From an uncultured Bacilli bacterium (GTDB lineage Bacteria; Bacillota_I; Bacilli_A; RF39; UBA660), in contig CANQHQ010000001.1 in NCBI GenBank assembly GCA_947623825.1, positions 17,736 through 81,735 on the forward strand: a stretch of 64,000 nucleotides of DNA, given 5' to 3'. Below, piece after piece: positions 1-64,000 of the stretch. Below the pieces are notes generated by a model. The model saw nothing but the letters and a program-made list of their open reading frames with translations. It was not told the DNA's origin and did not search any database. A program made the position numbers and the translations under genes. Position 1 is the stretch's first letter. The number at the start of each line of letters is the position of its first letter.

Positions 1-72
1 ACTGATGGCATTGAGTAACGAAATCGTTCCACAATCAAATTCTGTTACTTGAAATCGTAATGGTGTTTTCAT
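1..72 (-). CDS. 5' end of an unknown CDS running off the window start (N-terminal peptide MKTPLRFQVTEFDCGTISLLNAIS)
   Basis: On the minus strand, ATG at 72-70 is preceded by AAGGAAGTGAAGGAA (RBS). The frame stays open to the window edge. Not present in the ORF track because it is truncated. Confidence 0.3.
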   Translation of the reverse strand, partial: MKTPLRFQVTEFDCGTISLLNAIS

Positions 73-222
73 TTCCTTCACTTCCTTATTTTAAGGATAT
101 CATATTTTTTAGAATTGAGGAGTTCTATTTTTCCCTGCATTTTATTTTTTTCAACACCAGGATGGAGAAAACCATAAAAAAGAGCAATTAAAAACTCCAA
201 TTTGCATGGAGTTTCTATCTCA

Positions 223-297
223 TGGCGCTCATAGTAGGAATCGAACCTACATTTGTCACTCCGGAGGCGACCGTTTTATCCATTAAACTATACGAGC
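223..297 (-). tRNA. tRNA-Arg (anticodon CCG)
   Basis: Reverse complement GCTCGTATAGTTTAATGGATAAAACGGTCGCCTCCGGAGTGACAAATGTAGGTTCGATTCCTACTATGAGCGCCA folds as a cloverleaf. Acceptor stem is 7 bp, T-loop is TTCGATT, anticodon loop is CTCCGGA (U33, anticodon CCG), and CCA is encoded. Confidence 0.85.
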
Positions 298-383
298 ATT
301 TTTTTTCAAACTACTATTAGTTTATCATAATTTTCATCGAAACGGAACTGTTTTTTACAAACAAAAAAAAGGCTTCTTGCCTT

Positions 384-815
384 TTATAAATATTGTTTTA
401 GAACTTCGACACTTTTTTCCTGCATGGTAACATAGGTAGAAATGATTGCTTCCACTTCTTGATTCATTTTCTTTTTGTTTAACAATTTTCTTCCTTCAAT
501 GATTCCCATATTGACTCCTTGTAGTAGAAGTTCCGCAATTTTTGAATTACTTTTATCTGTCATTGTCTTCATTTCTACTCCCGACCAAGTCATTGCTTTA
601 TTCATCGCAGAAGTTTCATGTGGTTTTCCATCGTTATATTTGGGATAGATTTCTTCTACCCTATTAGAAATCTCTTGATACTGATAGAGTTCTTCTTCTA
701 ATACTTTTTTTAATTGATTATCTTCTACTTTGTCTAAAACAAAATGAATCGCATCGATTCCCATGCAAGCACCTTTGTGCACTTCGTCTAAAGCGTTAAT
801 ATCTTCTTTTTCCAT
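384..815 (-). CDS. hypothetical protein (143 aa), no confident family assignment
   Basis: ORF with coding-like composition, packed tightly against the downstream NlpC/P60 gene. No motif recognised. Confidence 0.5.
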   Translation of the reverse strand: MEKEDINALDEVHKGACMGIDAIHFVLDKVEDNQLKKVLEEELYQYQEISNRVEEIYPKYNDGKPHETSAMNKAMTWSGVEMKTMTDKSNSKIAELLLQGVNMGIIEGRKLLNKKKMNQEVEAIISTYVTMQEKSVEVLKQYL

Positions 816-858
816 ACATTCCTCCCATTTTTATTGTGGAGGTTTTTTCTTTTTTTAT

Positions 859-2085
859 TCATCGAATCCGGACTAATTTATTAATTTTGTTTAAATAATT
901 AGAACGAGTCAATTCTTCTTCTGCTACTTTTAACACTTCAGAATTACCGGAAGCATCGATTACGTAGTCCTTTCCATCTTTTTGTCCCAAATAAATTAAT
1001 ACATGTCCTTCTTGATATAATAAGTTGGGTTCTTGATGAAGGAGAATTTGTTTCTTTTCTTCTATCGTTTTATTTTCTAATGATAGAATTTCTCCTACAC
1101 TGGTATGTTGGTCAGCAGTATTTCTAGGAAACTCGAAACCGAAAGTACGATACACGTTAGAGACAAAACTAGAACAGTCGACCCCATCATCCATTCCGCC
1201 CCAACGATAAGGCATTCCTTCATACTTAAAGGCTTGAATGTAAACGTTTCTTTTTGTGTAAGGAAGATAACCGATATGAATTTGATTATTCGATAGAATC
1301 CATTCTTTTTTTTCTAATTTTCCGTTTTCTTTGTTAGGTAGAATACACCGATATCCGTCTTTCGTTTTTCCTATACAGGGAATTTTTACACTCATATCTA
1401 AAAGCGTATCTTCTACTTTTACCATTGGTTCTGTGATCACTCCAAAGATTGGTGCATCTAGGAAGAACGCGATATCTTCTTCCGTTGCTTGAACCACATC
1501 TTCTTGTTTGAGCCATCCTACGTAGGTTTTGGTCATGACAAAAACCCATTCTTGATCTTTACTTTCGTGAAGGAGAAGCACCAATTCATTGACGCGAACT
1601 TCTGTTTCCTGTAGACTGTCAAAATTGGTATCGGATGGTTGAGAATAAAAATGGATTTCTGTAGGAAAGGATTTTAAATTGGTTCGGCGTACTACGATTC
1701 CTTTTTGTACTTTTGGTTCTTCTTCTATCGCATCCAAATTTCTATTTTCTAGAATTTCTTCTCTCATGGTATCCGTGATTCTTTTTCCCTGATGATATTT
1801 TTGGGAAGAAGGTAATTTATAGGATTCAATCCACGATTGAATTTCTTCTTTGGTAAAGGATTCTTTCGATAAATCGTATATTTTATCGGTCTTTTCCTTT
1901 ATTTTTTCGTTATAATCTTGAATTTCTTTTGTAGATAACAAGATGGAATTTTCTTCCAATTTTTCTATGTAGACCTTTGCGTGTTCGGGGATTGTTTCTA
2001 CATAATCATTGGTTAACATATCTGTTTTCATCTCCATACAACAGGAAGCAAAGAGAGACACTAGTATCATGATTCCTTTTTTCAT
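859..2085 (-). CDS. NlpC/P60 (C40) family cell-wall hydrolase, probable lipoprotein
   Basis: C-terminal catalytic core motif YRWGG...DCSSFV is typical of NlpC/P60 peptidases. The N-terminus is hydrophobic with a Cys-containing signal region (MKKGIMILVSLFASCC). Confidence 0.8.
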   Translation of the reverse strand: MKKGIMILVSLFASCCMEMKTDMLTNDYVETIPEHAKVYIEKLEENSILLSTKEIQDYNEKIKEKTDKIYDLSKESFTKEEIQSWIESYKLPSSQKYHQGKRITDTMREEILENRNLDAIEEEPKVQKGIVVRRTNLKSFPTEIHFYSQPSDTNFDSLQETEVRVNELVLLLHESKDQEWVFVMTKTYVGWLKQEDVVQATEEDIAFFLDAPIFGVITEPMVKVEDTLLDMSVKIPCIGKTKDGYRCILPNKENGKLEKKEWILSNNQIHIGYLPYTKRNVYIQAFKYEGMPYRWGGMDDGVDCSSFVSNVYRTFGFEFPRNTADQHTSVGEILSLENKTIEEKKQILLHQEPNLLYQEGHVLIYLGQKDGKDYVIDASGNSEVLKVAEEELTRSNYLNKINKLVRIR

Positions 2086-2187
2086 TCTATCTCCTTTTCT
2101 TCTTTCTATTCAATTTATGTAGATTCATCCAAAATATGTATGAGAAATCCTAGTCAAATTTATCTAAATAAAGTTGAGAGAACAGGA

Positions 2188-3825
2188 TTAATGGGATTCT
2201 TTCTTTTCATTTAATTGTTGATATTTCAAGACCGTTTCTTTTTTATAGTAGTCTAGTGTTCCTTCGGGTAAAATTAAAGTTCGTTCCACTCCTAATCGGT
2301 CGACAAACTCTGGATTATGAGAAACTAAAATCATCGTCCCGGGAAAGGTTTTTAGATTTTCTGCCATGACTCGTTGTGTTTCAGGGTCCAAGTGATTGGT
2401 TGGTTCATCTAGAATGAGGAGATTCGCTTTCTGAAGCGTTAATTTCGCAAGGGACAATCGAGATCGTTCTCCTGGAGAAAGGACCGACGCTTTCTTGTAA
2501 AAGTCTTCCTTTGTAAAAAGAAATTTTCCAAGAACTCCTCGTGCTTGTTGTTCACTTAAATCAAATTCTTTGAGATTTTCCATTAGATTTTTATCTAGGT
2601 CGATGAGTTCGTGTTCTTGGGCATAATATCCAATATCTGTTTTGGGACCTAAAATAATTTTTCCAGAATCTGGAGTTAGAATTCCAACAATCAATTTTAA
2701 TAGAGTGGTTTTACCAACTCCATTTTCACCAACAATTAAAAACTTTTCTCCACGAGGAATTTCTAAGTGAATTTTATACAGTAAATTTCGTTTCGAATTT
2801 TTATCATACTTAAAACAAAGATCTTCGATTCTAAGAGGAAAAGAGGTGCTTTCTCTTCCTTGATGAAGTTGAATCGTAGCTGTTTTTTTCTCTTTTTCAA
2901 CGACGACGGCATGTTCTTCTAATCTTGCCAATTTTTTCTGACGATCTTTCGCAATCTTTGCTTTTTTCTCGTTTCCATGAATATATTTATCGATAATTTT
3001 TTGGAGATGTTCTCTTTCTTTTTCTTGTAATTCTGCTTCTTTTTTTAATCTTGTTTTTCTTTCTACTAAGATTTTTTCAAATTGTTGATAATTCCCATGA
3101 AAAAGTTCCATCGTATGATGATTTTTATCTAAGTATAACGTATCTTCTGTCACAGCATTTAAGAAGGCAATGTCGTGAGAAATAATGAGAACCGTTCCTT
3201 CATATTTTTTGAGATAATCGATGACAAAGTCTTTGGTATTTTGATCTAAATGGTTTGTGGGTTCGTCTAATAAAAGCATTTCGGGCATCGAGTACAATAG
3301 TCTTAGAAACGCGATTTTAGATTTTTGTCCACCTGACAAGGTACAAAGAGGTTGATCGAGCATTTCATTCTCTAACTGCATTCCTGAAATGAGTTTCAAT
3401 AATTCTTCTTCTGCCTGATATGGTTTATAATAATCTAGTTCCATTTGGTATTGATTTACTTTATTTAAAAGAGTATTGATTTCTTTTTCATTTGAACTCA
3501 TAGCTGCTTTTTCGTAACATTCTTGTATCTTTTTTTCTAAAGAAGCAATCGGTCGACCTGTGAGTAAATAGTCTAATACTGTCATATCCGTAGAGGGGAT
3601 TTCGTCTGTAATTACTTGTGGGAGCCAAGAAATTCTTGTCTTCTTAGAAAACGTAATGGTCCCTGAGTCTGGTTCTAATTGATGAAGAAGCATTCGAAAA
3701 AAAGTCGTTTTTCCTGCCCCATTGACACCGATAATACCGATTTTTCTTCCTTCGGGTAATTGGATATTTACATTTTCAAAAATGGTTTCTATTCCAAAAG
3801 AAAAATTCAAATTTTTAATTATCAC
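2188..3825 (-). CDS. ABC-F family ATPase (two nucleotide-binding domains, no transmembrane domain)
   Basis: Two Walker A motifs (GVNGAGKTT and GENGVGKTT). Two ABC signature motifs (LSGGQKSKIAF and LSPGERSRLSLA). A charged coiled-coil linker rich in K/E/Q separates the halves. Length is 545 aa. Confidence 0.85.
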   Translation of the reverse strand: MIIKNLNFSFGIETIFENVNIQLPEGRKIGIIGVNGAGKTTFFRMLLHQLEPDSGTITFSKKTRISWLPQVITDEIPSTDMTVLDYLLTGRPIASLEKKIQECYEKAAMSSNEKEINTLLNKVNQYQMELDYYKPYQAEEELLKLISGMQLENEMLDQPLCTLSGGQKSKIAFLRLLYSMPEMLLLDEPTNHLDQNTKDFVIDYLKKYEGTVLIISHDIAFLNAVTEDTLYLDKNHHTMELFHGNYQQFEKILVERKTRLKKEAELQEKEREHLQKIIDKYIHGNEKKAKIAKDRQKKLARLEEHAVVVEKEKKTATIQLHQGRESTSFPLRIEDLCFKYDKNSKRNLLYKIHLEIPRGEKFLIVGENGVGKTTLLKLIVGILTPDSGKIILGPKTDIGYYAQEHELIDLDKNLMENLKEFDLSEQQARGVLGKFLFTKEDFYKKASVLSPGERSRLSLAKLTLQKANLLILDEPTNHLDPETQRVMAENLKTFPGTMILVSHNPEFVDRLGVERTLILPEGTLDYYKKETVLKYQQLNEKKESH

Positions 3826-3949
3826 AGGACCACCATCCTTTCTACCGATATTTTATCAAAAACAGAGAGAATCATCAACCAAAGAAAAATGAAAAAAAAT
3901 AGTAGTCAAACCGAAAAAAATATGTTACTATAAATGAGTAAAAAGAAAT

Positions 3950-4025
3950 GCCGACTTAGCACAGCTGGTAGTGCAACGCACTCGTAACGCGTAGGTCACT
4001 GGTTCAAATCCGGTAGTCGGCACCA
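3950..4025 (+). tRNA. tRNA-Thr (anticodon CGT)
   Basis: GCCGACTTAGCACAGCTGGTAGTGCAACGCACTCGTAACGCGTAGGTCACTGGTTCAAATCCGGTAGTCGGCACCA folds as a cloverleaf. T-loop is TTCAAAT, anticodon loop is CTCGTAA, and CCA is encoded. Confidence 0.85.
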
Positions 4026-4035
4026 GATGGATACC

Positions 4036-4064
4036 AAACTCGGACTATTATAGTTCGAGTTTTA
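4036..4064 (+). terminator. hairpin plus T-run downstream of tRNA-Thr
   Basis: AAACTCG ...13 nt... CGAGTTT followed by TTTTAAAATT. Confidence 0.4.
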
Positions 4065-4188
4065 AAATTCTTTAATTTATGCTACAATTTTTATAGTTTA
4101 AATGGAGATGTTTGTCAATTCAGAAAATACACTTTCATATTGACAATTCAATTATACTTTGAAATCTACATAATGGAGGGTTTAGTGT

Positions 4189-4779
4189 ATGTCTAATAAA
4201 GAAATATTAGAAAATATAAAAAAATTATCAAAACAAGAAAAAAGAAATTTTTCTTATGATAATTTAGTTGAAATAATGAGTAAGTTAGAAACGAATGAAA
4301 TTATTGAATTAAGCAATATTATTGGCTATCCAGTATTTACAAGATTATGTATGGGAGCATTAAAACATAAATTTGTTTTATTACAAGATGGAGCAGCAGC
4401 TATTATCGTAAATGAAAAGGGACAAATTTTACTTCAATCAAGAGCAGATAATGATAAATGGGGACTTCCTGGTGGGTGTCAAGAATTGGGAGAAAGATTG
4501 GAAGATACGATAATTCGTGAAGTGAAGGAAGAAACAAATTTAGATATAACAGAGGATAATTTAGAGTTGATAGCCATTGTTTCTGGTAATAGTAGAAGAA
4601 ATGAATATCCAAATGGAGATGTCGTTATTAATAATACAGCTTTATATTGTGTTAAAAATTATTCAGGAACATTAAAATGGGATGAGGAATCCAAAAATAT
4701 GAAATTTTTTGATTTAGATAATTTACCTATAAATCAAAATGATCCGGATTTAATTGCAATTTATAGAAAATCAATATAA
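4189..4779 (+). CDS. NUDIX hydrolase
   Basis: Nudix box GLPGGCQELGERLEDTIIREVKEETNL matches GX5EX7REUXEEXGU. RBS GGAGGG lies upstream. Confidence 0.8.
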   Translation: MSNKEILENIKKLSKQEKRNFSYDNLVEIMSKLETNEIIELSNIIGYPVFTRLCMGALKHKFVLLQDGAAAIIVNEKGQILLQSRADNDKWGLPGGCQELGERLEDTIIREVKEETNLDITEDNLELIAIVSGNSRRNEYPNGDVVINNTALYCVKNYSGTLKWDEESKNMKFFDLDNLPINQNDPDLIAIYRKSI

Positions 4780-4898
4780 TAAAACTTGCAAAAAAATCCA
4801 TATTGTGATAACATGTATTTAGCAAGGAAATTTGCATAAAATAAAAAAGGGAACATTCAGTTTTTCCGTGTTGAATGTCTACCCACTATATTGTGTTA

Positions 4899-4932
4899 GA
4901 CACTTATTCTAGCGAATGAGTGTCATTTTTTT
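4899..4932 (+). terminator. putative intrinsic terminator of the NUDIX gene
   Basis: GACACT ...14 nt... AGTGTC followed by ATTTTTTTAT. Confidence 0.45.
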
Positions 4933-4965
4933 ATAACTACTATCATAATGATAAGGAGAAATAAA

Positions 4966-5094
4966 ATGATAGTAATGAGCTTGAGAACTTTTATGATAAA
5001 AGTCTTAGTTTTCACTATATCAAACCTCCTTTCTATAAAGATTGGAGGTAGACACTCAACAACTGATATTCCCTATAGAAATGATATCACATAA
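4966..5094 (+). CDS. small stand-alone ORF, 42 aa, hydrophobic N-terminal helix (MIVMSLRTFMIKVLVFTISNLLSIKIGGRHSTTDIPYRNDIT)
   Basis: Strong RBS AAGGAGAAATAAA precedes the ATG. It lies between two terminators in a 550-nt intergenic region. It is below the length cut-off of the ORF track. Confidence 0.3.
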   Translation: MIVMSLRTFMIKVLVFTISNLLSIKIGGRHSTTDIPYRNDIT

Positions 5095-5270
5095 AAATAG
5101 GAAACAATCGAAGAAAACAATTTTTTAAAGATAGTCTTATAGTAAAAAAACTGTTATAAAAAAGTGTTCATAAAATCAAGAAAATATGATAAAACTATAC
5201 CTGTATTGAGGAAGCAGTACCCATTTAAATAGAGTTCGGTATCTAACCCAAGGCACCAGATAGAAATTAA

Positions 5271-5300
5271 AAAAACTACTTTTCAATCTAGAAAGGTAGT
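5271..5300. terminator. bidirectional intrinsic terminator
   Basis: AAAACTAC ...14 nt... GTAGTTTT with T-runs on both sides. It sits immediately downstream of the minus-strand gene 5330-5848. Confidence 0.55.
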
Positions 5301-5329
5301 TTTCGTTTGTTTCAAAAGGAACCATCTTT

Positions 5330-5848
5330 TTATTCCGATTTCTTTTTAGGAAATAGTTTTTTTACCAATTTTCGAATGCTTCGATCATTTTCTGAATCAA
5401 TGACCTCTTTTGGTAGTTGTATTTTTAGATTTCCTTGTTTCATCCATAAAACATCTCTTAACGAGTAAATTTTAAAATCTAATAATTCACATTGGGTTAC
5501 CATTTCTGAATGTTTTCTTCGTTCTTGCATGGACATTGCATTATATTTTTTGGCAATCGTATTTTTTTCATGGGCAATCGTTTGAGCCAATTTGATGAAT
5601 TCCTCATCCGATAAATCTTTGACCTCGTTATAGTCTACCATCCAATCGATTTGGCGGAAGAATTCGATTTCTTTCTCGTCTTCAAATTTGATAAACTCAT
5701 ACCGATTTCTATCATCAATGATGACTACTTCTCCACCGAACACTTTCATCATAATTGATGCGGGAATTGGTAAATCAGATTGATTGAGATGCGCAATATC
5801 ATTTTTTTGAACATACACTGCTTGATCCATTACTATTTTCATAAACAA
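5330..5848 (-). CDS. hypothetical protein (172 aa)
   Basis: ORF only. No recognisable motifs. Confidence 0.5.
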   Translation of the reverse strand: MFMKIVMDQAVYVQKNDIAHLNQSDLPIPASIMMKVFGGEVVIIDDRNRYEFIKFEDEKEIEFFRQIDWMVDYNEVKDLSDEEFIKLAQTIAHEKNTIAKKYNAMSMQERRKHSEMVTQCELLDFKIYSLRDVLWMKQGNLKIQLPKEVIDSENDRSIRKLVKKLFPKKKSE

Positions 5849-5955
5849 ACCTCCGTTGTTTCTATATTATACCATAACATTCCCCAATTGTCTTTTTTTC
5901 ATGGAGAAAGAAAAAAGACTAGCAAGTTCCGTCTTACCAGTCTTTCGTAAACTTA

Positions 5956-6031
5956 TGGTGGGCTGTTAGGGATTCGAACCCTAGACCCACTGATTAAGAG
6001 TCAGTTGCTCTACCAACTGAGCTAACAGCCC
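5956..6031 (-). tRNA. tRNA-Lys (anticodon CTT)
   Basis: Reverse complement GGGCTGTTAGCTCAGTTGGTAGAGCAACTGACTCTTAATCAGTGGGTCTAGGGTTCGAATCCCTAACAGCCCACCA. Anticodon loop is CTCTTAA, T-loop is TTCGAAT, and CCA is encoded. Confidence 0.85.
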
Positions 6032-6462
6032 ATAAATTTGATTTACTCGTTTAGTATAGCATAAAAACAAAAAAAAGAAAATAGTATTTTTAATTTTTTG
6101 GCTACTTTCGTAGTTGGACTTCTCCCCTTCTCCCAACTATATTATAACCCATCTCTAATTTTATATTTTGATGCAAAGAGTTTAGACTCGTACCATTTTT
6201 TCTATCATTATACAAAATATTTTATCCTTATAACTCCATTTACTCATATAAAACCTCGTTTCTATGTCCAAGAAACGGAATCATCATAATATAGAGTTGT
6301 TTTTATATGTTTTATGTTACTAAATTACATCTATCACTCAAAAGCAAGCGGAAGAAGTTGTGTCTAAAATTCTATTAAATAATAAAAGAACTGTGATATT
6401 AGAAAATGAAATTTCAACAGTCCTTTTATGATATCTTGAATCTATCTTAATCGTGTTGGTGA

Positions 6463-7206
6463 TTATTCAGAAACATTTAAATTTACAACATCAGATAATT
6501 TTACCCAATTTCCTGTCTTGTTATCTTTAACTTTCAAATCCCCTACTTCTTGCATAGATAATGTGTTCCATTCGGTTTGTTGTTGTAATTCACGTACTCC
6601 ATATTCGTATGCCATAATCGTGTACTCGTTTTCTAAATTACAACATGAATATTGAGTCATAAATACAAGATATGTTTTCCCTACTTCAAGTTGAATATCA
6701 TCTTCTTTTTGACTATTGATTATTACATTATCAGGATTCGTAGGAATTCCAATAATACTGTCCATCTTTTTTTTATCTACACTACCTTTCATCCATTCGT
6801 TATATCCAATTTGTCCTCCAAGTCGTCTATAACTAATAGTAGAAGATAAATCTCCCTTTAAAACAGTTAACACTGTTGCTTTTCCTTTTGAATATACTGC
6901 TACATACTGATTATTGATTGAATCCCAATTGCTTGATTCTAGCGAATCAATTCTAATAATCGCAATATAGTCAGCATCTCTATTGATGTTATTCTTTTTA
7001 GAGTAATCTACTGCTAAAAAAGGACTATAAAATTCATTATATACTTGTTTTCCATCTTCTCTTACATAAGAGTTTTCATCAATAGAACTGTTTCCTTGTT
7101 CAAGAACGTTATTTTTTTCTCCTTTGAAGGAATGATGAACCGCTATGAAACATGTTAAAATTCCAACTAAAGCCAAACTAAATATTAATATTTTCTTGTT
7201 TTTCAT
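6463..7206 (-). CDS. membrane-anchored or secreted hypothetical protein (N-terminal TM or signal MKNKKILIFSLALVGILTCFIAV)
   Basis: Hydrophobic N-terminus followed by a hydrophilic N/S-rich domain. Very AT-rich gene. Confidence 0.5.
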   Translation of the reverse strand: MKNKKILIFSLALVGILTCFIAVHHSFKGEKNNVLEQGNSSIDENSYVREDGKQVYNEFYSPFLAVDYSKKNNINRDADYIAIIRIDSLESSNWDSINNQYVAVYSKGKATVLTVLKGDLSSTISYRRLGGQIGYNEWMKGSVDKKKMDSIIGIPTNPDNVIINSQKEDDIQLEVGKTYLVFMTQYSCCNLENEYTIMAYEYGVRELQQQTEWNTLSMQEVGDLKVKDNKTGNWVKLSDVVNLNVSE

Positions 7207-7323
7207 TTCATAAACTCCTCCTTATCATTGACCGCTAATGCAATCTATAAATAATACTGAAAAATAAAAACCATTCTTTCATATCACCTTCCAATTATAT
7301 ATTTTAAATATCAAAATCTTATT

Positions 7324-7992
7324 CTAACCCTCATATTGAATGACGATTTTAGCTATATCCATAATCGTTTGCTTATCGGTTATATTTGTTTGAAGAATGA
7401 TTTTTTGATTCGTATTGATAAATTTTATAAAAATTACCCCGTCATAATCTACAATATATAGATTGCTATTATCTATTGTAGATAATTTACACTCTTGGAA
7501 TAGAGAGTCAAAAAGAGAAATGTTAGATAAATACAAATGCAAAAATTTAGTTGAGTCATCCGTATATGAATAACTACCTAAATAGATTTCGTTGGAATCA
7601 TCATATAGAACTTGTTCCTTTTGTATTTCAAAAATCTCTAAATCGTCAAAATAACGAAATATAGAAAACTTATCCATAAGGTTATCATATTTTGACTTAT
7701 AACTACGAATTGTAGAACTGTCATCCTGAATCTCAATTTTATTTATCATTATATTGTCTCGTTTGGATGGTTCATCGATAGGATTCGAGTTCAAATTATT
7801 TATAGAATTTGTATGAAGACTTAAAAATATCGTAATAACTAGTAAAAATAAACAGCTAACTGCAAGTGTCCTTTTCAAATACTTCTTTCTTTGGTTACTT
7901 CTATCCATTCGCTTTCTTATTTGCTTATAATTACCATCGATATCCACATACTGTTCTAATATCGATTTTATTTGTTGCTTGTTACTTGGCAT
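7324..7992 (-). CDS. probable anti-sigma factor (single-pass membrane protein)
   Basis: It overlaps the upstream ECF sigma gene by 11 nt. It has an N-terminal cytoplasmic segment, one TM helix (LAVSCLFLLVITIFLSL) and an extracytoplasmic domain. Confidence 0.55.
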   Translation of the reverse strand: MPSNKQQIKSILEQYVDIDGNYKQIRKRMDRSNQRKKYLKRTLAVSCLFLLVITIFLSLHTNSINNLNSNPIDEPSKRDNIMINKIEIQDDSSTIRSYKSKYDNLMDKFSIFRYFDDLEIFEIQKEQVLYDDSNEIYLGSYSYTDDSTKFLHLYLSNISLFDSLFQECKLSTIDNSNLYIVDYDGVIFIKFINTNQKIILQTNITDKQTIMDIAKIVIQYEG

Positions 7993-8524
7993 CTTGTTCT
8001 CCTTTCTGTAATTTTCTATAATCGTTTAGAGTACGATGTATATAACTTTTTATTGTTGACTCATTTATATTCAGTTCGTTAGATATTTCTTTTGTAGTCA
8101 TATCAAAGTAGAAATATAAATAAAATGTTTTAATTATAATTTGTTTTTGTTTTAAAAGATATTTCATAAAATCTTTCAGTTCGTACTTTTGAATTATATC
8201 TATTTCCAAATTATAATCTGATGGAACGCATTCTAATAGTTCTACATCTTCCTTATCATTATCTTTCATGATAAAAGATAAAAAGAGATGTTTCCATTTG
8301 TATTTTTTTCTGTAGTAATCTTTTATTTTTTTATGTGCTATCCCAATTAAATAGGAATCATCATGATCAATTTTTTTACCCTTAATATAAGCACGGTAGT
8401 AGTCAAGATACGTCTCTTGTAGTAAATCATGAACATCTTCCATACTAGTACAATTACTAATGATATATTTCAAAACGTTTTTAACTGTATCTTTATATAT
8501 CAATTCAAATCTTTCTTCCGTCAT
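7982..8524 (-). CDS. ECF-type sigma-70 family RNA polymerase sigma factor
   Basis: Region 2-like segment DLLQETYLDYYRAY. Region 4 helix-turn-helix TKEISNELNINESTIKSYIHRTL. Confidence 0.75.
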   Translation of the reverse strand: MTEERFELIYKDTVKNVLKYIISNCTSMEDVHDLLQETYLDYYRAYIKGKKIDHDDSYLIGIAHKKIKDYYRKKYKWKHLFLSFIMKDNDKEDVELLECVPSDYNLEIDIIQKYELKDFMKYLLKQKQIIIKTFYLYFYFDMTTKEISNELNINESTIKSYIHRTLNDYRKLQKGEQDAK

Positions 8525-8771
8525 TTTCGGTACCTCACTTATATAGTCGTCTATTATCAGAATATAGTTGCAAAAAAAAATGATATTTTTACTATATCTT
8601 ACAAGTGATATAAAAATAGTTAATACCTATTATACCTTATCAAAACTAATTTTCATCTTCCTTTATAAATGAAAGGAACTATCTAAATAAAACCAATTCA
8701 GTTCAAAAGAAGATAAATTACTTTCATTAAACATAGAAAAATTGCATCAAACAAAAAAAGTCTAGTAAAAA

Positions 8772-10256
8772 CTAAACTTTTTCATTTGGATTTGGATGAT
8801 TCATATACAATCCTTTTTTCAATTGTTTGTGTCCACCTACAGAGAATTTGGCTTTCGATTCTTCTTTTGGTTTAATTAAGTGGACATGGAACCGTTTTAA
8901 TGTGGCTCCTGATAAAGAAGGATCTCCAAAGCGAAGACATAAAGCCCCTCCTGAGATATCGTACTGAAGCGATAAATCTAACCATATATTTTGCAAATCG
9001 TTCCACATGGCATCCGTAATTTGTTCTTTTTGATATACAGGATAACGTGCGACGATTAAGAACTGCTCCTCGACTCCTTCGTAAGGAAACCGATTTTTGG
9101 AAATGTACCAGTAGTCTGTGACTCTCATAATCTCTTGGTCGATATATTTTGGATCTAATGGGTCTTTTCCTTGGGCTTCCATATCTAACATGATATCTAA
9201 TTGTTTTTGTTCTCGGGCGTTTGGTGGATAAATGTATTGATAAGCATTCATATCCCCTAGAATAGGACTGGTAGACTCTATCTTTTTCTTTTCTTCTAAT
9301 ATCGGAATCGTTTGAACTCCATGCTTTTCCGCAAGGGCGTGAGAACGTTTACTCCAATTTCTTTCTGGGTGATCTTCTAGATAATATACCTGTTTTACTC
9401 CCTTATCGATTAAGACTTTCATACATTCGTCACAAGGAAATAAGGTTGTCCAAATCGGAGTATCTAAGGTTTTCACTTCTCCTAATTTTTTTAATAGATT
9501 CATTTCTGCGTGTTCTGTCGTTGCGTAGTAGAGTTCGGTACGATTTTCTATGTCATATTTTGAAAGACTAAAATCGGTTTGATTGGTTCCAAAAAACCAA
9601 GTTCCATTCCAAAAACATCCGGCAGCGACAGGACATACCCAGTCAGTAGAATCTTCTAGATGATGAATTAACATAGGAATTGGTTCAGGCATCTCTTCCT
9701 GGTGACCGATTCTTTTACACATCTCTATCACGGCTTGTTTTACTTTTTCACTGACTTCTTTAAATTTTTTTCCTTTTCCGGAAATCATAATTTTTCGAAT
9801 TTTATCAGAGGTAGATGTCTCTGACTGTCTTGGTAAAATCGCCACTCTACCACAAATTTCTTCTAGTTTTTTTATGTCTTCATCAGAATAATTATCCTTA
9901 ATGGCAACCAAAACATCGGGTCTCACTAATCGAATGAGTCCCCATTTTGGTTCGTCTACTTCTTTCACGACGACACTATTGGCAATATTTAATAACTTGA
10001 TAAATTCATAGCGCTCTTCTTCGGGGATAATCGGTCGTGTTTCCCCTTTTCTCTTTCTGATTTTTTCATCACTATCCATCGCTACAATCAAATAGTCGCA
10101 TAATTTTCTCGCTTCCAAAATATAGCGAAGATGACCAATATGAAATAAATCCCAGGAACCCTGAACCAAACCAATGGTTTTTTCTTCCCTTCTTGCCTTT
10201 TCCAACTCTTTCAAGAAGTCTTCTTTCATTTTTTGTTGTTCTTCTTTTGCGATCAT
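8772..10256 (-). CDS. three-domain fusion of a TagD/RfaE-II-like cytidylyltransferase, a dCMP-deaminase-like zinc deaminase and a HIT-like domain
   Basis: Residues 26-150 carry GSWDLFHIGHLRYILEARKLCDYLIVAMDSDE (HxGH nucleotidyltransferase motif). This is collinear with TagD [34 protein letters not shown]. Residues about 200-330 carry HAEMN ... PCDECMKVLIDKGVKQVYY (CDA/dCMP deaminase zinc motifs). The C-terminus carries ...SGATLKRFHVHLIKP, which aligns to the Hint QSVYHVHLHVL histidine-triad region with the third His absent. The start codon lies 2 nt after the stop of the upstream ThyA-like gene. Confidence 0.7.
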   Translation of the reverse strand: MIAKEEQQKMKEDFLKELEKARREEKTIGLVQGSWDLFHIGHLRYILEARKLCDYLIVAMDSDEKIRKRKGETRPIIPEEERYEFIKLLNIANSVVVKEVDEPKWGLIRLVRPDVLVAIKDNYSDEDIKKLEEICGRVAILPRQSETSTSDKIRKIMISGKGKKFKEVSEKVKQAVIEMCKRIGHQEEMPEPIPMLIHHLEDSTDWVCPVAAGCFWNGTWFFGTNQTDFSLSKYDIENRTELYYATTEHAEMNLLKKLGEVKTLDTPIWTTLFPCDECMKVLIDKGVKQVYYLEDHPERNWSKRSHALAEKHGVQTIPILEEKKKIESTSPILGDMNAYQYIYPPNAREQKQLDIMLDMEAQGKDPLDPKYIDQEIMRVTDYWYISKNRFPYEGVEEQFLIVARYPVYQKEQITDAMWNDLQNIWLDLSLQYDISGGALCLRFGDPSLSGATLKRFHVHLIKPKEESKAKFSVGGHKQLKKGLYMNHPNPNEKV

Positions 10257-10258
10257 TT

Positions 10259-11176
10259 TTAAATACCTACGGGGATATCTTTGATTTTCTCGTGTGGATG
10301 ATAATCGCTGAGTTCAAAATCATCCTTACGATAATCCGAGATTCTTTCATGTTTTTTTACGAGTTTTAATGTTGGAAAAGGTCTACTTTCTCTCGATAAG
10401 ATTTCTTCTACCCAAGGCATTTGATCTTCATAAATATGGGCATCCGATATGAGATGGATAAATTCTTGTGGTTCTAAATCTAATACTTCGGACATCGCAA
10501 TGAGTAAGGCAGAATATTGAACCCAATTGGTTACACAACCGACTAGGACATCACAACTTCTCTGAAACATAACCATACTTAATTTTCCATTTAGAATTCG
10601 AAAATGCACCCATCCATGACAAGGCGCCACCACTACTTTTTGTTGATGGTCGATGTTTCGAATTGTGTACTGTGGAATCCATGGAGAAATAAAATGGGTT
10701 TTTAATTCTGGTCTTTCTTTCATTTGCTTCGTGATTTCTTCAAACTGATTGAATCCTTGTCCATCTACCGTAGGGAAATTGGCAAAAGCAGCACCATAAG
10801 AACCGGGTCCTAAATCTCCTGTTTCCAATCCTCTTTTGGCGCATTTTTTTTCGGTCACCCAAGCCTTCCACCAACGGCAACCAAACTCTTGTAATTCTTG
10901 TTGGGTTCTAGCACCATTAATGAAAGCACATAACTCTCCAATTCCCGCTTTCCAAAAACCAGAAATATCTCTTTCGGTGATAAAAGGAACCCCATTTTCT
11001 AATAAATTGAAACGAAGAGGAGTCGCTCCCATATAGTCGATGGTCCGTACTTCTTGCCCGTTTTTATCGACCATCGGAGAAGGTCCCCAAGTTCCCTTTT
11101 CTAGAATTTCTCGAATTAAATTTTTGTACTGTTCGTCCGGTGTTCGCTCTTCGTAAGGTGTATATTTGTTTTCCAT
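10259..11176 (-). CDS. thymidylate synthase (ThyA) family protein, divergent and 305 aa long
   Basis: Collinear with E. coli ThyA across its length. Shared motifs are RFNL, GDLGP, APCHGWVHF (catalytic PCH Cys), FQRSCDV, SDAHIY and C-terminal RPFPTLKL ... DYHPH. The folate-binding region between the RFNL and GDLGP motifs is replaced and lengthened. Confidence 0.8.
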   Translation of the reverse strand: MENKYTPYEERTPDEQYKNLIREILEKGTWGPSPMVDKNGQEVRTIDYMGATPLRFNLLENGVPFITERDISGFWKAGIGELCAFINGARTQQELQEFGCRWWKAWVTEKKCAKRGLETGDLGPGSYGAAFANFPTVDGQGFNQFEEITKQMKERPELKTHFISPWIPQYTIRNIDHQQKVVVAPCHGWVHFRILNGKLSMVMFQRSCDVLVGCVTNWVQYSALLIAMSEVLDLEPQEFIHLISDAHIYEDQMPWVEEILSRESRPFPTLKLVKKHERISDYRKDDFELSDYHPHEKIKDIPVGI

Positions 11177-11271
11177 AAAAGCCTCCTATTTTATACTTAC
11201 TTTTGTGTTTCTTTCACTCTAACTACCCGTTATTTTAACAGTGTAATTAGGAAAAAACAATTTTGAAACTC

Positions 11272-11811
11272 CTATTCATTTACTTCAAAGTAGTGATTAA
11301 TCGAAGAAAAGTTGTTTACTTTTTTAATCAATTCCTCTTCTTCCCGTAGTTCATTCATATTGACATTTGTTATTTTTTCTACATGTCTTGCCACGTAATC
11401 GAAACTTCCGATTACCAATTTTTCTCCATAGTCAATGGCTGCATAAGTGTTGGTTTGATAAGTTTCTTGATTGGCTTCTTTCTTTACTTCGCGAAAAGAA
11501 TCGATGGAATGAAACCCCGATAGATTTCGTATCGTATTCGAACAGAGTTGATAACAATAGTTAGAATCATCCGTATAGCGTATCGTTTTTAGGGAAAACA
11601 GGCTGTTTTCTTTGTTGACATAGGCATCCATTTCCTCGCACATCTCTTCGGAACTTCTCAATCCTTTTAAAATGTTTAAGAGATTGCTTAAATTTTCTGA
11701 CATACATTTTAAAAAATAGTTTTTTCCGTCAAAATAGACCGGAGAAACAAGGATGGGTCTTTTTCCTATGAGAACGCCCGAGAAGTCATAGATTCCAACC
11801 AATTTTTTCAT
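11272..11811 (-). CDS. hypothetical protein (179 aa), first gene of the ThyA-like / fusion operon
   Basis: Same strand. A 95-nt gap separates it from the ThyA-like gene. No motif recognised. Confidence 0.45.
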   Translation of the reverse strand: MKKLVGIYDFSGVLIGKRPILVSPVYFDGKNYFLKCMSENLSNLLNILKGLRSSEEMCEEMDAYVNKENSLFSLKTIRYTDDSNYCYQLCSNTIRNLSGFHSIDSFREVKKEANQETYQTNTYAAIDYGEKLVIGSFDYVARHVEKITNVNMNELREEEELIKKVNNFSSINHYFEVNE

Positions 11812-11943
11812 TTTATCACACCCTTGCTTTCTATCCTAACACAGCCCTTTTAAAGGACACAAGAAAAAGACACTTTTTGACATCGTGTCTTTCCTCATCG
11901 AACGAAAGTAGACTGAAATTTGACGTATGTTTGTTTGTGTCTT

Positions 11944-13170
11944 CTACTTCGTAATTTTTTTTGCTCCTTTGATTCCCTTGACTCCATTCATTTCAGAGAA
12001 TCCTTTTAAGATATTGGATTCAAAAGAATGAACTTTTTCTGTTCGTTTCTTGTAATCTTTAATCCCAATATTAATCATGTCATCTAATAACTCTGAGTAA
12101 TCTTTTCCAATCGGAGACCATAGATAGAAGGAAAGAGATCCTGGGATATTATTGACTTCATTGATGTATACTTTCTTGTTCTCTTTATCAATTAAGAAAT
12201 CAATTCGTACGACTCCCGAAGATTTCAAGGTCTTAAATGCTTTTACGGCGATTTCTTCCACTTCTTCGCGTAAGTTATCTTCTATTTTTGCAGGAACCAC
12301 TCTCGATGCGCTTGCCATTCCTTTACTGGTTCCTTTATATTTTGCTCCTCTTAGTTTTCCTTTGCTTTTTCCATTCCCAATGTATTTGTCTGCATAGGTT
12401 AAAAAAGCGTTTTTCGGAGTTACTTCTTCGATGGCACTGACTTGTTGATTTTCGTAATTTCCTAATACACTAATATTTACTTCCATTAGGTTTTCGACGA
12501 CTTTTTCTACGACGACACGACTGTCATAGGTCACGGCATTTTCTAATCCCTGAATTAATTCTTCTCGATCATGTGCCACGGAAATTCCTACACTACTACC
12601 TAAGGTACATGGCTTGATAATTACTGGGTATTTTAATTTTTCTATTTTCGCGATTACTTCATCGGGATTTTCTTCATAATCTACATCATAAAACCAAGTA
12701 TAAGGAGAAACAGGAATCTTTTCTTGTTCAAAAATCTGTTTCATGAAGATTTTATCCTGTCCTACCACGGCGGCATATACATCGACCCCTACAAATGGAA
12801 TACCAATGGATTGAAGGTATCCTTGTAGTACTCCATCTTCCACATTGGTTCCATGCACAATCGGAAAAGCCATATCTATTTCCGCTACAATCTTACGGAA
12901 TATTCCTTTCTTATTTTCAAGGACAAATTTATCTTTTTTCGCATAGAGAACCACATTTTTACAATATCTTTTGATGAGATCCATATCTTGAAATGTTTCG
13001 ATATCTTTTAATGCTTCTCCTGTATACCATTCTCTATCTTTGGTAATATAGATAGGAATAATCTCGTATTTCTCTCCATCCATTTTATTCATTGCTTGTA
13101 CGGCAGAGATAATGCTCACCTCATGTTCTACACTTTCTCCACCGAAAATTACACCAATTCTAATTTTCAT
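11944..13170 (-). CDS. ddl: D-alanine--D-alanine ligase (ATP-grasp)
   Basis: N-terminal KIRIGVIFGGESVEHEVSIISAVQ is typical of Ddl. It has an ATP-grasp architecture and sits directly downstream of a MurF-like gene. Confidence 0.8.
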   Translation of the reverse strand: MKIRIGVIFGGESVEHEVSIISAVQAMNKMDGEKYEIIPIYITKDREWYTGEALKDIETFQDMDLIKRYCKNVVLYAKKDKFVLENKKGIFRKIVAEIDMAFPIVHGTNVEDGVLQGYLQSIGIPFVGVDVYAAVVGQDKIFMKQIFEQEKIPVSPYTWFYDVDYEENPDEVIAKIEKLKYPVIIKPCTLGSSVGISVAHDREELIQGLENAVTYDSRVVVEKVVENLMEVNISVLGNYENQQVSAIEEVTPKNAFLTYADKYIGNGKSKGKLRGAKYKGTSKGMASASRVVPAKIEDNLREEVEEIAVKAFKTLKSSGVVRIDFLIDKENKKVYINEVNNIPGSLSFYLWSPIGKDYSELLDDMINIGIKDYKKRTEKVHSFESNILKGFSEMNGVKGIKGAKKITK

Positions 13171-13180
13171 TCTTTCACTC

Positions 13181-14764
13181 CTAATCTTTTAAATCGTCAT
13201 CACTTTCAAAAAGCGCATAGATTTTCTTTTTTGTTTCCATTTGTTGTAATAAAGTATATGCGTCGGCTACTTCGTTTACGATATAGATTTTTTCTTTTTC
13301 AAAGCCACTTTCTATTAGACCTTGAAAAACCGACTTTGTACTCTTTTCATTTATCAGTATAACATAATTTGCAACTTTTGCTACCTGTGTTCCAAAAATA
13401 TTGTTTAACTCTTCTGTCTTTTCCCCTAGATTTTGCATTCCGGTGGTGATCACAACTTTGATTCCTGGCATGAGTTCTAATACATCTAAGGCATCTTTCG
13501 CTCCTAGAGGATTGGAACGATGGGTATTGTTCATTTGATACATATAACCAAAATCATGCATATCTAAATGATTTTCTAACGGACGTAAATCCTCGATCAC
13601 AGGAAGAATTTCTTCTACTTCAAGCCCTAAAATCCGGGCCAAAGCGATGACCGATAGAATATGATAAATGTTATGTTTTCCTAATAATTTCGTTCTTACT
13701 TTGTATTTTTGATTGGTATCTTTTTCCCAAACAGAGAAAGAAGTTCCTTCTCTACTATATTGAATTTCCTGCGCTAGATAATCCGCTGGTTGTTCTAGAG
13801 AAATCCAAATTTTTTGACAAGCGATTTCTCCTGGATACTCTACCTGTTCCCAATCATCTTTATTGAGAATAGCCACTCCTTCTTTTGGAAGAGATTCGAT
13901 TAATTCAAACAAAGCATTGACCGTGTTGTCTTTGGTTCCAAAAGAAGTAATTTGGTTAATTTCAATGGTTGTTAAAATGGCAAATTGGGGATGAATTAAA
14001 TCACAAATACTTTGAACAACACCTGGTTTATAGGCACCCATCTCCGCAATCAAAAGTTCTTCTTCGGGATCTAGATAACTGTTTACGGAAGAGACCATTC
14101 CATGTAAAGTATTGACATTTTTTGGCGTCGATTGACAGATATACTTTTTCTTTAGAACTTCCTCTAAAATGTATTTTGTACTTGTTTTTCCATAAGTACC
14201 TGTGATTCCTACCACTTTTAAGTCCTTCATTTTTTCAAGTTTTACTTGGGCTTTTTGCCATTCGTATCTTTCAATTGTTCTTTCTACTGGTCGATTGAGA
14301 CGATAACAAAACCAAACTATGAAATAGTTAAAATACGTGATGATGGTTTCCAAAGTCAACCATAAATATCCATCTTTATAATCCGTTATGTAAATCATGA
14401 TGGGGAGAAAATAACAAAGGGCAATCGTACCAATCAACCTTTTCATTTTTTTCGTTAAAATCAATTTCTTTGGTTGATATTCTTTATATAAAGAGGTAAT
14501 TCGTAATAATTCAAAAAAACAACCGATATCTCCTAGTATGACAAGGAAAACAGAAATTTCATCTTCGAGAAAATAAGCTAGTAGAAAGAGAAAAAATGAA
14601 AAAAACTCTAGGGAAAAGAAAACGATTCTTTTATTTTCTTTTATCCATATAAAATATTTTCCATCTTCGTTGTAAACTTTTTTCTGAAACATTTCTAACA
14701 TAAATTCTGTTTTAACGATTACGAGAAAAACAACACAAATAAGGGATAAGATTACTAAATACAT
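13181..14764 (-). CDS. Mur ligase family protein (MurF-like) fused to an N-terminal polytopic membrane domain of about 170 aa
   Basis: Mur ligase P-loop VVGITGTYGKTSTKYILEEVL with central and C-terminal Mur ligase domains, next to ddl. Residues 1-170 contain several hydrophobic helices. Only a 12-nt gap separates it from the upstream hydrolase gene, which supports the long ORF. Confidence 0.65.
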   Translation of the reverse strand: MYLVILSLICVVFLVIVKTEFMLEMFQKKVYNEDGKYFIWIKENKRIVFFSLEFFSFFLFLLAYFLEDEISVFLVILGDIGCFFELLRITSLYKEYQPKKLILTKKMKRLIGTIALCYFLPIMIYITDYKDGYLWLTLETIITYFNYFIVWFCYRLNRPVERTIERYEWQKAQVKLEKMKDLKVVGITGTYGKTSTKYILEEVLKKKYICQSTPKNVNTLHGMVSSVNSYLDPEEELLIAEMGAYKPGVVQSICDLIHPQFAILTTIEINQITSFGTKDNTVNALFELIESLPKEGVAILNKDDWEQVEYPGEIACQKIWISLEQPADYLAQEIQYSREGTSFSVWEKDTNQKYKVRTKLLGKHNIYHILSVIALARILGLEVEEILPVIEDLRPLENHLDMHDFGYMYQMNNTHRSNPLGAKDALDVLELMPGIKVVITTGMQNLGEKTEELNNIFGTQVAKVANYVILINEKSTKSVFQGLIESGFEKEKIYIVNEVADAYTLLQQMETKKKIYALFESDDDLKD

Positions 14765-14776
14765 AGGTCCCTCCGA

Positions 14777-15493
14777 TTAAATAAAATTTTTAAGGATGGC
14801 AACTACCTGTGGTAAGGCTTCTAAATAAGCATAATGGGTATATCCTTCCAATTCAATGAGTGCCCCATCTTTTAATAATTTTTCTAATTTTTTGGCGTCT
14901 TCGATAGGAGCGGCTTCATCTAACGTTCCCCAAATCAAGAGTGTCGGACATTCGATTTTTTGGGCATATTCTGACAAATCTTGATTGACTACTCGAACTA
15001 AAATATTTCTCATCATGGGAGTTGCTTGGCGGTAATCGGTCGATCCGATATATTTTTTGGCATACTCTCCTATTTTTTTCATACCGGGTAATTTCTTCAC
15101 TGATTTAAAAACAGATTCTTTGAAAGATTTCCGGTCGCTTCTCACACAAGGACTCCCGAATAACACCAACTTCTCTACTGGATTTTTCGCCGCATAACCG
15201 ATGGCTACCCGTCCTCCAAAAGAATGTCCCATCACGATTGGCTTTTTAATTTTTAATTGATCTAACAATTCTTCTAATACGGTCACATAATCTTCGATTG
15301 CCCATACTTCTGTTGGTTCTTCAGAATCACCAAAACCCGGAAAATCAAGAATGGTTGTCCGGTAATTGGGTAATTCGTTCGCTAGAGGAACCATCATCGC
15401 TATATTTTGACCCCATCCGTGAAGTAATACTATATCGTTTCCTTCGCCATATTGTTCATAATGAATTGATAATCCTTTGATCTTTGCTTCCAT
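14777..15493 (-). CDS. alpha/beta-fold hydrolase
   Basis: GHSFGG nucleophile-elbow motif and HGWG oxyanion region. Confidence 0.7.
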   Translation of the reverse strand: MEAKIKGLSIHYEQYGEGNDIVLLHGWGQNIAMMVPLANELPNYRTTILDFPGFGDSEEPTEVWAIEDYVTVLEELLDQLKIKKPIVMGHSFGGRVAIGYAAKNPVEKLVLFGSPCVRSDRKSFKESVFKSVKKLPGMKKIGEYAKKYIGSTDYRQATPMMRNILVRVVNQDLSEYAQKIECPTLLIWGTLDEAAPIEDAKKLEKLLKDGALIELEGYTHYAYLEALPQVVAILKNFI

Positions 15494-15554
15494 AGTTTCA
15501 CCAAGTTCATTATATCATTTCTCTTTCCTTTCAAACAAATAGATTCCGTTTTCT

Positions 15555-16094
15555 TTACTCTTTTTGTCTTGTTTTTTTGTTATTTTCTTCCTTTATGTAA
15601 ATCGTTTGATACTGTCTTTCTATTTTTCCTTCTAATTCTAAAAGATAAAGATAGTATTCTATCTGTGAAAATCTTACTTTTTTTGTTCCCTGACTTCCTT
15701 TTTCGGCACACGAAGTTAGGAAGGAATAGAGAACGTTTTCCGGTGGCTCTTTTCTTTGATACGGTTTTTTTCTTTCTTCGAAGTATTCTATCGCCCAACG
15801 AGTACTACATTTTTCAATTGCGTAGCGAAAAAGACTATTTCCTTCTAGAAAATGATGGTGGAAATAACTGAGATAGGCTTGTAAATCTAGGCTTTCTTTT
15901 AGTTCTTCTTTCATTTTTTGTTGTTCTTCTTCGGAAAGGTGATATCTACATGCATCGATCAGTTCTTGCTTTTTTTCCATTTCGATGGGAAATGTTTTTT
16001 TTCTCTTTTCTTCCTGGGTTGCCAAATCCAATTCTTTATAAATTCCAATTTCGTACTTTTTTCTGATTCTTTCAAATTTTTTTTCGAGATCCAT
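15555..16094 (-). CDS. hypothetical protein (179 aa)
   Basis: ORF only. Confidence 0.4.
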   Translation of the reverse strand: MDLEKKFERIRKKYEIGIYKELDLATQEEKRKKTFPIEMEKKQELIDACRYHLSEEEQQKMKEELKESLDLQAYLSYFHHHFLEGNSLFRYAIEKCSTRWAIEYFEERKKPYQRKEPPENVLYSFLTSCAEKGSQGTKKVRFSQIEYYLYLLELEGKIERQYQTIYIKEENNKKTRQKE

Positions 16095-16181
16095 ACTATC
16101 ACCAAATTCAACTTATCATTTCTTTTCTTATCGGTCAATTTCAATTCAAAAAAATGTAAAAAAAGCAGGAACTTCCTGCTT

Positions 16182-16940
16182 TCATATTTGGTTTAAAATT
16201 TCTCTAAATCGTCTTTCTTTTTCGGAATCTTTGGAAGAGTCGATCCATGTAACGACTCCTTCTCTTTCCTCTTGCACTAGATTCTTCTCTTTTAGTCTAC
16301 GTTCTAATTCTTTGGCAATTCCTTCTCCTCCATCGAAGAATGTCACAGGTCCCAGTTCTCGCCGAATTGCTTCTTTGATGAGGGGATAATGGGTACAACC
16401 TAATACAACGTTTTCTATTTTTCTTTCTTTATAAGGACTTAGATATTGCGTTAATAGTTTTTCTTGTTCTTCTTTCTGATTATCTTCGATGGCTTTCGCG
16501 AGGAAAGGACATTCTTGAAGATAAGTTCGGTGATTGTCATATTTGTGAAACAGGTTTTGAAATCTTTCACTTTCTAACGTACCTGGTGTTGCCATGACTA
16601 AGGTGTTTTTCTCTCTAGCGAAATCATGAACCATTTTATAGGCTGGTTCAATTCCTATGAAAATGAAATCTGGATATTGTTTTCTTATTTCGTCAATGGC
16701 TAAAGCGGTCGCCGTATTACAGGCAAAAACAATGGCTTTACATCCTTGTTTCATCAAAAAAGAAACAATTTCACTGACATACTCTAATACTTCTTTCTGG
16801 CTTTTTTCTCCGTAAGGATTATGCCTCGAATCACTATAATAAATATAATCCTCTTGTGGTAATCGTTTCCTTATTTCTTTTAGAACCGTAATTCCACCAA
16901 TTCCAGAGTCCAATATCCCAATTGGATGATTTTTCAACAT
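16182..16940 (-). CDS. murI: glutamate racemase
   Basis: IGILDSGIGGITV, FACNTATA and GCTHYP are motifs of the Asp/Glu racemase family. Confidence 0.85.
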   Translation of the reverse strand: MLKNHPIGILDSGIGGITVLKEIRKRLPQEDYIYYSDSRHNPYGEKSQKEVLEYVSEIVSFLMKQGCKAIVFACNTATALAIDEIRKQYPDFIFIGIEPAYKMVHDFAREKNTLVMATPGTLESERFQNLFHKYDNHRTYLQECPFLAKAIEDNQKEEQEKLLTQYLSPYKERKIENVVLGCTHYPLIKEAIRRELGPVTFFDGGEGIAKELERRLKEKNLVQEEREGVVTWIDSSKDSEKERRFREILNQI

Positions 16941-16957
16941 ACCCCTTCTTTCTTTTT

Positions 16958-17962
16958 TTACTCACTCCACAACTGTTTTTTTGTCTTTGCTTCTTCTTTC
17001 TCTTCTTCGGGTTCTTCCTGTACCATCGCATCTTCCAAAATACAAGAAACATAATCGTCAAGATTTTCTAATTCTGGATGAAGACGATACCATGAAACAA
17101 TCCATTTTAAAGACTGTGGTAATTGAGCCATTTCTGTATAGAAAGAATCAAACGCCTTATTTCTTGTTTCTTCCCAATTCTCTACTGATAAATATTGACG
17201 ATTTAAAATAGAACGATCTTTCTCGTTTTCTAGGGAACAATAAAGAATCTGTCGATTTTCTTTTAAATTGATTTCTACTTCATAAGTAAGATTGGATGGC
17301 TTCCATAATTGAAGTGGTAATTCGATTGGTTCGTCCTTCTCTTGTTCTTCTGTTTTTTCGATTTGTTGAAAAATTTCTTGTTTTTGTTTCGCAATATATA
17401 AATCTTCAATGGCTTTCGTATTTTCTTTATAAAACTCCATAATGGATTTAGGAAGATCTTCAAACGATTTGGCTCCCTCACAGAATTTTACATTTTTTCC
17501 ATCCGTAACCGCATGAGGAAAGAATCCAATCGTATCTTTTCCATACGAAAAAGTTACTTTCTTTGGTGGACAAGTACGAATCATTTTTAACTCCATCCAC
17601 AAGTCACTTACAAAATCGACTCCTTCTAAGGAGAAATTAAAAATACCAAAATTCGTATGCTTTAAAATAGGTAATCCTGGATAAGCCTCCTTTACGGCAT
17701 GAAATTCTAGATGATTACGGGCAAATATTTGAAGATATTCTGATGAAAGAAGAACCGGTCTTTCACTGTAATATCTTTTTAAAAGTTCTCTTAGTTCTTT
17801 AAACGTAATTCCATCTGTCTTTTTGGTTTCCTTAAATTCTTCTAGTTGTTCTTCGGAAACATTTTTCATCTGATTCATGTAATCTAATTCTTTCTCTACT
17901 GTTTTCATAACTTTCCTCTTTTCTATTTTATTTTTTTCTTCTTTTTTTGTCACATTCAGCAA
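16958..17962 (-). CDS. hypothetical protein (334 aa)
   Basis: ORF only. Confidence 0.4.
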   Translation of the reverse strand: MLNVTKKEEKNKIEKRKVMKTVEKELDYMNQMKNVSEEQLEEFKETKKTDGITFKELRELLKRYYSERPVLLSSEYLQIFARNHLEFHAVKEAYPGLPILKHTNFGIFNFSLEGVDFVSDLWMELKMIRTCPPKKVTFSYGKDTIGFFPHAVTDGKNVKFCEGAKSFEDLPKSIMEFYKENTKAIEDLYIAKQKQEIFQQIEKTEEQEKDEPIELPLQLWKPSNLTYEVEINLKENRQILYCSLENEKDRSILNRQYLSVENWEETRNKAFDSFYTEMAQLPQSLKWIVSWYRLHPELENLDDYVSCILEDAMVQEEPEEEKEEAKTKKQLWSE

Positions 17963-18017
17963 GAAATTTTTTATTTTTTCTTTGATCTAGATGCTTGGTT
18001 TTAGAAGTCTTTTCCTT

Positions 18018-18275
18018 CTATCTATCCCTTTTTATGTCTTTTTTGCCCTTATTATAGCAAGTTCGTTTTATTTGCGCAAGAAAAAAAGAGAATTCCTTTT
18101 TATCTTGCATTCTCTTTTCCTTTTTTACTCTTCTTTCACAAATCCTTCTCCACATTTGTACCCAAGTTTTTCTATAGATTTTAAATAGTTTGTCCCTGTC
18201 GTGGTGTCTTTCTACTAATTTTATATCAAAGTAAGTGATTTCTAATTCTGTTTCATTTTGGTATAATCCCAACAC
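18018..18275 (-). CDS. small basic hypothetical protein (85 aa), GTG start
   Basis: ORF of the track. Weak RBS. It could be non-coding. Confidence 0.25.
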   Translation of the reverse strand: MLGLYQNETELEITYFDIKLVERHHDRDKLFKIYRKTWVQMWRRICERRVKKEKRMQDKKEFSFFLAQIKRTCYNKGKKDIKRDR

Positions 18276-18316
18276 TTTCTCTTCTTTGTTTTCGTTTTTC
18301 TCACTAAGGTACTTAT

Positions 18317-27272: not shown

Positions 27273-28133
27273 CTATATTATTTCTAAGTGATTGATTCGA
27301 ATGATATACTTTTGATTCTTGATACAAAACTTCATAAAATCATATAAATTGACTTTTTTTAGTTTTGTTTCCATCGTATAGTTATCGATATCAAAAGCCA
27401 CCTTATCTCTCATCATATAATGTGTCATATCTTCTTTTTCACATCCAAGATACATCAACCAGTAAGGATAGATTTGTCTTTTGAGAAAGGTAAGACTTTT
27501 ATCACCATCTAAATAATTTGAATTTCCACTGATTCTCGTATAAAGTTCATTATGAATGGCTAACTCTAAAATTGCTTGAATGATTTCTTTATATGCGCCA
27601 TACTCTTTTTCGAAATCCTGAATTTCTGCCTGTACGATCGCATAGATGATGTTGGTCAATCCTAACATTTTATCTTCTAAATCTCGTTTGAAGCCCCACG
27701 CAATATTGGTTTTTACTTTACTACTCGTCAAACAAGTATCCATTCGGGGATGGAGAACTAAGATATTATAATTTTCTGTCATAGGGAATCGTAAGATTTC
27801 TTTTAAATCTTTCTCGATTTCTTTTTTGTTTTCATCCCAAGCGGACATCAACATGAGACGGTACTTCTCTACATCTTCTTTTAAGGAATCAAAGAGTTCC
27901 GATTCATGGACTAAATTGTAAAGGGTATCATCATTTGGAATAAAATTTTTTATATCACAAAGCATTTCTTCTTTGTCACTATTACAGGCATTATATTGTT
28001 TTTTATAGGTTACCCAAAGTTTTTGTTTAAACGTGTGTACTCGTTGAGAGATGGAGGCGCCATAAAGTAGATTCCAGGTGAGTACATAATCGTTTACTTG
28101 AAATTTTAATTTCATTCTGTCACCTTCCCTCAT
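27273..28133 (-). CDS. hypothetical protein (286 aa) between polC and dnaE
   Basis: ORF only. Confidence 0.4.
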   Translation of the reverse strand: MREGDRMKLKFQVNDYVLTWNLLYGASISQRVHTFKQKLWVTYKKQYNACNSDKEEMLCDIKNFIPNDDTLYNLVHESELFDSLKEDVEKYRLMLMSAWDENKKEIEKDLKEILRFPMTENYNILVLHPRMDTCLTSSKVKTNIAWGFKRDLEDKMLGLTNIIYAIVQAEIQDFEKEYGAYKEIIQAILELAIHNELYTRISGNSNYLDGDKSLTFLKRQIYPYWLMYLGCEKEDMTHYMMRDKVAFDIDNYTMETKLKKVNLYDFMKFCIKNQKYIIRINHLEII

Positions 28134-28205
28134 CTACTATAAATATACCACACTAATTTTTTTTTGGAAATAATTCCGATATTTTTTTCCTATTATTTTT
28201 TTCTA

Positions 28206-31160
28206 TTATTTTTTTGTATTCAAAATCGTAAGTTGGTCGACAACGATTTGAAACTTATCGTATCTTCTTTCTACTCTTCCGATAATCTTGACAATCATTC
28301 CTACTTGAAGAGAAAGCGTTTTGATTTGGTTATATTTTTGGGGGAAGAAAGTAAAGTCCATCGATTGATACTCGTCACTTCCGGTTAAAAACATCATCTC
28401 TTCTCCCTTTTTGGTAGCGATTACTTTCATTCGATCTATAAGGACAATGGTCGTTACTTTTTGATTGAAATATTCGTTTATGTGATTTAAAGAAATGGCT
28501 TCTTTCTCTTGGGCTTTCCAAGTAGAAACGGGATGATTACTTAGATAGAGACCAAAGAGTTCTTTTTCTTTTTGAATCAAGTATTCTTTTGGATATTCTT
28601 CCATGATTTCGATTTCTGGTTTTAAGACAAATTCTGGTTCTAAATCCTTGATTAAATCCGCATAGGTCATAATACTATCTAAGTTGTGAAATAACGTTTG
28701 ATGATTGTATCCAAAAAGGTCAAAACAACCCGCATCGATTAAAGATTCTACTACTTTACTATTCATGGCATCTTTGGTCCTAGCGAGAAAATCAAAGATA
28801 TCTTTGTACGGAGTCGTACGCTCCTTGACGATGGCAGAGACACTGACTGCGCCCACATTTTTAATGGCAGAAAGAGGATAACGAATGCCTTCTTCTTCGA
28901 CGGTATAGGTTTGAAAACTACGGTTGATACATGGTTTTAGAATGGAGATTCCCATAGACTTTAATTCGTTGATATATTCCTTTGTTTTCTCTTCACTACC
29001 AATGACCGAAGACAATAAATTACTGTAGAAATATTTTGGATAATAGTATTTTAGATAAGCCATTTTATAGGCGATGAGAGAATAAGCGACCGAATGGGAA
29101 CGATTAAATCCATAATTGGCAAAGTTGAGAATTAAATCAAAAATTTGTTTGGCGGTTTCTTGTTTATGACCTTTCGCTTTACTTCTTTCGATGAAACGTT
29201 CTTCTTCATTTTTTAATACGTCCATTTTCTTTTTACTCATCGCTCTACGTAAAATATCGGCTTCTCCTAAGGTGTATCCCGCATAAAGGGAAGCAATCTG
29301 CATGATTTGTTCCTGATAAATGATAATTCCTTTCGTACTTTTCAACACAGGCTCTAAAGATGGGTCCAAGTACGTGATTTCTTCTTGTCCTTTTTTACGG
29401 CGAATATACGAATCGATATTTACTGCTGGTCCAGGTCGGAATAAGGCAATGGCCGCAAAAATATCTTCGAAGGAAGATGGCTCCAAATTTCTTAAAAAGT
29501 TCTTCATACCGACACTTTCAAATTGAAAAATTCCTGTCGTATCGGCTTTGGCAAAAAGAGAAAGCACGTTTTGATCATTCAAAGGAATGGTTTGAAAATC
29601 GATTTCTTTCTGTTCTCCTTTTTTGATATCTTCGATGATATTCATAATTGTCGTTAACGTTTTTAATCCTAAAAAGTCCATTTTTAATAGACCCAACTCT
29701 TCCAAATACTCCATAGGAAAAGCCGTCAAATACATTTCATCACTTTTGATAAGAGGAACCACTTCCACCAAATCTTTTTGACACATGACAATTCCTGCGG
29801 CATGGGAAGAAGTATGTCTAGGGAACCCTTCGATGACCGTCGCAATTTTATAGAGAAGTTTTAATTTTTCATCCGATAAAATAATCTTTTTGAATTCACT
29901 ATCTTTCTCATAGAAATCTTTGAGTTTTTCTTTCGTAAAAGCCGGAATTCTTTTCGATAATTGATCGATTTGGTAGGTAGGAACATTGAGTACCCGTCCG
30001 ACATCTCGAATCGCTTGTTTGGCCGCTAGTGTACCAAATGTTACGATACCTGCTACTCTTTTTTCTCCATATTTTTCTTTGACGTATTCGATTACTTGAT
30101 CTCGATAAATATCTGGAAAATCTGTATCGATATCTGGCATACTAATTCGTTCTGGATTTAAGAAACGTTCAAAAAATAAATCGTATTGGATGGGGTCCAA
30201 ATCCGTAATTCCAATCGCATAACAAACGAGACTTCCTGCCCCACTTCCTCTTCCAGGTCCCACTAAAATTTTCTGTTTTTTGGCATATTTGATGAAGTCG
30301 TAGACAACTAAAAAATAATTAGAAAATCCCATTCTTTCAATGACACTTAATTCGTAGGATAACCGGTCCATATACTTTTGAGAAATTTGATTCTCTAGTC
30401 TTCGGGCCAATCCTTTTTTGGCTAAAGAAGTTAAATATTCGTGAGAAGTGGCATCACTCTTGGTATCAAAGATTGGCAGTAATAGGTCTGGTTTTTCCCA
30501 TTCTAAATGACATTTTTGGGCGAATTCGTTTGTCGCAAATAACCCTTCGTTACTCGAGTAATCATAGAGGTTATCTATCTCTAATTCTTTAGACAATAAA
30601 TCATAATCGACAGGGTTCGCAATCGTTTTTCCGTCACGAATCATGAAAAGATATTTTAGATAGGTACTTTCGTCCTTGGTCAAATATTCGGCTTTCCGGA
30701 CAAAAAGAACTTGCTTCGTCATCAATCTCGCTTCTTTTTCTTCTTCTTTGTTTTTATATCCAAGGTAAAGTTCCGAAATGGTGTCTTTTAATTTTTCATA
30801 CGTTTTCTCGTATTCCATTGGGACGATCATCATGGTTCCTTCGGCATACTTTTCCACCTCTTCTATCGTTACTTCTTTTTCACTTTGGATGGTGGAAAGA
30901 CGACATAAGTTTTGATACCCTCGATGATTTTTCGCATAGATTAAGAGAATTTCCTTTTCGATTGTGAGTTCTAGTCCAATGACAGGATGAATCTTTCTTG
31001 CTTGGCATTTTTTATAAAATTCCATTAAGCCAAATAGATTAGAATCCGTAATCGCAATCGATGAAATCTTTTTTTGCTCACAAAAAGATAGTAGTTTATC
31101 GATTTCGATTAAACTAGAAAGTAAAGAGTACGTGGTTTTGACATATAATGGAGTATACAA
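28206..31160 (-). CDS. dnaE: DNA polymerase III alpha subunit DnaE-type (984 aa)
   Basis: N-terminal PHP domain MYTPLYVKTTYSLLSS, PolIIIA core motifs (GPGRGSGAGSLVCYAIGITDLDP ... FERFLNPER) and a C-terminal OB-fold region. Confidence 0.85.
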   Translation of the reverse strand: MYTPLYVKTTYSLLSSLIEIDKLLSFCEQKKISSIAITDSNLFGLMEFYKKCQARKIHPVIGLELTIEKEILLIYAKNHRGYQNLCRLSTIQSEKEVTIEEVEKYAEGTMMIVPMEYEKTYEKLKDTISELYLGYKNKEEEKEARLMTKQVLFVRKAEYLTKDESTYLKYLFMIRDGKTIANPVDYDLLSKELEIDNLYDYSSNEGLFATNEFAQKCHLEWEKPDLLLPIFDTKSDATSHEYLTSLAKKGLARRLENQISQKYMDRLSYELSVIERMGFSNYFLVVYDFIKYAKKQKILVGPGRGSGAGSLVCYAIGITDLDPIQYDLFFERFLNPERISMPDIDTDFPDIYRDQVIEYVKEKYGEKRVAGIVTFGTLAAKQAIRDVGRVLNVPTYQIDQLSKRIPAFTKEKLKDFYEKDSEFKKIILSDEKLKLLYKIATVIEGFPRHTSSHAAGIVMCQKDLVEVVPLIKSDEMYLTAFPMEYLEELGLLKMDFLGLKTLTTIMNIIEDIKKGEQKEIDFQTIPLNDQNVLSLFAKADTTGIFQFESVGMKNFLRNLEPSSFEDIFAAIALFRPGPAVNIDSYIRRKKGQEEITYLDPSLEPVLKSTKGIIIYQEQIMQIASLYAGYTLGEADILRRAMSKKKMDVLKNEEERFIERSKAKGHKQETAKQIFDLILNFANYGFNRSHSVAYSLIAYKMAYLKYYYPKYFYSNLLSSVIGSEEKTKEYINELKSMGISILKPCINRSFQTYTVEEEGIRYPLSAIKNVGAVSVSAIVKERTTPYKDIFDFLARTKDAMNSKVVESLIDAGCFDLFGYNHQTLFHNLDSIMTYADLIKDLEPEFVLKPEIEIMEEYPKEYLIQKEKELFGLYLSNHPVSTWKAQEKEAISLNHINEYFNQKVTTIVLIDRMKVIATKKGEEMMFLTGSDEYQSMDFTFFPQKYNQIKTLSLQVGMIVKIIGRVERRYDKFQIVVDQLTILNTKK

Positions 31161-31259
31161 AAGACCTCATCCTTTCTTTTTATTAATATTCTACCACAAT
31201 CCATTTACTTCCACACAGTTTTATGTTATAATATTCGAGGTTTTTTTGGAGGTGAACTG

Positions 31260-32063
31260 ATGAGTAGTGAAAAAAAGAATTCTTTTCTTTCGATTGCGTC
31301 TTTACAAACAAAAGATACTTTTTTTGAAACAGTAGATGGAAATTCTTTTCTTCCTACTTGTCATGGACACCGTATCTTTGTCAAAGGGTTTAATATTCGG
31401 GAATTGATTGGAGAAGAATTGGCGAATTTTATGGAACGCCCTTCGGCCCGATATTTTTTAGTGGAAAAGGATGGCGTTCTTCAATTGGCTTCTCTTCCCT
31501 TTCTTTCGGAATCGCAACAGATTGTCTATCCGGGAGATTTATTGGAAGATTATGAAGATGCGGTCAAAGGAAGTACACCGTTTGATGATTCGTTTCGTCT
31601 CGGGGATGCGATTCCTTTCTTTTTAAACTGTTGTCATACGGAAGAAGCGAAGGATATTTTCTTGACGAATTTGTTTCAAACTTTTGCGATTGATACTTAT
31701 ATGCGTCAAGAAGATCGTTGTAATTGTAACTGTATGATGTACGAATGTGACGAAGGATTATTTTGGGCTCCTATGTACGATTATGAGGCTTCTTTTTATA
31801 CTTTTGATGAGGAAGAAGAAGTCTTTGATTATTTCAATTATGACAATCCTTTTTTTAGTCTTACATTAGAGGATTATCGCCTTTTTTTAGAACGATATCC
31901 TATCTTTCGGTCCTATCTTCAACGGGTGCAGGAGGTTTCCTTATCACATATTCTAACGATTATTAAAGAACGATTTGCCTTTTCTTACTCTAAAGAATTC
32001 ATCGACTATTGGTCTCGTCAAGAAGAAGCTAGTCAGAAAATCCTATCTAGAATTTTGAAGTAA
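31260..32063 (+). CDS. hypothetical protein (267 aa)
   Basis: ORF only. Confidence 0.4.
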   Translation: MSSEKKNSFLSIASLQTKDTFFETVDGNSFLPTCHGHRIFVKGFNIRELIGEELANFMERPSARYFLVEKDGVLQLASLPFLSESQQIVYPGDLLEDYEDAVKGSTPFDDSFRLGDAIPFFLNCCHTEEAKDIFLTNLFQTFAIDTYMRQEDRCNCNCMMYECDEGLFWAPMYDYEASFYTFDEEEEVFDYFNYDNPFFSLTLEDYRLFLERYPIFRSYLQRVQEVSLSHILTIIKERFAFSYSKEFIDYWSRQEEASQKILSRILK

Positions 32064-32170
32064 GGATTCGTGAAAACAAGGAATTTTCATAGGAAATGAT
32101 TTGACAATCTTAGGAAACTATGATAAAGTTATAAGCGCAAGTGAATTATGTATCAAAAGGAGGAATGGAG

Positions 32171-32380
32171 ATGCCAGTAAAAGTTAGTAGTAAAAAACCT
32201 TTATTTGGGAATAAACGTTCTCATGCATTAAATGCTACACGTAAAAAACAAGGTGTGAATCTTCAAGTAGTTACTTTGGAAGACGGAACGAAAGTTCGAT
32301 TGAGTGCGAGAGAAATTCGAACTTCTAGAAAGAACGAAAAAATTCGTGTTGAAGATGTTCCTGCTTCAGTAAGCGAGTAA
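32171..32380 (+). CDS. rpmB: 50S ribosomal protein L28
   Basis: GNKRSHALNATRKKQGVNLQVVTLEDGTKVRLSAREIRTS matches the L28 consensus. The true start is MPVKV (ATG at 32171), 7 nt after AAAGGAGG. The track start at 32141 lacks an RBS. Confidence 0.85.
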   Translation: MPVKVSSKKPLFGNKRSHALNATRKKQGVNLQVVTLEDGTKVRLSAREIRTSRKNEKIRVEDVPASVSE

Positions 32381-32405
32381 TGCTTACTTTTTTTATGGAT
32401 TAAAA

Positions 32406-32440
32406 AAGAAACTTCATTCTACTGATGAGTTTCTTTTTTC
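32406..32440. terminator. bidirectional terminator between rpmB (+) and rpe (-)
   Basis: AAGAAACT ...14 nt... AGTTTCTT with A/T runs on both flanks. Confidence 0.55.
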
Positions 32441-32463
32441 TTTTTCTCTTTGGTCTACTTTTT

Positions 32464-33384
32464 CTATCTTTCCTTTTTCGATTTGGGTTCTTTTTTTCCA
32501 TCTTTTTTTTCTTTTTTTTCCATCTTTTCTTTTTCTATCTTTGTATTCTTGTATTCTGTTTTTTCGGTTTTCTTTTTTTCTATCTTTGTATTCTGTTTTT
32601 CGATGTTCTCTGGTTTTTCGTCTTTAAATGGTTCTTTCGAAGAGAAGTTTCTTCCTTTTTTCTTTTCCTTTGTCGTCGTTTTTTTCTCTTTGGTTGGTTT
32701 CTCTTTTTTCTTCTCTTCTTTTCTTTCTTTTGGTTCCGGTTTTTCCTTCTCAAACCCTTTTCTTAGAAGATCAATTTGTTTTTGAAAATTCTCTTCTTTG
32801 GTAATAAAACTTCCTGATACGATGATATCTGCCTCTCGTACTTTTTGAATGGTTTCTTGATTGATCCCACAATCTACGGTAATCGTAATATCCTTTTTTC
32901 TCTTTTTGATTTCCGCCTTTAATTTTTTAATTTTCTCTTCCGTTTCTGGTAAAAAAGGTTGTCCTCCGTAACCAGGTTCGGCCGCCATAATGAGGATAGA
33001 ATCAATTTGATTAAAATAAGGATATACTTTTTCTAATTCGGTTTTGGGATTGATGGCTAAGCCACACTGAATTCCATAGTTTCGGATGAGTTGTAGGTTC
33101 TTTTCTAAGTCTTTCTCTACTTCGATATGAATGGTAATTCGTTCTGTATTCATGGTAGAAAAGGCTTTAATATATTTTTTTGGTTTTTGAACCATTAAGT
33201 GAACATCCAGTCTTTTCGATGTATATTTATATATTTTTTTTAAGATTCGAAAGGGGATTTTTCTTCCCTTCACAAACTTTCCATCGACGACATCGACGTG
33301 AAGGAGTTCGACATCCGTCTGAGACAATCTTTCGATTCCTTCCACGATTTTTCGACAAGATAAGAATGATGCTGCAATTTTCAT
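32464..33384 (-). CDS. rpe: ribulose-phosphate 3-epimerase with a lysine/glutamate-rich, internally repetitive C-terminal extension of about 100 aa
   Basis: The N-terminal 205 aa are typical of Rpe (DGKFV..., C-terminal ADIIVSGSFI). The tail is KEKPEPKERKEEKKKEKPTKEKK...KNTKIEKKKTEKTEYKNTKIEKEKMEKKEKK. The DNA shows a tandem repeat TCTATCTTTGTATTCT occurring twice. Confidence 0.85.
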   Translation of the reverse strand: MKIAASFLSCRKIVEGIERLSQTDVELLHVDVVDGKFVKGRKIPFRILKKIYKYTSKRLDVHLMVQKPKKYIKAFSTMNTERITIHIEVEKDLEKNLQLIRNYGIQCGLAINPKTELEKVYPYFNQIDSILIMAAEPGYGGQPFLPETEEKIKKLKAEIKKRKKDITITVDCGINQETIQKVREADIIVSGSFITKEENFQKQIDLLRKGFEKEKPEPKERKEEKKKEKPTKEKKTTTKEKKKGRNFSSKEPFKDEKPENIEKQNTKIEKKKTEKTEYKNTKIEKEKMEKKEKKDGKKEPKSKKER

Positions 33385-33393
33385 AGATTCCTC

Positions 33394-34389
33394 CTATTCC
33401 CCTGTAAAGACAATTTTTAATGGATTGGCTTTCGAATTACTGATATTTCCACAAACCCATTCTTCTTGTGGTTCGATTTCTCTTCGACCTTTTTCTTGTT
33501 GGATATAATAATTCGAAATTCCGTCTGCTTTTTTGAGACAAAATTTAAAATGACTATAAGGTTCTACTTCGTAATACTTGCTTAATTTTGTCTCTTTGTC
33601 CGTTTCTTCATAGTCAAACGCATCGATTACTTGAAGTGGTGTATCATTAAAATAGTAGATTTTTAGGTTCTTTTCTATCTCGCTTTCTCTTCTTTCGTAT
33701 TCTCGGTCGTATTTTTGGGTAGTCAAGTTTTCGTGAAAAGTAAGAAATTCATGGTAGTAAGTTACCTTTTCTGCGTTATATGGATAGTACTCTCTCGGGG
33801 AAGTGAGACTCACTTCTTTCTTCATTGTTTCTATTTTATCTTCCTCTGTTTGAATTAAATAAATCCCATCATATTCTAAGTCTGGAAAAGATACTTCTTT
33901 TGGAATCTCTTGGGTATAAAATGCTTGAATTTCTAGTTCGTAGTTTTCGTTTTCGAAAATTTCTAAACCGTTTTCTTCAGTCACTTTTTCATGAATGAAG
34001 TAAGATTCTTTCCCATCCGTGCGATTTTTTCCATAATCGATTTGATATTGGGCTGCTTTTTGTCCCACTTGCTTTTCTATATAGGATTCGATTTGACTCT
34101 TGATTTCTTCTTTTTGATAATCGTCATATCCGATAGTTTCTGCCTTTTTGCGTCCGGAAATGTAAACGGTAAATTCTTTTTCTTCCGTTTGAAGTCTCAC
34201 ATAATAATAGGAAGAAGAACATTCTGCCTCCTCACATTCGCTTTCGACAGAACGTACCGTCGGATTCGTTATTCCATATTTTTCTTCGATATAATCCAAA
34301 GCGCGTTTTTTCGCAATGGTTTCTTCTTTTTCAAAGGAGCATCCTGTTAAAAGCAAGAGGATGCATCCTAATATGAGTCCTTTTTTCAT
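33394..34389 (-). CDS. hypothetical lipoprotein (lipobox LLTGC)
   Basis: Signal peptide MKKGLILGCILLLLTGCSF. Confidence 0.55.
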   Translation of the reverse strand: MKKGLILGCILLLLTGCSFEKEETIAKKRALDYIEEKYGITNPTVRSVESECEEAECSSSYYYVRLQTEEKEFTVYISGRKKAETIGYDDYQKEEIKSQIESYIEKQVGQKAAQYQIDYGKNRTDGKESYFIHEKVTEENGLEIFENENYELEIQAFYTQEIPKEVSFPDLEYDGIYLIQTEEDKIETMKKEVSLTSPREYYPYNAEKVTYYHEFLTFHENLTTQKYDREYERRESEIEKNLKIYYFNDTPLQVIDAFDYEETDKETKLSKYYEVEPYSHFKFCLKKADGISNYYIQQEKGRREIEPQEEWVCGNISNSKANPLKIVFTGE

Positions 34390-35225
34390 TATTTTTCCCC
34401 CTGATTACGAATGAATTTGAGATAATTTTCGTACCTCGATAAAAGGATGGTTCCGTCTTCCACCTTTTTTTTCACTTCACATTCTGTTTCATTCTGATGC
34501 ATACAGTCTTTAAATGGACAAGGATAACGGAAGAATTCTACAAACGTATCGCGGATTTCTTCTTTGGTCATTTCTTGAAAATCGAGAGAGGAAAATCCTG
34601 GCGTATCTAGTACTTTTCCTCCATAAATTTCCATTAGTTCGACATGTCGTGTCGTATGTTTTCCTCTACCTAATGCTTCCGAAATTTCTCCTGTCTCTAA
34701 TTTTAAATTGGCGTCCAATCGATTCATTAAAGAAGATTTTCCCGCTCCTGTCTGCCCTGTAAAAACGGTCGTTTTTCCTTTTAGTAATTTTTTTATCTTC
34801 TCTATTTCTGTATTTTTTACTACTACATATCCGATGGATTCATAATACTTGATTATTTTTTCCATTTCCTTTTCTTCTTCTTTATTCAATAAATCCCACT
34901 TTGAGAAACAAAGAATAGGCTCTATCCTATGAAATTCAAGAGTCGTAATCAATTTATCCAGTAAATTAGAAGAGTAATCGGGATGTTTCACAGAAGTTAC
35001 AATCAATCCTTGATCGATATTACTGACCATCGGTCTTTTTAAAGAATTCTTTCTCGGTAAAATTTCTAGAATGTACTGTTCTTTTTCATCGAATTTTACG
35101 TAATCACCAACAAGGGGAGTAATGTTGTCTTTTCGAAATTTTCCTCTCGAATGACAATCATATCTCCCCTTTTCGTTCGCAACTGTATATAAATTACTTA
35201 TAATCTTTACAATTTGTCCTTCCAT
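34389..35225 (-). CDS. rsgA: ribosome small-subunit-dependent GTPase A (YjeQ/EngC/CpgA)
   Basis: Circularly permuted GTPase with Walker A after the G4 motif (VFTGQTGAGKSSLMNRL), a C-terminal Zn finger (CPFKDCMHQNETEC), and the conserved position after prkC. Confidence 0.85.
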   Translation of the reverse strand: MEGQIVKIISNLYTVANEKGRYDCHSRGKFRKDNITPLVGDYVKFDEKEQYILEILPRKNSLKRPMVSNIDQGLIVTSVKHPDYSSNLLDKLITTLEFHRIEPILCFSKWDLLNKEEEKEMEKIIKYYESIGYVVVKNTEIEKIKKLLKGKTTVFTGQTGAGKSSLMNRLDANLKLETGEISEALGRGKHTTRHVELMEIYGGKVLDTPGFSSLDFQEMTKEEIRDTFVEFFRYPCPFKDCMHQNETECEVKKKVEDGTILLSRYENYLKFIRNQGEK

Positions 35226-35240
35226 ACGTTTCCCTCTTTT

Positions 35241-37079
35241 TTATTCATCTTCTTCGGAAGGCGAAGAGGATGGTGATGGTGAAGGAGATGGTGAAGGGGT
35301 TGGCGTCGTTACTGGCTTTTGCGCAAAAGTCACTTTGAGTGTAGCCCCTCGATAAATATCATCCTCTGGTGTTCTCGATTGAGAAATCAAGGTTCCTTCT
35401 GGGAATTGGTTGGTTGGTAAGTATTCGATAATTAAAGTTACACCATATTTATCACAGAAGGCTTTGACATCATCCAACGTCCATTCTTCTTTTACCATAT
35501 CTGGATATTTATTATCAATATTTGGAATATAAAGCGTAATGGAATCTCCTTTTAGTAGTTCCGTTCCTGCTTCGACATCTTGACCAATAATCTCTTGAGA
35601 AGAAATCTCTTCGGTCGTCTCGATATCTTTCTTTTCAATCTTGACTTCTAATCCATATAACTTTTCTAGTTCCGTTTTTACTTCTAAGTAATTCTTTCCT
35701 GTATAATCTTCTACAACATGAGTCGGAATTCCAGTCGATTCATATAACGTAATGGTCGTTCCTTTCTTAACAGTCCGTCCAGCGCTCGGTGAAGTTTTAA
35801 TGACATCCCCTTTTTCTACCGTACTGCTTTCTTCTTTCACTGTCTCTATCGCTACTTCAAATCCACTTTCTTTTAGTTTCTTTTCGGCATCGATAATCGT
35901 TAAATTAGAAACATCGGGTACAAGGACATCTGGTGTTTTATTAAAGTAAGGAATGATCAGGAAGATACTAGCGACGGTAATGACCGCAATGACAAAGACT
36001 CCGGTAAGAATCCAAATAACAATATTGGTTCCCTTGACGATTTTATCATCTTCGTCATAGAACTCTTCTTGTTCTTCTTTGTTTTCTGCATTTTCTTCGC
36101 CTTCTTCTTCCTCTTCTTTTTCTTTCTTCTTTTCTTCTTTCTTCGGCTCTTTTATTTTTTCTTCTGTTTTCTTTTTTACTGTCGTAATACTCTTCGTACT
36201 ATCATCAACTTCATGTTCCGGATATTTAAACTCGATTCGCTTCTCGTCGACTCTTTCATCGCTTAATACCGTTAATAAATCGGCATGCATTTCTTTGGCA
36301 TCGGCATAACGGTTTTTCGGGTTTTTCGCCGTCGCTTTTAGAACGACATTTTCTACACTTTGGGGAATTGCTGGATTCTTTTTGCGAATACTTGGAATGT
36401 CATCTCGCATTTGTTTTAAGGCAATTTCTACAGCATTGTCTCCTTTAAAAGGAAGACTTCCGGTCAATAGTTCATAGAATAAGATTCCCATCGAATAGAT
36501 ATCACTACGAATCGTAGAACCTTTTCCACTCGCTTGTTCAGGTGGAAGATAATGAACCGAACCCATTACGGAATTGGTTTGGGTCAACTGAGTACTATTT
36601 AAAGCCATCGCAATTCCGAAGTCTGTAATTTTGATGGTTCCATCTTCTTTAATTAAAATATTTTGTGGTTTTAAATCGCGGTGAATAATATAACTATCAT
36701 GGGCATGCGAAATTCCATCCGTTAATTGAAGCATAATATCAATGGCTTCACTGAGCGTAATACTTCCTCTTTTTTTGATTAATTGTTTTAATGTTTTTCC
36801 CTCAATATACTCCATGACAATATAGTAGATTCCATTATCTTCTCCTACGTCGTACATTTCTACAATATTGGGATGAGAAAGACTAGACGCAGAAAGTGCT
36901 TCTCTTTGGAATCTTCTTACAAATTTTTCATCATTGGATAAATCTCCGCGAAGTACTTTAATCGCAACGCGGCGATCTAAAATGGTGTCGTAGGCAAGAT
37001 AAACATTGGCCATACCACCTTCACCAATACTTTTAATGATTTCGTAACGATCATTAATTTTTTGCCCCTTTTCTATCAT
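35241..37079 (-). CDS. prkC: Ser/Thr protein kinase with a TM helix and extracellular PASTA-type repeats
   Basis: Hanks kinase motifs (HRDLKPQNILI, DFGIA), a TM segment, C-terminal PASTA-like repeats, low-complexity K/E and TPSPSPS stretches. It overlaps stp by 4 nt. Confidence 0.85.
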   Translation of the reverse strand: MIEKGQKINDRYEIIKSIGEGGMANVYLAYDTILDRRVAIKVLRGDLSNDEKFVRRFQREALSASSLSHPNIVEMYDVGEDNGIYYIVMEYIEGKTLKQLIKKRGSITLSEAIDIMLQLTDGISHAHDSYIIHRDLKPQNILIKEDGTIKITDFGIAMALNSTQLTQTNSVMGSVHYLPPEQASGKGSTIRSDIYSMGILFYELLTGSLPFKGDNAVEIALKQMRDDIPSIRKKNPAIPQSVENVVLKATAKNPKNRYADAKEMHADLLTVLSDERVDEKRIEFKYPEHEVDDSTKSITTVKKKTEEKIKEPKKEEKKKEKEEEEEGEENAENKEEQEEFYDEDDKIVKGTNIVIWILTGVFVIAVITVASIFLIIPYFNKTPDVLVPDVSNLTIIDAEKKLKESGFEVAIETVKEESSTVEKGDVIKTSPSAGRTVKKGTTITLYESTGIPTHVVEDYTGKNYLEVKTELEKLYGLEVKIEKKDIETTEEISSQEIIGQDVEAGTELLKGDSITLYIPNIDNKYPDMVKEEWTLDDVKAFCDKYGVTLIIEYLPTNQFPEGTLISQSRTPEDDIYRGATLKVTFAQKPVTTPTPSPSPSPSPSSSPSEEDE

Positions 37080-37822
37080 TCTTTTTCACCCTCTTTATCC
37101 CTAACCAAATAGGCGATAGAAATATTATCTAATCCTCCACGATTGTTTGCTTTCATTACTAATTTATTTACTTTGTCTTCAATGACATCTTCACTCAATA
37201 AGACTTTTTGAATTTGACTTTCTTCTAACATATTGGTTAGTCCATCACTACACAAAAAGATTTCACTGACACTTTGATCACAATCGAAAATATCAATATC
37301 GATTGGATTGGTCGCACCTAGTGCTTTCATCAACACGTTTTTCTTTGGATGATTCTTCGCTTCTTCTTTGGTTAATTCTCCTGCCGTCACTAATAAGTTT
37401 ACCAAAGTATGATCATAAGTTACTTTATGAAGTTTTCCATCTTTCATTACAAATCCGCTAGAATCGCCAATATTTCCAAAAAGAACATACTCTTTCGTAT
37501 TGATGGCAACTACTAAAGTGGAACCCATTCCTTTACTTTCTGGATGATCGGCAGCATAACTATAAATCATTCGATTGATTTCCGTAGCGGCTTGTCGAAG
37601 CCACTCGATGGCTTCTTCTTTGGTTTTATCGAGAAACGTTTCTTGAAAGTGCTTTCCTAAATAGCTAATGGCAATAGAGGAAGCGACTTCTCCTGCCGAA
37701 TGACCGCCCATTCCATCGGCGACGGCCAAAAGATAATCATTCTTTTTATTTCTTACTATGATAACACTATCTTCGTTATGATCTCTTACTTTTCCTGTAT
37801 CAGTTGTGCAAAATGATTCCAT
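37076..37822 (-). CDS. prpC: PP2C-family Ser/Thr phosphatase
   Basis: PP2C metal-binding motifs ADGMGGH and DGLTN. Conserved position between rlmN and prkC. Confidence 0.85.
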   Translation of the reverse strand: MESFCTTDTGKVRDHNEDSVIIVRNKKNDYLLAVADGMGGHSAGEVASSIAISYLGKHFQETFLDKTKEEAIEWLRQAATEINRMIYSYAADHPESKGMGSTLVVAINTKEYVLFGNIGDSSGFVMKDGKLHKVTYDHTLVNLLVTAGELTKEEAKNHPKKNVLMKALGATNPIDIDIFDCDQSVSEIFLCSDGLTNMLEESQIQKVLLSEDVIEDKVNKLVMKANNRGGLDNISIAYLVRDKEGEKE

Positions 37823-38843
37823 CGTTTTCCTCCTTCTTACTTCTTAGTTGTCCGCATGCGGCACTTATTTTTGAACCAAATTCTTTTCGAATCGTGGCAT
37901 TGATTTTATTTTTCTTCAGTATATCATAAAATGCGAAAATCGTTTCCTTTTTACTCCGTTTTAACGAAATATTATTGGTTTCATTGTAAGGAATTAAATT
38001 GATGTAACAATTCATTCCTCGAACGAGATCAGCCAAAGCTTGCGCATCTTGTTTTCGATCATTGATTCCATCTAATAAAATATATTCAAATGTGACTCGA
38101 CGATTGGTCTTTTTTATGTATGCTTTCAAAGTTTCCATTAAAACCTCTATCGGATATTTTTTATTGATTGGCATAATTTGATTTCGAATTTCATTATTGG
38201 GTGCATGTAAACTAATCGCTAAATTTACTTGATATGGTAATTCTTGAAATTCCTGGATTTTAGGAACGATTCCACAAGTAGAGACTGTAATGTGTCTACT
38301 TCCTAAGGCAATTCCTAAATCATCATTCACAATTTCGATAAAGGAGATTAAATTGTCGTAATTATCAAAGGGTTCTCCAATTCCCATCACGACCACGTGA
38401 CTAATTCGCACTTGATTTTCCTTTTCGATTTCTAGGATTTGTTCCACCATTTCGTGTGTTTCTAGATTTCTTACTTTTTTTAAGCGTCCACTTTCACAGA
38501 ATTTGCATCCCATATTGCAACCTACTTCTGTCGAAATACAAACGCTATTTCCGTAATCATGGTTCATCAAAACGGCTTCTACTTTTTCCCCATCGATTAA
38601 TCGAAATAAGTATTTTTGAACGTCAATATCTTTTTCTATTTTCGTTATTTCAACTGTTTTCATAGTAAAGTTTTCTTCCAAATCCGCAATGACCTCCTTT
38701 TTTAAATTGGTCATTTCTTGGAAGGAAGATACTCTTTTTCGATAAAGCCATTCAAATACTTGATCTCCTCGAAATTTTTTATCTTGGTGTGAAACAAAGT
38801 ATTCTTGTAATTGTTTTCGCGTTAAATTATATATATTTTGCAT
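37800..38843 (-). CDS. rlmN: 23S rRNA / tRNA (adenine-C2)-methyltransferase RlmN (radical SAM)
   Basis: Radical SAM CNMGCKFCESG and C-terminal GQL motif. Conserved locus. Confidence 0.85.
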   Translation of the reverse strand: MQNIYNLTRKQLQEYFVSHQDKKFRGDQVFEWLYRKRVSSFQEMTNLKKEVIADLEENFTMKTVEITKIEKDIDVQKYLFRLIDGEKVEAVLMNHDYGNSVCISTEVGCNMGCKFCESGRLKKVRNLETHEMVEQILEIEKENQVRISHVVVMGIGEPFDNYDNLISFIEIVNDDLGIALGSRHITVSTCGIVPKIQEFQELPYQVNLAISLHAPNNEIRNQIMPINKKYPIEVLMETLKAYIKKTNRRVTFEYILLDGINDRKQDAQALADLVRGMNCYINLIPYNETNNISLKRSKKETIFAFYDILKKNKINATIRKEFGSKISAACGQLRSKKEENDGIILHN

Positions 38844-38994
38844 CGTCCCACTTCCACACTTTAATTATAACATGAAAAGAAGACTACCTATTCGATAATC
38901 TTCTTATTTGTCAACGAAAGTGTAAAGTTTTGTTCCAGTTCGTAAAGTTCTTTGGCGAACAGGAGAACTTTTTTCGCTTTTCAATTTCTTTTTT

Positions 38995-39360
38995 CTAGGA
39001 AAGAGTAATCCCCGCTATAGAAAGTAAAATCATTCCTAACATCAACATAGCCATCAAAAGATAGGTTCCCGTATAGGCATTTGGGGTTAGATTGCTTTCT
39101 TGCGAAGGTTCTACTACCGAAGGAGATTCTATAGGAGACTCTATCGAATCCGGCGTCTCTTCTAAAACCACTTCCGGTTGATTTACCTCTTCGATTTCTT
39201 CTTTTAGGATTGGCTTTACTTGCGTCTCATTCAAAGTCATAGGTTCGATTGGTTGTGGTGGTTCCATCTCTTCTTCTTGCCTTTCAAAAATAGGTTGAAG
39301 AACGATTGTATCTTCTAAATCTTCTTTGGTTTGATTTTCATTCCAGCTTTTCTCTTCCAT
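38995..39360 (-). CDS. hypothetical acidic protein with a C-terminal TM anchor (121 aa)
   Basis: ORF. C-terminal hydrophobic helix. Confidence 0.4.
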   Translation of the reverse strand: MEEKSWNENQTKEDLEDTIVLQPIFERQEEEMEPPQPIEPMTLNETQVKPILKEEIEEVNQPEVVLEETPDSIESPIESPSVVEPSQESNLTPNAYTGTYLLMAMLMLGMILLSIAGITLS

Positions 39361-39362
39361 AT

Positions 39363-39812
39363 TTATTCTCCTAACATTTCTCCATGAAAATGGCTATAGA
39401 TTGTGGAACCACAATCAAATAATCCAAACAGCTCCATGATATCATTTTCTTTTTCTTTTTGTTCTTTTGTTTTTGCTTCTCCAAAATAAATTACTTTATG
39501 ATTTTTGGGTGGTTCCAAGTTGGTTAAGGCGATATAGTAAGGAATTCCATCTCTACGAAACTGAAATCCATCGATGGTAGCCATATTATCCCACTTTTCA
39601 TTGTATTCTTTGACATCGGTAATATGGATGGTGGAATTCAATAGTTGATATAGTTCCAATACTTCAAAAACAAAAATTGCTTGTTCGATTTTTCCCAACA
39701 TGGACGGGTGATCAAGAGGGTAAAATTCATAGTCCATCGCTTCTAGTCTCCTACTGTATTTTTCTACAAGTTGAAACCATTTTTCTAGTTTTTCTTCCTC
39801 TACTTCTAACAT
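39363..39812 (-). CDS. hypothetical cytoplasmic protein (149 aa)
   Basis: ORF, 2 nt from the next gene. Confidence 0.4.
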   Translation of the reverse strand: MLEVEEEKLEKWFQLVEKYSRRLEAMDYEFYPLDHPSMLGKIEQAIFVFEVLELYQLLNSTIHITDVKEYNEKWDNMATIDGFQFRRDGIPYYIALTNLEPPKNHKVIYFGEAKTKEQKEKENDIMELFGLFDCGSTIYSHFHGEMLGE

Positions 39813-39823
39813 CTTTTTCCCTC

Positions 39824-40117
39824 CTATCCTTTGTATACTTTATATATCATCCACAATATCAAGAGGATGACACTACTTATATAACAAGTAATTGTGAAAA
39901 TTTGTAATCCGGATAATGGTTGTCTTTTACGTTCTTCGGCTTCTACTTCTTCCTCTTTTTCTTCTCTGAAAGGTAAAAACTTAAAAGAATGCGTTTTGAC
40001 TAAATATAAATTTTCGTGCTCGACATCCCAATCCGCTTCCTCTATTTGTGTATCTTTTTTTGTTTCACTTTGCGGAACCATAGGGGCAGATTTTTCTAAT
40101 TGTTCTATTTCGTCCAT
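39824..40117 (-). CDS. hypothetical protein with a C-terminal TM helix (97 aa)
   Basis: ORF. Confidence 0.35.
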   Translation of the reverse strand: MDEIEQLEKSAPMVPQSETKKDTQIEEADWDVEHENLYLVKTHSFKFLPFREEKEEEVEAEERKRQPLSGLQIFTITCYISSVILLILWMIYKVYKG

Positions 40118-40163
40118 CTCACGCCTCCTATTGTAGTCATTATCTCACTATTTTAGTTGACTG

Positions 40164-40931
40164 TCAATAAAGGGGAATGGTGAAATCTTCTGTACTTCCG
40201 ATATCTTGTAGTTCGATGGTGGCATAAAACGTAGTCGGTTCCCCTTTTAATAAAGTATGAAGACTTGAAAAATCTATATCGAATCGTTGAATGACACCAT
40301 TTTCAACGGTAAGAATCACCGTATTGGTTCCTCCTTGTGTGTCCACAAATTTCTTATCTTGGTAATAATTTTCTAATAGAATAGAATTATTTAGGGTATA
40401 CGTATATTGATTGTTATCGATGGTAGAGGCTTCCTCTTCTAAGATATTCGCAAGCGTAGAAATGTCGATATATCTCAAAAATTCACTCGGTTGTTCTACT
40501 AAGTGGTAAACTCCTTCTTCATTTTTTAGATAATTTTTGCTGAGTCGTGCATAGCTTTGACTACCATTCGCATCGACAATACTAAAAATTTCTTTCTCAT
40601 CTAATCTTTTTCCTGTAATCATTTGTTTTTGATCATTTTCAGTAAAAGTACAGAGATAACTATAATTGATTTCATAGTTTCCATTACTATTGGCTTCTAA
40701 TTCTGTTTGTAATTCTTGTGTTTCATCGGAAAGTTGTGGGTGCTCTGCATTGGCGGTCGACTGAGGAGAAGAATCGATTCCTTCTTCTGGAAGAGGCGTC
40801 ATCCGAATCGCAAGAATGAGAATTCCTATCAACGTTCCCATAATGATTAACATGGCAACGGCGTGAGCTCGTTCATTTTTTTCTTTGCCAAAGCACTGAT
40901 TCCATAAATTTTTCCAATCTTCTTTTTTCAT
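40164..40931 (-). CDS. hypothetical membrane-anchored extracytoplasmic protein (255 aa)
   Basis: N-terminal TM helix AVAMLIIMGTLIGILILAI. Confidence 0.4.
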   Translation of the reverse strand: MKKEDWKNLWNQCFGKEKNERAHAVAMLIIMGTLIGILILAIRMTPLPEEGIDSSPQSTANAEHPQLSDETQELQTELEANSNGNYEINYSYLCTFTENDQKQMITGKRLDEKEIFSIVDANGSQSYARLSKNYLKNEEGVYHLVEQPSEFLRYIDISTLANILEEEASTIDNNQYTYTLNNSILLENYYQDKKFVDTQGGTNTVILTVENGVIQRFDIDFSSLHTLLKGEPTTFYATIELQDIGSTEDFTIPLY

Positions 40932-40943
40932 GTATTCCCCTCT

Positions 40944-41894
40944 TTATTCTTTATTAAATATTTTTCCTAATAATTGATTTCCATCGTAGCCATGAAAGAA
41001 CTCTTCTACTTTTAATTTCTTTTTTCCTTCAAATTGAAGTTCCGTAATAATGATTTCTCCATCCTTGGTACTCACTCCGATTCCATCTTCGTAGATTTTT
41101 CCAATTTCTCCATTTTCTTTGGTTGTAAAAAAACTACTACTGATTTTCGAAGCATAAATTTTTACAATTTTTCCATCTAATGTAGCATAAGCTCCGGGCC
41201 ATGGATTGAGTCCACGAATTTGATTATAGATTTCGATGGTACTTTTATTAAAATCAATTTTTTCTTCTTCTCTTGTAATATTCCAAGCATAGGTTACTTC
41301 GCTTTCCTCTTGCGGAATGGGATGAATTTTTCCAGCGATGATATTAGGGATTGTCTGAAGAAGTAACTCTTTTCCCATTTGACTGAGGCGATCATGTAAG
41401 GTTCCTACTGTATCGGTCTGCCAAATTACTGTTTCGTCTTGGGCGATGATATCTCCTGCATCCATTTTTTCTACCATATACATGATGGTAACTCCCGTTC
41501 TTAGATAATTGTTTATAATCGCTTTATGAATTGGCGCACCTCCTCTTAATTTGGGTAAAAGAGAAGCATGCACATTGATACATTTGTATTTCGGATATTC
41601 TAAAATCTCTTTCGGAATCATTTGTCCATATGCACAAGTAACAATTAGGTCTGGTTTCCAGTCTAACACTTCTTGGTATTCTTGTTTAATTTTTCGTGGT
41701 TGAAAAATAGGAATTTCATGACGCAAAGCTACTTCTTTGACAGGAGAAGGTTTGATTTCGTGTTTTCTTCCTACTTCTTTATCCGGTTGGGTTACCACCC
41801 CTACTACTTCGTAATTTTCTATTAATCCTTCTAAGATAGGAACACTAAATTCTGGCGTTCCCATAAAGACAATTCGTACCGATTCTTTCTTCAT
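40944..41894 (-). CDS. fmt: methionyl-tRNA formyltransferase
   Basis: N-terminal RIVFMGTPEFSVPIL and the formyltransferase HASLLP motif. Conserved position upstream of rlmN. Confidence 0.85.
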   Translation of the reverse strand: MKKESVRIVFMGTPEFSVPILEGLIENYEVVGVVTQPDKEVGRKHEIKPSPVKEVALRHEIPIFQPRKIKQEYQEVLDWKPDLIVTCAYGQMIPKEILEYPKYKCINVHASLLPKLRGGAPIHKAIINNYLRTGVTIMYMVEKMDAGDIIAQDETVIWQTDTVGTLHDRLSQMGKELLLQTIPNIIAGKIHPIPQEESEVTYAWNITREEEKIDFNKSTIEIYNQIRGLNPWPGAYATLDGKIVKIYASKISSSFFTTKENGEIGKIYEDGIGVSTKDGEIIITELQFEGKKKLKVEEFFHGYDGNQLLGKIFNKE

Positions 41895-42496
41895 TTTTGT
41901 ATCTCCTTTATGAATGATAAGTAAATGTTTTTTAATTCTTGTTTTTGTTCTTGATTCATTCCTTTATATGGGTTTTTATAACTTTCGACTGTACTGAGAT
42001 GATGTCCTATAATTTTTCCTTCCTTGAGAAAATAAACATCTGGTACTGCCAATACTTTTTGATTGGTTTCTTCTTTCGTTTCCAAATAATCCCCTAAATA
42101 CTCTATCAATTGAGCTTTGGTTGCGTCACTCATTTGATGACTTTCGACGTAATAAATGGGAGATATGTTTTCTTCGATGGCTGTTTCTAGTAAGATAGGA
42201 ACAACATTGCGACACCATGGACATGAAGGATAACCAAAGTAAACAATTCCAGTCTTCGTTTTTAAAGTATCGATAATTTGATTTTCTTCTAAATATACGA
42301 TTGGATTTTTCCATGGAATTTTTACCTTGATGGTTTTTCCATTCGTGTAGGCGATACGATTTTCCGATTCATAATCAAACTTGAAGCGAAGAGAATCATT
42401 GGTTTGTAGAAGAAAGGCCAAACAGAAAATCAGTAAGATGAAAATTCCAACAATGATTGCAATTTCTTTGATTATTTTTTTTCTATGTTCTTTCAT
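41891..42496 (-). CDS. membrane-anchored thioredoxin-fold protein (CPWC active site)
   Basis: TM helix followed by GYPSCPWCRNVVP. Overlaps fmt by 4 nt. Confidence 0.6.
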   Translation of the reverse strand: MKEHRKKIIKEIAIIVGIFILLIFCLAFLLQTNDSLRFKFDYESENRIAYTNGKTIKVKIPWKNPIVYLEENQIIDTLKTKTGIVYFGYPSCPWCRNVVPILLETAIEENISPIYYVESHQMSDATKAQLIEYLGDYLETKEETNQKVLAVPDVYFLKEGKIIGHHLSTVESYKNPYKGMNQEQKQELKNIYLSFIKEIQK

Positions 42497-42815
42497 ACTT
42501 CACCTACTTTTCTCTTCTAGTATACCATAGAAAAACACTTATGTGATATAAGTGTTTCCGTTTTTCCTGTTTTTATTTTTAAATATTATATTTTCCACAT
42601 CCATAGGTATTGATTTTAAAACTATCAAGCATGGTGTTGTCGCACCCTAAACTTGTTAGGGTATATCCATAAAACCCTATATAATGGTTTCCGATGATTA
42701 TTTTTCTAATAAAATATAAAAGTTTAATACTTAAATCACATCACAAAGCGAACTAATGTATTAACATTAAATAGATAATTTAGTATAATGTTTTTAGTAT
42801 TTTGAAGGTGATAAA

Positions 42816-43547
42816 ATGATAGATGAAAAAAAAGAATATAATATTTATATTGATGAATCTGGGGATGAAGGAATAAATAAAGGCTCTAAATATTTCATTT
42901 TAACTGCCATTATGGTGGAAAAAGAAAAGGACTTAGAAATTTCTAGATCTGTTGATGATATTAAAAAATCTCTGGAAATGAATAATAAAATCCAACTACA
43001 TTGGAAATTATTAAAAGGATTTCCCAATAAAAGAATGATAATGGAAACTGTAAGTAATTTAGAAATAACTATAATAAACATTATTATTGATACAAGTAGT
43101 ATAACTTACATTCCTTCAAATAACATATACTTCTATTTTAGCGGATATTTATATGAAAGAATTTGTTGGTTAATGTCTGAACGAAATGGAGTTGCGAATA
43201 TTAATATTAGTTCAAGAGGAAATCTTTCAAAAAAATCACTAGGAAATTTTGTAAATAGTAGAAATCATAAAAAATTTGAAATTGATTCTTCAAAAATTAA
43301 AACTATTAAAATAATTCCTAATGAAAGAAAAAAATTACTACAACTTGCTGATTGTTGCTGCAGTGCATTGTTTCAAGCTTTAAAATACAATGATAAAACT
43401 CATTTTGACTATATCAAAATAATTAAGAATAAAATATATTCTAAAAAAGGAAATTTTATTAGTTATGGATTAAAATTGGTTCCGAGTAGTAGCAATTCTA
43501 TTGAGATTAAAAACTTAATTGAATATTTAAAGCAAAATAAAAAGTGA
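42816..43547 (+). CDS. DUF3800 family protein (243 aa) in a very AT-rich islet
   Basis: N-terminal YIDESGD motif, characteristic of DUF3800. Codon usage is much more AT-rich than in neighbouring genes. Confidence 0.55.
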   Translation: MIDEKKEYNIYIDESGDEGINKGSKYFILTAIMVEKEKDLEISRSVDDIKKSLEMNNKIQLHWKLLKGFPNKRMIMETVSNLEITIINIIIDTSSITYIPSNNIYFYFSGYLYERICWLMSERNGVANINISSRGNLSKKSLGNFVNSRNHKKFEIDSSKIKTIKIIPNERKKLLQLADCCCSALFQALKYNDKTHFDYIKIIKNKIYSKKGNFISYGLKLVPSSSNSIEIKNLIEYLKQNKK

Positions 43548-43717
43548 GCTTTCCCCTGACTAAAGGAACCCACAAGGCAAGCTTGCTGGTGTGAATTAAT
43601 CGCACCCTTCAGTAACTCAGCGAACTACTCACTCACTGACAAGATTTTATACCAAAAAGGCACATCTTGTCAATATTATTATACGAAAAATCATAAATAA
43701 ATATACGTTATACGTTT

Positions 43718-43975
43718 TTATTTTTTCCAAAGGATGGTGCCTATCTTGTGTCCCTCTACTATGAGAGAAATAGGTCGATTCGTCCAGTCTATTTTATTTT
43801 CGGATAAATAGGATTGAATTTCTTCTTCTAACGTTTTTCCTATCATCTTTTTACCAAAGCCACAGGCCAATTCTTCCTCTGCTTGGAGGTACACTTTAAG
43901 AACTTCTTTCTCTTTCATTATTTTTTCAATCATTTTCTCACCAATTATAGATTGGTTCTTTTTTTGTTTTTTCAT
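43718..43975 (-). CDS. small hypothetical protein (85 aa) immediately downstream of priA
   Basis: ORF, 4-nt gap to priA. Confidence 0.35.
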   Translation of the reverse strand: MKKQKKNQSIIGEKMIEKIMKEKEVLKVYLQAEEELACGFGKKMIGKTLEEEIQSYLSENKIDWTNRPISLIVEGHKIGTILWKK

Positions 43976-43979
43976 TCTA

Positions 43980-46154
43980 TCAAATATGAAATGGATTGAA
44001 ATCGATATCGATTTTCACTTGGCGATTCGAAATATAATGTTCTATCAATGTAGAGAGGACGGAATGTAAGTTTTCTTCTTTTTTGTATTTAATGATTAAC
44101 TGAAAGCGATAAACGTTGTTTACGCGAAAGACCCCCGCCATGGATGGTCCTAGCAAAAGGGAATTTTCTAAGTGACTCTTTAAATAATCCCCTACTTTTT
44201 TACTTTCTGTTTTAGCCATTTCATAGTCACTACTTAATATTTTGATAGAAACCAAATAATAGTAAGGTGGGTAATCTAGTTCATGTCTAATTTTCATCTC
44301 TTGTTCATAAAAAGAAGAATAGTCGTGCGTTTTGGCACATTGAATGGCATAGTGTTCTGGATTATACGTTTGAATGAGGACTTCTCCTTCTTTTTCTCCT
44401 CGACCACTTCTTCCTGCTACTTGACTGAGTAATTGAAAAGTATATTCACTACTACGAAAATCTGGAATATTGAGGGAAGTATCTGCCTGAATGACGCCGA
44501 CTAATGTCACTTCTTTAAAATCGAGTCCTTTCGCTATCATTTGGGTTCCTAAAAGAATGTCATATTCCTGGTTTTGGAAAGCAGTAATCATTTTTTCATG
44601 AGCCCCTTTTCGACTTGTCGTATCCAAATCCATGCGTAAGATTCTTGCTTCTGGAAATTTCTTTTGTAATTCCTCTTCTACTTTTTCTGTACCAATTCCT
44701 AACTGATTCATCGCTTCTTCTTGACACTTTGGACATTTTTCTTTTTTATTTGTCGCATATCCACAGTAATGGCAACGAAGCATTTGACTAGATTTATGAT
44801 AGGTTAAAGTAATATCACAATTGGGACATTTTTCGACGTACCCACAATGACGACAGGAAACAAAGGAAGCATATCCCCGTCGATTTAATAGTAAGATCAC
44901 CTGTTCTTTTTTCTCTAAACGTTCTCTTATTTTTTGAAGCAAGGGATTCGAAAAAGTTTGAAATCCATTCGTCTCGTTTAAGTCAATGATCGTTACTTTA
45001 GGGAGAGGTTTTTGATTGATTCTTTCTTTCATTTCTAATAATTCATATACCCCTTTTTTGGCTCTTGCGTAACTTTCTAATGTCGGCGTGGCACTACCTA
45101 AAATGAGGGGGCAACGATGGTATTGACATCTTTCTTTGGCAATATCAATGGCACTGTACTTGGGCGTAGATTCCTGTTTATAAGAAGTCGTATGTTCTTC
45201 ATCGATAATGATGACTCCTATATTTTTAAGAGGAGCAAAAATGGCACTTCTTGCGCCAATGACAATCTTTACTTCCTGTCTTGCGATTCTTCTCCACTCA
45301 TCATATTTTTCTCCTTGACTTAGTCGACTATGGAGGATGGCAATATCATTGCCAAATCTTCCTTTGAATCGAGCCACCATCTGTTCTGTCAAAGAAATTT
45401 CTGGTACCAGAACAATACTGGTTTTGTCTCTTTTTAATCCATCCTCGATGATTTCCATGTATACTTCTGTTTTTCCACTTCCGGTTACCCCATGAAGAAG
45501 GAAACAGGTTGGTTCGTCTTTCTTTTTTTCAATGGCAGCGACTACGTTTTGCTGAAGTGGTGTGAGTGGATATTTGGGAAGTGGAGGATATTCTTTTTTG
45601 AGTCGATATTGTTCCTGTTTTTCTTCTATCAAGAGTCCGTGTTTTACTAGAGTCTTTACACTACTAGAAGAAATCGCATCCAATCTCGATTTGATTACTT
45701 TTTTTTCTATTTTTAATAAATCGACAATTTGTTGTTGGGGTCCTTTAAGAGGAGAAAGTTCCTCTTTCTCATTTAAGGAATAATAAGTGTCTATTTTCTT
45801 TCCGATTTGCGTCTTTTTTTCTGCTTTTAACGCTTTCGGAAGCATAATCTGATAACAAGAAATCAAAGTCGCTAATGTCATCTCACTCATTTTTTTCCCA
45901 AGCATCAATAATTCTTCATTGAGAATGACTTCTTCATCGATGACTTCGATGATTTCTTTCAATTTTTCTTCATCGTATACTTCTTCATTGGCTTCTTTGA
46001 TTTTGAGGACAAATCCTTCTAGTTTTTGACTTCCAAAAGGAACTAGAACCCGGATTCCTACTTGTATCTTATTTTCCAACGAGAAAGGAACAGCGTAATC
46101 GAATGTTTTATCCACATTTCGATTGGCTAATTCTACTAATACTTCGACAGTCAT
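43980..46154 (-). CDS. priA: primosomal protein N' (PriA helicase)
   Basis: Walker A GVTGSGKTE, DEEH box, Zn-binding CxxC pairs (CRHCGY...CPNCD...CHYCG...CPKCQ), 724 aa. Confidence 0.85.
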   Translation of the reverse strand: MTVEVLVELANRNVDKTFDYAVPFSLENKIQVGIRVLVPFGSQKLEGFVLKIKEANEEVYDEEKLKEIIEVIDEEVILNEELLMLGKKMSEMTLATLISCYQIMLPKALKAEKKTQIGKKIDTYYSLNEKEELSPLKGPQQQIVDLLKIEKKVIKSRLDAISSSSVKTLVKHGLLIEEKQEQYRLKKEYPPLPKYPLTPLQQNVVAAIEKKKDEPTCFLLHGVTGSGKTEVYMEIIEDGLKRDKTSIVLVPEISLTEQMVARFKGRFGNDIAILHSRLSQGEKYDEWRRIARQEVKIVIGARSAIFAPLKNIGVIIIDEEHTTSYKQESTPKYSAIDIAKERCQYHRCPLILGSATPTLESYARAKKGVYELLEMKERINQKPLPKVTIIDLNETNGFQTFSNPLLQKIRERLEKKEQVILLLNRRGYASFVSCRHCGYVEKCPNCDITLTYHKSSQMLRCHYCGYATNKKEKCPKCQEEAMNQLGIGTEKVEEELQKKFPEARILRMDLDTTSRKGAHEKMITAFQNQEYDILLGTQMIAKGLDFKEVTLVGVIQADTSLNIPDFRSSEYTFQLLSQVAGRSGRGEKEGEVLIQTYNPEHYAIQCAKTHDYSSFYEQEMKIRHELDYPPYYYLVSIKILSSDYEMAKTESKKVGDYLKSHLENSLLLGPSMAGVFRVNNVYRFQLIIKYKKEENLHSVLSTLIEHYISNRQVKIDIDFNPFHI

Positions 46155-46638
46155 ACGGATTCCTCCTTTTCTTTATTATACAATCAATCTCTCTTCTTGG
46201 GTTCTCTTTTCAGAAAAATCCACATTTTTTGTCAATGAGTTTTTTCTTTTTTTTGTAGTTGTAAAATGATTCATATCTTTCGAAATTCATTTTATATTAT
46301 CATTTGATTATTTTGAATCCCATATTTATAAAATAAGATAGCAAGTAAAAAGAGCCTTGCGGCTCCCTGGATGATGGTGTGGTTCGTTTCATTTTCTAAA
46401 TATTTATCTTTCTTTTAATTTTGATAAAATTAGTTATTTCACGTCATCATAAAGTAAAATTTTAAATTTTAGTAGTTCAATAAGTGCTTGAGATTCTTTC
46501 TCAACTACCTTTTCCATCTTCCTTCATCTAACCAATTCGACATTCCATGATTCAAATTATATCTTGTAGATACGCGTTTTTCATTGTTTTTATATTATAG
46601 TTAGTCATCTCTCTAATTAGTATTACAATTCATTTCTC

Positions 46639-46675
46639 ATTTCGCAAAAATCAATTATTTTGGTTTTTGCGAAAT
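46639..46675. promoter_or_regulatory. perfect 12-bp inverted repeat ATTTCGCAAAAA-N13-TTTTTGCGAAAT in a 700-bp AT-rich intergenic region
   Basis: Both arms are exact reverse complements. No adjacent T-run, so it looks more like an operator or structured element than a terminator. Confidence 0.35.
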
Positions 46676-46857
46676 GAAAATTGTGGACATTGTTTCAAAA
46701 CTTTTATATTTTTAATGTTTTTTTTTATTTGGATTATGAGTTTTATACAGTTTTTGTATCATTTATCCTTGTATCCATTGAATATCGTCATTCACTTCCA
46801 AATATTTTAACTATTAAAAATCAGAATTTTTTTCTATTTGTCTTTTTTTATTTTCTT

Positions 46858-48153
46858 TTATTTCGTTTTTTGTATTTCTTCGATGGCTTTCATCACACCT
46901 AATTTTCCATAGGGATACGTTAATCCTCCCTGCATGTAAGCAATATAAGGCGAACGAATCGGTCCATCACATGATAACTCAATCGAAGAACCTTGGGTAA
47001 AGGCTCCTGCAGCCATGATTACTTTATCTTGATATCCAGGCATATCCCATGGTTCTGGGATGGCATTGGAATCGATAGGAGAAGCCATTTGAATTCCTTG
47101 ACAATAATGAATTAAATCTTCTGGATTTCCAAAAATAATATTTTGAACAATATCTACCCGCTCTTCATCGAATCGCGGTTCTACTTGATATCCTAATTTC
47201 TCTAAAACATGGGACGCTAGAACTGCTGTTTTTAAACTAGAAGCGACGACACTAGGTGCGAAAAAGAGTCCTTGTAAAAACAATTTATTGATTCCTAAAG
47301 TCGGTCCTACTTCTCGTCCTTCTCCTGGACAAGTTAATCGCTCACCAGCAAGTTCTACCAACTCTTTTTTTCCAGCGATATAAGCCCCATTCGGCGCAAT
47401 TCCTCCCCCTAAGTTTTTGATGAGGGATCCCACCATCACATCTGCCCCTACTTCGATAGGCGTTTTCTCTTCAACAAATTCGCAGTAACAATTGTCGACC
47501 ATGATAATGACTTCTGGATGACTCTTTTTTATCTTAGATATGATTCGTTCCAATTGATGAATCGAAAGACTCTTTCTCGTAGAATATCCTTTAGATCTTT
47601 GAATTTCTATCATTTTGACTGGATGGTTTTCTAAATAGGAAAGGATTTTCTCATCATCAAAATCATTGTCTTTTAAATCAATCTCATCATATAGAATACC
47701 AAAACTCTTCAAACTACTTTGATTTTCTGTAATACCAATTACTTCGTGAAGCGTGTCATAAGGGGTTCCGGAAATACTTAGTAATCGATCTCCTGGACGA
47801 AGATATGCAAATAAAGCAACGGTTAAGGCATGGGTTCCAGAAATGAACTGTCCACGTACTAAGGCATCTTCACTTCCTAGCACCTCCGCAAATACTTTTT
47901 CAATGGTATCTCTTCCTATATCTCCATATCCATATCCTGTCGTTTCATTAAAATGCACTTCACTAATCTGGTATTTATGAAAGGCATTTAATACTTTCCA
48001 ACTATTTTTTTCACATTGTTCGTCAATTTTTTCAAAGATTTCTTTCAAATCTCGTTCTGATTTCTGTACTAACTCTACTGTTTTATCTGATATTTCTATT
48101 TTCTCATTCATTTTTTCACTCTTTTCTATTCTTGGGTTTCGTTTCTTTTCCAC
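46858..48153 (-). CDS. YnbB-family PLP-dependent enzyme (the aluminium-resistance-protein / Cys-Met-metabolism PLP family)
   Basis: TGYGYGDIGRD, QRSKGYSTR, GREVGPTL and the C-terminal GGLTY motif match the YnbB family almost residue for residue. Confidence 0.75.
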   Translation of the reverse strand: MEKKRNPRIEKSEKMNEKIEISDKTVELVQKSERDLKEIFEKIDEQCEKNSWKVLNAFHKYQISEVHFNETTGYGYGDIGRDTIEKVFAEVLGSEDALVRGQFISGTHALTVALFAYLRPGDRLLSISGTPYDTLHEVIGITENQSSLKSFGILYDEIDLKDNDFDDEKILSYLENHPVKMIEIQRSKGYSTRKSLSIHQLERIISKIKKSHPEVIIMVDNCYCEFVEEKTPIEVGADVMVGSLIKNLGGGIAPNGAYIAGKKELVELAGERLTCPGEGREVGPTLGINKLFLQGLFFAPSVVASSLKTAVLASHVLEKLGYQVEPRFDEERVDIVQNIIFGNPEDLIHYCQGIQMASPIDSNAIPEPWDMPGYQDKVIMAAGAFTQGSSIELSCDGPIRSPYIAYMQGGLTYPYGKLGVMKAIEEIQKTK

Positions 48154-48164
48154 TCTATCTAGGA

Positions 48165-48908
48165 CTACCGAATTCCCCCATCTACTCGAAAAACACTAGC
48201 GGTAATATAAGAGGCTTGAGAGGAAGCAAGAAAAGTAACCATCCCTGCGATTTCTTCTGGACGTGCAAATCTTTTTAATAGAATTCGGTTGCATTCCTTC
48301 TCTTTCCATTCTTCTGACAACTCTTGATTCATTTCTGTATCCACCCAACCAGGTGCGACGGTATTCACTAAAACTTGTGGGGCATATTCTACGGCAAAAC
48401 TCTTCGTTAAGGCAATGACTCCTGCTTTGGAAGCATGATAATCCATCCCCTCTGGATAACCAACGTCGATTCCTTCATTACTAGAAATATTGATGATTCT
48501 TCCTTGTCCCTGTTGTTGCATTTCTTTTCCCACGTATTTGCACATCAAGAAAGTACCAAGGAGATTGACATCGATGACTCTTTGGAATTCTTCGACTGTT
48601 TTATCCACTACTCTAGAATCGAGAGAAATTCCTGCATTATTGACTAGGACATCGATGGTTCCAAAACGATTCTTTACTTCTGTCACCATACGTAAAACCT
48701 CTTCCTCTTTCGAGATATCGCCCTGTATTACCAAAGTTTCTACTTGATATTTTTCTTTAATTTCTTGTTGTACTTGAAGGGCTTTGTCTTTTTCTTTCTC
48801 ATAATGAATGACGATTTGGGCACCTTCTTTCGCAAAGGCCAAAGCAATCGCTTTCCCAATTCCTTTGGAACTACCTGTAACCCATACTACTTTTCCTTGA
48901 AATTCCAT
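48165..48908 (-). CDS. SDR-family oxidoreductase (FabG-like)
   Basis: TGSSKGIGKAIA Rossmann motif, NNAG, and the YxxxK catalytic motif (YHASK). Confidence 0.75.
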   Translation of the reverse strand: MEFQGKVVWVTGSSKGIGKAIALAFAKEGAQIVIHYEKEKDKALQVQQEIKEKYQVETLVIQGDISKEEEVLRMVTEVKNRFGTIDVLVNNAGISLDSRVVDKTVEEFQRVIDVNLLGTFLMCKYVGKEMQQQGQGRIINISSNEGIDVGYPEGMDYHASKAGVIALTKSFAVEYAPQVLVNTVAPGWVDTEMNQELSEEWKEKECNRILLKRFARPEEIAGMVTFLASSQASYITASVFRVDGGIR

Positions 48909-48916
48909 GTTCTTTC

Positions 48917-49438
48917 CTACTTTCTTTTCATAATTCCTTTCATAATTTCTGGTTTATCTACAAAAAAAGTGTTTTCTATGTAAAATTTTTGTCTTCGATT
49001 AAAAAAATAACGAGATAAATAAATTTGATCTAGGGTATAACGATACCCTTGTTTTCTTAAATAGTAACACGTAAAGGTTTTACAACCGATATTTTTGATT
49101 TGACATCCTTCCGGTGGTTTTAAATGTTCACAATCTTTTCCATGAAGATAACTGTGACAGCACCCATTCTCATAGGTATCCTTTTCTACTTTTCTTTCTA
49201 TCATATCGCATCTTCTTTTACAAAGATTGTTATGAAAACCACAGATGTTTTTGGTGCGAAATTCTTCATCTAGATAATCACAAATCAAATCATAAAGATA
49301 ACTGTATCGTTCTTCTCCATCTTTTTTTTCCAGAACTTGACGAATGACTTTCATCTTTTTTTCGATATCAGGATCGTTTTGTTTTTCTAAATATCGTTTG
49401 GTTTTTTGGTAGATTCTTTCGTCCTTTTTACTTCTCAT
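48917..49438 (-). CDS. cysteine-rich hypothetical protein (about 12 Cys in 173 aa), putative metal-binding
   Basis: Clustered CGFHNNLCKRRC ... GCCHSYLHGKDCEHL ... GCQIKNIGCKTFTC. Confidence 0.4.
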   Translation of the reverse strand: MRSKKDERIYQKTKRYLEKQNDPDIEKKMKVIRQVLEKKDGEERYSYLYDLICDYLDEEFRTKNICGFHNNLCKRRCDMIERKVEKDTYENGCCHSYLHGKDCEHLKPPEGCQIKNIGCKTFTCYYLRKQGYRYTLDQIYLSRYFFNRRQKFYIENTFFVDKPEIMKGIMKRK

Positions 49439-49516
49439 TTTTCCACCTCTTCCACGTATTCTTATTATAACATGTTTTTTCTTTTGTTGTATAATAAAGT
49501 CAGGTAGGTGTTTTAA

Positions 49517-50263
49517 ATGAATCCAATCGCAGAATTACAAAAACTCATCGATGAAAGCGACTCCATTGTTTTCTTTGGTGGAGCGGGTGTTTCAACGGAA
49601 AGTGGGATTCCCGATTTTCGTAGTCAAGATGGACTTTATCATATGAAATATCCCTATCCACCGGAAATGATTTTGAGTCATGATTTTTTTATCCAACATC
49701 CTCAAGAGTTTTATCAATTTTATCGCGATAAGTTAAACTGTTTAGAGGTGCAGCCCAATCGTTGTCATTTCTTTTTAAAAGAATTGGAAGAAGTTGGAAA
49801 ATTAAAAGCGGTCATTACCCAAAATATCGATGGACTTCATACGAAAGCAGGTTCCAAAAATGTTTTAGAACTCCATGGAAGTGTTTATCGAAATCATTGT
49901 TCTCGCTGTGGGAAAGATTATCCTGCGGAAATGGTGTTTTCGAGCGATTCTATCCCTCGTTGTGAGTGTGGTGGAACGATTAAACCAGAAGTCGTTCTTT
50001 ATGGCGAACCACTGGATCAAGAAACCGTAGAAAAAGCCATTACTGTATTAAGAAAAGCCGATTTACTAATCGTTGCGGGAACCTCCTTAACGGTTTATCC
50101 TGCTAGCGGTTTTATCCACTATTATGGTGGAAAAAATCTAGTCATTTTAAATCGGGACGAAACCGATTTCGATCGGATGGCTACTCTTGTGATTCACGAT
50201 TCTTTAGGATCCATTTTTTCCCAATTAAAAATAAATGAAAAAGGAACTTCACAATCACAGTGA
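49517..50263 (+). CDS. cobB: NAD-dependent protein deacylase, Sir2 family
   Basis: GAGVSTESGIPDFRS, the catalytic His in ELHGS and a CxxC...CxC Zn module. Confidence 0.8.
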   Translation: MNPIAELQKLIDESDSIVFFGGAGVSTESGIPDFRSQDGLYHMKYPYPPEMILSHDFFIQHPQEFYQFYRDKLNCLEVQPNRCHFFLKELEEVGKLKAVITQNIDGLHTKAGSKNVLELHGSVYRNHCSRCGKDYPAEMVFSSDSIPRCECGGTIKPEVVLYGEPLDQETVEKAITVLRKADLLIVAGTSLTVYPASGFIHYYGGKNLVILNRDETDFDRMATLVIHDSLGSIFSQLKINEKGTSQSQ

Positions 50264-50274
50264 AATTCCTTTTT

Positions 50275-52641
50275 TTATAAAACTTCTTTTACATTATCAT
50301 AAGTCAAAATTTCTTTAATAAAGCAAGATTTTCTCTCTTCTCTCGCAGGTACTAAAATATAGACATAATTTTTCGTTCTTGTCAGTGCTACATAAAATAG
50401 TCTCCGCTCTTCTGGATAATCAATTTCTGTTGTTGTTTCTTCTTTCAATAAGTGAATTAAGGGATGATCGACGATTTGACTTGGAAATCCTTTTACATCA
50501 TCCAAAGCATTTAATAAAATCACTTCATCATATCCTAGTCCTTTTGATTTATGAACCGTTAAAAAATCGATTTGTAAATTTTTTACTAGAGGGCAATCTA
50601 ATGTATTTTCTGTTTCTCCCTTTTCAAAAAACATTCCTGTTTCTACCAAGTCTTCTTTTTCATCATTGTATCTTCCAAGGAGCAGTACTTTTTTCTTCTG
50701 TCGAGATTCTATTTTTTTCAATATTTCTATTAGAACTTCTATTTTAGAAGCATATCCTTTATTTCTTTCTTCTTTGGTTTCTCCATAATAGTGAATTTCA
50801 ATTGGATTTTCTAGGTGCTTATCAGAAAGAAGTTTCTTTTCTAAAACCTCCTTGTCTTTTCCAACGAAACTTCCCGCAATATCGATGAGTTCCTGACTAT
50901 TTCGATACGTTTTTGTAATCGTTACAATTTCTGCATAACCCATCAATTCACAAAAATGGGTAAATAGCGAGGCATCGGAACCAGAAAAAGAGTAAATGGA
51001 TTGCCAATCATCTCCGACTGCGACAATTTTACTATCAAATAAATCAGAAATTCTTTTTGCAAAATGATATCTTTGTCTTGAAATATCTTGATATTCATCA
51101 ATAATAATATAATCGTAGTTTAATTTTCCTTTTTCTTTTAGAATATCCATACGCATCGACGAATAATTAATCATATCTTGAAAGTCGATTTGATAATTAC
51201 GATGAATAGAATTCTGGTAAAAATGGTAAATTTTTTGGGCATATCTTAATTGCTTTTTTACTTTTTCATCCTCTATTTTTTGTAATAAGAGAGAAAAATC
51301 TTTTTCTTGATAATTGTTTTCTTTCCATTGAGAAATAAAGGAAATCATTAAATTCATGAAGCTAGCATATTGTCCTCTTCTCGATGTCTCTAAAATTTTT
51401 CTTAATACTTCTTCTTCCGTTCTAGGAGAAAAGACAATATGATGATTTCGTAGACTTTCTTCTAATTCTCTCATGGCATTTTTGCTTTCATCTTCATATT
51501 TACCAAATAGTTCAATTAAAATGGTATGGTTTTTTCTGTGCGTTTCTCTTTTTAAAAAGATTTCTCTTTCGTAATCTTTATCTAGAGACTCTACTTCTCC
51601 ATTTCGTTTTTGAGTGGCGAGGCCAAAATATTCGATATAGATTTTTTCTTCAAAATCTTGAATTGTGAAATCCGGAACATAATTCCTTCCATCTACTTTG
51701 TAGGGGTAATTTTCTTCGTAGGTATAAGCAATACCATTTCGATATAGGGCATTGGCAATTCTTACTTCGCCACGAGATTTTACAAATTCTCCACATATCG
51801 TAACCTGGCTACGCATTCTTCTTGCTGTTCTTTTGTCAATTTCCTCTTTAAAATTACCTTGAAGACTTTCTATTTTGCGATTTACGTAATCCTCATAATA
51901 AGCATCATAGGAAGGAAATTCTAAATAGTGATCATTTAGATAAAATTCTGTAGGAAATGTTTCTGTTAAGTCTTGTAATAAGGGCTTATTGGGAAAAACT
52001 TTTTCTTCAAACCAATGAGAAAAAAGTTCTTGTTTTTCGTAATCTCGAATAATTCTTAAGGCTTTAGGAGCATCTTGATAAATGGTTCTCATAAAATTCA
52101 TTCCCAATTTATGAAAAGTAAGGACAGGAACTCCTAATTTAAAATCCTCATTAATTCGTACGTCTAATTCTGCCGCTGCCTTTTTTGTAAAAGCAAGCAA
52201 AATGATTCGATCTTTTGGTACTTTTTTCTTTTCGATTAAGTATTTTACTTTGGCGGCCATCGTCGTGGTTTTTCCACTTCCAGCTCCTGCCACGATCAAA
52301 GAATAATCTTCGTCAATTAAAATAGCCTTTCGTTGATTTTCATCCAAAAGAATATTAGGATCCACCTCACGAAATAAGTTATCAAAGTACGATTTGTATT
52401 CTATTAATTTTTGATTCACAAATATTTGATTTTTTTCATTGATATATTTCATATGTTCTTGACTGATGTTTAGCAAAACGGAATAGTAAGGTTCCTCTTT
52501 GTACTTAGGAAGAAGTGAAAAAATTTCTGCATGTTTTTCTAAAAAAGCATCTACTTCTTTTTTGGAAATATATTCTTCTTTGTTTAAAAGTTTCCGAAAT
52601 TCTTGTGCACATTGTTCTGCTTCTGAAGAAAAGAAATCCAT
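50275..52641 (-). CDS. UvrD/HelD-like SF1 helicase (788 aa) with an inserted PD-(D/E)xK-like segment
   Basis: Walker [11 protein letters not shown], motif II IIIDEYQD, KTYRNSQ, C-terminal [13 protein letters not shown]. The insert VRIANALYRNGIAYTYE ... VPDFTIQDFEEKIYIE resembles a restriction-endonuclease-like core. Confidence 0.65.
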   Translation of the reverse strand: MDFFSSEAEQCAQEFRKLLNKEEYISKKEVDAFLEKHAEIFSLLPKYKEEPYYSVLLNISQEHMKYINEKNQIFVNQKLIEYKSYFDNLFREVDPNILLDENQRKAILIDEDYSLIVAGAGSGKTTTMAAKVKYLIEKKKVPKDRIILLAFTKKAAAELDVRINEDFKLGVPVLTFHKLGMNFMRTIYQDAPKALRIIRDYEKQELFSHWFEEKVFPNKPLLQDLTETFPTEFYLNDHYLEFPSYDAYYEDYVNRKIESLQGNFKEEIDKRTARRMRSQVTICGEFVKSRGEVRIANALYRNGIAYTYEENYPYKVDGRNYVPDFTIQDFEEKIYIEYFGLATQKRNGEVESLDKDYEREIFLKRETHRKNHTILIELFGKYEDESKNAMRELEESLRNHHIVFSPRTEEEVLRKILETSRRGQYASFMNLMISFISQWKENNYQEKDFSLLLQKIEDEKVKKQLRYAQKIYHFYQNSIHRNYQIDFQDMINYSSMRMDILKEKGKLNYDYIIIDEYQDISRQRYHFAKRISDLFDSKIVAVGDDWQSIYSFSGSDASLFTHFCELMGYAEIVTITKTYRNSQELIDIAGSFVGKDKEVLEKKLLSDKHLENPIEIHYYGETKEERNKGYASKIEVLIEILKKIESRQKKKVLLLGRYNDEKEDLVETGMFFEKGETENTLDCPLVKNLQIDFLTVHKSKGLGYDEVILLNALDDVKGFPSQIVDHPLIHLLKEETTTEIDYPEERRLFYVALTRTKNYVYILVPAREERKSCFIKEILTYDNVKEVL

Positions 52642-52699
52642 ACTACCCTACCGCCTTTATTCTACTATTATTATAGAATAAACGATGATAAAAAGTAAA

Positions 52700-52731
52700 T
52701 CTACAATCAAAAAGAAAGAGAATTTTTCTCT
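52700..52731 (-). terminator. putative terminator of the rfbC-rfbD gene
   Basis: AAAGAGAA-TTTT-TCTCTTT hairpin with a T-run on the minus strand. Confidence 0.4.
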
Positions 52732-52738
52732 TTCCGAA

Positions 52739-54244
52739 TTATTTTTTATATTTTTTTACGATGCTTTCCTCTTCTTTGAGTTCTTCACAAAAACGTTCTG
52801 TAGCGTCTTGCCAAGATGGCATCAAGTCTAGTCCTATTTCTGTTAACTTTGATTTATCCATTCTAGAATTTCTTGGGCGATACGCTTGTGTTGTTTTCGT
52901 GATGGCAAGATATTCTTCGGTCAGAACAGGGTTTACCTCGACATTTCGTTGATTGATTTCAAAAATGTATTGCGCAAATTCGGCCCAACTACAATACCCA
53001 TCATTGGTCGCATGATACGTTCCATAACTATCTGTTTGCGCAAGATTTACCAAAAGATGAGCCAAGTCGACTGTATAAGTCGGAGAACCTATTTGATCGT
53101 TTACTACATTTAATTGTTGATGCGTTTCTGATAGACGAAGCATTGTTTTTACAAAGTTATTTCCATTGATTCCAAAAACCCATGAAATTCTAGTGATGAA
53201 ATGTTTCGGATTTCTTCTTATTTCTTCTTCTCCTAGATATTTGGTTTCTCCATAAACACTCTTCGGATTTGGGGTATCTTCTGGAAGATAAGGGGTTTCT
53301 TTGGTTCCATCAAAAACATAATCCGTAGATAAATAGACGATTTTGGCTCCTACTTCTATTGAGGCATCCGTTAGATTTTTGGTTCCTAAGACGTTCACTT
53401 TTTCAACGGTATCTCTCATGGATTCCGCCTTATCTACTGCGGTCCAAGCGGCACAGTGAAAGATTACATCTGGTTGGAATTCTTTTACTACTTTCATGAC
53501 TTGTTCGCGATTGGTGATATCCATTTCCTCTATATCTGTCGCTAAAATATTTTCTTTTGAAATTCCATTTTTTCGTAATTCTCTCTCGATATCAAATCCT
53601 AATTGACCATGATATCCCGTGATTAAGAATCGTTCTTGTCCTCTTTTAAAAATTACTTTATTCTCTTTGACCGTAGGATGGATTTGATCTTTTGGAGAAA
53701 GAATGGGTTGTTCGATTCCATTTTCTTTAAAAATCGTTTCCCAATCAATTCCTAACTCTGGATCATTCCATAAAATTCCTGCTTCTAATTTTGGGGCATA
53801 ATCATTATCTACTAAGTATTGAAAAACGGTATCATCTTCCAAACTGACAAATCCATGAGCGAATCCTCGCGGAACAAATAATTGGCGATGATTTTCTTCA
53901 CTTAATTTTTCCGCAATATACTCTCCATAAGTTTCTGAATCGACCCGCATATCGACTACTACATCGATGGCACTTCCTTTGATTACTTCGACAATTTTCG
54001 CTTGACACTTTGGATTTTTTTGAAAATGAAGTCCTCTTACTACTCCTTTACTACTATTACTCCGATTAGTTTGAACGACTCTTTGAAATCCTAATTCATC
54101 CATATTTTTTTGAATGAAATATGGAGAAAAATATCCTCTCTCGTCTCCAAACCTATCCGGTTCTAAAATATAACAATCCTTTAATTTTGTCGCAATTTTT
54201 TTCATAAACCCTCCCTCAATGGTATTCATTTTGTCATTTACCAT
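52739..54244 (-). CDS. rfbCD: fusion of dTDP-4-dehydrorhamnose 3,5-epimerase (RfbC) and dTDP-4-dehydrorhamnose reductase (RfbD)
   Basis: N-terminal cupin with GDERGYF and GLHFQ (RfbC). C-terminal Rossmann FLITGYHGQLG plus the YxxxK motif (RfbD). Confidence 0.75.
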   Translation of the reverse strand: MVNDKMNTIEGGFMKKIATKLKDCYILEPDRFGDERGYFSPYFIQKNMDELGFQRVVQTNRSNSSKGVVRGLHFQKNPKCQAKIVEVIKGSAIDVVVDMRVDSETYGEYIAEKLSEENHRQLFVPRGFAHGFVSLEDDTVFQYLVDNDYAPKLEAGILWNDPELGIDWETIFKENGIEQPILSPKDQIHPTVKENKVIFKRGQERFLITGYHGQLGFDIERELRKNGISKENILATDIEEMDITNREQVMKVVKEFQPDVIFHCAAWTAVDKAESMRDTVEKVNVLGTKNLTDASIEVGAKIVYLSTDYVFDGTKETPYLPEDTPNPKSVYGETKYLGEEEIRRNPKHFITRISWVFGINGNNFVKTMLRLSETHQQLNVVNDQIGSPTYTVDLAHLLVNLAQTDSYGTYHATNDGYCSWAEFAQYIFEINQRNVEVNPVLTEEYLAITKTTQAYRPRNSRMDKSKLTEIGLDLMPSWQDATERFCEELKEEESIVKKYKK

Positions 54245-54263
54245 TTGTCTTCATTATAACAGG

Positions 54264-54296
54264 TTCCGTGAGATTCTGAAATAGTTTTGGCAAAGA
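54264..54296. terminator. bidirectional hairpin terminator after phosphoketolase
   Basis: AGTTCTA ...9 nt... TAGAACT flanked by T-runs. Confidence 0.4.
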
Positions 54297-54307
54297 AAAA
54301 GTTCTAC

Positions 54308-56698
54308 CTATAAGATAGAACTGTCTTTTTCTTCCATGGCTTCTTTCCAAGACCAATGGCGAATTTCTTCTAAATCTTCTCCATATTCATGAATGTATTG
54401 TTTATGCTCTACCAATTTGTCTTTGCACCACTGCATCAAGAAACCACTACGATTTCCCAATTTTGGAAGATGTTTCAAAGCATCCATGACGAGATGAAAA
54501 CGATCTAGTTCATTTTGTACTCTCATATCAAAAGGAGTGGTAATTGTTCCTTCTTCTTGGTATCCATGAATGTGAATATTTTTATTCGTTCGACGATACG
54601 TTAATTGATGAATCAAAGATGGATATCCGTGAAAGGCAAAAATGATAGGTGTATCTTTGGTAAATAAAGCATCATATTCGGCATCAGTTAATCCATGAGG
54701 ATGTTCACTACTAGATTGTAATCTCATTAAATCGACAACGTTAATGACTCTGATTTTAATTTCTGGGAACCATTTTCTTAAAATAGAAACGGCTGCTAAC
54801 GTCTCTAGGGTTGGGGTATCCCCACAACAAGCCATAATGATATCTGGTTCTACGTTTTGATCATTACTAGCCCAGGACCAAATACCGATTCCCTCCGTAC
54901 AGTGTTTTACGGCTTCCTCCATCGTCAACCATTGCGGACGAGGGTGTTTGGATGCAACGATGACATTGACATAATTTTTACTGCGAATGCAATGTTCAAA
55001 GCAAGATAAGAGACAATTGGTGTCCGGAGGCAAATACATACGAGAAATATCGGCCTTTTTGGTAACAATATGATTTAAAAATCCGGGGTCTTGGTGGGTA
55101 TATCCATTGTGGTCTTGTTGCCATATATGAGAAGTTAATACATAATTTAAGGAAGAAATATCTCTTCTCCACGAAAGTTCTTTGGATACTTTTAACCATT
55201 TTGCGTGTTGACTTACCATCGAGTCAACGATACGGGCAAAGGCTTCATAACTATGGATAAATCCATGTCTTCCAGTCAAAAGATATCCTTCTAAAGTCCC
55301 TTGACAAAAGTGTTCTGATAGATAAGAATCTAAAACACGACCGGTTGGAGCCAAAAATTCATCGGTTTCGATTCTTGGGGCATTCCATTGTCGATTTGTT
55401 ACATCAAAAATATAATTTAAGCGATTGGAAAGTGCCTCATCTGGACCAAAGATACGGAAATTTTTGGCTTCTTCGTTTTCTTTCATCACATCTTTGATAT
55501 ATTTTCCTAATTCCATCATATCTTGCGCCACAGTTTCGCCTGGATAAGGAACAGAAACACCATATTTTCTAAAGTCCGGTAAGCGAAGTTCTTTTAGAAG
55601 AAGTCCTCCGTTGGCATGAGGATTCGCTCCCATTCGACGATTCTTTTTAGGAAGAATACTTTGAATTTCTGGAAGAAGTTTTCCCCTTTCATCAAATAAT
55701 TCTTCAGGGTGATAACTCCGTAACCACTTTTCTAAGATAAAAATATTTTCTGGATGATCTTGATCCATGGGAATGGGTACTTGATGGGCCCGAAAACTGT
55801 TTTCTATTTTCTTGCCCGCTACTTCTTTTGGTCCCGTCCATCCTTTTGGTGTCTCTAAAATAATCATCGGCCATCTTGGGCGAAAGGAAGTAGGCATATT
55901 GGCGGCAATCTCTTTAATGGCTTGGATTTCCTCAACAATTTGATCGAGTGTTTGAGCCATTTTTTTATGCATTTCTTTTGGGTCGCTTCCTGCGACAATG
56001 TACGGCTTCCATCCACAACCTTCAAAAAATTTAATTCTTTCTTCGTGAGAAATTCTAGCGAAAACCGTAGGATTGGCAATCTTATATCCATTCAAATGTA
56101 AAATCGGTAAAACGGTTCCATCCGTTCCTGGATTTAAAAATTTATTTAGATGCCAAGAAGTGGCTAAAGGACCCGTCTCGGCCTCCCCATCTCCAATTAC
56201 ACAGGTAGCGATTAACTCTGGATTATCTAACACCGCTCCAAAGGCGTGAGATAAACTGTAACCTAGTTCTCCCCCTTCATTGATAGAACCTGGTGTTTCT
56301 GGTGCGGCATGAGAGGAAATACCTCCTGGAAAACTAAATTGTTTAAATAATTTTTTGAGTCCTTCTTCATCCTCGGTGATTTCTGGATAAATTTCACTAT
56401 AAGTTCCTTCTAAGTATACGTTTGAAACCATGGCTTGTCCTCCATGCCCTGGTCCTGAAATATAAATCATATCTAAATCATACTTCTTGATGATTCGATT
56501 CAAATGCGTATAAACGAAATTTTGACCGGGAGCGGTTCCCCAGTGACCAACAATATTTTTTTTGATGTCTTCCCGCGAGAGAGGTCTTTTTAGTAAAGGG
56601 TTATCTTTTAAATATAGTTGACCTGCGGATAAATAGTTGGCTGCCCGAAAATACTTATCTAATTGTTCTAATTCTTGTTCATTGATTTCTTGATTCAT
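54308..56698 (-). CDS. xfp: phosphoketolase (xylulose-5-P / fructose-6-P)
   Basis: 796 aa. N-terminal [12 protein letters not shown]...GHWGTAPG and TPP-binding motifs typical of Xfp. Confidence 0.85.
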
Positions 56699-56729
56699 AG
56701 TATCCCTCTTATTCTTCTCTATTAGTATA

Positions 56730-58244
56730 TCATGTTCTTCCTCTTTTTTGATACTCTCTTCGTATTATTTTTTCTAGTTCTAAAACGAAACGGGAGGGAC
56801 GTTTTTTCGAAGTTAGTAGATAAACTTCATTTTTCGTTCTTGTCAGGGCGACATAAAAAAGGCGTCGTTCCTCGCTATAGGGATAAGAATCTTCGTTGGG
56901 AATCATTTTTCTTATTACTTTCGGTTCTTTTCTGCGGTTCGGGAACCCATTCTGTTTATCTTCTAGGTGAATCAAAATGACATTTTCTTCTTCTAATCCT
57001 TTGGATTGATGCATGGTTTTATATTTTAAAATCATTTGACCTTGATGCTTCCAAATCAAAGTTCCTTCAGGTTGATACAGAAAATCATCTGATGCTATTT
57101 CCGTAAGATCCGCATGATTTCTTCCTAAAATTAGAAGTTTTCTTTTGTTCTCTTTCCACAGTTTTTCTAATAGTTGCACAAACGTTTCTTTTTCATTATC
57201 GTAATAGATAATTTTGATTGGAGAAGCATGGCTTTTTTCTGAAAATAATTTTTTTCTTATTTGATTGGGATTTTTTAGAATAAAAGAGCCAGCAATATTA
57301 ATTAATGTTTGACTATTTCGATACGTAGTTTCTAATTTTAAAATTTGATGATTCGGAAAATAATCTGAAAAATGAAGAAATAGATTCAAATTACAACCAC
57401 TAAAACGATAAATAGATTGAAAATCATCTCCGACTGCCATCAGGTGGGCTTTCGTTTTTTCTTTCAAAGATTTTACTAATAAAAACCGAATATAGGATGT
57501 ATCTTGATATTCGTCGATTAAGATATATTTCCAAGGGAGGTTGTTTCTTTGGTCTACTTCTTTACGAGAAAGAAGAATCATGTCATCAAAATCAATCCAT
57601 CTTTGAGAAGACAGTTCACTCTCATATTCATTCATGAGTAGATATAACATTTTTAAAAGGAAAAGCGAAAACCAATTTTTTTCCTTTCTACATAGATGAA
57701 GAAGTTCTTCTTTCTTTTTGTTTTCTGATTTTAATCTCGCAATTGTTTGAATCCATTCCTTTTTCTTTACTAGAAATTCTTTGGATTCCTTTAATTTTTG
57801 ATAATTTCTTAACAAAAGAGGATTTTTGTGAAAATAGATTAATAATCTACGAATTAGTTTGGGATGGGCATAGATATACCCTTCAAAATATTCATTTACT
57901 ACATATTCTAAGTAATGATTGGGTGCAATCGAAAACGTATTTTTTGGTAATAACTCTAAGGCTAACTTATGAAAGGTATAAACGGATACATTCGGATAGG
58001 ACATTTTTTGTAATTTTTCTTTAAAGTCCGTGACCGTATCCCTCGTAAAAGAAAGAACTAAAATTTCTTCTTCTTTGACTTTTTTTCTTTCGATTAAATA
58101 TTTTATTTTTCCTAACATGGTTGTCGTTTTTCCACTTCCTGCGGCAGCCACTACTAAAAGGGCATCCGAATCGTTATAAACAACTTTTCGTTGCTGTTCA
58201 TCTAACCAATGACCCTCTATATTTTCTAATTGATTCCATTCCAT
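56730..58244 (-). CDS. UvrD-like SF1 helicase (504 aa), paralog of 50275-52641
   Basis: [27 protein letters not shown] and [13 protein letters not shown]. About 50 nt near the 3' end are nearly identical to the paralog (TTTCGTTCTTGTCAG...ACATAAAA). Confidence 0.65.
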
Positions 58245-58287
58245 AAAAAAACTCCTCGATACATTATACCGAGAAAGTTTCTTTTTT

Positions 58288-59400
58288 TTATTTTTCTTCT
58301 AAATTTTCTACTAGAATATCAACAATTCTTTCGCTTGCATGTCCGTCTCCATATGGATTGGATGCATGACTCATTTTACTGTATTCTTGTTCATCGGTTA
58401 ACAACTCTTTCGTTAATTGATAAATTTGTTCTTCGTTGGTTCCTGCCAACTTCAAGGTACCTGCAGTAATTCCTTCAGGTCGTTCTGTTGTATCCCTTAG
58501 TACCAATACAGGTTTTCCTAAGGATGGGGCTTCTTCTTGTACTCCTCCACTATCACTTAGAATTAAATAAGCCCTATTCTGAAAGTTATGAAAATCAAAT
58601 ACTTCTAAAGGTTCAATCATCTTGATTCTTTCACAATCTCCAAAAACCTCTTTCGCAATGGCTCTTACTTTCGGATTCAAGTGGATCGGAAAAACAACCT
58701 TTACATCTTCAAATTCGTTGATAATTCTTTTTACAGCTCCAAAAATATGATACATTGGTTCTCCTAAGTTTTCTCTTCGATGGGCTGTCAACAGAAGCAT
58801 TCTACTATCTCCTAACCAATCAAAAACTTCATGTTCATACTTCTTATTTACTGTTGTTTTCATCGCATCGATGGCTGTATTTCCTGTTACAAAAATTTTA
58901 CTTTCTTCTTTTCCTTCTTTTAATAAATTTTCTTTACTTAACTCCGTAGGCGCAAAATAAAAATCTGTCATACAATCTACCATTTGTCGATTCATTTCTT
59001 CAGGAAATGGTGAATTTTTGTCCCAGGTACGCAATCCTGCTTCTACATGTCCTATTTTAATCTGATTATAGAAAGCTGCTAACCCTCCAGCAAGAGTGGT
59101 AGTAGTATCTCCATGTACTAAGACAATATCTGGTTTTTCTTCCTGCATAATTTTTTCTAATCCCATTAAAACGTTAGAAGTAATTTGACTCAAAGTTTGG
59201 CCTGGTTTCATGATATTCAAATCATATTGCGGTTTAATTTGGAATGTTTCTAAGACCTGATCTAGCATTTCTCTATGCTGCGCCGTAACACATATAATTG
59301 AATCAATATTTTTTCTTTTTTCCAGTTCCTTAATGACAGGTGCCATCTTAATTGCTTCTGGTCTTGTTCCAAAAATACTCATTACTTTTATTTTTTTCAT
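58288..59400 (-). CDS. wecB: UDP-N-acetylglucosamine 2-epimerase (non-hydrolysing)
   Basis: IKVMSIFGTRPEAIKMAPV and HVEAGLRT motifs. The likely start is MKKIKV (ATG at 59400) with RBS GGAAGGTGA. It forms an ATGA overlap with the upstream glycosyltransferase stop. Confidence 0.8.
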   Translation of the reverse strand: MKKIKVMSIFGTRPEAIKMAPVIKELEKRKNIDSIICVTAQHREMLDQVLETFQIKPQYDLNIMKPGQTLSQITSNVLMGLEKIMQEEKPDIVLVHGDTTTTLAGGLAAFYNQIKIGHVEAGLRTWDKNSPFPEEMNRQMVDCMTDFYFAPTELSKENLLKEGKEESKIFVTGNTAIDAMKTTVNKKYEHEVFDWLGDSRMLLLTAHRRENLGEPMYHIFGAVKRIINEFEDVKVVFPIHLNPKVRAIAKEVFGDCERIKMIEPLEVFDFHNFQNRAYLILSDSGGVQEEAPSLGKPVLVLRDTTERPEGITAGTLKLAGTNEEQIYQLTKELLTDEQEYSKMSHASNPYGDGHASERIVDILVENLEEK

Positions 59401-61523
59401 TTTATCACCTTCCAATATTCCTTCAACCGATTTTCCCATGTAGATTCATTGATAATTTTTTTATAATTTGCAGTTTCAACAAAGGTAGTTTTGAGTGCTG
59501 TATCTAACATTTTTTCAAAATCTTCTTCCTTTTTGTAGAAGTAAACTAATCCATCAAATTGAACTAATTCATCCCAATAACTTGATACAATTGGTTTTTT
59601 CATGTATAGATATTCATATATTTTTACTGGATCCACATATTTAATTACATCATTAATCAGAAAAGGCATTATCATAACATCAGAATCTTGAATATATTGA
59701 GGAACTTCTTTGTGTTCAATTGGTCCAGGAAAAATAATATTCTTTTCCTTTATTTTTTTTATCTTTTTCTCAATCTTTTTGTTGATGGGTCCAATAACAT
59801 AAAATGTAATATTATGGTGTTTTCTAGCATAAGCAATTACATTTTTAAAATCAAACCATTCATCGATGGTACCAATATAAGAAACACTTGGATGATGAAT
59901 CGGAGTTTTTACTTTTTTGTAATTTTCAAAGGTTGTTTTATCATATCCATTACGAATGACTGTACAAAACGATTCGTCTAACTGATACATTTTCATAAAT
60001 TTCTCTTTTAATGCTTCTGCGCTAACGATAAGGTGAGAAGCGCATTGAATTAATCTTCGTTGTTTATCTAAGTATCCTAAAACGTTAGGTTCCCATACTT
60101 CGTAATTATCCATTGCTTCGTAGTAAAATTTCACTCTTTTTAATTTTTGCACTTTCATGAAAAAGAAATCCATTTGATTCGGTTGCGTAAGAATAATTTT
60201 ATCGTAGTTCCAAAAAGAAGTACGGATGATATTCCATGCTGAATTGAGGAAGATTTTCCATCTTGTATTAGCTGGAAATATTTTAAATGGCTTAATTTTT
60301 AACTTAGATTGCACATTTACTTCGTTTTTCACTACACTGTTATCATCTTTCGGCATGTATTTATCGTATAAACTTTGGTAACGATAATCTACTTGATATT
60401 CAGGATTTTTCGCTAGTTCTAACGCAACAAAATGAGGTCTTTGTTTAATCCATTTCCAGGTTACTAAGGAAAAATATAATACTTTTTCTTTCTTTCGACA
60501 TTTTTTCATTAAATAAGTAAATGGATATAATACTATTTGAATCAAAAGAATTAGAAGTTTTATTCCCAAGACAATGTATTCAGAGAAATGAGTATTTCTT
60601 ATTCGATTACAAAATCTTTCTAAGTGAATTTTTTCCTCTATTGGATGAAAAAAAGTAACAAAATCTAAAATCCATATTTTCCATCTTTGATATAGTTTGT
60701 TGGCTTCTTCATTGTACGTCTTATGATAATATCGTTTACTTTTTTGCAAATTTTTATATTTTTTCATGGAATTCATACTTTTGTCGACACTCACGGATTC
60801 AAAATGATTAAATTTACAAGTATTTAATACCACATTTTTGTAGCCAAGTTGGTGAATTTTATTTCCTAAAATATCTTCTTCAAAATATAAGAAAGTCTTT
60901 TCATCAAAATATCCTACTTTTTTGAATACACTATGTCGAATCAGAAAGAAGGAACCTGCTACACAATCCACTACTGCTTTTTTCTGATTCAAGTATTCCT
61001 TTTCATACATTTCAACATGAGCTTGACGATAAAGAACATTTAGTGAAGGAGACGAATCTATGGTATCTCCTCGGATGGTTCTTAATTTCCATCCCGAAAG
61101 AGGATGCGGATGATTGTTTAAATCGTACATTCTTGGGGCAGCAATCGCAATCTTGTCATTGTTTTCTAAGCATTGTAAGCATTCTTCATATGATTTTTCA
61201 GGAACAGAAACATCGGGATTCGATATTGCAATATACTTAAATTCCCCATAAGTTTGGTTGGCATAACGAATGGCATAATTATTTCCATAAGCATAACCTA
61301 AATTTGCCTCTGTTTGAATGACATCTATTTTTTTATTTTTTAATGCTTCTAATTTTTCTAGTGATTGGTCTGGGGATTGATTATCGACAATGATGATTCT
61401 ATCAATGCATTTGTATTTTTTTATCTCATTTACATATCTGATTGTGTTTTGCGCATCATTATAATTGAGAATGATCACCACTAAATTTCTATTCTGATTG
61501 ATTCTTTGATTCATTTTGATCAC
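59397..61523 (-). CDS. large two-domain glycosyltransferase (N-terminal GT2 domain, 708 aa)
   Basis: GT2 signature VVIILNYNDAQNT ... DNQSPD with the DxD region. A C-terminal domain of about 350 aa of glycosyltransferase-like character. Confidence 0.6.
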   Translation of the reverse strand: MIKMNQRINQNRNLVVIILNYNDAQNTIRYVNEIKKYKCIDRIIIVDNQSPDQSLEKLEALKNKKIDVIQTEANLGYAYGNNYAIRYANQTYGEFKYIAISNPDVSVPEKSYEECLQCLENNDKIAIAAPRMYDLNNHPHPLSGWKLRTIRGDTIDSSPSLNVLYRQAHVEMYEKEYLNQKKAVVDCVAGSFFLIRHSVFKKVGYFDEKTFLYFEEDILGNKIHQLGYKNVVLNTCKFNHFESVSVDKSMNSMKKYKNLQKSKRYYHKTYNEEANKLYQRWKIWILDFVTFFHPIEEKIHLERFCNRIRNTHFSEYIVLGIKLLILLIQIVLYPFTYLMKKCRKKEKVLYFSLVTWKWIKQRPHFVALELAKNPEYQVDYRYQSLYDKYMPKDDNSVVKNEVNVQSKLKIKPFKIFPANTRWKIFLNSAWNIIRTSFWNYDKIILTQPNQMDFFFMKVQKLKRVKFYYEAMDNYEVWEPNVLGYLDKQRRLIQCASHLIVSAEALKEKFMKMYQLDESFCTVIRNGYDKTTFENYKKVKTPIHHPSVSYIGTIDEWFDFKNVIAYARKHHNITFYVIGPINKKIEKKIKKIKEKNIIFPGPIEHKEVPQYIQDSDVMIMPFLINDVIKYVDPVKIYEYLYMKKPIVSSYWDELVQFDGLVYFYKKEEDFEKMLDTALKTTFVETANYKKIINESTWENRLKEYWKVIK

Positions 61524-63660
61524 TACCTTTGCTACTACTATCCAGTCTAAATGCAGATTTTAAACTATAATTTTCATTATAAAAAGGATCCCTTTCTATG
61601 TATTTTTTCCATTTCTTCATCATCATTGCACTTTCTTGTAGAAAGCGTTCATATTTTTCTCCTGTGGTATCTAAACCTCTCGTTTTTGATTCAAAATGGT
61701 ATAGTTCTACTTGTGGAAGAAAAACATTATAATATCCCTTCTCTAATAATTTTATACAAAAATCAATATCGTTGTATGCCACTTTCAATTTTTCTTCTAA
61801 TCCACCGATTTCTAAATATTTTTTCTTACTTACCATGAGACAAGCTGCGGTTACGGCAGCATAGTTTGTAGGAACTTCTAGTAGTCCATTAAACGCTTTG
61901 TAATTTCTTGGCTCTCCTAGAAACGTATGAGAAGCCACTCCACCTAGTCCTAATACAACTCCTCCATGTTGGATTGTATTATCGTAATACAATAATTTGA
62001 CTCCTACTGCCCCTATATGTGGCTGCATCGCATAACCAACCATTGTTTCTAACCAGTGGTTTGTCAATATCTCTGTGTCATTATTTAAAAGAACAATATA
62101 ATCTCCCTGACATTTTTTCACGGCTTCATTATTCAAATAAGAAAAATTAAATTCACAATCGTTGTCATAGATCATTATTTTATCATTTTTGTTATATTTT
62201 TCTAATAATTCTAATGTTTTTCTTTCCTTGCTTCCGTTATTGATAATTATTATCTCATAATTTTGGTAAGTTGTCTTTTTTAGTACTGAATCTACACATT
62301 TTTCTAAGACATCTGCATAATCTCTTGTGGGAATCAAAATGGAAACTTTAGGTTCTTTTTTATAATGATAGTTCACTGTATAAAAAGAACTTTCTTTTTG
62401 CGTTTGGACTTCCCCATTTATTTTTCTTCTTTTTAATGCACTTTCTATCGCTTTTTTTCCATTTATGTAGGCATAGTCTTTGCTACTCTTTTTCAAAGAA
62501 GTGGAATTTTCAGCCATTCTCCAGTGGTATAAGATTTTGGGAATATGGTAAATTCGATTGGTAATTTCTGTAATTCTTAAATATAAATCGTAGTCTTGTG
62601 CTCCTCGATATTTCTCCCTGAATCCTCCCACTTTCTCAATAATCTGTTTCCGTATCACATTAAAATGGCTGAGATAATTGAAACTAAGTAGTGTGTCAGG
62701 AGAATAATCTGGTTTAAAGTATGGACAACACCGAATTCCTTTTTTATCTAACTTATCAAAATCAGAATAAAAGAAATCGATTTTCTTTTCTTTATTTAAA
62801 ACTTTTATTACTTCCATTAGGGCATTTTCTGCGATTGTATCATCGTGATCGATGAAAGCAATCAATTCTCCCTCTGCTTGCTTGATTCCTTGATTGGTTG
62901 TTTTCGCAATATGCATATTTGTTTTGTTAAAATGAATTTTTATTTTTTCTTGTGATTCTAATTCTTTTAAATAGTCTATAATTTCTTTCTTTGTTGAGCA
63001 ATCATCCACGATACAAATTTCGTAATTCTCGTACGTTTGATGTTGGATGGATTCGATACATGCTTTCAAGTCCTCTAATCTTGGATTATAAACAGGTAAA
63101 ACAAAGGAAATCTTCGGCTGGTATTGGTATTCTTTTTTTTCTTTCTCGACTACTTCTTTCTTGATTATCCATTCTATATATTCTTTTTGATCGAATGGAT
63201 TCCAACTATTATCGACATTTCTTCCATAATATTTATCAAAAAATACTTTTTTATATTTTGAAATCAATTTTCGAGAAAATAAGATTTTGGGATTTTTCAT
63301 TAAAACTCTTGCGGTTTTTGCGATTAAGGTACTTATTCTTTTACATTTATTTGCTAATCTTTTTATAAGACGATCATCTAGAAAAATTCGATCTATTTCT
63401 TTTGTATCTGTTCTTAGGATTATTTCCAGTTTTCTAGAAAACTTAGGAAGTGAAAGTTCATAACTAAACCCTAAGGTCTCTTCTTTTTGATGGAAGTGAT
63501 TACTGATATCTTTTCTTTTTTTATTGAGTGTTAAAGTTTGAATGATGTGATGACGATTCACGATATCTATTTTGGCATTTGGATCTAAAATCCATCCTTC
63601 CAGTTGTATTTTTTTCTTTACAATACAGGCTTTTTCTATATAATAATTCATTTCTTTCAC
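61489..63660 (-). CDS. large glycosyltransferase with two tandem GT2 domains (723 aa)
   Basis: ISFVLPVYNPRLEDL...IVDDCS and VSILIPTRDYADVL...IINNGS GT2 cores. Overlaps the downstream glycosyltransferase gene by 35 nt. Confidence 0.65.
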   Translation of the reverse strand: MKEMNYYIEKACIVKKKIQLEGWILDPNAKIDIVNRHHIIQTLTLNKKRKDISNHFHQKEETLGFSYELSLPKFSRKLEIILRTDTKEIDRIFLDDRLIKRLANKCKRISTLIAKTARVLMKNPKILFSRKLISKYKKVFFDKYYGRNVDNSWNPFDQKEYIEWIIKKEVVEKEKKEYQYQPKISFVLPVYNPRLEDLKACIESIQHQTYENYEICIVDDCSTKKEIIDYLKELESQEKIKIHFNKTNMHIAKTTNQGIKQAEGELIAFIDHDDTIAENALMEVIKVLNKEKKIDFFYSDFDKLDKKGIRCCPYFKPDYSPDTLLSFNYLSHFNVIRKQIIEKVGGFREKYRGAQDYDLYLRITEITNRIYHIPKILYHWRMAENSTSLKKSSKDYAYINGKKAIESALKRRKINGEVQTQKESSFYTVNYHYKKEPKVSILIPTRDYADVLEKCVDSVLKKTTYQNYEIIIINNGSKERKTLELLEKYNKNDKIMIYDNDCEFNFSYLNNEAVKKCQGDYIVLLNNDTEILTNHWLETMVGYAMQPHIGAVGVKLLYYDNTIQHGGVVLGLGGVASHTFLGEPRNYKAFNGLLEVPTNYAAVTAACLMVSKKKYLEIGGLEEKLKVAYNDIDFCIKLLEKGYYNVFLPQVELYHFESKTRGLDTTGEKYERFLQESAMMMKKWKKYIERDPFYNENYSLKSAFRLDSSSKGSDQNESKNQSE

Positions 63661-63692
63661 GTCCCAACTTTTTTGTTTTTATTATCCATTCT

Positions 63693-64000
63693 TTATTTCT
63701 TTTTTTCTACTTCCTGTTTCAAAATGGAAAGTTCTTGTATTAAAAGATTGATTTTTTTATTCTGTGTAGAGACAATCACAGTAAATAGAAAACAAATGGA
63801 ATATAATACAAAGATGGCTATTAAAAAAATCATATTCGTTACTAATTCAAAACCTAAAATGTGACAAACAATATCTAAAAGTTTAGGAACGAAGATAAAT
63901 ACAAGCATCAAGCAGGCACTTACTAACCAAATTAGTGCATATTTAATGTTGATATTGTCTTTTTTTATAAAATGAACAATTAAAAGTATTAGAACAATCA
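63693..64000 (-). CDS. small membrane protein, DUF2304-like, 5' end beyond the window
   Basis: The frame stays open to the window end (..YALIWLVSACLMLVFIFVPKLLD..KKINLLIQELSILKQEVEKKK). This family commonly accompanies GT2 polysaccharide genes. Confidence 0.45.
   Translation of the reverse strand, partial: IVLILLIVHFIKKDNINIKYALIWLVSACLMLVFIFVPKLLDIVCHILGFELVTNMIFLIAIFVLYSICFLFTVIVSTQNKKINLLIQELSILKQEVEKKK

Follow-up and report, generated by a model that had tools for sequence, protein, structure and literature searches.

On the evidence of sequence comparisons, the thyA gene and the adjacent gene for a 494-aa protein are the compact, fused form of a thymidylate module that is widespread and has four components. 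These are a nucleotidyltransferase (NT) of the cytidylyltransferase fold, a dCMP-type deaminase, a HIT enzyme and a ThyA from a clade of its own, and the module very probably serves the synthesis of dTMP. Within the window, the whole stretch of 64,000 nucleotides that was analysed, both genes lie on the minus strand. The thyA gene (10259..11176) encodes a 305-aa thymidylate synthase. The second gene (8772..10256) encodes an NT domain with the cytidylyltransferase/RfaE-II fold (9777..10256, aa 1-160), a deaminase zinc domain of the dCMP-deaminase type (9297..9686, aa ~191-320, PF00383) and a HIT domain (8772..9251, aa ~336-494). This architecture had been proposed in an earlier note on the same DNA; profile searches support the ThyA, NT and deaminase assignments, and the third domain does belong to the HIT fold.

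Direct reading of the junction (10254..10261, minus strand) gives TAA-AA-ATG, that is, the thyA stop codon, two nucleotides and the start codon of the fusion gene, exactly as had been stated. The 2-nt gap suggests translational coupling, and the two genes are adjacent, and equally tightly so, in all 60 species that were found by way of the fusion (gut Bacilli and MAGs labelled Saccharibacteria). A scan for promoters and terminators gave sites no more often than in shuffled sequence. The nearest relative of the locus is in a rabbit-gut MAG labelled "Bacilli", with 77% identity in the fusion protein and 91% in ThyA. A further ORF of 179 aa (11272..11811, minus strand) had been described as the leading member of a three-gene operon, with no recognisable motifs. 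It has no Pfam, NCBIfam, PHROG or PADLOC match, and no identical protein was found in the protein collection searched. The operon assignment does not survive, as tblastn found no homologue, and there was no synteny, in 64 related loci. Because this ORF is neither conserved nor matched to a family, it is placed outside the module.

The module occurs in Patescibacteria/Saccharibacteria, in reduced gut Bacilli and in soil Solirubrobacteraceae, and its parts are joined in different ways. A split arrangement, NT-deaminase plus HIT, is found in 33 species labelled Saccharibacteria. In other lineages, which range from 25 to 75% GC, the four parts are separate genes, usually arranged as thyA-(folA)-HIT facing NT-deaminase; fully separate genes adjoin tmk-folD-glyA at one locus (L066) and folA at two others (L068 and L190). 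The fusions counted comprise 34 NT-deaminase, 29 NT-deaminase-HIT and 3 DHFR-HIT proteins, along with a single HIT-ThyA fusion (P0204). The DHFR-TS of protozoa and plants provides a precedent for fused thymidylate-cycle enzymes, but the combinations seen here (NT-deaminase-HIT, HIT-ThyA and DHFR-HIT) are different ones. No fusion relatives were found in IMG/VR, and one viral contig carries a ThyA of the clade with its partners absent; a phage origin of the module was rejected on these grounds.

The metagenome loci were chosen solely by a back-translated motif of the ThyA clade (GDLGPGSYG), and the neighbourhood survey therefore covers loci with a ThyA of this clade. Of 16 such loci flanked on each side by 3 kb or more, 13 contained NT, deaminase and HIT, and HIT was present in 35 of the 38 with at least 1.5 kb. 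HIT lies at a median distance of 91 nt from thyA and DHFR at one of 20 nt, DHFR being a neighbour in 3/60 genome loci and 24/38 metagenome loci. SHMT, Tmk and dUTPase are also among the neighbours, the last of them at about 20 of 120 loci. Recurrent glycosyltransferase, kinase or other tailoring genes were not found near the module. The survey that the earlier note had called for thus yields a pair conserved throughout the 60 species and, where the genes are separate, clustering with folA and, in many cases, glyA, dut and tmk; this clustering is the reason for reading the module as the path by which the cell turns a deoxycytidine nucleotide into dTMP. The note's own alternative, housekeeping dTMP synthesis, is largely upheld by this conservation. 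What does not hold is that the pair is an ordinary one, given a separate ThyA clade and two extra enzymes.

The ThyA protein matches PF00303 over its full length (210 bits, cutoff 24.3) and exceeds the cutoff of TIGR03284 (142 bits against 108), and its score lies below the NF0024xx subfamily cutoffs. An exhaustive search places the module ThyA in a clade separate from canonical thymidylate synthase. Identity to the canonical enzymes of E. coli, of L. casei and of humans (EC 2.1.1.45) is only 33-37% (about 120-136 bits), but the fold, Cys146/His147, E58, Y94, D169, N177, H207/Y209, W80/W83, R166/S167 and the C-terminal closure are common to both. An adjoining DHFR gene is frequent, which is a further likeness to canonical ThyA, whereas the near-obligate linkage to NT, deaminase and HIT genes is peculiar to the module. 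In alignments to E. coli TS, the catalytic, base, sugar and folate residues are invariant or nearly so in 60/60 module ThyAs; the residues compared include the uracil-specifying N177, the 3'-OH ligands H207/Y209 and the folate residues W80/W83. The catalytic Cys and the uracil-specifying Asn are therefore kept, as had been claimed, and both are conserved in the 60 relatives. The claim of a rebuilt folate-binding region was mistaken, since W80, W83 and the C-terminus are conserved and it is the phosphate site that is altered instead. No further thyA match lies within the window.

The phosphate site of thymidylate synthases is formed by four arginines (R21, R126', R127' and R166) that are otherwise near-invariant (PMC6005164), and two or three of these are lost in the module ThyA. 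R166 is kept, R126 is replaced by Lys and R127 by Thr or Ala in 60/60 proteins (Thr in the window protein), and R21 varies or is lost. In the wider clade, R126-R127 reads [RK]-T, and the loss of R21 and R127 is clade-wide. A thymidylate synthase that naturally carries R127G retains activity on dUMP (PMC6005164). The clade also has two specific insertions (KCAKRGLE and IPQYTIR), one of which contains a new conserved arginine, R173, that could rebuild the phosphate site.

The NT region (aa 31-144) matches CTP_transf_like (E 4e-17) and has the features of PF01467, namely a Rossmann-like fold, HxGH (H39-I-G-H42) and an ISTT-type motif (within R143-Q-S-E-T-S-T-S). FHIGH in the NT, together with HAE and PCDEC in the deaminase, is invariant in 87 relatives, and the HxGH + STS catalytic signature is kept in 100 of 101 members, across phyla. 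In comparison with RfaE-II/HldC, TagD, CCT/ECT, Fom1 CyTase and NMNAT, the domain falls under every equivalog cutoff, with 100 against 181.5 for TIGR02199 (RfaE domain II) and 34 against 165 for TIGR01518 (TagD). Of the earlier label, a TagD/RfaE-II-type enzyme, the fold and FHIGH stand and the specific TagD or RfaE-II identity does not. A literature search found no member of the cytidylyltransferase fold linked to thymidylate synthesis.

The deaminase region (aa 237-293) matches dCMP_cyt_deam_1 (PF00383, E 2e-8) and carries the zinc motifs H249-A-E251 and P274-C-D-E-C278, which are present in 100/107 members. Its best structural matches are human DCTD, PBCV-1 bi-DCD and the dCMP deaminases of S. 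mutans and T4 (structures matched: 2w4l, 7fh4, 2hvw, 1vq2 and 4p9c), all in agreement with the zinc domain originally recognised. The zinc-deaminase fold, HAE and PCxxC are shared with ComEB/DCTD/T4 Cd, PBCV-1 bi-DCD and CDADC1. Unlike these enzymes, the module deaminase has no second zinc site, and an NT-fold domain always accompanies it, either in the same protein or as a partner. The ComEB/DCTD equivalog TIGR02571 is matched at 33 bits, well under its cutoff of 219. The allosteric motif G(Y/W)N(A/G), as defined in PMC12088426, is degenerate, reading G-T-N-Q in the window protein and G-[TSA]-N-Q among relatives, and five additional basic residues (R239, K280, K285, K303 and R304) are invariant. 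Enzymes of the DCTD fold accept di- and triphosphate tails (PMC12088426). Where the deaminase stands alone, its N-domain adopts the NT fold, carries H-x-G-Y and possibly lacks catalytic activity.

The register of the HIT domain was set by HMMER and by distant stand-alone homologues carrying HLHAHLI or HLHIHLV. In this register the motif R455-F-H457-V-H459-L-I has not lost its third histidine, as had been thought; the first is replaced by an invariant R455, and H457 and H459 are kept. The complete H-phi-H-phi-H-phi-phi triad is thus absent, and distant relatives have either the full triad (HxHxH) or HxHxQ. H457 occupies the position of the nucleophile, this central His being retained in 117/122 members, across phyla, and N388-R-F-P391 is also conserved. 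The Arg in place of the first triad His sets the module subgroup apart from Fhit Ap3A hydrolase, Hint, Rv2613c (the M. tuberculosis Ap4A phosphorylase) and the GalT branch. Unlike in known HIT systems, the gene of the module HIT lies with thyA/folA, or its product is part of a fusion with NT-deaminase, DHFR or ThyA.

A mechanism can be proposed in which the NT would link a deoxycytidine nucleotide to a partner by a pyrophosphate bond, either from dCTP and a phospho-acceptor (giving dCDP-X and PPi) or, in the manner of NMNAT, from an NTP and dCMP (giving Np2dC). The deaminase would convert cytosine to uracil on the conjugate, the HIT enzyme would attack the alpha-phosphate through His457 and free the monophosphate, and ThyA would methylate the uracil with methylene-THF, with DHFR recycling the folate. 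HIT cleavage could precede ThyA, releasing free dUMP, or follow it, in which case ThyA would act on the conjugate and HIT would free dTMP; we lean slightly toward the second order. If X-P is recycled, the net chemistry would equal that of Dcd, Dut and ThyA. The Dcd/Dut route, or its bifunctional Dcd-Dut version, has the same proposed net reaction (dCTP → dUMP + NH3 + PPi, feeding ThyA), but the folds of the module are entirely different and a pyrophosphate-linked conjugate would replace dUTP.

Whether a conjugate made by the NT and split by HIT lies on the main path is, in our estimate, evenly balanced. Enzymes of the NMP-X synthetase type and the hydrolase type are both kept across GC contents of 25-75%, which is hard to explain unless a conjugate is used in between. 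The loss of phosphate-site arginines from ThyA and the acceptance of longer phosphate tails by DCTD-fold enzymes also speak for it. The nucleotide conjugate suggested in the earlier note is still the best mechanistic lead. The more elaborate scheme, in which the whole C → U → T conversion would take place on a masked pyrophosphate-linked deoxynucleotide (dCDP-X or Np2dC), with an opened-pocket ThyA and HIT freeing dTMP last, is possible though less likely than not. Several considerations count against a conjugate path. The dUTPase found beside the module fits a ThyA that uses free dUMP, the ThyA scores above the equivalog cutoff for ordinary thymidylate synthase, and a two-enzyme detour looks wasteful compared to a single dCTP pyrophosphatase. 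The dUMP activity of the R127G enzyme and the chance that R173 restores the phosphate site weigh on the same side. The DHFR-HIT fusions imply that fusion order need not reflect reaction order, which weakens an argument from the one to the other. The idea that masking compensates for a missing dUTPase was rejected because of the loci in which dUTPase adjoins the module.

A simpler account is that an ordinary dCMP deaminase and ThyA act on free dCMP and dUMP, with NT and HIT as accessories, and this is possible though on balance improbable. The accessories might be nucleotide-sensing regulators that replace the dCTP/dTTP allosteric site, or might supply dCMP upstream of the deaminase, the NT converting dCTP and X-P to dCDP-X and HIT converting dCDP-X to dCMP. 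The TIGR03284 score, the retention of every catalytic ThyA residue and the dUTPase, Tmk, SHMT and DHFR neighbours all fit this account. So does the degenerate allosteric motif, which would call for another regulatory device, and so does the potentially non-catalytic N-domain of the stand-alone deaminase. On the other hand, the catalytic signatures of NT and HIT are conserved across phyla as in enzymes, HIT is encoded with thyA/folA rather than with the NT, and the account leaves unexplained why the trio is coupled to a single ThyA clade, one whose phosphate site is remodelled.

It is unlikely that the deaminase instead acts on dCTP, as do PBCV-1 bi-DCD and CDADC1, with HIT as the pyrophosphatase for the resulting dUTP and the NT regulatory or unrelated. 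Deaminases of the DCTD fold that use dCTP do exist (PMC12088426), and the five invariant basic residues and the tight HIT-thyA linkage are compatible with such an activity. However, a bona fide dUTPase adjoins the module in the loci mentioned above, and a strictly conserved, catalytic NT would have no explanation. Moreover, to our knowledge no HIT enzyme is a dNTP pyrophosphatase.

ThyA homologues make modified pyrimidines in T4, MilA and BcmA, and the earlier note had raised a hydroxymethylase or modified-base function for the module. The production of a modified pyrimidine nucleotide or nucleoside natural product (a hydroxymethyl- or methyl-pyrimidine conjugate) in place of dTMP is nonetheless very unlikely, even though the remodelled phosphate site and the NT and HIT partners are compatible with it. 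In the T4 gp42 and MilA hydroxymethylases an Asp (Asp179) replaces N177, in keeping with a cytosine substrate, and no dihydrofolate is produced. In the module ThyA, by contrast, N177 is invariant, Y94 and the closing C-terminus are conserved, and many loci have DHFR as the immediate neighbour, which points to dihydrofolate as a product and hence to reductive methylation. The Tmk, SHMT and FolD neighbours and other core housekeeping genes, and the absence of recurrent tailoring genes, also argue against it. An anti-phage nucleotide-depletion system, also raised earlier, is effectively refuted by context: PADLOC and PHROGs gave generic domain matches only, the weak local zinc-motif matches to anti-phage dCTP deaminase models amount to 36 bits where the cutoff is 400 (NF041025) and 54 residues of a 630-position model (PADLOC dCTPase), the kinase domain is missing and no viral relatives of the fusion were found in IMG/VR, and the module, which always comes with ThyA and in many cases with DHFR, has housekeeping neighbours rather than a defence island around it and is conserved across whole lineages.

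The gene set is apparently undescribed, as the earlier note had supposed; a literature search found no description of it, and its proteins bear generic names in public records. Few pathways in biology have been studied as thoroughly as thymidylate synthesis, which is also a major drug target. The present results indicate that the thymidylate synthase used by many bacteria belongs to a ThyA clade apart, genetically locked to two further enzymes for which no role in this pathway is known. The natural fusions and fissions provide a ready set of constructs for biochemistry. Should the main path run through these enzymes, they would constitute an unrecognised way to dUMP or dTMP, and the metabolism reconstructed for uncultured bacteria that scavenge nucleotides would need revision. 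This would also account for a natural thymidylate synthase in which supposedly invariant arginines are missing, and the enzymes would offer lineage-specific targets. If ThyA does act on the conjugate, the module would be a second widespread thymidylate route that bypasses free dUMP and dUTP, and its ThyA would be, within primary metabolism, the first thymidylate synthase to act on a substrate other than dUMP.

Four enzymes with intact catalytic sites, a thymidylate synthase (ThyA), a cytidylyltransferase-fold nucleotidyltransferase (NT), a dCMP-type deaminase and a HIT protein, are co-inherited and located with genes of the thymidylate cycle. The module that they form, fused or as separate genes, very probably serves dTMP synthesis. 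In the window, three minus-strand ORFs were re-found where the earlier note had placed them: a 179-aa ORF (11811..11272), thyA (305 aa, 11176..10259) and the gene for a 494-aa fusion of NT, deaminase and HIT domains (10256..8772). The thyA stop and the fusion start are as close as had been stated, the junction reading TAA-AA-ATG. The 179-aa ORF, which lies between ddl and thyA and had been taken as the operon leader, falls outside the unit. It matches no family, homologues were not found in any of 64 related loci, its exact sequence is absent from a collection of 15 billion proteins, and the neighbours at this position differ even in the closest relatives; it is an orphan gene and not part of the module. 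Upstream of the module is a cell-wall cluster (11944-16940, minus strand) with D-Ala-D-Ala ligase, Mur ligase, alpha/beta hydrolase and Asp/Glu racemase genes; the Mur ligase (527 aa) has an unusually long and hydrophobic N-terminus. Directly downstream of the fusion gene (7324-8524, minus strand), an ECF-type sigma factor gene (7982-8524; Sigma70_r2/r4) overlaps by 11 nt with a 222-aa ORF, which matches no family but has a predicted membrane segment, and the two may be a sigma/anti-sigma pair. A NUDIX protein is encoded at 4189-4779 on the plus strand.

The window ThyA is a full-length thymidylate synthase (PF00303, 210 bits; TIGR03284, 142 bits against a cutoff of 108). When 60 relatives were aligned to E. 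coli TS, which gives the residue numbers used here, conservation was found at E58, W80, W83, Y94, C146, H147, Q165, R166, S167, D169, N177, H207, Y209 and the C-terminal P-V-[GA]-I. The earlier description of a rebuilt folate-binding region was therefore misplaced - folate and catalytic residues are conserved across the 60 relatives, and it is the phosphate site that differs. R126' is Lys and R127' is Thr or Ala in all 60, the R21-bearing DRTGTGT loop is longer and variable, and new invariant residues come with two insertions, KCxKRGL (after W83) and IPxYxIR (after W133). A survey of thymidylate synthases called the four phosphate-site arginines invariant, a lone natural R127G clade being the first exception (PMC6005164). 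An exhaustive ThyA search set these proteins apart as a clade of their own, about 60 clusters when grouped at 50% identity, with the hallmarks of [RK]-T at R126-R127, a lost R21 loop and the two insertions; canonical thymidylate synthases, including eukaryotic DHFR-TS, reached only about 120 bits in this search. One representative, P0204 (464 aa), is a natural HIT-ThyA fusion whose N-terminal HIT part (motif HLHGQ) is 45% identical to the module HIT of L066, a locus with separate genes.

The three-domain architecture proposed for the 494-aa protein is backed by profile and structure matches. The cytidylyltransferase-like domain spans residues 31-144 (E 4e-17), with RfaE domain II as best specific model at 100 bits, under that model's cutoff, and the dCMP-deaminase zinc region spans residues 237-293. 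The C-terminal third of the window protein by itself has no Pfam match; the same third matches PF01230 (HIT) in 14 of 21 relatives, and its family profile matches Fhit (E 9e-4). The AlphaFold2 model (pLDDT 91, pTM 0.48) shows three rigid domains joined by flexible linkers. Such models inform on folds, not ligands, and in structure comparison all three folds were matched, the deaminase domain to the dCMP deaminases of human, PBCV-1, S. mutans, T4 and S-TIM5. Family members keep the NT signature HxGH plus STS (100 of 101), the deaminase signature H[AS]E plus PCxxC (100 of 107) and the central His of HIT (117 of 122); module deaminases have a degenerate form of the classical dCTP/dTTP allosteric motif. 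The third His of the HIT motif had been reported missing. It is actually the first His of the triad that is replaced, by an invariant Arg, with the nucleophile position retained, since the HMMER register sets R455-F-H457-V-H459-L-I opposite Fhit H94-V-H96-V-H98-V-L and distant stand-alone homologues show HLHAHLI, HLHIHLV or HLHAQII at this position.

A survey of gene neighbourhoods, as the earlier note had suggested, bore out the association of thyA with its partners. There are at least 293 fusion homologues, and when one genome per species was scanned with the fusion, 60 species were recovered, with a ThyA of the same type encoded directly upstream in 60/60. By the depositors' labels these species form two lineages: gut 'Bacilli' MAGs of low GC (23-32%), which carry the tri-domain fusion, and Candidatus Saccharibacteria MAGs (40-55% GC), which mostly carry a split form, an NT-deaminase of about 317 aa and a HIT protein of about 153 aa. 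The split HIT gene usually overlaps or adjoins, and in two cases lies 3-4 kb off on the opposite strand; a DHFR gene immediately follows the fusion in three species. Median ThyA identity between the Saccharibacteria-labelled loci (L029-L064) and the Bacilli loci (L005-L028) is 70%, equal to that within Bacilli (71%) and far above that of the gut lineages to environmental members (only 48-51%). These sequence identities suggest that the module moved horizontally between gut lineages, or that MAGs are mislabelled.

Profile searches with the HIT domain alone reached distant stand-alone HIT genes, in whose contexts all four module parts occur as separate genes. At L066, tmk-folD-glyA stands on one side, followed by thyA-HIT (16-nt overlap), on which deaminase (279 aa) and NT (199 aa) genes converge; the cluster adjoins rplK-nusG-secE. 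In two Solirubrobacteraceae loci (L068 and L190, GC 68%) NT-deaminase faces thyA-folA-HIT. Two flanking proteins are common to these loci (L068:6096-7712, 5459-6088; L190:5044-7439), one of 538-580 aa with a weak thymidylate-synthase-like region and a pterin-binding DUF4346, the other a ParB-CE protein. In the stand-alone deaminases (L066:5515-6354, L068:2090-2923) the N-terminal part, about 110 aa, forms a Rossmann-like domain of cytidylyltransferase fold, in which PVLHxGY stands where HxGH would be expected. This domain may have become a pseudo-enzyme, or may serve to dock the separate NT protein; a deaminase joined to an NT-fold unit is thus ancestral.

Metagenomes were searched solely with the ThyA-clade motif GDLGPGSYG, and partner genes around thyA were detected by tblastn with a few probes. 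A clade ThyA was present in 116 of 121 loci (120 metagenome loci and one viral contig), which span GC 25 to 75%. Where at least 3 kb flanks thyA on both sides (n=16), all three partners were found in 13 loci, HIT in 14, deaminase in 14, NT in 13 and DHFR in 11; with at least 1.5 kb (n=38) the counts were 29, 35, 32, 29 and 24. DHFR lies at a median of 20 nt from thyA, HIT at 91 nt, the deaminase at 632 nt and NT at 1384 nt; the commonest layout is thyA>(folA>)HIT> <deaminase <NT. SHMT (26 loci), dUTPase (about 20, Pfam-confirmed) and Tmk (7-8) also recur. Fusions are of the types NT-deaminase (34), NT-deaminase-HIT (29), DHFR-HIT (3; L074, L133 and L137) and DHFR-ThyA (2). Three loci with a clade ThyA and several kb of flank (L186, L122 and L134) break the pattern of coupling: they have none of the three partners, and L122 has DHFR only.

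That a deaminase followed by ThyA would take a deoxynucleotide from C to U to T follows from what is established for both families. Cytidylyltransferase-fold enzymes join an NTP to a phosphorylated acceptor through an NMP-O-P-X pyrophosphate bond, as in CDP-glycerol, ADP-heptose, NAD and FAD, and HIT enzymes split such bonds via a histidine-NMP intermediate. Judging from its fold family, the NT would build a pyrophosphate-linked conjugate of a deoxynucleotide and a partner group X; at least the deamination would occur on this conjugate, and HIT would split it just before or just after the ThyA step. If the phosphorylated partner X-P were recycled, the net reaction would equal the Dcd + Dut + ThyA route. 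The chance that the conjugate lies on the main path seems about even. Retention of both its maker and its breaker with deaminase and synthase across many phyla argues for it as substrate of at least the deamination, and the placing of the HIT step follows from the position of HIT on the thyA/folA side. The deaminase's own NT-fold domain fits the conjugate too, being a likely dock for the NT since enzymes of this fold dimerise. The conjugate also fits with the invariable pairing of NT and deaminase, by gene position or by fusion, with the degenerate allosteric motif, and with the ability of DCTD-fold enzymes to take longer phosphate tails (PMC12088426).

One might go further and let all of C to U to T proceed on the conjugate, HIT releasing dTMP last. 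This full route is less likely than not. That ThyA acts on the conjugate is favoured by R21 and R127 being lost throughout the clade, by the new insertions, and by strict coupling in both directions between this ThyA clade and the trio; with free dUMP, any thyA or thyX should do as well. The evidence cuts both ways, however: cleavage by HIT beforehand, leaving ThyA to use free dUMP, would suit the dUTPase neighbours and the equivalog-level TS score, and TS is known to tolerate R127 loss.

Other roles fare less well. Synthesis of a modified (hydroxymethyl) base, as raised earlier, or of a natural product is unlikely: Asn177 is kept, as is the closing C-terminus, tailoring genes do not recur, and the adjoining DHFR implies that dihydrofolate is formed. 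A phage-borne origin was rejected after viral scans, in which the only viral contig with the ThyA-clade motif (L189, IMGVR_UViG_3300009506_001314; 11 kb) has a clade-type ThyA at 2762-3646, and NT, deaminase, HIT and DHFR partners were not found there. The suggested anti-phage function also fell, as the matches cover the zinc motif only (36 bits against a cutoff of 400 for the anti-phage dCTP deaminase; 54 residues of a 630-position PADLOC model), the kinase domain is absent, and the window neighbours are of housekeeping type (Ddl, Mur ligase, a glutamate-racemase-like gene and an ECF sigma factor).

Every part of the module belongs to a known superfamily, and all but ThyA fall below the level of a characterised enzyme; ThyA reaches the equivalog level of characterised TS but departs from their four-arginine site. 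Public annotations name the proteins in general terms, as 'adenylyltransferase/cytidyltransferase family protein', 'dCMP deaminase' or 'Ap4A HIT family hydrolase', and a literature search with incomplete journal coverage found no paper on the module. The conjugate route, if true, would set the module further apart from the known thymidylate pathway.

Follow-up and report, generated by a model that had tools for sequence, protein, structure and literature searches.

An uninterrupted 527-codon open reading frame occupies positions 13181–14764 on the minus strand of the window, the whole 64-kb stretch of DNA that was analysed. It encodes a predicted membrane-anchored ligase of the MurF family, hereafter TM-MurF, and is flanked by genes for a serine hydrolase and a D-Ala-D-Ala ligase.

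16182..16940, minus strand: glutamate racemase gene (murI), two genes upstream of TM-MurF (Pfam Asp_Glu_race)
14777..15493, minus strand: alpha/beta-fold serine hydrolase with a GHSFG nucleophile elbow, upstream cassette partner (Pfam, NCBIfam)
14769..14774, minus strand: Shine-Dalgarno sequence GGAGGG, 5 nt upstream of the ATG at 14764
13181..14764, minus strand: whole ORF, 527-aa predicted membrane-anchored MurF-family ligase, TM-MurF (ORF list, Pfam, NCBIfam, full-length homologues, AF2 model)
11944..13170, minus strand: D-Ala-D-Ala ligase (ddl), downstream cassette partner (NCBIfam NF002528)

The 12 nt (TCGGAGGGACCT) separating the hydrolase stop codon from the TM-MurF ATG contain the Shine-Dalgarno sequence, and ddl begins 10 nt past the TM-MurF stop codon. 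An earlier note on this DNA had described the open frame, the 12-nt gap and the position upstream of ddl, without stating the strand, and all three are seen here. It had also argued that the membrane part is really translated, unless homologues proved to start at internal methionines with a non-conserved region upstream. The best 120 homologues are mostly 507–557 aa long (two are shorter fragments), and nearly all span 94–100% of the query; identity to the window protein is 40–76% over 94–100% of the length for most of them. The AF2 model of the whole ORF has a pLDDT of 88 and a pTM of 0.76. Internal methionines are present at positions 107 and 179, but an annotation artefact in which translation from either yields a soluble truncated ligase is scarcely credible and was rejected: neither codon is preceded by a Shine-Dalgarno sequence, the only one lying before the first ATG, the N-terminal 178 residues are of conserved length and show the same hydropathy pattern and motifs in gut MAGs as in cultured Bacillaceae, and they are under purifying selection (0.21 nonsynonymous vs 0.75 synonymous differences per site).

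Membrane domain and ligase module

The protein divides into an N-terminal membrane domain and a C-terminal ligase module, both predicted from sequence and model.

14231..14764, minus strand: N-terminal membrane domain, residues 1–178, five predicted TM helices (hydropathy, positive-inside rule over 103 sequences, AF2)
14669..14698, minus strand: cytoplasmic motif 1, residues 23–32 (alignments, subclade comparison)
14435..14473, minus strand: cytoplasmic motif 2, residues 98–110, consensus KKPLVxTKRVKRL, R109 invariant (alignments)
14282..14302, minus strand: cytoplasmic motif 3 at the end of TM5, residues 155–161, consensus xINxPIE, with N157, P159 and E161 conserved (alignments)
13184..14230, minus strand: cytoplasmic MurF-type ligase, residues 179–527, Mur ligase middle and putative C-terminal domains
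14174..14209, minus strand: ATP-binding P-loop GITGTYGKTSTK, residues 186–197, intact

At least four hydrophobic helices had been noticed previously. By hydropathy, the single sequence has four segments exceeding 1.5 plus a weaker fifth, while averaging over 103 family members reveals five conserved hydrophobic segments (about 1–20, 46–66, 69–91, 107–131 and 131–156), bringing the actual number to five. The TM helices are placed at about residues 2–18, 47–65, 70–88, 109–127 and 133–154, with an additional interfacial helix at 33–43. Lys and Arg are enriched on the cytoplasmic side, with K+R counts of 5.4, 6.7 and 5.7 for the three inside loops vs 0.4 and 0.4 for the two outside loops over the same 103 members. 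This signal predicts an N-terminus outside and a C-terminus inside, with the ligase in the cytoplasm. The AF2 model is all-helical in the N-terminal region (pLDDT 88–91), and a model of the domain reaches a pLDDT of 91.4.

Six residues of the N-terminal region (Q27, Y31, W40, R109, E161 and A172) are invariant in 38 diverse members. Motif 1 has the family consensus LHMLQQNLYN and reads LEMFQKKVYN in the window protein; Q27 and Y31 are invariant and H24 is lost in the window subclade. The motif is partly degenerate in the window copy, which retains all of Q27, Y31, W40, R109 and E161. The domain belongs to no Pfam family, DUF4271 giving a sub-threshold match only, and a Foldseek search of the PDB returned no relative at E up to 0.001. 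Exhaustive phmmer searching found it on no other architecture, the matches being full-length relatives or truncated fragments.

The ligase module matches Pfam Mur_ligase_M (PF08245) over residues 187–376 with an E-value of 3e-30. The P-loop recognised in the earlier note is present within it, and its K193 is invariant in 103 sequences. The Pfam Mur_ligase_C signal on the window protein is weak (19 bits vs a cutoff of 28.4); a match is absent from all 14 subclade proteins and present in nearly all other full-length members listed. TIGR01143 (MurF) is the best NCBIfam match, at 147.7 bits for the window protein, 185 for its relative P0003 and 236–244 for typical members; it tops the MurE and MurD models by a wide margin, and MurF comes first in every member scored. 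The window protein and the relatives tested score under the curated TIGR01143 cutoff of 288.6 bits. This can be explained in part by consideration of the alignment, which begins at profile position 65 (residue 172) and leaves profile positions 1–64 without a counterpart. The soluble MurF-type UDP-binding N-terminal domain is absent from the window protein, and in its place stands the predicted five-TM domain.

The earlier note had weighed a membrane-tethered MurF against another Mur-ligase-fold enzyme, possibly of the PgsB type. The first of these is favoured; a PgsB/CapB identity was rejected, since MurF ranks first by HMM, sequence and fold and the 24 NCBIfam families that reach E up to 0.01 include no PgsB/CapB model. 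MurT models score 28.9 (NF045635) and 26.3 bits (NF052464), with cutoffs of 800, and the Pfam domain DUF1727 was not found on the window protein. By sequence, the ORF encodes a predicted membrane-anchored member of the MurF branch of Mur ligases.

Active-site replacements in the window subclade

Alignment of the ligase module places several replaced residues in or near the expected active site.

13952..13954, minus strand: Q271, at the conserved Mur-ligase Mg-binding His position (alignments, subclade comparison)
13910..13912, minus strand: L285, aligned to E. coli MurF K202 (alignment to 1gg4)
13526..13663, minus strand: candidate remodelled adenine/ribose-binding site holding H368, H399, N413 and R416 (alignments, subclade comparison)

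The P-loop Lys, a Glu, a His, two Asn, an Arg and an Asp are taken here to be the catalytic invariants of Mur ligases. The window protein keeps K193, E241, N301, D303, D304 and N365. Position 271 is His in 99% of the 303 family members outside the subclade, and varies between Gln, Asn, Lys and Ser within it. The other 303 members likewise have Asn at 368 (100%), Arg at 399 (100%), Asp at 413 (100%) and Asn at 416 (99%), and the replacements N368H, R399H, D413N and N416R are fixed or nearly so in the 14 subclade sequences. Position 285 corresponds to what is presumably the carbamylated Lys of the MurD/E/F literature; it is Lys in 100 of 103 family members, and Leu only in the window protein and in P0002. 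Given the loss of residues that are 99–100% conserved elsewhere, classical MurF activity of the window copy is not to be assumed. Furthermore, the subclade without the catalytic His, Asn, Arg and Asp is exactly the one in which motif 1 has lost H24, and this joint loss suggests a functional link between the N-terminal domain and the active site.

The subclade is under purifying selection despite the replaced residues. The dN/dS is 0.088 for TM-MurF overall, 0.070 for the ligase part and 0.048 for ddl, the value for the ligase part being similar to that of the neighbouring genes. At the same time, TM-MurF of the window subclade evolves faster than its neighbours ddl and hydrolase, with a murTM/ddl identity ratio of 0.57–0.68 in the window subclade vs 0.83–0.97 elsewhere. 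The subclade thereby offers a natural experiment in what a Mur-ligase fold can lose and yet be retained.

We regard it as unlikely that the window copy has lost catalysis, wholly or in large part, and persists as a pseudo-ligase serving as a membrane scaffold (e.g. to Ddl, MraY or the hydrolase) or a regulator, with another MurF elsewhere in the genome adding the D-Ala-D-Ala. Such a role would fit the loss of the Mg-binding His, the ATP-site Asn, Arg and Asp and the K202-aligned Lys, the variability at 271 expected of a site without constraint, the faster evolution relative to ddl and hydrolase, and the missing Mur_ligase_C match throughout the subclade. However, the P-loop and the other retained residues are intact, the ligase-part dN/dS resembles that of the neighbouring genes, and the near-fixed replacements at 368, 399, 413 and 416 look remodelled rather than decayed. 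In addition, the coupling to ddl is still tight and ddl itself well conserved, the 64-kb window contains no other Mur ligase, and MurT is active without the His (PMC6085368).

The reading we favour, and to which we would give an even chance, is that TM-MurF is a membrane-anchored D-Ala-D-Ala-adding enzyme whose window copy has a remodelled ATP site. Five helices would hold the cytoplasmic Mur middle and C-terminal domains against the inner membrane face, where the three polar/aromatic motifs most likely provide a replacement surface on which the nucleotide-sugar part of the substrate binds. The TM-MurF gene would be co-transcribed with those of the distinctive Ddl and the serine hydrolase. The most likely reaction is that of MurF, an ATP-dependent addition of D-Ala-D-Ala to UDP-MurNAc-tripeptide; if it takes place at the membrane, the pentapeptide precursor would be released beside MraY. 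The best score with TIGR01143, the adjacency of ddl, the peptidoglycan-related neighbours, the constrained membrane domain and its link to the active site, the purifying selection and the precedent of the MurD-FtsW and MraY-MurG chimeras (PMC10214165) favour this reading; the sub-cutoff HMM score, the lost residues, the weak Mur_ligase_C signal, the fast evolution and the setting of the cassette in large Bacillaceae genomes count against it. The weakest step is to take the window copy as still active, with a changed way of handling nucleotides.

A MurT-like action on a lipid-linked substrate appears quite unlikely. TM-MurF would here add D-Ala-D-Ala to undecaprenyl-pyrophosphoryl-MurNAc-tripeptide (lipid I or II), with the membrane domain binding the polyprenyl-pyrophosphate. 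The complete absence of the UDP-binding domain and the position of the replacement domain's conserved motifs at the cytoplasmic membrane face are consistent with this, as is the precedent of MurT, a Mur-family protein that uses lipid I/II rather than UDP-linked precursors, also without the conserved His (PMC6085368). On the other hand, the ligase module is far nearer to MurF than to MurT (26–29 bits with the MurT models), MraY would routinely have to process UDP-MurNAc-tripeptide, and polar/aromatic motifs (Q, N, Y, W, R) are equally suited to uridine diphosphate. Very doubtful is the fuller version, in which TM-MurF acts on lipid I/II-tripeptide, its N-terminal domain binds undecaprenyl-pyrophosphate, and the window subclade has a rebuilt nucleotide/Mg site with three new His, one new Arg and the K202-aligned Lys lost. 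If a lipid-linked substrate were used, the last stem-peptide ligation in these Firmicutes would come after MraY and not before, and the rebuilt subclade site could mean a change of phosphoryl donor or of metal.

The three-gene cassette and its distribution

The TM-MurF family is defined by a five-TM N-terminal domain joined to a MurF-type ligase in a hydrolase/ligase/Ddl cassette, with HMLQQNxYN, KKPLVxTxRVKR and NxINxPIE as the N-terminal motifs; the window protein belongs to it. The design is common to thousands of Firmicutes, ranging from gut Bacilli MAGs to cultured halo/alkaliphilic Bacillales. The cassette was found in 66–69 of 80 related loci, with the hydrolase at position −1 in 66 and Ddl at +1 in 68. 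The earlier note missed this very large family with its fixed three-gene cassette, as well as the loss of the 99–100% conserved residues described above.

The window Ddl scores 298.5 bits with NF002528 (cutoff 262), passes none of the VanA-G models and has retained the 'KY' motif Tyr, a mark of D-Ala-D-Ala as opposed to D-Ala-D-Lac ligases. When aligned to S. aureus Ddl, it shows an omega-loop insertion of ~20 residues (KY...SKGMxSxxR...PA), present in all cassette Ddls examined. Structural relatives of the hydrolase in the PDB are generic only. The conserved hydrolase and the Ddl with its insertion point to an uncharacterised three-protein module with TM-MurF.

The genomic setting is one of peptidoglycan synthesis, as supported by ddl and murI in the window and by murD and murE in relatives. 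The 64-kb window also carries a PASTA kinase and an NlpC/P60 hydrolase, and murI is near the cassette in a few relatives too. The only Mur ligases in the neighbourhoods of the 80 loci are MurD and MurE; murD or murE adjoins the cassette in loci L001, L052 and L062, with a MurL-like ORF and MurD upstream in L001 and MurE directly downstream in L052. In Bacilli with small genomes, the cassette is accompanied by murD, murE, murI and a MurL-like ORF. Two complete Bacillaceae genomes have it amid non-housekeeping genes, and in Aquibacillus a VanX-like dipeptidase follows ddl. In large Bacillaceae genomes it may thus have an accessory function and not be the housekeeping MurF.

It is very unlikely that the product of the cassette departs from the usual peptidoglycan precursor, whether through an accessory, van-like pathway for an alternative dipeptide or through attachment of a dipeptide to another membrane-associated carboxylate, the hydrolase being a third catalytic component. 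An unexplained serine hydrolase beside an unusual Ddl, the variable settings in large Bacillaceae genomes and the VanX-type dipeptidase in Aquibacillus would be accommodated by such a product; these are opposed by the 'KY' Tyr and the curated-model score of the Ddl, by the company of murD, murE, murI and the MurL-like ORF in small-genome Bacilli, and by the lack of PgsB, PgsC or PgsA features and of plasmid-borne copies, all 86 plasmid matches spanning the ligase part only.

With TM-MurF as a membrane-anchored D-Ala-D-Ala-adding enzyme, a large Bacillota family would have swapped its substrate-recognition domain for a dedicated polytopic membrane domain. As a consequence of this swap, the precursor may be completed in physical association with the membrane, and the substrate must be recognised in another way than by the MurF enzymes studied. 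Full-text literature searches returned no description of a membrane-anchored MurF. 'Missing steps' in peptidoglycan synthesis have been reported for uncultured gut Bacilli such as RF39 and RFN20 (PMC10868615). The sub-cutoff scores with the NCBIfam MurF model tested may contribute to these, whichever the steps are; the supplement of that study holds no murF entries (PMC10868615).

Comparison with known systems

The general description of MurC-F is of soluble enzymes of the cytoplasm; MurF among them has been validated as a target for antibiotics. Canonical MurF (UDP-N-acetylmuramoyl-tripeptide--D-alanyl-D-alanine ligase, EC 6.3.2.10; TIGR01143; 1gg4, 3zl8, 4qdi) has a UDP-binding N-terminal domain, where TM-MurF has instead a predicted five-helix membrane domain of ~175 residues with its own motifs. 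The TM-MurF members tested fall below the curated MurF cutoff, and the window copy also lacks the His, Asn, Arg, Asp and Lys. Gene order differs as well, being hydrolase-murF-ddl for TM-MurF and ddl-murF in Bacillus.

PgsB/CapB, the poly-gamma-glutamate synthetase, is an ATP-dependent amide ligase of the Mur/FolC superfamily that is membrane-associated via an N-terminal hydrophobic segment. In contrast, the ligase module of TM-MurF is specifically MurF-like, and its polytopic membrane domain bears conserved motifs and is more than a simple anchor. Neither pgsC/pgsA (capC/capA) nor glutaminase (GatD) genes neighbour TM-MurF at the window locus.

MurT, a subunit of the lipid II isoglutaminyl synthase (6fqb, 6gs2), shares with TM-MurF the Mur-ligase fold and the lack of a functional UDP-binding N-terminal domain and, with the window protein, the absence of the conserved Mg-binding His (PMC6085368). 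It works at the membrane on lipid-linked precursors, and its lipid II substrate is without the uridine that Mur-ligase N-terminal domains bind (PMC6085368). Unlike TM-MurF, MurT is soluble, has DUF1727 as its C-terminal domain and depends on the glutaminase GatD, and the window protein has no GatD neighbour.

Natural Mur chimeras are known, namely MurE-MurF, MurD-FtsW, MraY-MurG and MurC-Ddl, and the fusions, some with integral membrane proteins, were proposed to aid complex formation and channelling (PMC10214165). That survey took only Mur-family proteins of >600 aa, hence the TM-MurF family would have escaped it (PMC10214165). TM-MurF differs from these chimeras in that its partner is no known pathway enzyme but a dedicated membrane domain seen only on TM-MurF, which replaces a MurF domain rather than extending a complete MurF.

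A MurF-type ligase with a membrane N-domain

TM-MurF, a MurF-type ligase with an N-terminal membrane domain, is encoded in a cassette with an alpha/beta hydrolase and the D-Ala-D-Ala ligase Ddl.

Cassette genes and interleaved ORFs in the window
11272-11811, minus: ORF, 179 aa, no Pfam/NCBIfam match
11944-13170, minus: ddl, downstream of TM-MurF
13181-14764, minus: TM-MurF ORF, 527 aa (ORF listing)
14777-15493, minus: alpha/beta-hydrolase gene, upstream of TM-MurF
15555-16094, minus: ORF, 179 aa, no Pfam/NCBIfam match
16958-17962, minus: ORF, 334 aa, no Pfam/NCBIfam match

The TM-MurF stop codon lies 10 nt from the ddl start. The earlier note had placed a Mur ligase P-loop upstream of ddl, and GITGTYGKTSTK is indeed found at residues 186-197, with Pfam Mur_ligase_M matching residues 187-376 (E 3e-30). 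What the note saw in the sequence holds; the C-terminal ligase domain is seen as a sub-threshold Mur_ligase_C match. The 12-nt gap it reported between the hydrolase end and the TM-MurF start codon was confirmed; it reads TCGGAGGGACCT and contains a Shine-Dalgarno GGAGGG 5 nt 5' of the ATG. No comparable Shine-Dalgarno was found upstream of internal Met107 or Met179.

Residues 1-178 are hydrophobic and helical, as had been claimed for the first ~170 codons, and hydropathy averaged over 103 family members reveals five conserved segments. In these members, K+R per sequence is 5.4 in loop 19-46, 6.7 in loop 89-108 and 5.7 past TM5, and 0.4 in each of two short loops. Topology prediction, named earlier as a check, places the N-terminus outside and the ligase in the cytoplasm by the positive-inside rule, as an ATP-dependent enzyme needs. 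Among 38 diverse members, Q27, Y31, W40, R109, E161 and A172 are invariant, and conservation reaches 90% or more at N29, K98, L101, T104, R106, T113, N157 and P159. Three motifs were apparent.

Conserved N-domain motifs, from alignments
Motif 1, cytoplasmic face, directly after TM1: LHMLQQNxYN
Motif 2, cytoplasmic face, ahead of TM4: KKPLVxTxRVKR
Motif 3, cytoplasmic face, TM5 end: NxINxPIE

An exhaustive phmmer search of 1.84 billion representatives found the N-domain only at the N-terminus of ~525-534-aa proteins or their obviously truncated fragments. This restriction to the TM-MurF ligase, together with the conservation, argues for a dedicated, constrained domain, and a generic membrane anchor was rejected on the same grounds. 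An annotation artefact arising from an internal start was likewise dismissed, given the constrained N-domain and a Shine-Dalgarno at the first ATG only; the membrane part is genuinely coding, as the earlier note had argued.

The ligase module is of MurF type, as judged from profile and sequence matches. The top NCBIfam model is TIGR01143 (murF, 147.7 bits), aligning profile positions 65-396 with window residues 172-511; nothing in the window protein corresponds to the ~64 positions that cover the MurF N-domain. Typical family members score 236-244 bits, under the cutoff because this N-domain is absent. MurT models reach 26-29 bits. The five top matches in a PDB sequence search are all MurF (3zl8, 1gg4, 4qdi, 4ziy, 4cvk; E 6e-23 to 4e-20) and span window residues 175-475 only. 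The PgsB/CapB identity raised previously was rejected, since MurF came first by both NCBIfam and PDB sequences and no PgsB/CapB model was among the NCBIfam matches.

Family distribution and gene neighbourhood

The best 120 homologues are mostly 507-557 aa long, with 40-76% identity, and nearly all cover 94-100% of the window protein. With one genome scanned per species, at least 591 relatives were found; most of the best 80 come from gut or rumen MAGs of uncultured bacteria, labelled Bacilli, Tenericutes or Mycoplasmatota, and there are also full-length members in Aquibacillus, Pseudalkalibacillus, Sporosalibacterium, Gorillibacterium and Clostridia MAGs. An Aquibacillus-seeded search extended the family across cultured halo- and alkaliphilic Bacillales (e.g. 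Gracilibacillus, Evansella cellulosilytica, Salipaludibacillus, Alteribacillus, Salibacterium, Alkalicoccus, Geomicrobium), some Paenibacillus and MAGs labelled Negativicutes or Clostridiaceae. In a MAG labelled Bacteroides, a 40-kb contig (L073) encodes a full-length member with 32% identity next to a 365-aa Ddl, which reflects either transfer beyond Bacillota or a mistake in binning or labelling. Two TM-murF/ddl loci with canonical catalytic residues lie on separate contigs (L003, L007) of the Hadza-gut MAG CAKOXL01, through either genuine duplication or mixing of genomes in the bin.

The order alpha/beta hydrolase, TM-MurF, Ddl occurs in 66-69 of 80 related loci, the hydrolase being directly 5' of TM-MurF in 66. 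The window hydrolase, a cytoplasmic alpha/beta-fold serine enzyme, has an intact GHSFG nucleophile elbow and generic relatives only; its best named match is a sub-threshold EstV-type lipase model. The partner Ddl passes the curated D-Ala-D-Ala ligase model, keeps the 'KY' tyrosine and carries a Gly/Lys-rich omega-loop insertion of ~20 residues (window Ddl residues ~263-290) ending SKGMxSxxR-x-PA, which is absent from S. aureus Ddl. Every cassette Ddl of the 80 loci has this insertion, variable in length with the motif kept from gut MAGs to Bacillaceae, and it may mark a Ddl subfamily co-evolving with TM-MurF.

The wider context is peptidoglycan synthesis. In the window, murI (Pfam) lies two genes upstream of TM-murF; the PASTA kinase with PP2C phosphatase and the NlpC/P60 hydrolase also encoded there indicate a walled organism. 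MurE is directly downstream of TM-murF in two loci, L052 (11597-12952) and L062; in L052 it stands in the place of Ddl. In gut MAG locus L001, the cassette is closely preceded by a MurL-like ORF (2116-3471; NF041275, E 2e-65, below cutoff) that overlaps the 5' end of a bona fide MurD gene (3461-4816). This hints that uncultured Bacilli may reach D-Glu by the L-Glu-then-epimerise route; in the window lineage, murI is found in place of the MurL-like ORF. The ORFs directly upstream of TM-murF in L052 (8101-9963) and L068 (8125-9939), ~600-620 aa and beginning MCG(I/F), look like putative asparagine synthetases by sequence inspection alone.

Several pilin-like ORFs flank TM-murF in L004-L006, and a 607-aa window protein (18907-20730, minus) shows a prepilin-type methylation motif at its N-terminus and no further known domain. 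A 494-aa protein (8772-10256, minus) joins a cytidylyl/adenylyl-transferase-like domain at its N-terminus to a dCMP/cytidine-deaminase-like one, weakly matches an anti-phage dCTP deaminase model and adjoins thyA (10259-11176), remaining beside thymidylate synthase in the closest relative. The 179-, 334- and 179-aa ORFs, interleaved with murI, the cassette and thyA, are matched in the two closest relatives by ORFs of similar size at equivalent positions.

The altered active site of the window subclade

Alignment of the window protein with the solved MurF of E. coli and T. maritima shows the conserved Mg-binding His replaced by Gln (AHLE to NQIT) and the conserved Arg by His, with NNTHRSNP where MurF has DDxYNxNP; the same alignment places Leu at E. 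coli K202, which we take to be the carbamylated Lys. The His, second Asn, Arg and Asp are presumably among the seven residues usually called invariant in the Mur-ligase superfamily. The P-loop, E241, N301, D303, D304 and N365 are retained.

In a 317-sequence alignment, a fast-evolving subclade of 14 members including the window protein was compared with the 303 others, which keep H271 (99%), N368 (100%), R399 (100%), D413 (100%), N416 (99%) and E445 (99%). N368H, R399H and D413N occur in 14/14 and N416R in most; position 271 is variable (Q, N, K, S), and K285L is limited to the window protein and its closest relative. These 14 sequences have also lost H24, the His of motif 1, which is 95% conserved in the other members; this ties motif 1 to the catalytic site.

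The TM-MurF/Ddl identity ratio is 0.83-0.97 among typical members and 0.57-0.68 for the subclade versus others; its hydrolase and Ddl behave normally in rate. The shared cassette and PolC-proximal context identify the subclade gene as an orthologue, not a stray paralogue. Against a 76%-identical orthologue, with synonymous sites near saturation, dN/dS is 0.088 for the whole window TM-murF, 0.070 for its ligase part, 0.048 for ddl and 0.062 for the hydrolase. The window TM-murF is under selection, with no decay. A scaffold or pseudo-enzyme role is a main rival for the subclade; we read the substitutions as a probable remodelling of the nucleotide/metal site rather than decay.

Proposed function and known Mur ligases

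A MurF working while membrane-embedded is the best-supported reading. The analysis shows the fold, the topology signal, the conservation and the selection on the gene, along with the cassette and its peptidoglycan context. For substrate identity, the role of the motifs and the hand-over to MraY we infer a model in which the membrane domain, through its cytoplasmic face, would take over from the UDP-binding N-domain, co-transcribed Ddl would supply D-Ala-D-Ala, and product would be delivered beside MraY. Complete loss of the UDP-binding domain makes attractive a main rival, MurT-like action on lipid-linked tripeptide precursors. No second Mur ligase lies within the 64-kb window. An accessory, van-like or non-peptidoglycan role of the cassette, also a main rival, is favoured by its non-housekeeping surroundings in two complete Bacillaceae genomes and by a VanX/DdpX-type D-Ala-D-Ala dipeptidase (Peptidase_M15, E 2e-22) directly after the cassette ddl in Aquibacillus kalidii (L069, 12927-13649).

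RefSeq already includes these proteins under the names MurF or 'Mur ligase family protein'; full-text literature searches turned up no account of a MurF anchored in the membrane. A genomic study of RF39, RFN20 and ML615J-28 reported unexplained missing peptidoglycan-synthesis steps, to which sub-threshold scoring of this family might contribute (PMC10868615). Surveyed natural Mur chimeras comprise MurE-MurF, MurG-MurC, MurC-MurB, MurC-Ddl, MurD-FtsW and MraY-MurG; that survey was limited to proteins >600 aa, so the TM-MurF family falls outside its reach (PMC10214165). MurT is active though it lacks the conserved His (PMC6085368), a residue also missing from the window protein.
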